Shown in pieces: positions 1-36,436 of a stretch of 36,436 bases of DNA. The notes under the pieces are model-generated. The model was not told the DNA's origin. It did not search any database and saw nothing but the letters and a program-made list of their open reading frames with translations. Each line of letters begins with the position of its first letter. Positions within the stretch are counted from its first letter, which is position 1. Origin of the DNA: a virus (lineage: Duplodnaviria; Caudoviricetes); IMG/VR virus record IMGVR_UViG_3300043177_000240, positions 1-36,436 of that record. One strand, given 5' to 3'. The position numbers were made by a program, and so were the translations under genes.

Positions 1-124
1 CGGTGGAGGCTCCGGCGGGGGGACGGGCTCCGGCGGGGGGACGGGCTCCGGCGGGGGGACGGGCTCCGGCGGCGGGGGCTGCGGCGGCGGTGGCGGGGGC
101 GGCGCCTCAGCGCGCTGCTGATCA
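1..124. repeat. Terminal direct repeat (circular-assembly overlap), copy 1
   Basis: 1-124 is identical to 36313-36436 except position 7 (A) vs 36319 (C). Contains three 18-nt GGCTCCGGCGGGGGGACG units. Confidence 0.95.
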
Positions 125-1050
125 CGCAACGCTTTTAATTCCATCATCCGGCGGCGAAAAGCACCGCCTTTGTCTTCTCCCTGCTTATCGCCCCGCTGAT
201 TCGTACCGAGCGTATAACCAACCAGGCCGCCGATCGCCATTGATTCCGGCACATTCGCCAGCGGTTCGCCCTCTGCCAGAATATTCTCCGTGGTCTGCTG
301 CGCGCCCTCGGTCACGCTTTCACTGGCTGCCGTTTTCAACCGTCCCGGAACCCTCCGCAGAATGCGGGTTAGCGGCAGATACTCCAGCGCAGTGCTCACC
401 GGGAAATAAGCAACCGCTTTTTCTTTCGCCTCGCCCGGCGATTTTCCCTCCCGGATCAGACGCTGATACAGCGCATCAGCAGCCTGCAACCCGCCGACCA
501 ACAAGGACGCCGGCACCCCTAGCGCGGCAGCCGCAAATATCGGGTACATCCCGATAATGGCTTCCGCCGTACCGCCCAGCAACCGGGACGGGCGATACCA
601 CGGCGTCATGGCATAAGCGGTGCTCGGCTGGTTTCGCTCCTCAACGCCTTTCCAGTAAGCCTCAGCCGACTTGGCCTGATCAATGGCCCGCTGGCGGGAA
701 GCCACCGAGGCCGGATCGTCACGATCTACGTGGGTAAGCTCCGCAAGTTTTGTCTCGAGCCGCGCTATCTGCGCGGAAGGCGCCGCGAAAGCCCGCTTCG
801 CCAGCCGTTGCGCCTCAGTCAGGAATGAAGCGCCATAACGCCTGGCGTATTCCTCGCTGATTTCATCTTCGGTCACATCGTGGAGAAAACGACGTGCGCG
901 CGCGGAAAACTGTTCCGGGCTTTCACCGACGACACTGACGGGATCAGCCCGATAACGACGCCGATATTCGTCCTGAATTTCTTCTTCGGTTACGTCCGAC
1001 AGATACAGCCGAGCACGAGCCCGAAACTGATCGTAATTTTCGTATGCCAT
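1..1050 (-). CDS. N-terminal part of the giant polyvalent/ejection protein; continues across the contig join into 36436..28180
   Basis: ATG at 1050 opens MAYENYDQFRARARLYLSDVTEEEIQDEYRRRY. My translation finds no stop to the contig edge. It reads through the (EPVPPP)n linker into LSQQPEEDL, the start of the 2667-aa ORF. 926+8257 nt = 3061 codons. Confidence 0.88.
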   Translation of the reverse strand, partial: MAYENYDQFRARARLYLSDVTEEEIQDEYRRRYRADPVSVVGESPEQFSARARRFLHDVTEDEISEEYARRYGASFLTEAQRLAKRAFAAPSAQIARLETKLAELTHVDRDDPASVASRQRAIDQAKSAEAYWKGVEERNQPSTAYAMTPWYRPSRLLGGTAEAIIGMYPIFAAAALGVPASLLVGGLQAADALYQRLIREGKSPGEAKEKAVAYFPVSTALEYLPLTRILRRVPGRLKTAASESVTEGAQQTTENILAEGEPLANVPESMAIGGLVGYTLGTNQRGDKQGEDKGGAFRRRMMELKALRDQQRAEAPPPPPPPQPPPPEPVPPPEPVPPPEPVPPPEPPP

Positions 1051-1065
1051 AAGCCGATCCAGCGG

Positions 1066-1803
1066 TCATGGCATATCGCGCAACCTGTTACGCGGCGGAG
1101 CCGGCAGGGCGCCCAATCCACCACCCTGCCCAAACAGATATAAAGGATCCCGATACTGTGTGGCCAGCTCACCCTGTAATGTGCCACCACTCAGAATGTT
1201 CAGTTCCGTACGTTCCGCCGGTGTCAGATTCGCCAGATCCCCTTTGGACTTGTCCAGCAGCTCGCGCATACGCTGACGATCAAGCTGCTCGAGACGATAA
1301 CGCTCGCTGGTTATCCGCGTTGTCGTCCGGAGGTTTTTCGTCTGCTCCGCACGATCTTTTTCCATCTGTTCGCGCTCTTTGGCGCGCTGTTGCGCCTCGT
1401 ACATGCGCCATTGGTCTTCACGGCGGGCAATCTGCCGCCGGTCAACGGCCTCTTCGGTGCGGCGCCGATCTTCCTCCGCCGTTATCTGATTGCGAAACGC
1501 TTCCGCCATCCTCTCATTGTAATTACCGAGCCCGGCACCTAGCCCCTGCGCGATACCAGACCACATATCCGCGCCACGATTCTTGGAAGCCAGCATCCCA
1601 AGCGACATCAGCAGCAACGACTGGCGGCGTAACTGTTCGGCAACGGCCGGATCAACGGTTCCCTGCGGCGTCGTTATCGGCAATACGCCACCAAGCAACC
1701 GTGAGCCCAACATACCCAACCGCTGCAGCCACGTCGGAGCAGACAACCCCGTTGCTGCCTGTCCCGCAAGCGCCATCGTCGGCCCTGATACCATGCCTAG
1801 CAT
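1066..1803 (-). CDS. Putative internal virion/DNA ejection protein
   Basis: Hydrophobic Gly-rich N-half (LLLMSLGMLA...GIAQGLGAGLGNY) then a charged coiled coil. Lies between a gp7-like gene and the giant protein, as podovirus ejection genes do. Confidence 0.65.
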   Translation of the reverse strand: MLGMVSGPTMALAGQAATGLSAPTWLQRLGMLGSRLLGGVLPITTPQGTVDPAVAEQLRRQSLLLMSLGMLASKNRGADMWSGIAQGLGAGLGNYNERMAEAFRNQITAEEDRRRTEEAVDRRQIARREDQWRMYEAQQRAKEREQMEKDRAEQTKNLRTTTRITSERYRLEQLDRQRMRELLDKSKGDLANLTPAERTELNILSGGTLQGELATQYRDPLYLFGQGGGLGALPAPPRNRLRDMP

Positions 1804-1808
1804 GAGAA

Positions 1809-2783
1809 TTACCCCAGCGCCCCCAGCAAACTACCCAGACCAACCGCCGCCCAGCCCGCCGGCCCGGACAGGTTCATCATCCTTGCAAGCGTGGCCCCGC
1901 CCAGACCACCACCCAGCGCCCCCAACGCGGGGCTCCCCCTTCCGGGATCGGTCGTGCTCTGTCCGCCCAATGCGCCGGTCCCCTGCAGATTGCTCAGGTA
2001 CCACTGCGCCATGTTCATGGGCTGATTCTGCGCAAAGTTCCAGCGCTCGATATTCTCTCCTAGCTCCTTTTCCGCAAAACCACGCATCCATTGCGACTGC
2101 TCCCAATCCAGTTCGCCCGGCGTCGCGCCCGTCTGGGCAACCAGCGGAAACAGCCGCAACGCATCGAGCGCCTGCGCGTTGCCCGCCTGCCCTAGCGAAG
2201 AAACCAGCCCCGCCGCCATGCGCCGATCATCGAAAGCGCGGTTACGCTCCGAATTCCACAGATTCAGATTACTCTCGGCCATACGCTGGCCAAGCTCCGG
2301 CAGCACCAGGCCTATTTCCTTGATAGCGCCTGTCGGGTTCCGCATAAACGTCGCGTTACGGTTCAACCCCGGCAGGATGTTATTCTCAAACTGACGGATG
2401 ACGTTCGCGTTCGCGGCATTCGCCATCCGGCTGAACCCCGTATAGTCAGGACGACCGGACAACATGCTGCGGATAGCCGCCGAGGCATCGAGATCACCCG
2501 CCCTACCCGCCGGCGATGTATTGCTCAGCCCGAACTGCAACGCCGATACGGCATCGCCAAAAAACGGCGCCGGCGACCCGCCAAACACCCGATCCGCGTA
2601 ATCCTGCCGATTGCCCCAGGAGTAAATCTCCATCGGCATGGGACCGACAAAGGTCCTGTTCGGGTAAAAATCAGGCGGATTCCTGAACGCAGCACCCAGC
2701 GCATCCATCGCACGCAGCAAATGCGGCTGCGCACCCGTCCAGGGAGTATTGTTGGTTACCGTCGTGCCGCCGCCCTTACTCAT
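1809..2783 (-). CDS. Putative DNA ejection/pilot protein (P22 gp7 / T7 gp14-like role)
   Basis: N-terminus MSKGGGTTVTNNTPW, Q/N/A-rich body and Gly-rich hydrophobic C-terminus (GALGGGLGGA...GLGSLLGALG). Synteny after tail and GNAT genes. Confidence 0.72.
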   Translation of the reverse strand: MSKGGGTTVTNNTPWTGAQPHLLRAMDALGAAFRNPPDFYPNRTFVGPMPMEIYSWGNRQDYADRVFGGSPAPFFGDAVSALQFGLSNTSPAGRAGDLDASAAIRSMLSGRPDYTGFSRMANAANANVIRQFENNILPGLNRNATFMRNPTGAIKEIGLVLPELGQRMAESNLNLWNSERNRAFDDRRMAAGLVSSLGQAGNAQALDALRLFPLVAQTGATPGELDWEQSQWMRGFAEKELGENIERWNFAQNQPMNMAQWYLSNLQGTGALGGQSTTDPGRGSPALGALGGGLGGATLARMMNLSGPAGWAAVGLGSLLGALG

Positions 2784-3234
2784 TGGGAGACCCGACCATC
2801 GGCATCGAATTCATGAACCAAGGCCCGACCACCTCTCCCCTCACGAGCTGCCCCATACCGCCCCCCTTGCCCGGAACAGCCGCCATGCCACCCCCCTTGC
2901 CGGGAGCGGCCGACGGCGGCCATAACACGGGAGCGGCGGCGGCTGGCGGAGGCCTCGGCACGAAAGCGGCTGGCGGCGGCCACGACACGGGAGCAGCGGC
3001 GGCCGGCGGAGGCCTCGGCACGAGAGCGGCCGGCGGCGGCCATGACACGGGAGCGGCTGGCGGCGGCCACGACACGGGAGCGGCAGCGGCCGGCGGCGCA
3101 GCCTGCGACACGGGAGCGGCTGGCAACAACCCGGGCAAATACCCGCTGGCGCCTACTCTGCCCGGCACAAGGCCCGCCGGCATCCACGGCCTGAACGGCC
3201 CCGGCGAAGAAAACGGCGAACCACCCATTGCCAT
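2776..3234 (-). CDS. Pro/Ala-rich repeat protein, hypothetical (possibly virion-associated)
   Basis: Fills the gap between co-oriented genes and has a GAGGGA RBS upstream. Repeats PPAAAAPVSWPP and PGKGGGM x2. Confidence 0.5.
   Translation of the reverse strand: MAMGGSPFSSPGPFRPWMPAGLVPGRVGASGYLPGLLPAAPVSQAAPPAAAAPVSWPPPAAPVSWPPPAALVPRPPPAAAAPVSWPPPAAFVPRPPPAAAAPVLWPPSAAPGKGGGMAAVPGKGGGMGQLVRGEVVGPWFMNSMPMVGSPNE
2850..3125. repeat. Imperfect coding tandem repeats (~24-33 nt units, 60-nt higher-order period)
   Basis: ACACGGGAGC(G/A)GC recurs five times, GGCGGAGGCCTCGGCACGA twice and CCCCCCTTGCC twice. Confidence 0.8.
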
Positions 3235-3244
3235 GACCAGTCCC

Positions 3245-3691
3245 TCAATGCGTCCTTACCACCGGACGCAACGGAATGACGTACTGAGTGATCGGATCCA
3301 GTACCCGCGTGTCCTCAAAATGCTTCGGCATCCATCTCGCCCAACCAGCACGCCCGGTACCGGTAATCGTATCGCAGCCATTGTGAATGCTCCACTGGAT
3401 CAAATGCTCCATCAGGGGACGCATGTAACGGCGAAGAAACCCCCGCTTACCGCCCACAATAAAAACGTTGCCAACCCGACTGCTCGGATATTCAACGATC
3501 TCCATGACCGCACCACCCTGAATGTCACCCTCATCGACAACCACCACACACTGCACTCGCCCGGTGGCTACCAGGTGGAATAAATCCACCACATCCATAT
3601 GCGGGTGATACCGCAGGGCAGGCCCGTACAACGGCGCCAGCGCCTTCCACACCGATGCCGCAGTCGGTACATCCAGATCGTAAATGTTCAT
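3245..3691 (-). CDS. GNAT-fold (acetyltransferase-like) virion morphogenesis protein
   Basis: Pattern G.AVMEIVEYP..RV..V..VGG...W...NGC..I...GR.GW.R is typical of the phage GNAT-like gene after tail genes. ATG at 3691 overlaps the upstream stop (ATGA). Confidence 0.65.
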   Translation of the reverse strand: MNIYDLDVPTAASVWKALAPLYGPALRYHPHMDVVDLFHLVATGRVQCVVVVDEGDIQGGAVMEIVEYPSSRVGNVFIVGGKRGFLRRYMRPLMEHLIQWSIHNGCDTITGTGRAGWARWMPKHFEDTRVLDPITQYVIPLRPVVRTH

Positions 3692-4146
3692 GCCACGGTA
3701 TTCCGCCCGGTCACCCGCCAGCGATATACACTGGCGTCGTACCACAACGACACAGAAGCATTCTGCGTCATGTTCACAACCCCACCCGCGCCCGAGGCAA
3801 CCGGTAACGAAAACCGGGAACTGGCCGAAGAATTGGCATCCTCACCCAGCAATACCAGCCGGCCAACCCCGATATTGAACAGATACACCACCCGCCAGGG
3901 ATCGTGCAGGCTGATCCCGGTCAGAGTCTGAGTAACCGAAGCGCTGATCCTTATCACATTGGCCGAGCGGAACGATTCCGCCGACAGATTGTTGGAACTG
4001 AACGCCGACACGTCCGCCACATTGACCGCATACAGAACACGCGGCGCATCATCACTGGTCACCCCAGCGATCTTCTGCAGTTCACGGCCCAGATAGGCCA
4101 TCACATCCTGCATACGCTGCGGTATTGCTGCAGGCGTGTACTTCAT
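3688..4146 (-). CDS. Tail-associated virion protein, hypothetical
   Basis: N-terminal YTP..IP.....YL.REL.KI motif seen in small genes after podoviral tail tubular genes. Beta-rich, Ser-rich C-terminus. Translationally coupled at both ends. Confidence 0.6.
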   Translation of the reverse strand: MKYTPAAIPQRMQDVMAYLGRELQKIAGVTSDDAPRVLYAVNVADVSAFSSNNLSAESFRSANVIRISASVTQTLTGISLHDPWRVVYLFNIGVGRLVLLGEDANSSASSRFSLPVASGAGGVVNMTQNASVSLWYDASVYRWRVTGRNTVA

Positions 4147-5702
4147 CGCAGCCCGTCCGCGTCGTAATCAACATCGATGCCGATACATCGCAACGAGTAC
4201 GCCGCCGCATATTCCATTCGCAGATCGAGAAACCGCCCGGAAACGCGCACGTCGATCTTGTGATCGGACCCAACGACAAATGAATAGGGACCACTCATTA
4301 CCACCGGCTCGTCCAGCGCCATGCGCGCACCGATGTACACGCTGACCATCTGAGAGGTTTCGCCAAGCAACAACGGGTATATTCTCTTGATCCGCTTGAC
4401 GCGCAACACGTCGCCGCCGGACAGAGAAATACCACGCCGTTCGATATAGGCCGTCATCGTCGCGCCATTCAGCGCATAACCGCTGTCCATGACAAATGCA
4501 GCAGGCGATGATCCGCTGACCAGCACCAGCTTACGCGCTGCCGGCGCATCGACTTCGTCAATACGGCCCGTGGTGGTGGCCCCCGTGCCAGACCAGGTAT
4601 CGAAGGTCACACTGGTGCTGCTCGGCACGATGCCATCCGCACCGGCGCGCATCACTGACCCCAGATCACGCACCGTCCACGAATCTGCGGACCAGTTCCA
4701 GACCATCGCCAGATTAGGCCAGTCGCTGCCGGCCTCGGGAAAGCAGATCAGTATTTCCCGGTTCTCATGATCCGTAACGACGAAGGTCGTGCGGTAACGT
4801 TTATTGTCAAGGCGGTTGAAAAACCAGCGGCGCATCCGTCCGTCCGCCAACGATCGCACATTGTTACCGTCATGCAGCACGATATCGGTGTCCGTCACCA
4901 CGAAGTGAGATTCATTGAAATCAATCGCGCAGTTCTCGGCCAGCAACCCAAGCTGGCGGAATAACGGACGAAACGAAAACACATCCCTGGTCTGCACGTA
5001 ATCCGCGGCCCAGGTATTGGATTCCTTGTAAATCAGAAAACTGTCACGCAGCGTCACCATGTCAACGATCGAATCGCTGGTTTCGCCAAGCTCAGTGATA
5101 CCCGCCTGATTCGTCGGCACCGTGTAATCCCATGACAGCGGCAACGCGCCAGGCTGTGCCTGATCACTCCAGCGCAGCTCGCGCGGATTGTAAGTATTGG
5201 CGCTGACATTGGCGTTGCGTCCGGCGAAAATAAACCCGCGATGAAAACGCATCACGTCAGTTCGTAAATCACTCGGCCATGCAGTCAGTGAAACCAGTCT
5301 GTTCGTCAGCGCCGCATTGGGCAGCCATGACACCGGCACATTCTGACCACCGTCATTGAGGATCACATACCCGTTGAACGGCCCGCCGGTGTAACCCACA
5401 TCGTATTCCGCAGAAACGGTGGCGGATAACTTGATATTGACGTGCGACGTCCCGTCAGTCGCATAAGCCACCGTCTCCGAGGCGTAAACCCAGTATCGAA
5501 CCGTTCCGTCAGTAATGCTGGTCACATACATTGCCGTTACGGACAACGAACCGAAAACGGACGAATACCCGGTCACCAGCTCAGCGCCACTGTCCCGAAA
5601 CCGGAAATTGCGGGCATCCGTCAGCACCCCATCCGGCATGACCACCGGCGGCTGATCGGCCGCTACACCACGGGTTTCCGTGAACGCAATACGCGAACGC
5701 AT
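4143..5702 (-). CDS. Tail tubular/nozzle (stabilisation) protein, P22 gp10 / T7 gp12-like
   Basis: 519 aa, beta-propeller-like composition. Motifs NFRFRD.G, LRWSD, LIYKE..TW, EILICFP and C-terminal K.D.R.SGR...R. Synteny. Confidence 0.8.
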   Translation of the reverse strand: MRSRIAFTETRGVAADQPPVVMPDGVLTDARNFRFRDSGAELVTGYSSVFGSLSVTAMYVTSITDGTVRYWVYASETVAYATDGTSHVNIKLSATVSAEYDVGYTGGPFNGYVILNDGGQNVPVSWLPNAALTNRLVSLTAWPSDLRTDVMRFHRGFIFAGRNANVSANTYNPRELRWSDQAQPGALPLSWDYTVPTNQAGITELGETSDSIVDMVTLRDSFLIYKESNTWAADYVQTRDVFSFRPLFRQLGLLAENCAIDFNESHFVVTDTDIVLHDGNNVRSLADGRMRRWFFNRLDNKRYRTTFVVTDHENREILICFPEAGSDWPNLAMVWNWSADSWTVRDLGSVMRAGADGIVPSSTSVTFDTWSGTGATTTGRIDEVDAPAARKLVLVSGSSPAAFVMDSGYALNGATMTAYIERRGISLSGGDVLRVKRIKRIYPLLLGETSQMVSVYIGARMALDEPVVMSGPYSFVVGSDHKIDVRVSGRFLDLRMEYAAAYSLRCIGIDVDYDADGLR

Positions 5703-6304
5703 CAGAACGCTATCCCCAGAACCATGAAAGCCGACGGCGCCGGCGTATTCTGCCGGTTGTACATGCGCACGATGAACGACCCCGCGTTCATGCTGGTGAT
5801 CATCGCATGCCGCCGGCCGGAGGTGGCGAAATAAGGCTGAATCGCAAACACTGCCCGGTCGCCCGCCGCCGGATTGGCATAAGTGCCATCGCGGTTCTGC
5901 AACGGATGCGTGATCTCATAAGCAGCATATCCGACGTAATTCGCTTGCAGCCCCGTCACGCCAGACGGTATTGCCGCAGTCGCTGAAGCATCCACGAACA
6001 AAGACATGACCAGCGGCCTGGTTTTCGTCCCGGGCGTCGCCTGATTGTGCTGAACCTCGAGGCAGGCGTGATAAACGACCGTGCGACTGATGGTCGTCGC
6101 CAGGTCCGCGCGAACGCCGTAGAGCACGACAGAATTGATCGCCGTGGCGCCAAAAGACACGGCGCCGTCCAGCCGCGTAAACGTGGAAAGGACGGCAGAC
6201 TTTACAAGCCGCAGATGGTCGTCATACGCCGAACACGGATCAGCGCTGCTATCCGGGTATGAAACGTTTAACTGCGTAATCCATGTAGCGCTCTCAACCG
6301 GCAT
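5702..6304 (-). CDS. Short tail fibre-like protein (paralog B)
   Basis: N-terminal anchor motif VESATWI..L...YP....D.....DDHLRLVK....TF, shared with the upstream gene. Confidence 0.65.
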   Translation of the reverse strand: MPVESATWITQLNVSYPDSSADPCSAYDDHLRLVKSAVLSTFTRLDGAVSFGATAINSVVLYGVRADLATTISRTVVYHACLEVQHNQATPGTKTRPLVMSLFVDASATAAIPSGVTGLQANYVGYAAYEITHPLQNRDGTYANPAAGDRAVFAIQPYFATSGRRHAMITSMNAGSFIVRMYNRQNTPAPSAFMVLGIAF

Positions 6305-6874
6305 TTACCACCCGAACAGCGATACCATACAGGGCGTGTTGGTTTCCGAAGAGCTGAAATCCATGATCTTGAAGTAAAACCGCCCGGCCGTGATGCTGTA
6401 AACGTTCGCCATGATGTTGTTGCCCGCCTGAGTGACCGGCTGGACGGCATAAGCCACCTTCTGCCCAGACTGCGCATTGCGATTCAGCGGGAACGCCACC
6501 CGCCGACGCCCCTTAGCAACGAATGAGGCCGACCACTCGCTCATGCCCGTCGTCAGCACGGTTGCGGATGTATCCAGATACAAGCCGCCAACCAATCCCA
6601 TATCCACCAGGTTCGGCCCAAGTGAAGCCTGCGGCGGGACGTGATACACGTGCGTCGCGGAAACAGTCTGCTGCGTATTGGTCTTCATGCCGTAACGGAC
6701 CATGTTATTGATCGCGGCGGAGGAGGCGGACATCTCGCCATCCATGTTCGGGAATGTGCGCCGCAGACAGGCCTTTATCAGCCGAATATGGTCATCTACG
6801 GTAGTCCGCTGATCGCCACCATCGGGATTGGTGACAACCAGCCCAACAATGTAGGTGGCGGTTTCCAGCGGCAC
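6305..6874 (-). CDS. Short tail fibre-like protein (paralog A)
   Basis: GTG at 6874 gives MPLETATYIVGL..TNP...D.....DDHIRLIK..L..TFP, a common podoviral fibre N-terminus. The ORF-track start at 6961 overlaps the adaptor gene. Confidence 0.68.
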   Translation of the reverse strand: MPLETATYIVGLVVTNPDGGDQRTTVDDHIRLIKACLRRTFPNMDGEMSASSAAINNMVRYGMKTNTQQTVSATHVYHVPPQASLGPNLVDMGLVGGLYLDTSATVLTTGMSEWSASFVAKGRRRVAFPLNRNAQSGQKVAYAVQPVTQAGNNIMANVYSITAGRFYFKIMDFSSSETNTPCMVSLFGW

Positions 6875-6881
6875 GGCTATC

Positions 6882-7514
6882 TCACATAAACGGCCTGATC
6901 TGCCCGCCGCCCTGCTCGCGGACAACACGCCGTTCAAGTTCACGCAGCGCCTCTGCTTCACGCCGTCGCATCAGACCGGCCTTGGCAAAAGATTCTTCGC
7001 CGTCGATGTAGCTTTCGAGCATATCGGCCATTGCGCGAGCATAAATCACCAGATACCCCTCGGTCGTCCAGGCATTGGTCACAGAATCAGCAGCCGACAG
7101 AGACACTTCCGTAAGCCGCTTCAGATAGGAAACCGACAGGCTGTAGGTCGAATCAGTGACCGGATACAGACGCAGCATGCGATTGTCCACCGCATACACC
7201 ACGGGCTCCCCCGTATCGCTGTCAGCAGCTTCCTGTTCATCAATCCAACCCGGATTGCGTTCACGCAACAGGCGCCGGTTACCGCTCGCGTCATTCAGCA
7301 CGACGCGGTCAATCTCAACCCAGCCGTCCGGCAGATCCAGATATTCCACGGAAGCAGTCGCCGTCAGCGTAGTCCGCGCCTGATTGAACGCAAAACGACG
7401 CGCCGAATAGAACTCAATGGCGTCCACAACCGCAGCACGAACCCTGGCACTGAGATCAGCACCCCGGTTCAGATCGGTGACTACCCGATCAATCAGTTCG
7501 CCAAAGGTCGGCAT
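6882..7514 (-). CDS. Head-tail adaptor (tail tubular protein A-like)
   Basis: TF.EL..RV...L.R.DL N-terminus, Y.DLP, G.P..YA.....LRLYP..D..Y and NAW motifs of phage adaptor proteins. Confidence 0.8.
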   Translation of the reverse strand: MPTFGELIDRVVTDLNRGADLSARVRAAVVDAIEFYSARRFAFNQARTTLTATASVEYLDLPDGWVEIDRVVLNDASGNRRLLRERNPGWIDEQEAADSDTGEPVVYAVDNRMLRLYPVTDSTYSLSVSYLKRLTEVSLSAADSVTNAWTTEGYLVIYARAMADMLESYIDGEESFAKAGLMRRREAEALRELERRVVREQGGGQIRPFM

Positions 7515-7610
7515 CGGCCGCTACACTCCGCCACGCGGCCATTGTACCGCGAGCAACCGCTCGCGACGACGTTGCCGACGCGTGGTTACACGCCGGCAAC
7601 GCCAGCACCA

Positions 7611-7661
7611 TCAGTACTTCTTCCGGCCGCCCTTACCCTTCGGCTTGCACTTTTTCGCCAC
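7611..7661 (-). CDS. Tiny basic peptide MAKKCKPKGKGGRKKY (16 aa)
   Basis: Strong SD GGAGGTGA just upstream of GTG at 7661, TGA at 7613-7611. Below the ORF-track size cutoff. Confidence 0.5.
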   Translation of the reverse strand: MAKKCKPKGKGGRKKY

Positions 7662-8442
7662 CCTGAATCACCTCCATTCGCTGCTGACCATATTCCGCCC
7701 GGACTACCACACCATGCGGCATCGGACGCACCTCGACGTGAGCCAGCGGATTGCTCCCGCGCAACATGCCAGCCAGCTCATCAGACCAACGCTCATGCAT
7801 GGCGTCCGTCACACCATGCCAAGGACCACCACGCGTGTAATGCAACAGACTGATCGGAACATCCCGCTCGTTTTCAGGATGCTGCGTCTCATCAGGCCCG
7901 ACCGTCAGCTCATTCCATCGGCCCTGAATCTCACCAATGAAACTCGGCAGCGTCCAGGCAAACTCGTGAAGATCAAGACCGCTAACCGTGTTGATGTATG
8001 AACGAGTCAAAGACCTGCAATGCGGATGAGACGTATTGAACATCATCAGGCTGGACCAGTTCTTGAGCGGATACCGAGTCTGGATCGCACCCAGAAACTT
8101 CTTGTCTTCCCGCGGCACGTGACAATGCTTGACAACCATCACCGAATAACGGTCATCACGCTGCGCCCATAACTCCTCGATGTCATCGAGCATGATCATG
8201 TCGCAGTCCATGAAAATCGCCCAGCCGCTATAGTTCATCAGATACGGCACCACGAACCGCGCATTGCTGAACTCCGTCGAATCATAACGGCCGCGCTCAC
8301 GCCACCAGAACCCCTTCGGCAATACCGTGTTGCCAATCGGCGTAATACTCACCGGCACCGTCGAACGCGAAATAATGGAATGACACAAAGTGTGAAAAGC
8401 CACCGACTCAACCGGGTCATAGCCGATAAAAAGCGGAATCAT
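7633..8442 (-). CDS. GT-A glycosyltransferase (GT8-like, plant CDI-like family)
   Basis: IFIGYD-like start (LFIGYDP), STEFS..RF.VPYL, AIFMDCD (DxD), KNWSSLMMFN and LHYT.GGPW motifs. Confidence 0.85.
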   Translation of the reverse strand: MIPLFIGYDPVESVAFHTLCHSIISRSTVPVSITPIGNTVLPKGFWWRERGRYDSTEFSNARFVVPYLMNYSGWAIFMDCDMIMLDDIEELWAQRDDRYSVMVVKHCHVPREDKKFLGAIQTRYPLKNWSSLMMFNTSHPHCRSLTRSYINTVSGLDLHEFAWTLPSFIGEIQGRWNELTVGPDETQHPENERDVPISLLHYTRGGPWHGVTDAMHERWSDELAGMLRGSNPLAHVEVRPMPHGVVVRAEYGQQRMEVIQGGEKVQAEG

Positions 8443-9204
8443 TTAACCCCCCTGCCATGGCAGCGACATTCGCAATGCGTAATCACCCATTAATGAACGC
8501 CGCGCGCCCTTGAAGTGAAGAATCATCCGATCACTCAGGTCTTCATCAGCCCTCTGCGGCGTGTAATTCCACCGCTCGCACGGCAACAACGATGCGCGCA
8601 ACACCCCGCCCGGCCGACCAGGCCCCCACGGTATCCGGACCTGCCGCCGCTCAGCACCACCGCCGGACGGCACGATCCTGCCGAACAGCTCCGTCAGACA
8701 TAGCTGATTACCGTACCAGTCGCGCCGCGGCTTCATCATCCGCATTACGCGCTCACGCATCCACAACAGCAATTCATCAGCCACCAGACAGCGCCGTATG
8801 CCGAATACGCCAAAATTATAAGGCATCATCGCAGCCACGCCTTCAATCTGCTGCCCGTCCGCACCACTGCCAACATGATCACGCCAAGTCGCAATGACGT
8901 CAGATTCCAGCAGCTCGTGAACCAGCTCCGCAACCGGCCCGTTCAGCAGAGTGTCCGCATCAAGCATCAGCAACCCATCGCCCGCACCAATCACGTACAA
9001 CGCCCGCCGGATCGCCTCGATGTTCTCCGCCATCGGCGGCCAGCCATCCTCGATCTCAATATGTCTCACGCCGGAATCGCCCGGGTCATCACCCACGACG
9101 ATCAGCCGCGACAACGGCGCATAACAACGCACACTGGCAATCGAAGCGCGCAACAGGCCACGATAAGCCGCACCACGAAACCACCAGGCAAAATGCAGAT
9201 TCAT
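8443..9204 (-). CDS. Nucleotide-diphospho-sugar transferase (GT-A fold)
   Basis: LMLDADTL (DxD), PYNFGVF, W.G.Q..L, LPC..WNY.P and ILHFKG..R motifs. Confidence 0.8.
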   Translation of the reverse strand: MNLHFAWWFRGAAYRGLLRASIASVRCYAPLSRLIVVGDDPGDSGVRHIEIEDGWPPMAENIEAIRRALYVIGAGDGLLMLDADTLLNGPVAELVHELLESDVIATWRDHVGSGADGQQIEGVAAMMPYNFGVFGIRRCLVADELLLWMRERVMRMMKPRRDWYGNQLCLTELFGRIVPSGGGAERRQVRIPWGPGRPGGVLRASLLPCERWNYTPQRADEDLSDRMILHFKGARRSLMGDYALRMSLPWQGG

Positions 9205-9759
9205 CTACCCAACCGTCACGAACCACACCGAATCGTCCGCCAGACCGACATCCAGCAGACAAAACCGATCCGCTACCGCACGATGTACGCCAGGAAACTT
9301 GTGCTGATAGTCGTGACCGGACAAAACACCCCCAGGACGAACCCGCGGACGCCATGAATCTATGTCCTGCAGCACGAATTCATGATGATGATCAGCGTCG
9401 ATGAACACCAGATCGAACGGCGGCTCACCAGCCACCAGCGAGGACGCCTCAACACTGGTCATCCGCAGATGCCGAACCCGCTCACCAAATGGCTTGGTAC
9501 GCTGCCAAAACTCCGCCTCGATGCGCGCGAAATCCATGCTGGCATATGGATTGTCCGCCGGAGCACCCGGCACCACCGCCCACGGATCCACCGTGGTCAC
9601 CGTGGCCTCCGGCAAATGCTGCAGAATGAATTCGGTGGTGCGACCTTCTTTACAGCCGACCTCGACCATACGCTGCAACCCCAGATTCTTCATCAGACCA
9701 GCCAGCACGTGCCAGCGACGGGGAGCGCCAGTCAGCCGGCTTAACTGTTCCTCAGACAC
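9205..9759 (-). CDS. Class I SAM-dependent methyltransferase (Methyltransf_24-like, probable sugar O-methyltransferase)
   Basis: VEVGC..G.T motif I, VDPW, FDLVFIDADH, D...W...VRPGG...GHDY and GV..AV. Confidence 0.88.
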   Translation of the reverse strand: MSEEQLSRLTGAPRRWHVLAGLMKNLGLQRMVEVGCKEGRTTEFILQHLPEATVTTVDPWAVVPGAPADNPYASMDFARIEAEFWQRTKPFGERVRHLRMTSVEASSLVAGEPPFDLVFIDADHHHEFVLQDIDSWRPRVRPGGVLSGHDYQHKFPGVHRAVADRFCLLDVGLADDSVWFVTVG

Positions 9760-11210
9760 CGTAACTCCTCCACCACGCGCGCAATCGGCGCTTCCCAGGA
9801 ATCGAACCGCTCCTGACGAATCAACCGCGCCCGCTGATGCGGATACCAGTACCAGCTCTCACCGCTGAGACCGTAACGCCACGCAACCCGCTTCGGCGTC
9901 AATACGCGCACATTCAGCCCCATCGCCGCCGTCAGATGCGCAATGGACTGGCACACAGTAACCACCACGTCGCAGGCCTGCGCCAGCGCACCGTGATGAT
10001 GATAATCATAAGCCTGAGTCACCGACGGATAGACCACGTAACGATCCGCACCACAACGCTGACGAACCGCCTGCGCCAGACCGGTCATATCCTCGTAGTC
10101 CAGCCCGACGAACAGCGCATCGACCGCCTCGATCAGCTCCAGCGCCTCCCCCGAGGACAACGTCCGATGCTCGCGATTGGTGCTCATGGTACCGCCGCGA
10201 ATCGCCAGACCAACAATCGGACGGCCTCGAGCCGCCGCGCACAGCCGCTCACGGTACGCAGCGACTTCCTGCGGATCCACCCGGTAAAACGGCCCGTATT
10301 GCCGCCAGCCGGAATGGAAATCATCCAGCGTATTGCGATACAGCCTGCCCAGCTCCGCCACGGACAGCTTGTAATCGGCCCTGATCCCCAGATCCACCGG
10401 CCAGGTGATCACGTCATCTTTCCGAGTCGGGAAAATCTCCATCCCCGGATGAACCTGCCGGTACAGCCACTCCAACCGCGGATGACAGTCGAAAATAACC
10501 CGCCCGAAATCACGCCGCGCTTCATGCAGCAGCGAAGCGAACATCAGCTCGTCGCCAATTCCCTGCTCCCCCCAAACAATCAGGGTACGCCCTTCACGCG
10601 GCATGCCCGGTTCATAGAGCAACGGCTCCGGCGCATGCGGCGCATAATCACCCGCCGGGGCCGCGTAACAGCGCACCGCACGCTCATACCCCAGCCCCGC
10701 CCAATATCCCCGCCAACCTTCCTGAAACCGTCCACGCTCCAGATTCAGCAGCCCGAGATTCCATGCCGCGCGCGGACGCTGACCCTGCGCAAGGTCTAAC
10801 TGCACCGCGCGTTCCAGATACTCTACCCCCGGCTCGGGATTGCCCTCGTTAACGTACATACCCCCCATGTTGACCAGCGCATCCACGGAATCCGGCATAT
10901 CACGCAGACACTGGCCCAGAACCTCAATGCCCTGCTCGAAATCATTGAGACGACGCAGCGTCGCACCGATGTTCGCCAACACGATCGGACTGTAATCCAG
11001 CTCCAGGGAACGACGGAAAAACAGCAGCGACGGCACAAGCTGCCCCCGGTAATGCGCGACATGACCGGCATAAAACCACAACGCAGGATTTTCCGGATAC
11101 TGATCCAGCGCTGGCCACAACAGCCCTTCAGCAACCGGAAGCTGATTATCGTTCAACGCGCTGGCAATACGTTCACAGACTTCCGTCAGCCCGACTTCGT
11201 ACAAAACCAT
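9741..11210 (-). CDS. TPR-repeat protein with C-terminal GT-B (GT9-like) glycosyltransferase domain, FlmG/FlbA-like architecture
   Basis: TPR helices (NIGATL, NMGGMY, WNLGLL), then VWGEQGIGDELMF, DCHPRL, CDVVVTV...AHL.AAMG and WRYG...WY...RQ...W. Likely start is ATG 11210 after GGGGG; the ORF-track start at 11339 lies upstream of a terminator. Confidence 0.85.
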   Translation of the reverse strand: MVLYEVGLTEVCERIASALNDNQLPVAEGLLWPALDQYPENPALWFYAGHVAHYRGQLVPSLLFFRRSLELDYSPIVLANIGATLRRLNDFEQGIEVLGQCLRDMPDSVDALVNMGGMYVNEGNPEPGVEYLERAVQLDLAQGQRPRAAWNLGLLNLERGRFQEGWRGYWAGLGYERAVRCYAAPAGDYAPHAPEPLLYEPGMPREGRTLIVWGEQGIGDELMFASLLHEARRDFGRVIFDCHPRLEWLYRQVHPGMEIFPTRKDDVITWPVDLGIRADYKLSVAELGRLYRNTLDDFHSGWRQYGPFYRVDPQEVAAYRERLCAAARGRPIVGLAIRGGTMSTNREHRTLSSGEALELIEAVDALFVGLDYEDMTGLAQAVRQRCGADRYVVYPSVTQAYDYHHHGALAQACDVVVTVCQSIAHLTAAMGLNVRVLTPKRVAWRYGLSGESWYWYPHQRARLIRQERFDSWEAPIARVVEELRCLRNS

Positions 11211-11217
11211 TTCCCCC

Positions 11218-11249
11218 AAAAAAAGCCGGGCTCCACAATAGAGCCCGGC
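11218..11249 (-). terminator. Rho-independent terminator after the capsid and decoration genes
   Basis: Minus strand GCCGGGCTC-TATTGTG-GAGCCCGGC followed by T7. Confidence 0.85.
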
Positions 11250-11298
11250 AATCTTACGGACAAGTGGGGAACAAACCTGTCCGCGACTTTCAGGATCT

Positions 11299-11712
11299 TT
11301 AGGCAGGAGGCATCTTGTACTGCACCACCAGCGTGCCATGATGACCCACCGTCAGCGCGGTAACCGTCGTACAGGTCACGCCGATAAACCGGGGCATCAC
11401 ATCATCGGACAACGAAATCTCCTGCCCGGCCAGCGTCGTTAGCTGCCGCACCACGGCCACCGAATAGGTGTCCGACACCATGAACAATTCAGCACTGGCC
11501 GAGGTCCCTGCGCGCAGCACCGAAACGCCATTCAGCGCCGATCCGGGATAAAAGACCGAATCAAGCAGCACCGCACCATGCGGCAGACGACCAATCTGCA
11601 GTACATCACCCGCACTGGTCGTCACCGATACGCTGATCCGGCAAACAGCAGCGTTCACTCCGGCATGCACGGCGGGCGGCTGCACACTACCCACACTGTT
11701 CACATTTCCCAT
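11299..11712 (-). CDS. Capsid decoration/cement protein (putative)
   Basis: 137-aa beta-rich protein directly after the major capsid gene, with GAGGAGG RBS. Has a GDV..IG.LP.GA motif typical of such proteins. Confidence 0.7.
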   Translation of the reverse strand: MGNVNSVGSVQPPAVHAGVNAAVCRISVSVTTSAGDVLQIGRLPHGAVLLDSVFYPGSALNGVSVLRAGTSASAELFMVSDTYSVAVVRQLTTLAGQEISLSDDVMPRFIGVTCTTVTALTVGHHGTLVVQYKMPPA

Positions 11713-11726
11713 GACTTACCGCCTCC

Positions 11727-12776
11727 TCACGTGGTCGCCGGCGAATAGGACGACATGGCAACAGTCGCAAAGTCCGAACCGTTGTACCGGGTCTTCACCA
11801 ACCCGGCAATACAGCCCGCCGCCACGCCAAGCTGATTCTTGTAATCGAACAATTCCTCAACCCAAGAGTAGACGTTCTGATTCGACCCGCGACCAAAAGC
11901 GATCATCGCCGCCTGCGCCCCACACAACACAGCCCGCCGCACATTACCCGTCGTGTTCGGAATGCGCGTGGACTCATGCAGAATCACGCCGTTGTAAACA
12001 CCGAGCGCACCGGTAAAAATCGGGTTCTTGGTGATATTACCACCGGACAACGCCGCCTTCTGAATGTCCAGCCACTGCCCGGTATTCGTGTTGGTGCGCA
12101 ATTGCGTCACCTGATACGGATGAAAGAACGCCACCAGATAGTCATCCGCACCAATGCGCACCGGCCGCATGGCGTTTTTCGCCGTTTTGGCCCGCTCCAC
12201 CGCAATGTCAATCTGCGTCAGCGTCATGCCCTGCGTAGTGGCCGACAGCGACGCTTCCGTCGTCGGCGACCCCGTGCTCGGAAACACCACGTGATCAGTG
12301 TCAGGAGCCGTCGCCGCATTGTGCCCGGTATAGCGCAGATCGGTCACCGACGCATTGCCGCATATCTGGTTGAAGAACCAGGTATCCATGCGGTCCGCCC
12401 ACCAGTCCGCTAAACCATCGCGGGCTTCATCACGCACCGAAAACGGCACCCGCTGCTCGCTCATCTTGCCGCTGGAACGCACCGCGTGACGCAATTGGTC
12501 GATCACCACGTTCTGCGTATAGGTCTCCAGCGCTTCCTCATTGCCTTCCAACGTGCCATCACCACTGATGCCCGCGCCAGAAAGCTGCTGACGAATGCCA
12601 AAGGTGATGCGGTCCCCAGCCGCCTTGTTCACCTCGGTCTTGATCTGCACCACCGCGTTGCTGCCCTTGCCCATGAACTTCAGGGCATGCGTACGCTTCA
12701 GCGCTTCTTTCATCAGCTCGGCCGACCAGCGCTTGACCGCCAGCGGCGAGTTAACCGGATAGTCCGTCGTTGCCAT
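11727..12776 (-). CDS. Major capsid protein, N4-gp56 / DUF4043 family
   Basis: Motifs K.AGD.ITF, L.G.G..GD..LEGNEEAL, IDQLRHAV, MSEQR, NPIFTGALG.YNGV.LHE, LCGAQA, W.EE.FDY.N and DF. Confidence 0.93.
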   Translation of the reverse strand: MATTDYPVNSPLAVKRWSAELMKEALKRTHALKFMGKGSNAVVQIKTEVNKAAGDRITFGIRQQLSGAGISGDGTLEGNEEALETYTQNVVIDQLRHAVRSSGKMSEQRVPFSVRDEARDGLADWWADRMDTWFFNQICGNASVTDLRYTGHNAATAPDTDHVVFPSTGSPTTEASLSATTQGMTLTQIDIAVERAKTAKNAMRPVRIGADDYLVAFFHPYQVTQLRTNTNTGQWLDIQKAALSGGNITKNPIFTGALGVYNGVILHESTRIPNTTGNVRRAVLCGAQAAMIAFGRGSNQNVYSWVEELFDYKNQLGVAAGCIAGLVKTRYNGSDFATVAMSSYSPATT

Positions 12777-12947
12777 GTATCGCGCCTCGCAAAACAGTAA
12801 TGCCCGCTACCGGGCAGAAAACATCCGTCCGCCGTCATGACGCTGACAGCCGCGAGGCATGGTTGAAGGCCCATGAGCCTGGCTACCTGACGGTGTAGCC
12901 GCCGACCACGCCGGTTATACGGAACCGGCGAAAACCGCATCCCTAGT

Positions 12948-13823
12948 CTAACGCGAACCAAAGGCCTCGTTCAAGGCGGCGTCAAACTGCTCAAGCCCGT
13001 CCGCCACCCCCGCCGCTTCCAGCCCCGGTACGACCCCCCCGGCACCCAGCGTCATCGCCGCGGCCGCGCGACCCGGACCGCCCCCGCCCGCCAGCGCAGA
13101 CCTCGCCGTCGCCTCATTGCCCCCGCCCCCCGGCGGCGCGGCCTGCGACTGGTAACCCCGCTGCTGCGCAATCCGATAGGCCACCTCCGCCGGCGACATG
13201 CCGTTGCTCATCGCATAAGCGGCTAACTGCAGCTCTTCCTGCCCCTGATACTGCCGGATCTGTTCATCGCTCGTCCCAGGCGGCGCCAACGCCTTGAGCT
13301 CCGCATAACGAGTCGCCCGCGCATGATCCAGCGCCTGCTGATAATCCGCATGCTTCGCAATGAACGCCGCCTCGTCCGAACGCAACGTCGCCACGAACCG
13401 CACGAACTGCTCCTGCTGCTCCGTATGCGCCTGCAACGCCTGAGTCTTCTCCCGCGCTTCCTGCGTCGCCCGCTCGATCCTGGATACCGCCGAATCAATG
13501 TAGCCCTTCGGATCCTCGAGAAAATCCGGCTCCGGCGGCGGCTGCTCCGGCTTGACCGGCCCCTCGAGCCGCGCCAACCGCTCAGCAAGCTGCCGAGATT
13601 GCTCTTCCTGCTCCGACAGCTTCTGCTGAAACCGCCGCCGCTCCTCGAGCAATACCTCCAGCGGCACAGTGCGCTGCACGTCCGCCCGAGCACCCTGCGC
13701 CCCAGCCGCTTCTCCGCCCGAGGGTCCGGCCACCTCGGCCACCTCGGCCGGCTCGGCCACCTCAACCGACTCGGCCGCTGCCTGACCCGCCGACTCATCC
13801 AGATCGTCCAACAGCTCCATCAA
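12948..13823 (-). CDS. Capsid scaffolding protein (putative)
   Basis: Acidic N-terminus, VPL..L.EER coiled coil, PD..EDP.GY and PAE..Y..A...GY. Lies between portal and capsid. Confidence 0.8.
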   Translation of the reverse strand: MMELLDDLDESAGQAAAESVEVAEPAEVAEVAGPSGGEAAGAQGARADVQRTVPLEVLLEERRRFQQKLSEQEEQSRQLAERLARLEGPVKPEQPPPEPDFLEDPKGYIDSAVSRIERATQEAREKTQALQAHTEQQEQFVRFVATLRSDEAAFIAKHADYQQALDHARATRYAELKALAPPGTSDEQIRQYQGQEELQLAAYAMSNGMSPAEVAYRIAQQRGYQSQAAPPGGGGNEATARSALAGGGGPGRAAAAMTLGAGGVVPGLEAAGVADGLEQFDAALNEAFGSR

Positions 13824-15834
13824 CGTCGTTCTCCTGATCCCTGACCTGCGGACGAGATCCCCCGCCCGCCACCACCTGACTGAGCGCCGAAACCACCTCG
13901 ATCTGCCCCAGACCGGCTTCCACTTCAGCCTTGCGCGCCTGCGCCGCCTTCAACCGCGCGCCAGCCTGCTTCTCCGCCACCACCGCCTCGCTGACCGCAA
14001 CCGAGGCCTGCGCCTCCCGTTCCCGCAACGCATGCTGCTGCGGATCAGGCTGCATCTCCTGCTTCCAAGCATTGACCAAATCAGCCGGCAACGGCACATA
14101 GTCGATCAGCGCTTTCGGCAACGGAATCCCAGCCTGCAACAGCTTCGGCAACAGCGCATCGAGTATCGCCCAGATCCGCTCTTTCTGATTCGGCGAAGCT
14201 GGCGCGTCATCCACCACCACGTCGTAGGGAATCGCTGACTTGTCCTTGACCAGCGGCACGTACTGCTGCCCCCGATCAGAACTGATCCGCACCAGCGTGC
14301 CTTCCGGCACGTAATCGGCGATGTAATCCGCAATCTGCCGCCCCGCCGAACGGTAATAACGATGCATCGAGTCGAACGCCCACGACACAATGGTCATCGC
14401 CGACTGCTTGCGCTGCGCCTCCACCACCCCCGGCTGCATGCGGTCGGCAAGCCCTAGCAATTCCAAGTTCAGCCCCGTTACGCCCGGCAACGCATCGATC
14501 GAAAACTGCATCAGCCGATCCATACCGTCCGGATAGGCCGCATGCGGCTTCGGCATGATCCGACCCCCCGCCACAGCACCATCCGCCGCCCAGGTAATGG
14601 CGTTGGGCATCGCCCAGGAATCCTCCGCCTCGTTCTGATCGGTAAAAGCCCCTTCTTCCGCAAGCAACCCCCCCTTGGCATTGGTGATGACCGAAAACAA
14701 AACCGAGGAGAAGAATTTGTTGGTCCACATCTGCGGATCACGAATCACACGCCCAATCCCGTACCAGCTATGACGATTACGGTCACGCTTGCCCGTGATC
14801 GCGTGAAACGTAAACCCCTTCTGCCACGGCGAACGACCCGCCTGCACCACCCCCGCCGGCGTCAGAATGCAACGGTAATACACCCGCTCAATCACCGGCA
14901 CCGCCTCAAAACCAACCCCCTGCTCACGCAACAGCGGCTCCATCGCCACCCACTGCCGCGGCGTGAAAACCCGCGTCTGCGGCGCCTGCCCCGCCAACAC
15001 CGCAGCCGTCACCCGCACACCACGCTCACGACGCCAAAACTGATAGTCCGCAACCGGGATCCGCCCCCCGCCCGGCAGGGCACCCGACGAATCCCCAGGC
15101 AACGGATAGTCCTGACGAGCCTCCACCACCTTCAGCCCCCCCTGGTCTTCGTCAACCAGGGCAAACCCTAGCCAGCCCACGTCCGTATCCGGCAGCTCGC
15201 CAAACCGTTCCCGGTACTCCGCCCGACTCATCGCCTTCACCCGGCATACCCAACGGGCATCCGTCAGCCCCCGCCGGCGCGCAGCCGGGTCGTACCACAT
15301 CTCGAGCGGATCACGCCGCTCCCCCGCGGGCAGCGGACCATGCCCGGATTCTTCGTCCAGAAACCACTCCATCCAGCCGATGCCGGTCAGCACCGCATCG
15401 TGAAACGCATCCGATTCCTCATCGCCCGCGTCACACAGATCACGCGCCCACTCGGCTGCCCCGGTCAGTATGTCGTTGCGCGCCGTATCGCCCGGCTCCC
15501 GCGGGATATACCGGATGTCCTGCCGGTTATTCGCCTGCAGACCCGCCAGGGCATCAATGAACTTCCCCGCCAGATTGAACGTGACCGCAGGCCGCTTCTG
15601 CTCGCGCATCACCGCCAGGTCTTCCTCAGGCCACTGATGCCCGGCAACCAGGTCGTACAGCTCGCGCGCCTCGGTCCGCCACTCGCTCTGCGCCGCCAAC
15701 GCCGCAGACAGGTCACGGCGAAACTGCGCGCGCAGATCGTCCGCCGTCAGATCCGCAATCCCCGGCAGAGATTCCTCGCCCGCCTCGCTCGGCCCGTTCT
15801 CGCCCGCGCTGAATAACTCAGTCATGTGAACCAT
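13795..15834 (-). CDS. Portal protein, P22-like
   Basis: WR.EA......AG.QW, RP..TFN, ES.AF.D....G.GW, DP.A...L.DA, DPQ...NK and YDV.VD..P.SP motifs. 679 aa, directly after terL. Confidence 0.92.
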   Translation of the reverse strand: MVHMTELFSAGENGPSEAGEESLPGIADLTADDLRAQFRRDLSAALAAQSEWRTEARELYDLVAGHQWPEEDLAVMREQKRPAVTFNLAGKFIDALAGLQANNRQDIRYIPREPGDTARNDILTGAAEWARDLCDAGDEESDAFHDAVLTGIGWMEWFLDEESGHGPLPAGERRDPLEMWYDPAARRRGLTDARWVCRVKAMSRAEYRERFGELPDTDVGWLGFALVDEDQGGLKVVEARQDYPLPGDSSGALPGGGRIPVADYQFWRRERGVRVTAAVLAGQAPQTRVFTPRQWVAMEPLLREQGVGFEAVPVIERVYYRCILTPAGVVQAGRSPWQKGFTFHAITGKRDRNRHSWYGIGRVIRDPQMWTNKFFSSVLFSVITNAKGGLLAEEGAFTDQNEAEDSWAMPNAITWAADGAVAGGRIMPKPHAAYPDGMDRLMQFSIDALPGVTGLNLELLGLADRMQPGVVEAQRKQSAMTIVSWAFDSMHRYYRSAGRQIADYIADYVPEGTLVRISSDRGQQYVPLVKDKSAIPYDVVVDDAPASPNQKERIWAILDALLPKLLQAGIPLPKALIDYVPLPADLVNAWKQEMQPDPQQHALREREAQASVAVSEAVVAEKQAGARLKAAQARKAEVEAGLGQIEVVSALSQVVAGGGSRPQVRDQENDVDGAVGRSG

Positions 15835-15843
15835 CGACCCATT

Positions 15844-17439
15844 CTACCCCGCCAGCCACGAGGCGCGCGAAGCACGGCTGCGCATCCCGTAACGCTGCGG
15901 CGTCTCATCAGGCCCGCGCGCCTGACGCGGCCAGCTAAACCCTTCCAGGTCGAAAACCCGCGCGATCGCGTCCACCATGTCATCATGCACCGGGACCGGC
16001 CAGGGCAGCAATTCTTCTTCGATCAGCACGCGCACCAGATCCTGCGTGCGACCCTCGTAATCCGTGCGCAGACACGTTTCCGGCAGCCACAGCCGCCCAG
16101 ACGCCGCCCACGGGATCAGTCGATTAACCCGATCGATCTTCGACAACGTGCCGCCGAGCTCATCGACGCCGAACCGGTAGTTCTCACGATCCTGCACGAT
16201 GCGCAGGTAATCCGTATCCGCCTGCATCCCGTACCGTTCGTAGCCGACCCGCTGCGGCGCCCACTGCCGGTGCAGCGCCATCACCGCATGAGCACGCTCA
16301 TCGAGCTGCAGCCGGTCACGCAACAGATCCAACACGTACAGATTGCCGTCCGCCCCGTACCCGACCACCGCGATGGCCGTGTAGTCACTGCCCCGCTTCT
16401 TGGCGTGCGCCGGATCCACCAGCAGCGCACGGTTCAGACTCTGCCAGGACGGCATCGCCTGGTACCGATGCTCGAGCCACGAGCGCGCGAACGTCTGCCG
16501 ACTGTCGGCAACGGGGTCCAACAAGAGCTGACTGCTCGCCGTGTACGGTCCCATCTGCTGCACCTTGCGGTCCCACTCTTCCTGCGACAGAAACACAGGC
16601 CGGCCGTGCAGCGTGCCGTCCTCGGTCCCGGGGTGACAGCGCAGCGTCAACGTGCCACGCTGCAGTATGTCCCGGTACGTATCGGCATAATGGTACCGCG
16701 TCCCGATCCCGCGGATCCGCGGCGCGCGATCGCCCAGATTCAGTGCCATCTCCCAAGCCTGCGTGGTCTTGGCCATCTGCTCAGGCGTCGACACCGAGGC
16801 TTGGGTCACGACGTCATCGGCAACCAGCACCGACCAGTGCTTGCCCGTCGGCTGGCCATCCACCAAGCCCCAAGCCTCCACCGTCGCTTCTTTCGGGTTC
16901 GTGTTGCGCCGGACGACCAGCCCCGACTCCTCGCTCCAGCGCGGCGACTCGAGATCAGGGCGCGTCCACAGCACGTCTGGGAACAGCGCTTTCAGCGCCT
17001 GGTTCACCTCAAACTCTCTCTTGATCTGGCGCAGAAACGCCTTCGCGGCAGGCCGAGTGTGAGAAAAGATCGCCACGGTCATCTCCCGGCCGTCATAGCA
17101 CGGCAGCGGCGCCTCACCGTGCGAGCCCAGGATCGTCTGCAACGTCAAGCCGAACGTCACGATGGTCGACTTGTAATGCCCCCTCGGCCACAGGTCGAGC
17201 CAGCCGTCCGGCGCACGGGACACCTCGCGACAACGCGCGAACAGCCACGGATGCTCGACGTCACGTCGACCGATCAGGTAACGCAGCAGGAAGTACAGAT
17301 CCGTCCGCGCCAGATACCGGTAGCACGCCCGTTGCAGCGCTGGCGGCTGCTGCTGTAAGTGCCTGATATACTGGGGATAAGTCTCCACCGTTAGCGCGTC
17401 CGGCAGCGGCAGCGGCGCGCCCTCGCTCCATTCGTTCAT
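15844..17439 (-). CDS. terL: Terminase large subunit
   Basis: Walker A-like PRGHYKST, Walker B VADD, GTRYH..D, nuclease LVDPA...SDYTA and C-terminal HDDMVDA. Confidence 0.95.
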   Translation of the reverse strand: MNEWSEGAPLPLPDALTVETYPQYIRHLQQQPPALQRACYRYLARTDLYFLLRYLIGRRDVEHPWLFARCREVSRAPDGWLDLWPRGHYKSTIVTFGLTLQTILGSHGEAPLPCYDGREMTVAIFSHTRPAAKAFLRQIKREFEVNQALKALFPDVLWTRPDLESPRWSEESGLVVRRNTNPKEATVEAWGLVDGQPTGKHWSVLVADDVVTQASVSTPEQMAKTTQAWEMALNLGDRAPRIRGIGTRYHYADTYRDILQRGTLTLRCHPGTEDGTLHGRPVFLSQEEWDRKVQQMGPYTASSQLLLDPVADSRQTFARSWLEHRYQAMPSWQSLNRALLVDPAHAKKRGSDYTAIAVVGYGADGNLYVLDLLRDRLQLDERAHAVMALHRQWAPQRVGYERYGMQADTDYLRIVQDRENYRFGVDELGGTLSKIDRVNRLIPWAASGRLWLPETCLRTDYEGRTQDLVRVLIEEELLPWPVPVHDDMVDAIARVFDLEGFSWPRQARGPDETPQRYGMRSRASRASWLAG

Positions 17440-17701
17440 AGTCGTCCGTCATCGCGGCGCGCAGCCGTTCGAGCACGTAGATCAGGCGCGTGCCGTCCTC
17501 GCGGGGCAGGTCGCCGTCGCGCATCGCCTCGTAGACGCGACGCATCTCGTACCTTACGCCACGCAATGTGGACAGGTGCCGACTGCGCCGTTGTCGACTG
17601 ATTTCTGTCAGGGGGCGCAGCCGGTCGCACGCCACCCGTGCGCGCTCGAGCACGCCCTCGACGGCACCGTCGTCCTGGTCCCGTTCTCCCGTTGTCACCA
17701 C
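17261..17701 (-). CDS. Putative terminase small subunit (start uncertain)
   Basis: Helical core L.T...VR.EM.RVY...R.G.L...DGTRL.YVL. Immediately upstream of terL and overlapping it by 179 nt. Confidence 0.55.
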   Translation of the reverse strand: MVTTGERDQDDGAVEGVLERARVACDRLRPLTEISRQRRSRHLSTLRGVRYEMRRVYEAMRDGDLPREDGTRLIYVLERLRAAMTDDYERMERGRAAAAAGRANGGDLSPVYQALTAAAASAATGVLPVSGADGSVLPAALPDRST

Positions 17702-17779
17702 GCCACCACGCCACCACGCGCCGCGCACCCCGCGCCGACACAGCATACCACGCGGCCTCGACGCAGGAGCGGCCGAGGC

Positions 17780-18310
17780 CTACCGCCGCGCGAGCTCGCC
17801 CGGTGCGCCGTCGCGATACGCGGCGATGAGGTCGCCGAATCGCGCCAGCATCAGCGCCATCTGCCCGCCGTAGTCGTCCTCCGCCGGTGGCTCACCCTCG
17901 CCCCACGCGGCGCGCCACGTCGCCGCGCACTGGTCCCGGGCGCGAAGCAGCGCCGGCAGCGCGGCGGGAGGGATCCCGCGGCGGGTCAGCGCGACGTGCA
18001 GCAGCGCGCGGTTCAGCGCGGCGCGCCACCGATCTTGCTGCGGCGGCGGTGGCGGCGCAGGCCGGGGGGGCGGCGCCGGCGCTGCCACGGGGGGCTCATC
18101 CTCCCAGCGTGCGCCGCGCAGCCACGTCGCCGGGTAGGGGATATAGCGCGGATCACGCCACTGCGCACGCTGGCGCACAACGGCTGCGCAGATCGCCCCC
18201 GCGAGGGGCTCGCACTGCATCTTCTGCCACGCGACCAGGGCCGAGCGCCTCGCGACCTTCCGCGGCCAGAGGGCCCAAAACTCGACGAAACCGGGTGGCT
18301 CATCGACCAT
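17780..18310 (-). CDS. Replication-initiator C-terminal-domain-like protein
   Basis: F.EFW..WPRK.....A..AW.K ... IPYPATWL...RWEDE is the conserved C-terminal motif of phage replisome-organiser proteins. No N-terminal HTH part is present. Confidence 0.65.
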   Translation of the reverse strand: MVDEPPGFVEFWALWPRKVARRSALVAWQKMQCEPLAGAICAAVVRQRAQWRDPRYIPYPATWLRGARWEDEPPVAAPAPPPRPAPPPPPQQDRWRAALNRALLHVALTRRGIPPAALPALLRARDQCAATWRAAWGEGEPPAEDDYGGQMALMLARFGDLIAAYRDGAPGELARR

Positions 18311-18339
18311 TTTTGCGGCGCAAAATTAGGAGGAAGAAG

Positions 18340-18520
18340 AGGAAACCAAGACACCCAGACCGGAGGTCAGCGAGAGCCGAAACCAAGACGGGAGGTCTGC
18401 AAAGAGCCGAGAGCGGCCTCGAGAGCAGGGCGCGGCCTCGAGAGCGAGGGCAGATTCGAGAGCAGGCGCAGCCTCGAGCGCGAGAGCGAGAGCGAGAGTG
18501 GGAGCGAGAGTGGGAGCGAC
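18340..18520. repeat. Purine-rich direct repeats (iteron-like)
   Basis: GAAACCAAGAC x2, about four (CC)TCGAG(A/C)GC units at ~17-19 nt spacing, GAGAGC runs and GAGCGAGAGTGG x2. Confidence 0.7.
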
Positions 18521-18555
18521 ACGGTTATCCCCTATCCCCTGATGTATTGCTGACA

Positions 18556-18652
18556 GCCTACGCAGCCTACGCAGCCTACGCAGTCTACGCAGTCTACGTA
18601 GCTTATGCTGCTTACGCTCTCTATGTTGCTTTATGTTGCTCTATGTTGCTGA
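18556..18652. repeat. Degenerating 9-bp then 10-bp tandem array leading into an AT-rich tract
   Basis: AGCCTACGC x3, AGTCTACGC, AGTCTACGT, AGCTTATGC, TGCTTACGC, then (C/T)TATGTTGCT x3. Confidence 0.85.
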
Positions 18653-18985
18653 TTAATCTTATGTTTTTTGCCTTCCTGTATATGCCCTGAGGGCTGTTGA
18701 GCCGCAGCAGCAGAGCCCGCGCAAGTACGCGGTCTCTGCCGACTCAACCACCCTCCGGTATGCCCCTCGGGAGTGTCGCCGCCCCTGGCTCCATGCCCGT
18801 CTAGCGCGCCGTACCCGTCCAGGGTGAGCAGTAGGGGGCGCGCTGTACGCTGACCGGCCGACCGTAGGTGACCCGAGACCGGAGCGGACGGCTCGTCTCC
18901 CGACGACCCGTCAGCGCGATCGTACCTCACGTGCTCGGCCGAAGCAATGGGCTGCCTGGCATCGGACCGGGAGCTTCACTAACTA

Positions 18986-19049
18986 CCTGATTTTTGGGAA
19001 AAAATATTTTTCCTCAGGGGCTTGACATGCCGACATAGATGTGTATCAT
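18986..19049 (+). promoter_or_regulatory. Sigma70-type early promoter with AT-rich upstream inverted repeat
   Basis: TTGACA 19022-19027, 16-nt spacer, TATCAT 19044-19049. Upstream GGAAAAA-ATA-TTTTTCC palindrome flanked by CCTGA and TCAGG. Confidence 0.75.
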
Positions 19050-19092
19050 ATTATCCACGCCGCACGGGTGCGGCGAAAAAAGGGGAACGGAA

Positions 19093-19581
19093 ATGACAAC
19101 ATATGAAATTCTTTACGAAGGCGGGTGCACCGAGCAGTACGAGGCGGATACGATCGAGGACGCCGCGGCGTACGCGCGCCAGTCGGCGCAGGACGGCGGC
19201 TGGGACACGAGTGATGGCACGGTGTTCTGCTCGATATGGATAACCGAGGTCCTCGACGCGGAGGACCTCGAGCTGGGCCTCGAGGCTGAGGAGCTGCACC
19301 TTCTTGCTCCCATTGAGCCCGACGAGCCTGAGTGCGTAAGCGCACGGGGGCACCGCTGGGTATCTCCCCATGAGCTGCTCGGGGGGTGCGAAAGCAACCC
19401 CGGCGTCTGGGGGCAGGGGGGTGGTGTCCTAATCCGATGTGTCTGCTCGCGTTGCGGGTGTTACCGGGTAGTCGATACGTGGGCGGAGTACGAAGGCGTT
19501 CAGGGGCTAACCCGGACGAGCTATGAGCCGCCTGACAGCGATTCGCGCGCCTGGCTGAAGGCGCGTAAACGTAAAACGTAA
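19093..19581 (+). CDS. Acidic early protein with putative Zn-binding C-half, hypothetical
   Basis: AGGGGA RBS and ATG at 19093. 22 D/E versus 1 R in the first ~80 aa. C..H and CxxC residues later. Confidence 0.75.
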   Translation: MTTYEILYEGGCTEQYEADTIEDAAAYARQSAQDGGWDTSDGTVFCSIWITEVLDAEDLELGLEAEELHLLAPIEPDEPECVSARGHRWVSPHELLGGCESNPGVWGQGGGVLIRCVCSRCGCYRVVDTWAEYEGVQGLTRTSYEPPDSDSRAWLKARKRKT

Positions 19582-19610
19582 ACGGTCTTAAACGTAATAA
19601 GGGGAATGCC

Positions 19611-20054
19611 ATGATCGATCAAAGATTGGGTGAAGAACTGGCCGCCGAGGCTGCGGCCAAGGAAGCGGCGGACCAGCAATTCGCCATCAGAGTCGCGGCT
19701 GGCAAAGAGATCGCCGCCGCGTTGGGTGAGTCACAAAACGTCAGCGACCTGCGTTGCGAGTCGCTGGCCATCGCGCGTGAGCTCGGCGCACCGCTCGCCG
19801 TGCTCCGTGAGATCAGCAGGGCCGTGCGGGTCGCACGCGCGCCCGAAATCCAGCTACCGCGCGGCAGGTACGGGAGCTGCTCCCGTGGCCGGGACTGGTG
19901 TCGAGACGAGTACGGTCGGTTCCACGATGACCACGTCGTCGGGCCGGGCAAGTACAGCGTCGGCTCGACCGACGGGTTCCACCGGCGTGACCGCACCGAG
20001 TGGCGAGTGCGGCACATCCAGGTCGGCCCTCAGACCTGGACCATGGCGGAGTGA
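19611..20054 (+). CDS. Hypothetical early protein
   Basis: AAGGGGA RBS, ATG start and co-oriented operon packing. Confidence 0.7.
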   Translation: MIDQRLGEELAAEAAAKEAADQQFAIRVAAGKEIAAALGESQNVSDLRCESLAIARELGAPLAVLREISRAVRVARAPEIQLPRGRYGSCSRGRDWCRDEYGRFHDDHVVGPGKYSVGSTDGFHRRDRTEWRVRHIQVGPQTWTMAE

Positions 20055-20059
20055 GCGCC

Positions 20060-20368
20060 ATGGACACATCATCGCTTCCGGTGGCAGACGCGCCGGCCAC
20101 TACCGCCATTCAGCGCCTGACTGAATGGATCGGGCATCACGGTCCGATCCCCACGGTGCGCATGTCGGCTGCGCGGGCAGCCGGGGCACCGGCGAACCGG
20201 GCGCTGGAGAGCGCCTCGTCCGACCGCCGGTCACGGCGCCTCGCATGGGATGATGCCGTCGACATCGCCAGCCGCGAAGGCCGGATGATCGTGCAGCGCA
20301 TCGGGCGGCTGAGCGAGCGAGACGCGGCGACGGTACTGGCCCGCCTCACCCGGGGGACAGCTCCATGA
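20060..20368 (+). CDS. Hypothetical early protein
   Basis: GGAG before the ATG at 20060 (alternative GTG at 20051 overlaps the upstream stop). Its stop overlaps the next ATG (ATGA). Confidence 0.55.
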   Translation: MDTSSLPVADAPATTAIQRLTEWIGHHGPIPTVRMSAARAAGAPANRALESASSDRRSRRLAWDDAVDIASREGRMIVQRIGRLSERDAATVLARLTRGTAP

Positions 20369-20946
20369 TCACGATCACTCGGACTGCGCTGCACGCGCAC
20401 GGCTCGCTCGACGAGCTGGCGCGGCGCATCGACCGGCGGCTGCCCGGTGCGCCGGCGGAGGACGCCCCTCTGCCCCTCGGGCAGGTGATTGCGCTCGTCG
20501 GTGTTGAGGACGCCCTGTGGGCCTGCTTGGCGCTGCCCGAGCACGCCAGCATCTGGCGGCGGTTCGCGACTGACTGCGTCGAGCGGGTACGTCCCCTGCT
20601 CGGCGCGGAGGGTCTGCGCGCTCTCGAGGTGGCGCGCCGGTACGCCGCCGCCGAGGCCTCGGCCGATGAGCTCGTCGCAGCGCACGAGGCCGCCCGGGTG
20701 GCCGCGCAGCGGATGTGCTCCGTCACGCAGGATGCCGCGCAGCGGGCGGCGGTCGCCGCGGCCGCGACCGCGCATCCGGACGCCGCCTGGGGAGCCTACG
20801 AGGGCGCGTGGGCGGCGGCCTACGCCGAGGCCGTCGCCGTCGCGGAGCGCGCGCTCGCGCATCCACGTGACCGTGACCTGGCCTATCTCGCCACCCGCCA
20901 GTGGCAGGCGGACCGGCTGCGCGAGCTCTGCCAGACCGCCCCCTGA
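20365..20946 (+). CDS. Imm5-like Ala-rich helical protein
   Basis: DALW, FA.DC.ERV..L, ALEVARRYA...A...EL.AA..AA and terminal WQ..RL.EL, a pattern common in phage Imm5-like proteins. Confidence 0.7.
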   Translation: MITITRTALHAHGSLDELARRIDRRLPGAPAEDAPLPLGQVIALVGVEDALWACLALPEHASIWRRFATDCVERVRPLLGAEGLRALEVARRYAAAEASADELVAAHEAARVAAQRMCSVTQDAAQRAAVAAAATAHPDAAWGAYEGAWAAAYAEAVAVAERALAHPRDRDLAYLATRQWQADRLRELCQTAP

Positions 20947-21025
20947 GGCCCCCCGGTCCCGGTACGCCGGGCGCGCGTGCCGACCGGCACCGCCCCGGCG
21001 CACCGCCAGACCCGCCAGGGCGGGC

Positions 21026-21343
21026 TCAGGAGCCGGCCGACGACGCCTCCGCCGCGGAGGAGCCCCCCTGATCGCTCAGGACGGGCTTTTCTGCGGGGGT
21101 GGTGGGGAACAGCGGCAGGCCGTCGTTCGCCGCTCCTGCGCCATTCTGCGGCGTCTCAACGAACACCTGCGGATAGTCCTCGGGGCGCAGGTCGATCTCG
21201 CCGCGCGAGTACATCCACAGCCGCACGGCGATATGGACGGGGACGATCGCGCCCCAGCGCCAGATCGTCTGGCGGCTCCGCTGGCAGAGCGTGGCGAGCG
21301 CACGCTGCGAACCCGCCCAGAGCAGGGCATCCTGGATCAGCAT
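21026..21343 (-). CDS. Cro-like HTH transcriptional regulator
   Basis: MLIQDALLWAGSQRALA.LC..SRQTI.RWG..VP...A..L...S.G.I matches the N15/P22 Cro (YdaS-like) pattern. Confidence 0.72.
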   Translation of the reverse strand: MLIQDALLWAGSQRALATLCQRSRQTIWRWGAIVPVHIAVRLWMYSRGEIDLRPEDYPQVFVETPQNGAGAANDGLPLFPTTPAEKPVLSDQGGSSAAEASSAGS

Positions 21344-21350
21344 GGCCGCG

Positions 21351-21402
21351 AGCGTAATCGATCTTTGCCGGGGTTGCAAACATCTGACCGCTATGTTAGG
21401 TT
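21351..21402. promoter_or_regulatory. Divergent sigma70 promoters sharing a palindromic -35 (TTGCAA, 21374-21379)
   Basis: Plus strand: TTGCAA-17 nt-TAGGTT with extended TG. Minus strand: TTGCAA-17 nt-TACGCT, 7 nt before the cro-like ATG. Confidence 0.65.
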
Positions 21403-21576
21403 AACGCAACCACCACGGAGCATGGGATGATGGCATCAGCGTCGGGACGCGCGCCTCACCGGCCGCGCCGTCGGGGGACGGCGGCTTCGGGCGCGTGGCT
21501 CGCGTGGCAGCGCGAGCTTGCCCGACAGCGCGATGACGGACCCTACGCGACTTACGGACCGATCCAGGAGAACACG

Positions 21577-22260
21577 ATGAAATGTCAGGTACACCGCTCT
21601 GATCATACCCCGGTGCCGGCCGGCGCCCACTCGGCGATCTGCATCGCCGTGATCGACCTCGGCATCCAGCCCGGCAGCGCCCGCTTCCCGACCCCCCGCC
21701 GTCAAGTATATCTACGCTTCGAACTGCCCGACACGCGTATCGAATACCAGCGCGACGGGCAGTCGCTCACCGGCCCAATGACCATCGGCCGGCGGTTCAG
21801 CGCCTCGCTGAGCCCCACGAGCAACCTGCGCCAGTTCGTCGAGTCCTGGCGCGGACTCGCCTTCACCGACGCACAAGCCGCCGACTTCGACCTGCGCGCC
21901 TTGATTGGCCAGCGCTGCCTGCTGTCGATCACTCACCTGCAGCGCGACGGCCAGACCCGCGCCATCATCTCCGGCGTCATGGCACTGCCTCGCACGATGC
22001 GCGAACAGCACCTCGCGCCGCAGCATAACCCGAGCGAGTACTACAATACGGAGCATCCCGACCCCGAGGTGTTGCGGCGCCTGCCCGGCTGGCTGCAGGA
22101 GCTGATCCAGACCGCACTCGGCGCGACGCCCGCACCGAACGCGGTCGACGCCGGCGAGCTGCACGACGATATCCCCTTCGTCTGGGCGAGCACCACCACC
22201 GCGCTGCCCCTGCTGCTGCCGCTGCTGACGGGGCTCGCCGCCCCGGCGGGGCTCGCCTGA
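21577..22260 (+). CDS. Phage ssDNA-binding/replication accessory protein (OB-fold-like, DDIPF motif)
   Basis: AGGAG RBS at ATG 21577 (an in-frame upstream start at 21427 is possible). P.G.H.A.C..VIDLG.Q, FEL, SL...SNLR...ESWRG..F, FDL..L.G..C, LP.W....I and DDIPF. Confidence 0.75.
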   Translation: MKCQVHRSDHTPVPAGAHSAICIAVIDLGIQPGSARFPTPRRQVYLRFELPDTRIEYQRDGQSLTGPMTIGRRFSASLSPTSNLRQFVESWRGLAFTDAQAADFDLRALIGQRCLLSITHLQRDGQTRAIISGVMALPRTMREQHLAPQHNPSEYYNTEHPDPEVLRRLPGWLQELIQTALGATPAPNAVDAGELHDDIPFVWASTTTALPLLLPLLTGLAAPAGLA

Positions 22261-22913
22261 TGCCGCATCCGCGCGAAGGATACCGCACCGCGGACGGGAC
22301 CCGCGTCCCCGGGGTCACGACTATCGTCGGCCGCTGGAAGGAAGCCGGCGGCCTGATCCACTGGGCCTGGCAGATCGGCCGCGACGGCGGGGATTACCGC
22401 CAGGTGCGCGATGCAGCCGCGAGCGTCGGCACCGTGATCCACGCCATGGCAGATGCCCACATCCATGGCCGCGCAGCACCCGAACTGCCGGCACAGTTCA
22501 GCGCCGAGCAGCAGGCGCAATGTCGCGCCGGCTACGAGGCCTTCCTCCGCTGGTACGCAGCCACGGTCACCTCGCTGGAGTGGACCGAGCAGAGTCTCGT
22601 CAGCGAACAGTACCGCTACGGCGGCACACCCGATGCGTGGGGACGAGATAATCAAGGACGCGGCTGCCTGTACGACTGGAAATCCGGCGCGATCTACGGC
22701 GACGCGCTCGTCCAGGTCGGCGGCGGCTACGCCCTGCTGTGCCAGGAGCACGGCTACGACCTGTCCGGCGGATACCATATCGTGCGCTTCGGCAAGGAGT
22801 CCGGCGACTTCGTCCACCGCCACTACCCCGAGCTGGACGCCGCCCGCCGACAGTTCCTGCTGTTCCGCGAGGCCTACGAGATCGACCGTATATTGCGCCA
22901 CAGGGCGCGTTAG
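22260..22913 (+). CDS. PD-(D/E)XK exonuclease (phage recombination/Cas4-like superfamily)
   Basis: VPGVTTI, L..WA, GT..H, E..L.S....YGGT.D, DWKSG and Q...Y motifs. Confidence 0.85.
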   Translation: MPHPREGYRTADGTRVPGVTTIVGRWKEAGGLIHWAWQIGRDGGDYRQVRDAAASVGTVIHAMADAHIHGRAAPELPAQFSAEQQAQCRAGYEAFLRWYAATVTSLEWTEQSLVSEQYRYGGTPDAWGRDNQGRGCLYDWKSGAIYGDALVQVGGGYALLCQEHGYDLSGGYHIVRFGKESGDFVHRHYPELDAARRQFLLFREAYEIDRILRHRAR

Positions 22914-22924
22914 GACCCCCCCCT

Positions 22925-23245
22925 ATGCAGCAGATCCTGAAGATCCCGATGATCGAGCACGACGGCGTACAGACGCTCCAGGGGCCATACGGCGGCACGC
23001 TGCTCTGGGCGCGCTATGGGCAGCCCGGCCTGATCCAGGTGTTCTTCCTCGCCGCCGCGCCCGATCCGGGGCGCGTACCGGTCTCGGTGCTGCTCAGCGC
23101 CACCGGGAAGAGCGTGCCGGAACAGTACCGCTACGTCTGCACGCTGACGTCGCCAGCCCGGCCAACCCGACACCTGTGGATGACCGACGCACCGGCGCCG
23201 GAGGATCCGGACAACCCGGACCCCCCGAAAGGAACCGGACCATGA
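22925..23245 (+). CDS. Small beta-rich phage protein (DUF7352-like)
   Basis: AGGA RBS then ATG 22925. I.K.P...P.G..L....TG......YV.T......HL pattern. Confidence 0.55.
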   Translation: MQQILKIPMIEHDGVQTLQGPYGGTLLWARYGQPGLIQVFFLAAAPDPGRVPVSVLLSATGKSVPEQYRYVCTLTSPARPTRHLWMTDAPAPEDPDNPDPPKGTGP

Positions 23246-23306
23246 CCGCCCCGGACCCGCGGCACTCCCGCGGCGACCACGCGCCCAAAGCCGGTGCGCC
23301 CCGCCG

Positions 23307-23594
23307 ATGAGCCTGCACCGCCGCAATCCGCGCCGCGACCACCACGAAGCGCAGATCGTCGCAGCCCTGCGCCGCTGCGGCTGCTACGTGTACCGACTGT
23401 CCGGCCGCGGATTGCCGGACCTGCTGGTCGGACAGCGCGGTCAGTGGTGGCTCGCCGAGGTCAAAGGCCCACGACAGCCGCTGACTCGAGCGCAGCAGAG
23501 CTTCCACGACAACGCATTCTTCGCGGGCTTGCGCACGGAGATCCTGCGCTCCATCGACGACGCGATCGAGGCGGCGACCGGCCAGATACGGTAA
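23307..23594 (+). CDS. VRR-NUC-like nuclease / Holliday junction resolvase
   Basis: RRD..E..IV.ALR..G..V, G.PDLLVG, EVK and LT..Q..F motifs. Confidence 0.85.
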   Translation: MSLHRRNPRRDHHEAQIVAALRRCGCYVYRLSGRGLPDLLVGQRGQWWLAEVKGPRQPLTRAQQSFHDNAFFAGLRTEILRSIDDAIEAATGQIR

Positions 23595-23611
23595 CTCGAG
23601 GACCCCCGATC

Positions 23612-23893
23612 ATGACCCCTGCCCTTGCGCACCACAGACCGCCGGGCCCCGACGACGAATCCCGCCGGGCGCTGCAACAGCTCGAGGAGGCGGGAATCTG
23701 CCAGCTCGACTTGGGCGACGACGGCGTGCGCGATGTCCGCGCCGGACTGATCGGCCTGCTGGCAGCCTGCGCCGCCGATCCCACCACCGCCAACGTCCAC
23801 GACCGGATGGTCAGGATCCGCCAGTGGGCCGCGACGCTGGCCCATGCGATTGCCCCCCCACGGACCACCGATGCGCAACACGAGCTATTCTGA
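23612..23893 (+). CDS. Hypothetical protein
   Basis: GAGGA RBS before ATG 23612, within the 23294..23893 frame. Confidence 0.55.
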   Translation: MTPALAHHRPPGPDDESRRALQQLEEAGICQLDLGDDGVRDVRAGLIGLLAACAADPTTANVHDRMVRIRQWAATLAHAIAPPRTTDAQHELF

Positions 23894-23975
23894 TCAGGAT
23901 GTCGCGCTCGCGCTGATCGTCGGGCTGCTGCTCGGCTGGATCGTGACCACCGCACTGCTCGGAACCGGACCGTGA
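23871..23975 (+). CDS. Small single-pass membrane protein (34 aa)
   Basis: MRNTSYSDQDVALALIVGLLLGWIVTTALLGTGP. Its stop overlaps the next GTG (GTGA). Confidence 0.5.
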   Translation: MRNTSYSDQDVALALIVGLLLGWIVTTALLGTGP

Positions 23976-24232
23976 GCTCCCCGCAGACCCCACCCGGCGC
24001 AACCCGCCGCGGAAGACCCCTGCTCGGCCACGAGCGCCGCCGCCGCTACCAGGTGACGCTCGAGCCGAAGATTGCCGAATGGCTGCGCCAGGCCGGCGGG
24101 GGCAATCTGTCCGGCGGCATCACCACACTGGCCGCCCGTGCAGCCCGCGCGGCGGCGATAACGGCCGCGCTGAAACACGCCGCCCGCAGCTCGCGCCCGA
24201 TGAGCCGCTCACCACACCGCCCACACCCCTGA
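23972..24232 (+). CDS. Small DNA-binding protein (RGRP motif plus ribbon-helix-helix-like)
   Basis: RRGRP followed by R.QVTL....E.LR..G.GNLS.GI. Confidence 0.6.
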   Translation: MSSPQTPPGATRRGRPLLGHERRRRYQVTLEPKIAEWLRQAGGGNLSGGITTLAARAARAAAITAALKHAARSSRPMSRSPHRPHP

Positions 24233-24244
24233 AAGGACCAACGC

Positions 24245-24436
24245 TTGACACACTCGACACACCCTGAACCCCCACCGGATCGGTCACCCGAGGATCTGTT
24301 GCGCGAGGCCCTCGTCACCATTGCCGAATTGCGCCAGCAGCTCCTCCATGCGCTGATCCTGCTGCGGGGCTGGGAACGGCTGTACCCGATCGACGAGCCG
24401 CCCGCCCCGACGCGCACCGCAGACAAGCGCTGGTGA
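24245..24436 (+). CDS. Hypothetical protein, last gene of the early arm
   Basis: AAAGGA RBS before TTG and an amphipathic helix. Its stop abuts the opposite-strand stop. Confidence 0.5.
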   Translation: MTHSTHPEPPPDRSPEDLLREALVTIAELRQQLLHALILLRGWERLYPIDEPPAPTRTADKRW

Positions 24437-24769
24437 TCACCCCCGCCACGTGCGGGCAACCCGACGCGATATGCGCCGCGCATCCGCGGCGGTGAGCGAG
24501 GTGCCGCACTCGCGGTTCCATCTCTCCCACCACGTCTCGATCACCGGCCGCACCGCCGGCAGGCCCCAGCGGTCCAGGTTGTCGCGCGGAGGACAGTCGG
24601 CATGGTATCGCTCGCGAGCCATCTCGGCCTGACAGAACCGACAGGTCCCGCAGCGGATGCGCCGCCGCGCGCCCCGCGCTCGGGACTTTTGCAGGCGAAA
24701 CCGGGCGAGCGGCCGCCAGCGCAGACATCGCTGGCACTGACGATACCCCGGTCTAGCGGATGCCCCCAC
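24437..24769 (-). CDS. Small Cys-rich (zinc-finger-like) basic protein
   Basis: CQRC...PL..F.........C..CRFC pattern typical of phage Zn-finger proteins. GTG at 24769 overlaps the endolysin 3' end. Confidence 0.55.
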   Translation of the reverse strand: MGASARPGYRQCQRCLRWRPLARFRLQKSRARGARRRIRCGTCRFCQAEMARERYHADCPPRDNLDRWGLPAVRPVIETWWERWNRECGTSLTAADARRISRRVARTWRG

Positions 24770-25100
24770 GCTCGAGCGAGTAGTGGTTGCCGTCGCCGAA
24801 CCGACCACCCCAGCGCGCATCAGAGGCCTGCCGCTCCCACCACTCGCCGAGCGGCCGATGCGCGTCGGTGTCCTCGCGATACTCGCCGCCGACCCACAGG
24901 TTGAGGTCGATCGCGAGCCGCTGCTTGTGCGCCGACTTCGCGTGCCCGTAGCCGCGCTGCACGCCGAGCGGACCGAATACGCGCGGATCACGGTAGGCAT
25001 CGCCGAGCGTGACCTCGTAGCCCATTTCATGGGCCTGGCCGATCAGCAGCCCGACGAGGCGAGCGAAGCGGCGCTGCTGCTGACTCAGGGTTTCCGCCAT
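24753..25100 (-). CDS. Endolysin, M15 family Zn peptidase (L-Ala-D-Glu peptidase-like)
   Basis: L...Q..F...V..LI..A...GY.VT.G.AYR, S.H..RLAIDLNL, LGEWWE, WGGRF and D.NH.S. Confidence 0.9.
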   Translation of the reverse strand: MAETLSQQQRRFARLVGLLIGQAHEMGYEVTLGDAYRDPRVFGPLGVQRGYGHAKSAHKQRLAIDLNLWVGGEYREDTDAHRPLGEWWERQASDARWGGRFGDGNHYSLERGGIR

Positions 25101-25294
25101 CGCCCCGCGATGACCTCGACCTGCTCGCACCCGAAGCCGCGTCCTGCCGCCTCGGCCATCCTTACCGCGTGCGCGCGATTGCGGTAGCCCTCGCCGCTCA
25201 CCGCGACGATATGCCCGTTAGCGGCCACGATGCGCCAGCGCCAGTCACGCGCCCTGCCCCGCGAGCGATAGACGATCGCGCAGTAGCTAGCCAT
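25085..25294 (-). CDS. YegP/DUF1508 family protein
   Basis: WRWR..AANG.IVA.SGEGY.N...A signature. Confidence 0.8.
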   Translation of the reverse strand: MASYCAIVYRSRGRARDWRWRIVAANGHIVAVSGEGYRNRAHAVRMAEAAGRGFGCEQVEVIAGRWRKP

Positions 25295-25511
25295 TGCGCA
25301 ACGCATCCTCTGCATTGCGCAAGCTCGCCTCGAGCCGCTGCCGCGCCGCCTCGGCGCGCTGGCGGAACAGCTCCAGATCGGCTACGCCGAGCTCACGGCC
25401 TTCCTCTGCCGCATGCGCCATGGCTTCTGCGAGCTCACGCTGCGTCATGCCGCAGGAACGCGCTACATCCACCGCCATCCGTATGACCCGCACGATTTCT
25501 GCTGTGTTCAT
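25287..25511 (-). CDS. Hypothetical helical protein in the lysis cassette
   Basis: Coupled to the lipoprotein stop (ATGA). A.EEGREL...DL..F..R...A..RL helix. Confidence 0.6.
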   Translation of the reverse strand: MNTAEIVRVIRMAVDVARSCGMTQRELAEAMAHAAEEGRELGVADLELFRQRAEAARQRLEASLRNAEDALRNG

Positions 25512-25888
25512 TGCTGCAACGCCTCCAGCTCTGCGAGTAACTGGTCGACGACCGACAGGTACATGCCGGCCTCGATCACGGCGCCGTTGACATAGGCCGT
25601 ATCCGCGATCGTCAATACCTCACGGGCCGCTTCCACCGCGCGCTGCACGCGCGTCGCACGCTCCAGCTCGGCCTGCACCTGCGCGCGCGTCAGATCGTCG
25701 TTGACGATCTGCATCTTCCGCACGGCCGCATCGAGGTCGTTCGCCGCGATGATGGATATCCCCGCGATGGCCGAATACCCGGCCGCCAGCCGCTCGGCAG
25801 TCGTATCCACCTGCCTCAGAAGCGTGCAACCGGCCAGCGCCAGCGCCAGCGATACGAACAGCCCGTAAACGTGCCACCGGGCCTTCAT
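25508..25888 (-). CDS. Lipoprotein (possible spanin-like component)
   Basis: MKARW + hydrophobic stretch + lipobox LAGC, followed by a helical body. The ATG overlaps the holin stop. Confidence 0.72.
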   Translation of the reverse strand: MKARWHVYGLFVSLALALAGCTLLRQVDTTAERLAAGYSAIAGISIIAANDLDAAVRKMQIVNDDLTRAQVQAELERATRVQRAVEAAREVLTIADTAYVNGAVIEAGMYLSVVDQLLAELEALQQ

Positions 25889-26091
25889 ACGAGCCCGCCC
25901 AGCGGACCCTGCGCCCGCTTGCGGCCGTACGCCGCGATGGCCACACCGACGGGCTGCGCCAGATCGATCATCGCATCGACGATCTGCGGCGCCAGCGCTG
26001 AATCCACGCCAGCCCGGTCGAGAATCCACGCAATCAGCGTGATCGCGAGCCCCCATATCGTTGTCGATTGGACCCATGTTTTCGTGTTCAT
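25885..26091 (-). CDS. Holin-like membrane protein
   Basis: AAGGAG RBS. K.W.QS.TIWG + TM1, then TM2 ending A.YGR..A, a common small phage holin-like pattern. Confidence 0.7.
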   Translation of the reverse strand: MNTKTWVQSTTIWGLAITLIAWILDRAGVDSALAPQIVDAMIDLAQPVGVAIAAYGRKRAQGPLGGLV

Positions 26092-26111
26092 CGTCATCTC
26101 CTTCTGTGTCA

Positions 26112-26567
26112 CTACGGATTGCCTCTCCACTCGCGCGGCCCGATCTTGTCGATATCGTCCACGCGTCGATCAATATGCCCGATCTCGCCCTCGAGCCGCG
26201 ACAGCCGACTCTGCACTCGGTCACGCCGCTCGACTTCACGCCGCAGGTCTGACTTGATCTCATTTATCGCCGATGTCAGCGGCGCGACGGATTGCGCCAG
26301 AACAAATCCGCCCAGTGATCCCACCAGGACCGCTGCGGCGATGGCCGGCGAGATGATGGCGAGTATGGACGGCGGACGATTCCGCTCGAGGGCGTCGGCG
26401 AGCCGTTCCGCCGTGCTCTCAGCGCCAGCAACGCGAGCCGCGAGCTCGGCGAGGTCCTTGCCGATGTCGCTAATCTCTCTATCACGCCGTTCGCTCCGTT
26501 CGATGATGCGCTGCTCGATTTCCGCGACGCGCGCCGACAGGTCATATCCGTCCTTGTCACCCGCCAT
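26112..26567 (-). CDS. Coiled-coil protein with one central TM helix (lysis-cassette associated)
   Basis: ILAIISPAIAAAVLVGSLGGFVLA flanked by heptad-rich segments. GGAG RBS. Confidence 0.65.
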   Translation of the reverse strand: MAGDKDGYDLSARVAEIEQRIIERSERRDREISDIGKDLAELAARVAGAESTAERLADALERNRPPSILAIISPAIAAAVLVGSLGGFVLAQSVAPLTSAINEIKSDLRREVERRDRVQSRLSRLEGEIGHIDRRVDDIDKIGPREWRGNP

Positions 26568-26581
26568 ACCTCGCGCTCCGC

Positions 26582-28183
26582 CTATACATCCGCCACCGTC
26601 CCGCTGGCCGTGAAATTGCCGCCCGTGCCGCGATTGGTTCCGGCGTTCCAGTCGGAGGCCTTGTCATAGACCCCCGCGACGCTCTCGCCGACCAGTATGA
26701 TCGGCGTGCCCACGCCCCACTGGCTGACGGACTGGAGCAGATGACTCCGGACGGTTGCGCTGCCGAGATCGACGTAGGCCGTGCTGTCCGCAGCCATCGC
26801 CAGAGCCACCAGACTCACCTCGCTGCCGAGATCATAGTTACCGGTGGTCGCCTCGCCGATGTACCACGTATCAGCGGACATCTCCATTCCCGTCGTCGGG
26901 GCGGTCGTGACGGTCGCTGTGTTCTGCGTCCACGTCTGCGACTCGTAATCGTAGTGCCATAGCTGCAGATCACCCGTCGCGCCGTTGCCCGACGCGACGA
27001 TCAGCAGCCGCTGGTAGTACGGCAGTATCGTGCCGTTGGGATTCCCGACGGATGCCCCGATGCCGAACGTCGGATTCCCGTTGACGTCGGTCCCGCTCAC
27101 AGCGATGCGATTGTTCTCGCTCAGCGTCAGATTCATTTGCACCTGACCCTGCGAGGCGTTGTCCTGCCCGCGCAGGATGATCTGCCGCGCAGCCGGAATG
27201 ATCCGTATGCGCGCTGCGAGCAGGAACGACGTGAGACTTGCTGGTTGCCCGGTCAGCGCCCCCGACCGGCTCAGGTACACGTGATCGTCCGCCACGAACC
27301 GAACCCACCCGTGCGCGTTCGTCAACGGCCCGTTCGCCACAGTCCACTGCGGCCACGTGCCTGCGTGATAGCCATCGTTCCAGCCCTTCGCGGCATCGCT
27401 CGTGTAATCCGAGTTCGCCCGCTGCCCGCGCGCGAAGTCGAGCAGCGCGCGGTGCCCGGCCGGCACCTGCCCCGCGGCGAATGTCGCCACCTGCCCCGCC
27501 GAACACCACGCATCGGTGAGGATCAGATCCGCCAGCTCGCCGCCCAGCGCGGATGCTGACGGCGACGGCCCGGACCCTATGCGCAGCGTAGTCGCAGCCG
27601 ACAGGCCGATCTCGCCTTCCTCACCCCAGATCGCACCCGATCCGGGATCGAGGTCGTCAGTGGTCTCGGATACGCCGTCGACGAAGATCACGAACCCGCC
27701 CGCGCCGTCGTTGAGGGAGCGATCGGCAGTGGCCACGATATGCGCCGCCTGCGTGGCCGGATCACCGATGGTCGTCGGGACCGTGAATGTGCTGATGCTC
27801 AGGTTCTGCGTTGGGGTCAGTCCCGTGCCGTCAGAACGACCGAATGTAACGGAAATCTTATTCGCCGTATTGCGCGCCACGACCAGATAGGCCGTTGTGC
27901 CCGTGAAGGCCCGAAACACCATTTGTGTGGTGGCATCATCGCTGCGCATCCGCATCCGGAACGATATCGTGAACGCGCTGATGTCGGACAGTCCCGGCGA
28001 GGTTATCTCCAAGTACTGCTGCGAGGCGCGAGTGAAACGCACGAAATTGCGCGCCGATACGTCCGCCTCGACGGAACTCGATTCCATCCCCACACCGGCG
28101 CGAACCAGCAACAGATAACGCCGCAGGTCATCTGCGCTGACCCCCGGCGTCATGGCCTGCTGGTCTTCGGGTAATTCAATCAT
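26582..28183 (-). CDS. Receptor-binding/tail protein with two LamG (concanavalin A-like) domains
   Basis: Two repeats, each F......YL...G.....FT/FL...R...IG......A, with HIVAT and FVDGV in the first. T/G/S/N-rich. Confidence 0.7.
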   Translation of the reverse strand: MIELPEDQQAMTPGVSADDLRRYLLLVRAGVGMESSSVEADVSARNFVRFTRASQQYLEITSPGLSDISAFTISFRMRMRSDDATTQMVFRAFTGTTAYLVVARNTANKISVTFGRSDGTGLTPTQNLSISTFTVPTTIGDPATQAAHIVATADRSLNDGAGGFVIFVDGVSETTDDLDPGSGAIWGEEGEIGLSAATTLRIGSGPSPSASALGGELADLILTDAWCSAGQVATFAAGQVPAGHRALLDFARGQRANSDYTSDAAKGWNDGYHAGTWPQWTVANGPLTNAHGWVRFVADDHVYLSRSGALTGQPASLTSFLLAARIRIIPAARQIILRGQDNASQGQVQMNLTLSENNRIAVSGTDVNGNPTFGIGASVGNPNGTILPYYQRLLIVASGNGATGDLQLWHYDYESQTWTQNTATVTTAPTTGMEMSADTWYIGEATTGNYDLGSEVSLVALAMAADSTAYVDLGSATVRSHLLQSVSQWGVGTPIILVGESVAGVYDKASDWNAGTNRGTGGNFTASGTVADV

Positions 28184-31100
28184 GGCAGTGCCCCGACCGC
28201 CGTCTGCCGGACAGTCTGACGTGCACGGATCGTCTCCGCGAGTATCTCAGGACGACGCCACAGCCAGGCCATACGTGCGTGGTCCGTGGTGCGTTCGAAT
28301 AACTGATTCAGTACGCTGCGTGCCGCCTCGGGATTTTCCGACATCAGATGCTTGAACTGCGGCGAACGAACCACCGGCGTGAGCTGTATCTGCCGTACCC
28401 GGCCGATGTAAGCGGCGAAATCCTCGTAATCCGCATCACTCAGCGTCACGCCCTGTATTTTCCGTGTCGGCCGACCCTTGGTCAGACCGAGAGACAGCAT
28501 CGTCTGCGTCAGCGCATCATCACGCACCGGCGAGATCGCGACAGGAACGCCTATCGTGGCGGTTTGCTGGATCGGCTCGCCGCCAAAGTCGATCCGCTTC
28601 GCCAGCTTCTCCCGCACCAGCGGGATGCGTTCCCGGATCGCATCCAGCACGCCCCGCGCTTCACGCGCGTAAGGGTCATGCGTCCTGGCCACCTGACCCA
28701 ACAGCGAACTGGCCGGCAGCAACGATGCCCCATACGAGGCAACCCACTGCTGCCCGTAACGCTCGGGATCCGTGACAAACTGCGCGAAATCCGCCACACC
28801 ACGCAGAAATGTCTTATCACCCAGATTGAGCATGATCGACGTCACCAGCAACGACGGAATGCGCTGCACGTCTTCCCGATCGAAATAACCGATCAGATCA
28901 GCCATGTCGGCAGCAAGACCGATGATCACTCCCAACGGCTCGAGACGGCTGTAACGATAGTAACGATTCCCGATGCGCACGGAATACGGTTGCCAGCCCA
29001 TCCGTTGCAGCATGGCGCGTTCTTCCCGATCGTCCGGTCCGGCGCCGGTCAGCAGTCCGAGCATCGCCAGCGCCATGGCGCCGGTCATCATCGCGGTGCC
29101 CAGACTCATACGGCCACGCGCCAGAGCGACGTCCCTGGCATGGCCTTCGCCAGACAACAACCGACGAGTCTGGGCGCGCAGCAAGCCCGCCGGCGTGTAA
29201 TCGAGAGCCGTCTTGATGATGTTGACCGGCGTGCGGACGAATGGCGCGATTAACTGCAGAAACTTCGACCGTGTCCGCAACGCCACAAACTGCGAACCCA
29301 AAGGCCCTAGCTTGTCCTGGAACGTCGCATGACGCGCCGCATCGCGTGCCCGCGACAGCCATTCCGGGCGGTTGAGCACATTCGCCATGTTCTGCCTGAA
29401 CACCGGCAGCGGATCGTCCGGCGAGCGGCGTAAGGCATCACCCATCGCAATGTCGGCCAGCTCGGCGTAATACGCGATCGACTTGAAGAATTCATCCTCT
29501 GCGCCCAGCGCCCGCCACGGCGTGCGAACCCAGTGGCCTGCCTGCCCGCCAATGGCTTTTCCGGTCTGGAAGGGTTCGTGCGCCACCACTCCCGGCGTGA
29601 CGGACGACTCCTCATGCAACCAGTAATGACGTGCATTGCGCAGCCCCAGATATGTGCCGTAGCTCAACGCCTTGAAGCGCGCTACCACGCGACGGGTGTC
29701 GTAATCCTTAGTCATCAGCGCGCCCAACGCGCCGGACACCTCATCGAGCACGCGGAACACCGCATTACTGGATATGTTGACGGCATGCGTCGTCAACCCG
29801 GACAACAGCCCGTTCTGCCAGTATTCGTAAAACTTATCCCACCAGGTCGGAGTATAGGACGCGCGCGTCAGACCGATGACCTGATCCGGTGTTTCAGCCG
29901 CCGCCACGCGCAGCGCAAAATCCTGCAGCACCTGCTCACTACCGCCGCCCATTGCTTCCAGTACGGCGTTGGCGTCATCCAGTATCCGTTTCTGCTTGGC
30001 AATGATGTTCAGCGCACGGCCTGCTTCAGTGTGATAGCCCATGACGGGCGCCAGCAGTAACCCCAGCTTTTCTCTCATTTCCGCCAGCGCCAGCAGATCA
30101 TCCTTACTGCCGGTTCGCGCTGCGCGGCGCGCCAGATCCATCAGATTCTTCGTGACGGTGGCCAGCATGATGCCGAATTCTTCAAGCTGTACGGCATTGA
30201 CCACGGAACCAGGACGGCGCTTCAGCAGAGAATCAAGGTCAACGCTAAACTGCTCCCGTATGCGCTCGATGGCCGCCTGTTCGGTCGCTTCCCACGATTG
30301 CGCCTGACGCCCGCCACGCTGCTTCTCAATAGCGCTGTCGAAATTCAGCATGACCTGCTCCAGCAACGCCTGTTCCGCGTCACTCAGCAGGCCAAACTCG
30401 CGCATCGAGTATTCGCCACCACCGGAGTGCACATTGCGCGGACCGTCCCGCTCCGCGTCCGGCTGCCAGTGCGGCTGCTGCTCACGCACCATCGTCCCGG
30501 AGGCATCGGCAATCATGGCCTGCAGCCCGGCCAGCACGTCCTGCTCCACCTCGCTGTTCCACCCGGCAGGCGAACGCAACGCCTCCTCGGCGCGACTGAG
30601 CTGCGTGCGCAGAGCCGCACGGAATCCCTCAGGGAAAACCAGTCCGCTATTGGCCAGGGCATGCAATCGGCCAATCAGATCGGCCGGACTCATCTGCCCG
30701 GCATTGCCGCCCTCATACTGCGAAATCAGCACCGCAACCGCGCGCCGGCCATCGGCGCGCAGCGCATCCGCTGTGAGCAGATCACCCTGCCGCCAGGGCG
30801 GCAACGAAGCCGAACCGCCCGGCGCGGGCAGACTGAACATCGCGGCTTCCTGCTGCTGCAGTTCCGCCTGCGGATCCCGCGATCCCTGCGGCTGCGTCGT
30901 CCAGCCAAACAGATCCTGACCGGCCATCTGCGGCGGAATGGGCCGACCCAGATTGTCCACCTCACGCAACGGCAGCGCGCCCTGACCGCTCGTCAGCTCA
31001 GCCTCCGTCGCCTGCTCATGATCCTGTACGGCCATCGCCCCCTGCGCCAGGGTCTGTAACTGACCGGTCTGGACGTTGATCCACCGGGCCCCCGCATGCC

Positions 31101-34100
31101 AGGCGCGGGCTACCGCCTCGGGCGTCATGACCACCCGGCCGGATGGCCCCTCAGCGGATGAGGACGACACGTCCTTATTGCGGTACCGGACAAACTCCCA
31201 TAACGATACCCACGGCCCGTCATTACGCCGCGGCACGACCACCCCGGGCTCGATCAGCACCTGGTCCGCGCCAATCTCCTGCGGCGGCGGCAGGTACGGA
31301 CCCGCCGGCTCCGCGACGCGCGTCGCCGACAGCAGTTCATCCGCATTGCGTCCGGTGAACTGGTTAACCACCCGTACATCGCGGTAAGGGTCCAACACCA
31401 CGACATTACGATATGGATTATCCCGCTCGAGGTTGGGATCCCTGTAGACCATCGTGCGAATCCCACGGGACAACAGCCAGCGTGAAGCGTGTTCCGCCAC
31501 AGACCCCGGCTGGTCACCTTCCAGCGGCATGGTCTGAGGAGCATGTTCCGCAAGGCTCTCCAGCGCCCGATAAAGCCCCTGCCCCGTGAGCTTGCCGGTC
31601 GGCGCCATGGCGATAAACCGCAATGACGGCGGCCCATTCATCGCTGCCCGAACCAGCGAAGGCAACAGGCGAAAATCATCCGTGAATGGCCCAGCACCAC
31701 GCAGCTTGCGCACCACGTCCGGTTGCTGGTCCAGAGGCTGATCCAGATTCAGCGAAGCATCCTTCTGTAATGCCGCTGAGGAAATGTCGACTTCGTACAG
31801 CACGGGGAGGCTTTCCCGGAACTGCACCACTCCGGATTTCAGCAACCGTGCGGCCAGAATCGTCACCGCTTCACTGGCCGTAAGCCAGTCATCACCATAC
31901 TGACGGCGCGCACGATCCTCCGGCGCATGCAGCTCTGCCACCTCCGCTAAAATGCTCCGCGCCTCGAGATCCAGGACATCCGCCTGATCGCCATACAGCT
32001 CGATGCGTGAACGCACCCGGTCCGCCAGCGTGCGCAGGTTTTTTTCGTTGCGACGCACACTGATCGTCGCGTTCGGGTGCTGTTCCGCGTTGAATCTCTG
32101 CACTTCCTCCCATACCCTGGCCACGTAACGATTTGTCGCTTCCTGCTGCTGCGCATCCGCGCCCGCCAGACCCTTTCTCAGCGGCACACCATCAAACAAC
32201 GGCTCCATTGGTTCGCGGAACAGCCGGTAGTAATACATCCCCAGATCGCGGCTCTCGCTGAAATACATGCCCCAACCGTAAGCTTGATGGCCTTCACCAC
32301 TGCCGACATATTCAACGCGGAACCGGTCAAACTGCTGCTTGCTGGCATGCCAGGCCGGTTCCCGTACCCCGTAAAGCCCAGCCAGGTAAGACCACCTGCT
32401 GGAGACCGGCATCACCACGTGGGCATGCTGATAGATGGACTGCTCAGTCTGCGTGTTCACCACATCGATCAGCAGACCGTCATTCACCAGCTCCACCAGC
32501 TCGGCGGAATCCTCCGGTTTTGCCGTGATCGCTACCAAGAAATGCGCGTCCGAGCCGCCGACATGGGACGCGCCCGTATGACGCCAGAATCGCCGCAGTC
32601 TGGCCCTGACCCGATGCCGCGCCAGCGGATCAGCAAGCCGCGCAGTCAGCAGTCCGAGAGGAAATTCTGCAGCCGCACGGACATTGCCTCTGGCGCCGAC
32701 GGATACCAGCGTAACGAAACCGGGCCGCCTGCCACGATCACCATGCAGCGCCCTGGCGACACGAACGACGCTGAGCTGATTCGTAATAGTCGTGCCCAGC
32801 ACCTGATGCGGAATTTCGGCGTCATATCGCGGTGACGTAATGGGTACCGGCACCACGGGACCCCGATGATTAGGACTGATCACCGAATACTCGTCCTGAT
32901 CTATGACGACGTGCCCCTTAAGAGCCGACCCCTGCCCCACAGACGACATGAGCATGTTGAACACGTTGGTAAACGCGACGTCAGCGGTTGAAGGCGAAGA
33001 ACGCCCGCTCGGATGGTTATGCATCATCCAGATCGAATCAGCCCCGGATTGCTGAAACTGCTGGACGATATCCAGCATCAGCGCCTCTGACGCAGACGCT
33101 CTGCGCGAGTTATACGAAGACATTTCCCGTACTGACTGCGCGGCCTGCTGATACACGCGACGCCCGCCCGGCACGACGCCGAAATTCACGAAACCCGGCA
33201 TGCGGGAACTGAATGCTGTGTGATGCACGATCCTGCCGCGACGAACGAAGAAAAACCGTACCGTCTCGAACCGGTTGTCGCGCAATACCTGCGCCAGGGT
33301 GGCCAGATCATGCGCATTGCGCACAGTCGCGCCAACCAGCGCACTACCGCTGCCTTCACTCCAATCTTTCCACAGGTCAGAAGCCAGCAGCCGCGCTCCG
33401 GCGCTGATGTCGCGATAGAACACCGCTTTGGCCGCCATCAGCCCGGTTTTCTTCTGCGCCAGCGTGGTGCCTGGCCGCAAGGGTATCTGCGGCCCATAAA
33501 ACACGCCGGCAGGATCCGGCTGCGACGCCGGTCGGTTCGTTACGCGCTGTCCGGGAGGACCGACCGAGAGTCCTTCTTCGACTCGAACGCCACCTTGCGC
33601 CTGGTCAGGATCCGATCGATTTCCGTCAGGAAGTCTTTCAGATGCTGATCGTTCTGCTGCGACGCCTGATACGGAGAGTACATCGTCCAGGAATAGCCGA
33701 ACATCCTGAATAATTCTCGAAAGCTCTCCCGCTCGTCTGGGTACAGTTCCGGCCACATCCTGGCCAGTTCCAGCAGAGGCCGCACCGATAAGCTCATCGA
33801 GTCGGGTGCTGAGTTCATGTAGTTTTTCCTTGAGCGCAATGACTAGCTGCTGTTTCGTCCTGACATTAGTACCAAACACGGCGGACCGCAACACCGCCTG
33901 AGTCGGTTTACCGAAAAAGCAGCCGAAACCGCCGTTCTTGTCACATTGCGTGCAGTTCCACGACTTCTTCTTGTCAGGGGACGGCAGTTTTTTGATTCCA
34001 GCATCGATCGGACAGACATATGGCCGGACAGACGGCAGAGAACGCTTCAGCGACTGCAGCTCTTCACGGCTCAGCAGACGGTGGCCAAGCTTGACCGGCA

Positions 34101-36436
34101 ATACGACCTGCACCTGCCCACGCTGATGCAGCCGATCCAGAACAGGGATATCTGCAGAGCCCTGATAAACGAACGCCGCAGACAGATCCCGATGACGATC
34201 CAGTATGTCCGCGCTGGTCGCTTCCACCGACAGCAGGCGCAAATTGTCTGTGCTGATCCCGCGCAGCAGTTCCGGACGGCGACTGAACACCTGGACACGA
34301 ATACCGTGTTCATTCAGCCGACGGACAAACTCGATCCAGCCGGGTCCGAGATCGCCCTTATCCAGCAACCGTAACGCCTTGTTGTTGTGATATTCCATGG
34401 TGGCCTGGTATTCCCTGGCCACTTCATCGGCCGCACGGGCAGGATCGTTGCGGATCGCCCAATCCACCAGCTCACTTTTCACGATCACGGACGAAAACTG
34501 ATACCGCCCGCGCGTTGCGTAACAATACCGGGCGCACGATGGCGACGGGCGGCAATTGACAAAACTGCCGTTGACGTTATTGACAGGTTTAGCGGCTGCA
34601 CTGAGCATCCGCAAGGAACCTTCCAGAATGTGCCAGATGCCATCTGGCCCATGTCTGGCCAACATTTCGCGGGTACCGGATACCGTCAGTGAATCCAGCG
34701 CAGAAACCACTCGTGGTTGCTGTCCGGTAATCAGATCATTTATCGCGGCGCGAACAAAAACTGCTTCCACCGCCTGAAACGACCACGGCGTACCGGCATG
34801 CTGCCGTAACTGCGCAAGAAACCCGGCCGCATCATCGAGACTCGCCACAGTGTCGTCGAAAACCTGCCGTTCGTCTGCGGTGAAATTATCGAGAGAACGA
34901 CGCAGGATGCGCCTCGCCTCACCATAGGTTCCCGTCCGCTCGAGAACCCCGACCGGTACCGCCGGCACGCGGTCCGCCGGCGTCGCCGTCACGCCACGAT
35001 CCGGCATGAAACGAGCCACGACACGCGGATCCATGCCGCGCCTTATCCGATCCATCAGCCGGCGCAGACGATTCTGCCCGGTCACATCGTCCGGCGCCGT
35101 CCGTGCCAGCCGGCGACGCAACCGGCGATAATCGAACAACCGTTCCATCTGCGACAGCGCCGGACCAATCCGCTGCAATAAACGCGTATCGCCCCGATAA
35201 CCAGCCGCCGGTTCGCGGACCCCGGTGCCCCGGCGTATCAGCTCTTCGGCTACCGCGCGACGGAACCCTTCGTCATCGTCCTCGTACCGCCTCGCCAGAC
35301 GATCCACGGTCTCCTCATCAAGACCGGACAGATCCACATAGGACGGCACAGTGTCCGGCAACAGCTCAGCGAACTGCTCAGCGGATGATTCATCCGTAGA
35401 CCGTTCATCGTAGGACTGGTATTTTCTCTCCAGCTCCTCGTCTAACTGCCGGTTAACCGCCTCGGAATTGACCCGCGAATAGACCTTGGTGCCGCGAATT
35501 TCCCGGTCAATCATCTCCACCAGCACCTGCGCGTCAGGATCACCCTGCGCATTACGAACCGGATACCCTTCTTCATCCAGAATCTGCGCCGCCTTGTCCA
35601 GCGCCGCATAACCCTTCCGGGTAAACGGCCGCATCACGCCATAACCGCGCGTGGTGCGCATATCAACCGGATCAAAACCATATTCCGACTGCAGAACATC
35701 ACGCGAAAGACCGTAGCCTTCAGCGCCAAAAAACCGCGTTTTGGACAGATATTCCAGCAGTGAATCACGCTGCGGGTTCGCCGTGATCCGCCCGCTCGAG
35801 CGCGCGCGTGACACGCCAGCAACGCTCGCCGGCGGCGCCACAACGGGCGTAGCCGGCGATTCGACTTTCGGCAGATAAGCCCGGTCAACCTGCGACAGCA
35901 GCTCCTGTAACCGTTTTGTGCGCTGAGTATCGCCGGCCCGCTGCGCCCTCGTGATTTCGTTCTCCACCGCAGTCGATACGCGATCCAGCGTAACCGCCAG
36001 AGCTTCATCACGGGTTCGATAAGGCGCCTTGCGGTTCGGCTTCAGATCACGATGAACGTCACTGTCATCCATCGTCATATCGAACCCGGCGGCCCATTCG
36101 TCGGGCGCAATCTGTTTCAGGCGCACCCGAACGTTTCCCCCGTCGACCCCGAACACCAGATCTTCTTCAGGCTGCTGCGACAAAACAGCTTCTGCCTGCG
36201 GTTCAGGAACAGACGGCGGGGGCGACCCGCGCGTCGACGGCTCCGACGGAGGCCGGGACCGCAGCGCCGCAGAATCGGGCGGTGCCCCCTGAAGCGCTTC
36301 TTCAGGCCATGGCGGTGGCGGCTCCGGCGGGGGGACGGGCTCCGGCGGGGGGACGGGCTCCGGCGGGGGGACGGGCTCCGGCGGCGGGGGCTGCGGCGGC
36401 GGTGGCGGGGGCGGCGCCTCAGCGCGCTGCTGATCA
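28180..36436 (-). CDS. Giant polyvalent DNA-ejection protein (~3060 aa including the 1050..125 part): Gp88-like Cys domain, RadC/JAB, ADP-ribosyltransferase-like and C-terminal ejectosome/LPD38-like domain
   Basis: CRPSPSCARYCYA..G; E...HNHPSG.S.PS.AD; WHAS...FD.F....GSGEG.QAYGWGMYF; NGLLSG..TH..N, DEFFK, TFQ, PFVRTP.NI, GWQPYS and LEP.G. The frame stays open from 36183 to the contig end. Confidence 0.88.
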   Translation of the reverse strand, partial: DQQRAEAPPPPPPPQPPPPEPVPPPEPVPPPEPVPPPEPPPPWPEEALQGAPPDSAALRSRPPSEPSTRGSPPPSVPEPQAEAVLSQQPEEDLVFGVDGGNVRVRLKQIAPDEWAAGFDMTMDDSDVHRDLKPNRKAPYRTRDEALAVTLDRVSTAVENEITRAQRAGDTQRTKRLQELLSQVDRAYLPKVESPATPVVAPPASVAGVSRARSSGRITANPQRDSLLEYLSKTRFFGAEGYGLSRDVLQSEYGFDPVDMRTTRGYGVMRPFTRKGYAALDKAAQILDEEGYPVRNAQGDPDAQVLVEMIDREIRGTKVYSRVNSEAVNRQLDEELERKYQSYDERSTDESSAEQFAELLPDTVPSYVDLSGLDEETVDRLARRYEDDDEGFRRAVAEELIRRGTGVREPAAGYRGDTRLLQRIGPALSQMERLFDYRRLRRRLARTAPDDVTGQNRLRRLMDRIRRGMDPRVVARFMPDRGVTATPADRVPAVPVGVLERTGTYGEARRILRRSLDNFTADERQVFDDTVASLDDAAGFLAQLRQHAGTPWSFQAVEAVFVRAAINDLITGQQPRVVSALDSLTVSGTREMLARHGPDGIWHILEGSLRMLSAAAKPVNNVNGSFVNCRPSPSCARYCYATRGRYQFSSVIVKSELVDWAIRNDPARAADEVAREYQATMEYHNNKALRLLDKGDLGPGWIEFVRRLNEHGIRVQVFSRRPELLRGISTDNLRLLSVEATSADILDRHRDLSAAFVYQGSADIPVLDRLHQRGQVQVVLPVKLGHRLLSREELQSLKRSLPSVRPYVCPIDAGIKKLPSPDKKKSWNCTQCDKNGGFGCFFGKPTQAVLRSAVFGTNVRTKQQLVIALKEKLHELSTRLDELIGAASAGTGQDVAGTVPRRAGELSRIIQDVRLFLDDVLSVSGVAAERSASERLPDGNRSDPDQAQGGVRVEEGLSVGPPGQRVTNRPASQPDPAGVFYGPQIPLRPGTTLAQKKTGLMAAKAVFYRDISAGARLLASDLWKDWSEGSGSALVGATVRNAHDLATLAQVLRDNRFETVRFFFVRRGRIVHHTAFSSRMPGFVNFGVVPGGRRVYQQAAQSVREMSSYNSRRASASEALMLDIVQQFQQSGADSIWMMHNHPSGRSSPSTADVAFTNVFNMLMSSVGQGSALKGHVVIDQDEYSVISPNHRGPVVPVPITSPRYDAEIPHQVLGTTITNQLSVVRVARALHGDRGRRPGFVTLVSVGARGNVRAAAEFPLGLLTARLADPLARHRVRARLRRFWRHTGASHVGGSDAHFLVAITAKPEDSAELVELVNDGLLIDVVNTQTEQSIYQHAHVVMPVSSRWSYLAGLYGVREPAWHASKQQFDRFRVEYVGSGEGHQAYGWGMYFSESRDLGMYYYRLFREPMEPLFDGVPLRKGLAGADAQQQEATNRYVARVWEEVQRFNAEQHPNATISVRRNEKNLRTLADRVRSRIELYGDQADVLDLEARSILAEVAELHAPEDRARRQYGDDWLTASEAVTILAARLLKSGVVQFRESLPVLYEVDISSAALQKDASLNLDQPLDQQPDVVRKLRGAGPFTDDFRLLPSLVRAAMNGPPSLRFIAMAPTGKLTGQGLYRALESLAEHAPQTMPLEGDQPGSVAEHASRWLLSRGIRTMVYRDPNLERDNPYRNVVVLDPYRDVRVVNQFTGRNADELLSATRVAEPAGPYLPPPQEIGADQVLIEPGVVVPRRNDGPWVSLWEFVRYRNKDVSSSSAEGPSGRVVMTPEAVARAWHAGARWINVQTGQLQTLAQGAMAVQDHEQATEAELTSGQGALPLREVDNLGRPIPPQMAGQDLFGWTTQPQGSRDPQAELQQQEAAMFSLPAPGGSASLPPWRQGDLLTADALRADGRRAVAVLISQYEGGNAGQMSPADLIGRLHALANSGLVFPEGFRAALRTQLSRAEEALRSPAGWNSEVEQDVLAGLQAMIADASGTMVREQQPHWQPDAERDGPRNVHSGGGEYSMREFGLLSDAEQALLEQVMLNFDSAIEKQRGGRQAQSWEATEQAAIERIREQFSVDLDSLLKRRPGSVVNAVQLEEFGIMLATVTKNLMDLARRAARTGSKDDLLALAEMREKLGLLLAPVMGYHTEAGRALNIIAKQKRILDDANAVLEAMGGGSEQVLQDFALRVAAAETPDQVIGLTRASYTPTWWDKFYEYWQNGLLSGLTTHAVNISSNAVFRVLDEVSGALGALMTKDYDTRRVVARFKALSYGTYLGLRNARHYWLHEESSVTPGVVAHEPFQTGKAIGGQAGHWVRTPWRALGAEDEFFKSIAYYAELADIAMGDALRRSPDDPLPVFRQNMANVLNRPEWLSRARDAARHATFQDKLGPLGSQFVALRTRSKFLQLIAPFVRTPVNIIKTALDYTPAGLLRAQTRRLLSGEGHARDVALARGRMSLGTAMMTGAMALAMLGLLTGAGPDDREERAMLQRMGWQPYSVRIGNRYYRYSRLEPLGVIIGLAADMADLIGYFDREDVQRIPSLLVTSIMLNLGDKTFLRGVADFAQFVTDPERYGQQWVASYGASLLPASSLLGQVARTHDPYAREARGVLDAIRERIPLVREKLAKRIDFGGEPIQQTATIGVPVAISPVRDDALTQTMLSLGLTKGRPTRKIQGVTLSDADYEDFAAYIGRVRQIQLTPVVRSPQFKHLMSENPEAARSVLNQLFERTTDHARMAWLWRRPEILAETIRARQTVRQTAVGALP
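36313..36436. repeat. Terminal direct repeat (circular-assembly overlap), copy 2
   Basis: Matches 1-124 with one mismatch. Confidence 0.95.

Follow-up and report, generated by a model that had tools for sequence, protein, structure and literature searches.

Phage-type polyvalent proteins are the closest described counterparts of the protein reported here. In the passages of Iyer et al. 2017 (PMC5512222) drawn on here, polyvalent proteins are proposed to be processed into modules, and P1 DdrB is cited as processed. The proposed processor is a zincin MPTase, which is present in about 36% of polyvalent proteins and is not obligatory (PMC5512222, same passages). RadC was inferred in the relevant parts of PMC3239186 and PMC5512222 to be a nuclease without a ubiquitin-tail groove, and the characterised JABs mentioned there cut at ubiquitin-like C-termini. 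In the passages drawn on here, a 2025 review (PMC11981726) describes RadC-like domains as structurally like JAMM metalloproteases, not nucleases, with no function known. The cited parts of PMC3239186 and PMC11981726 give no substrate for the RadC family.

We analysed one stretch of DNA of 36,436 nucleotides (hereafter, the window). Its ends share a 124-base overlap with one mismatch (positions 1-124 and 36313-36436), in frame, and the window is a circular phage contig of 36,312 bases. The genes encode a P22-like portal, terminase, capsid, tail, and replication proteins, as well as a giant ejection/polyvalent protein. Because the contig is circular, the giant ORF very likely starts at 1050 and crosses the contig join, giving a total of about 3060 aa. 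The join falls in a Pro-rich repeat of the ORF. Residue numbers of the giant protein are counted from window position 36435. The ORF and its modules are as follows.

28180..36436, minus strand: giant ejection/polyvalent ORF, last 2751 aa, running in from the right end of the window
1..1050, minus strand: N-terminal 350 aa of the giant protein, predicted from circularity
33805..34911, minus strand: Gp88-like module, aa509-877 (PF17338 below cut-off, E = 2e-4)
32401..33462, minus strand: RadC-like JAB module, aa about 992-1345 (PF04002, fold, zinc-site residues)
31345..32355, minus strand: ART-PolyVal-like module, aa1361-1697 (homology to stretches matching PF18760 below cut-off)
30775..30918, minus strand: two sliding-clamp-type motifs in a linker, QDLF (aa1840) and QGDLL (aa1883), from sequence
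28183..30438, minus strand: C-terminal internal-virion (ejection-type) domain (phrog_6651, E = 5e-45 at aa2302-2637)

The giant protein joins several effector-type domains (Gp88-like, RadC/JAB, ART-like, and virion) in one polypeptide. The Gp88-like module was 50% identical to a PF17338-positive stretch of the homologue P0149. The ART-like module had no direct Pfam match, and PF18760 was reached via homologous stretches, below the cut-off. The JAB module matched PF04002 (E = 4e-8, 33.6 bits, cut-off 22.1) and scored below the cut-off for the full-length cellular RadC profile NF000642 (34.8 bits, cut-off 180). Its AlphaFold model had a good fold (pLDDT 73.6), and Foldseek gave RadC 2QLC among the best matches (E = 1e-5) and 5LDA as a weaker one (E = 0.09). 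The zinc-site residues are E1057, H1139, H1141, S1149, and D1152. The JAB domain is followed by a second alpha/beta domain (aa about 1200-1345, about 32400-32850) without zinc-site residues. This domain accompanies the JAB domain in homologues and could be a substrate-binding part or an inactive JAB copy. The linker motifs QDLF and QGDLL are called clamp-type by comparison with QL[SD]LF, which we take to be the sliding-clamp consensus. The two nearest relatives, L001/L003 and L002, show 51% and 47%, respectively, over the C-terminal domain. Similar linker motifs are present in L001 and L002, and the N-termini of these two resemble, by eye, the N-terminal 350 aa of the giant protein.

The giant protein is encoded with virion morphogenesis genes on one circular contig. 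From its C-terminal virion domain and these neighbouring genes, we infer that it is likely packaged and injected. No protease family besides an M15-like endolysin was found when 70 window ORFs were scanned against Pfam and PHROG, and the scans detected no ubiquitin-like family. The giant ORF contains neither an HExxH nor an HExxxH zincin site.

Three other regions of the window are of note. An ORF at 1809-2783, which starts with MSKGGG and had no family match, lies directly upstream of the region in which the giant gene starts; it is reminiscent of P22 gp7-type ejection proteins. Genes for a glycosyltransferase of family 8, a methyltransferase, and TPR proteins lie between the capsid and tail genes (7633-11339) and possibly form a virion-modification cassette. 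In the putative scaffold (12948-13823), an acidic N-terminal stretch contains VEVAEPAEVAEVAG; it is without the Tyr and was not picked up as a tag by the scoring described below.

A first-pass annotation of this DNA had claimed that a motif of the form V-R/A-E-P-x-x-x-aromatic recurs at domain boundaries of the giant protein. All four main copies that it listed were confirmed at the positions given, in the minus-strand giant ORF. The motif is real, but its conserved form is V-x-E-x4-Y (hereafter, the tag), with Pro optional. The copies are as follows.

35197..35220, minus strand: tag VREPAAGY, aa406, canonical V-x-E-x4-Y and top-scoring copy (pattern and matrix)
34924..34947, minus strand: possible extra tag VLERTGTY, aa497, score 11.2, 12 residues before the Gp88-like block
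33559..33588, minus strand: degenerate pre-JAB copy VRVEEGLSVG (VEEG at aa952, 33582), from pattern
33112..33132, minus strand: weak copy VREMSSY, aa1102, score 8.3, located in a variable insert of the JAB domain
32347..32367, minus strand: post-JAB tag, the VRE of VREPAWH, aa1357, 218 aa after HNH, fused to the ART-like first strand (PAWH)
31294..31317, minus strand: post-ART tag VAEPAGPY, aa1707 (pattern and matrix)
30466..30489, minus strand: tag VREQQPHW, aa1983, Trp at the Tyr position, preceding the C-terminal virion domain

VREPAAGY is upstream of the Gp88-like region, as proposed, but about 100 residues away from the start of the block at aa509. In P0149, VKEMAAKY occurs 23 aa before the corresponding block. 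VREPAWH had been placed exactly at the ART start, and this position is borne out; its tag part, however, is V-R-E only, because the W belongs to the first strand of the ART-like domain (PA-[WY]HGS in homologues). VAEPAGPY (aa1707) does come right after the end of the ART-like homology (aa1697), and P0084 has IAEPAGPY after its own ART domain. Since the ART-like homology spans aa1361-1697, VREPAWH and VAEPAGPY bracket this module. VREQQPHW was found before the C-terminal domain as described, and the matrix ranked it among the three best copies. As for the two weaker copies, VRVEEG is degenerate, at a place where homologues have canonical tags in the pre-JAB linker. VREMSSY does lie inside the JAB module, but in an insert of low confidence in the model, and may be a chance match.

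The post-hoc pattern V[RAS]E.{3,4}[YWFH] occurred six times in the giant ORF, compared to 0.58 times on average in 5000 shuffles. With a scoring matrix built from 96 sites in other proteins, the three highest copies (aa406, aa1707, and aa1983) reached 15.6, 14.9, and 12.0. Four sites scored at least 11 (0.69 in shuffles, p = 0.002) and two scored at least 14 (0.07, 0 of 500 shuffles), while the excess of sites scoring at least 12 was not significant (2 vs. 0.39, p = 0.06). A candidate out-of-frame ATG, formed by the Tyr codon TAT plus G, did not hold for the copies in the giant ORF.

The spacing of the tag was conserved among 116 non-redundant giant homologues. V-x-E-x4-Y was found 93 times (36.5 expected), and spacings of three and five residues to Tyr were not enriched (30 vs. 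36 and 42 vs. 37, respectively). A different motif, x-G-V-R with a cut after Arg, had been suggested by FAAR/FASR in L001 and L002; it was rejected because Glu and Tyr are the conserved positions.

The joints of the homologues hold several kinds of short sequence. Before the ART domain, LFQ, LEQ, or ARQ is followed by PA-[WY]HG in homologues, and VRE by PAWHA in the giant protein. After the ART domain, JAB-bearing proteins without a zincin site had I-VRE, IAE, VKE, or VAE in 7/7 true slots and zincin-bearing proteins mostly had ILFQ or IR[YF][SA], all read by eye among 24 listed matches, some of which were not true slots. L001 (ORF from 1643) and L002 (ORF from 5081) possess an HExxxH zincin and [FYL]-A-[AS]-R at the corresponding joints, and V-x-E tags were found in 6/6 zincin-less relatives with the shared C-terminal domain. 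By these comparisons, the tag is equivalent to the other junction tags (LFQ, IRYS, and FASR) that fill the same joints. Pre-JAB linkers of homologues show a continuum of hydrophobic-x-[EQ]-x4-Y forms, often beside a clamp-type QLxLF. Repeated QxxLF motifs also occur in these linkers, at times overlapping the tag in QALFEPKPEY-like hybrids. The claimed location at domain boundaries is thus supported by the homologue slots, but a generic coverage-based test separated the motif from control patterns weakly. Scans for related loci using the ART and JAB regions gave no match, and a protein search for relatives of the JAB module of 239-763 aa found none.

The annotation had also linked the motif to the internal JAB module, and homologous JAB modules support this link. 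V-x-E was present 190-228 aa after HNH in 46/91 modules, compared to 5-12 in seven control windows, and V-x-E with Y/F in 25/91 (3-4 in controls); about half of the modules are without a post-JAB V-x-E. The catalytic E and HxH were kept in 91/91. The strict tag was detected in 39/95 JAB-bearing and 2/24 JAB-less giants (p = 0.003); the two sets were drawn from separate searches and do not represent independent lineages. In a less biased test, the DNA of viral contigs was scanned for the motif alone. Of 162 matches, six lay in polyvalent-type ORFs from about three lineages, and a JAB was present in 6/6; PF04002 was listed for 2/28 relatives found through the ART region. L001, with a JAB of a different subtype, has no V-x-E-x4-Y tags. 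Among JAB-bearing giants, the tag was not tied to the absence of a zincin (12/34 vs. 27/61, p = 0.5). The matrix count in these giants (91 vs. 29 sites) is partly circular and was not counted as support. V-R-D-x4-Y was found in the own leader of 2/8 plasmid RadC-like proteins (L631:310-819 and L632:313-819), in one of them right after a QLSF clamp-type motif. We also inspected two single-chain AlphaFold models, the second being that of a relative whose JAB is flanked on either side by canonical tags. The tags had pLDDT <50 and did not dock on the JAB, which is weak evidence either way, and the cleavage idea gained no support from these two models.

Next, we looked for the tag in host proteins. 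Exact VREPAAxY had 143 matches in viral and cellular DNA, most of them off-frame. A Pfam family was available for 26 of 42 ORFs hand-picked among these matches, and 19 of the 26 carriers act on nucleic acids or nucleotides. The carriers were MutL (three), HsdR (two), HTH proteins (three, repressors), PIN (two), HNH (two), a DnaE-type protein, DnaB, an Xre antitoxin, and others. Many copies sit at protein tails. Linkers of 150 MutL relatives of a motif-bearing seed contained 32 sites with x4 spacing (8.8 expected) and 38 with x3 (8.4 expected); x5 sites were not enriched (9 vs. 8.6). In 30 MutL linkers from the genomes examined, the x4 tag was present in 11 (0.56 expected, with a maximum of three in 500 shuffles). 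In a census of 2374 ORFs from G001 (2.0 Mb) and G003 (0.8 Mb), the tight tag pattern was not enriched proteome-wide (3 vs. 4.0 and 7 vs. 2.0). The 14 annotated among the 25 census matches included MutL, Fic, an AAA_5 ATPase, an Eco57I-type methylase, a Schlafen protein, and Cas3.

The presence of RadC was compared with that of MutL and its tag. RadC was found in 147/151 Pseudomonadota genomes. Three of the four RadC-less genomes were also without MutL and the fourth had a MutL fragment at a contig end, a pattern to which incomplete assemblies could contribute. MutL was missing in 0/26 RadC-bearing Pseudomonadota tested. In 14 control genomes, all eight with RadC were among the 11 with MutL. 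Overall, RadC seems to occur almost solely where MutL occurs. In 51 Planctomycetota, MutL was present both with RadC (27/27) and without it (24/24). The strict tag was found in none of the MutL proteins of 27 RadC-bearing and 23 RadC-less genomes of this phylum, one truncated gene being left out. Scored with a matrix trained without Planctomycetota, MutL linkers of RadC-bearing members did better (one-sided p = 0.0009; 9/27 vs. 3/23 at p <= 0.1). This p-value is inflated, because RadC status changes only about six times on a 48-row MutL tree and 14/22 RadC-less rows form one clade. The comparison is no more than suggestive, and the link between RadC and the MutL tag in this phylum is weak and clade-bound.

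We tentatively favour, at somewhat less than an even chance, the reading that RadC-type JAB domains recognise and probably cut V-x-E-x4-Y, here releasing injected modules. The tag would mark flexible joints of a modular, likely packaged and injected phage protein. The protein's own RadC-type JAB zinc domain would recognise the tag and cut there, and cutting would free three modules, the Gp88-like, the JAB, and the ART-like one. Extended to cells, this reading would have RadC recognise V-x-E-x4-Y in MutL and defence proteins. Three points lead us to prefer JAB-dependent recognition and probable cutting: at the joints, the tag stands in for other junction tags, slot by slot; it accompanies an invariant zinc site from one backbone to another; and it occurs in a setting that encodes no other protease. 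Binding by the JAB, cutting, and the scissile bond are what we infer here; since Glu is often followed by Pro, cleavage may take place on the N-terminal side of Glu or of Val and not after Glu. Cleaving MutL within its linker would be destructive, and the tag at this place would fit docking as well as cutting.

The occurrence of the tag in MutL and other host proteins leaves room for a host reader or for uncut docking. In the docking case, the tag would not be cut but would bind a conserved hub that the host keeps near its DNA (a second sliding-clamp site, or some other factor of the replisome or of repair). Phage modules would thereby be steered to places where MutL works, and the JAB would be a nuclease that simply bears the tag. 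We consider this somewhat unlikely. The predominance of nucleic-acid-acting proteins among VREPAAxY carriers speaks for it, as do the many copies at protein tails, where a cut frees little, and the clamp-type QxxLF motifs, which often follow the pre-JAB tag by 5-25 aa and are overrepresented in MutL linkers (55 vs. 6.9). The slot-for-slot replacement of LFQ, IRYS, or FASR by the tag at joints suits a processing code better, however, and one copy is shortened to V-R-E at the first strand of a domain. The tag is also rare in core proteomes, and MutL was the sole core DNA-repair or replication protein among the annotated census matches. A reader of another kind would be a host protease other than RadC, with the tag as its cut site or degron, borrowed by the phage to free modules after injection. 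The lack of a zincin in the giant protein is compatible with such borrowing, and a precedent exists in P22, where a host peptidase matures gp7. The tag is, moreover, common to antitoxin, repressor, and restriction proteins, which are classes under proteolytic control. The tracking of the JAB module by the tag would be left unexplained, however, and we know of no host protease with V-x-E-x4-Y specificity; a literature search found none among the matches listed. We regard the host-protease reading as unlikely.

Two further explanations fared far worse. V-x-E resembles L/I-x-E, the consensus of the T4 gp21 prohead protease, and the tag could be a site for a virion protease of this type. No prohead protease was found among the 70 ORFs scanned, no site in the capsid, scaffold, portal, or other window genes scanned scored at least 12, and the fixed Tyr and the host occurrences would be left unexplained, which makes this reading very improbable. 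The annotation had offered recombination joints for domain shuffling as an alternative to cleavage sites. In favour of DNA-level joints or chance, viral contigs did not contain the exact DNA pattern in excess (23 matches vs. 40 with a scrambled control), and most matches were off-frame. Against them, same-residue codon pairs of the tag copies were identical in 11/34 cases compared to 13.1 expected, i.e., at or below expectation, and the protein-level enrichment in unrelated families is specific to spacing. The tag acts at the protein level, with codons differing between copies, and DNA joints or chance are largely refuted by the codon and spacing tests; we give them hardly any weight.

Returning to JAB-dependent cutting, a broader version can be proposed. 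RadC-family JABs would be sequence-specific V-x-E-x4-Y endopeptidases, and cellular RadC would clip MutL in its linker, along with restriction enzymes, repressors, and antitoxins that bear the tag, acting as a hidden switch of mismatch repair and defence. Phages and plasmids would have captured this enzyme both for processing the polyproteins that they inject and for disarming tagged host proteins. We regard this extension as doubtful.

In the literature examined, in the parts cited, RadC is a very widespread family without a known job, and the tag offers a real chance of opening its function. It provides a concrete candidate substrate for RadC, which is near-universal in Pseudomonadota and is also found on thousands of plasmids (2371 records). 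For polyvalent proteins without a zincin, it supplies candidate cut points, with the JAB as the candidate cutter. Even if uncut, it is an apparently undescribed bacterial linear motif common to MutL linkers, defence proteins, and phage effectors. Among the literature matches listed, which lie outside subscription papers, V-x-E-x4-Y, its occurrence in MutL, and a RadC substrate were not described. The motif and its MutL occurrence are apparently new, whereas the processing of polyvalent proteins has been proposed before.

Compared to known systems, the tag shares with the sliding-clamp motif QL[SD]LF the character of a short linear motif in MutL, DnaE, and mobile-element linkers, and often adjoins it; its sequence is unrelated, however, and it also occurs without a clamp motif. 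The giant protein shares with phage-type polyvalent proteins (Iyer et al. 2017, PMC5512222, as described in the passages cited) a giant virion-associated architecture of RadC/JAB, ART-PolyVal-like, and other modules. It differs in that the zincin MPTase, the processor proposed in those passages, is absent. The same passages treat RadC as a nucleic-acid enzyme and name no junction motif. With the RadC-type JAB family (PF04002, 2QLC), the JAB of the giant protein shares the fold and the zinc site E...HxH...S..D; it differs in having no HhH region, in its extra alpha/beta domain, and in being embedded in a polyprotein and flanked by tags. The zinc site and fold are also shared with JAMM/MPN+ peptidases (Rpn11 and PfJAMM1), to which Foldseek matches were weak. 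These peptidases cut after ubiquitin-like C-termini, whereas the site proposed for the giant protein is an internal linear motif.
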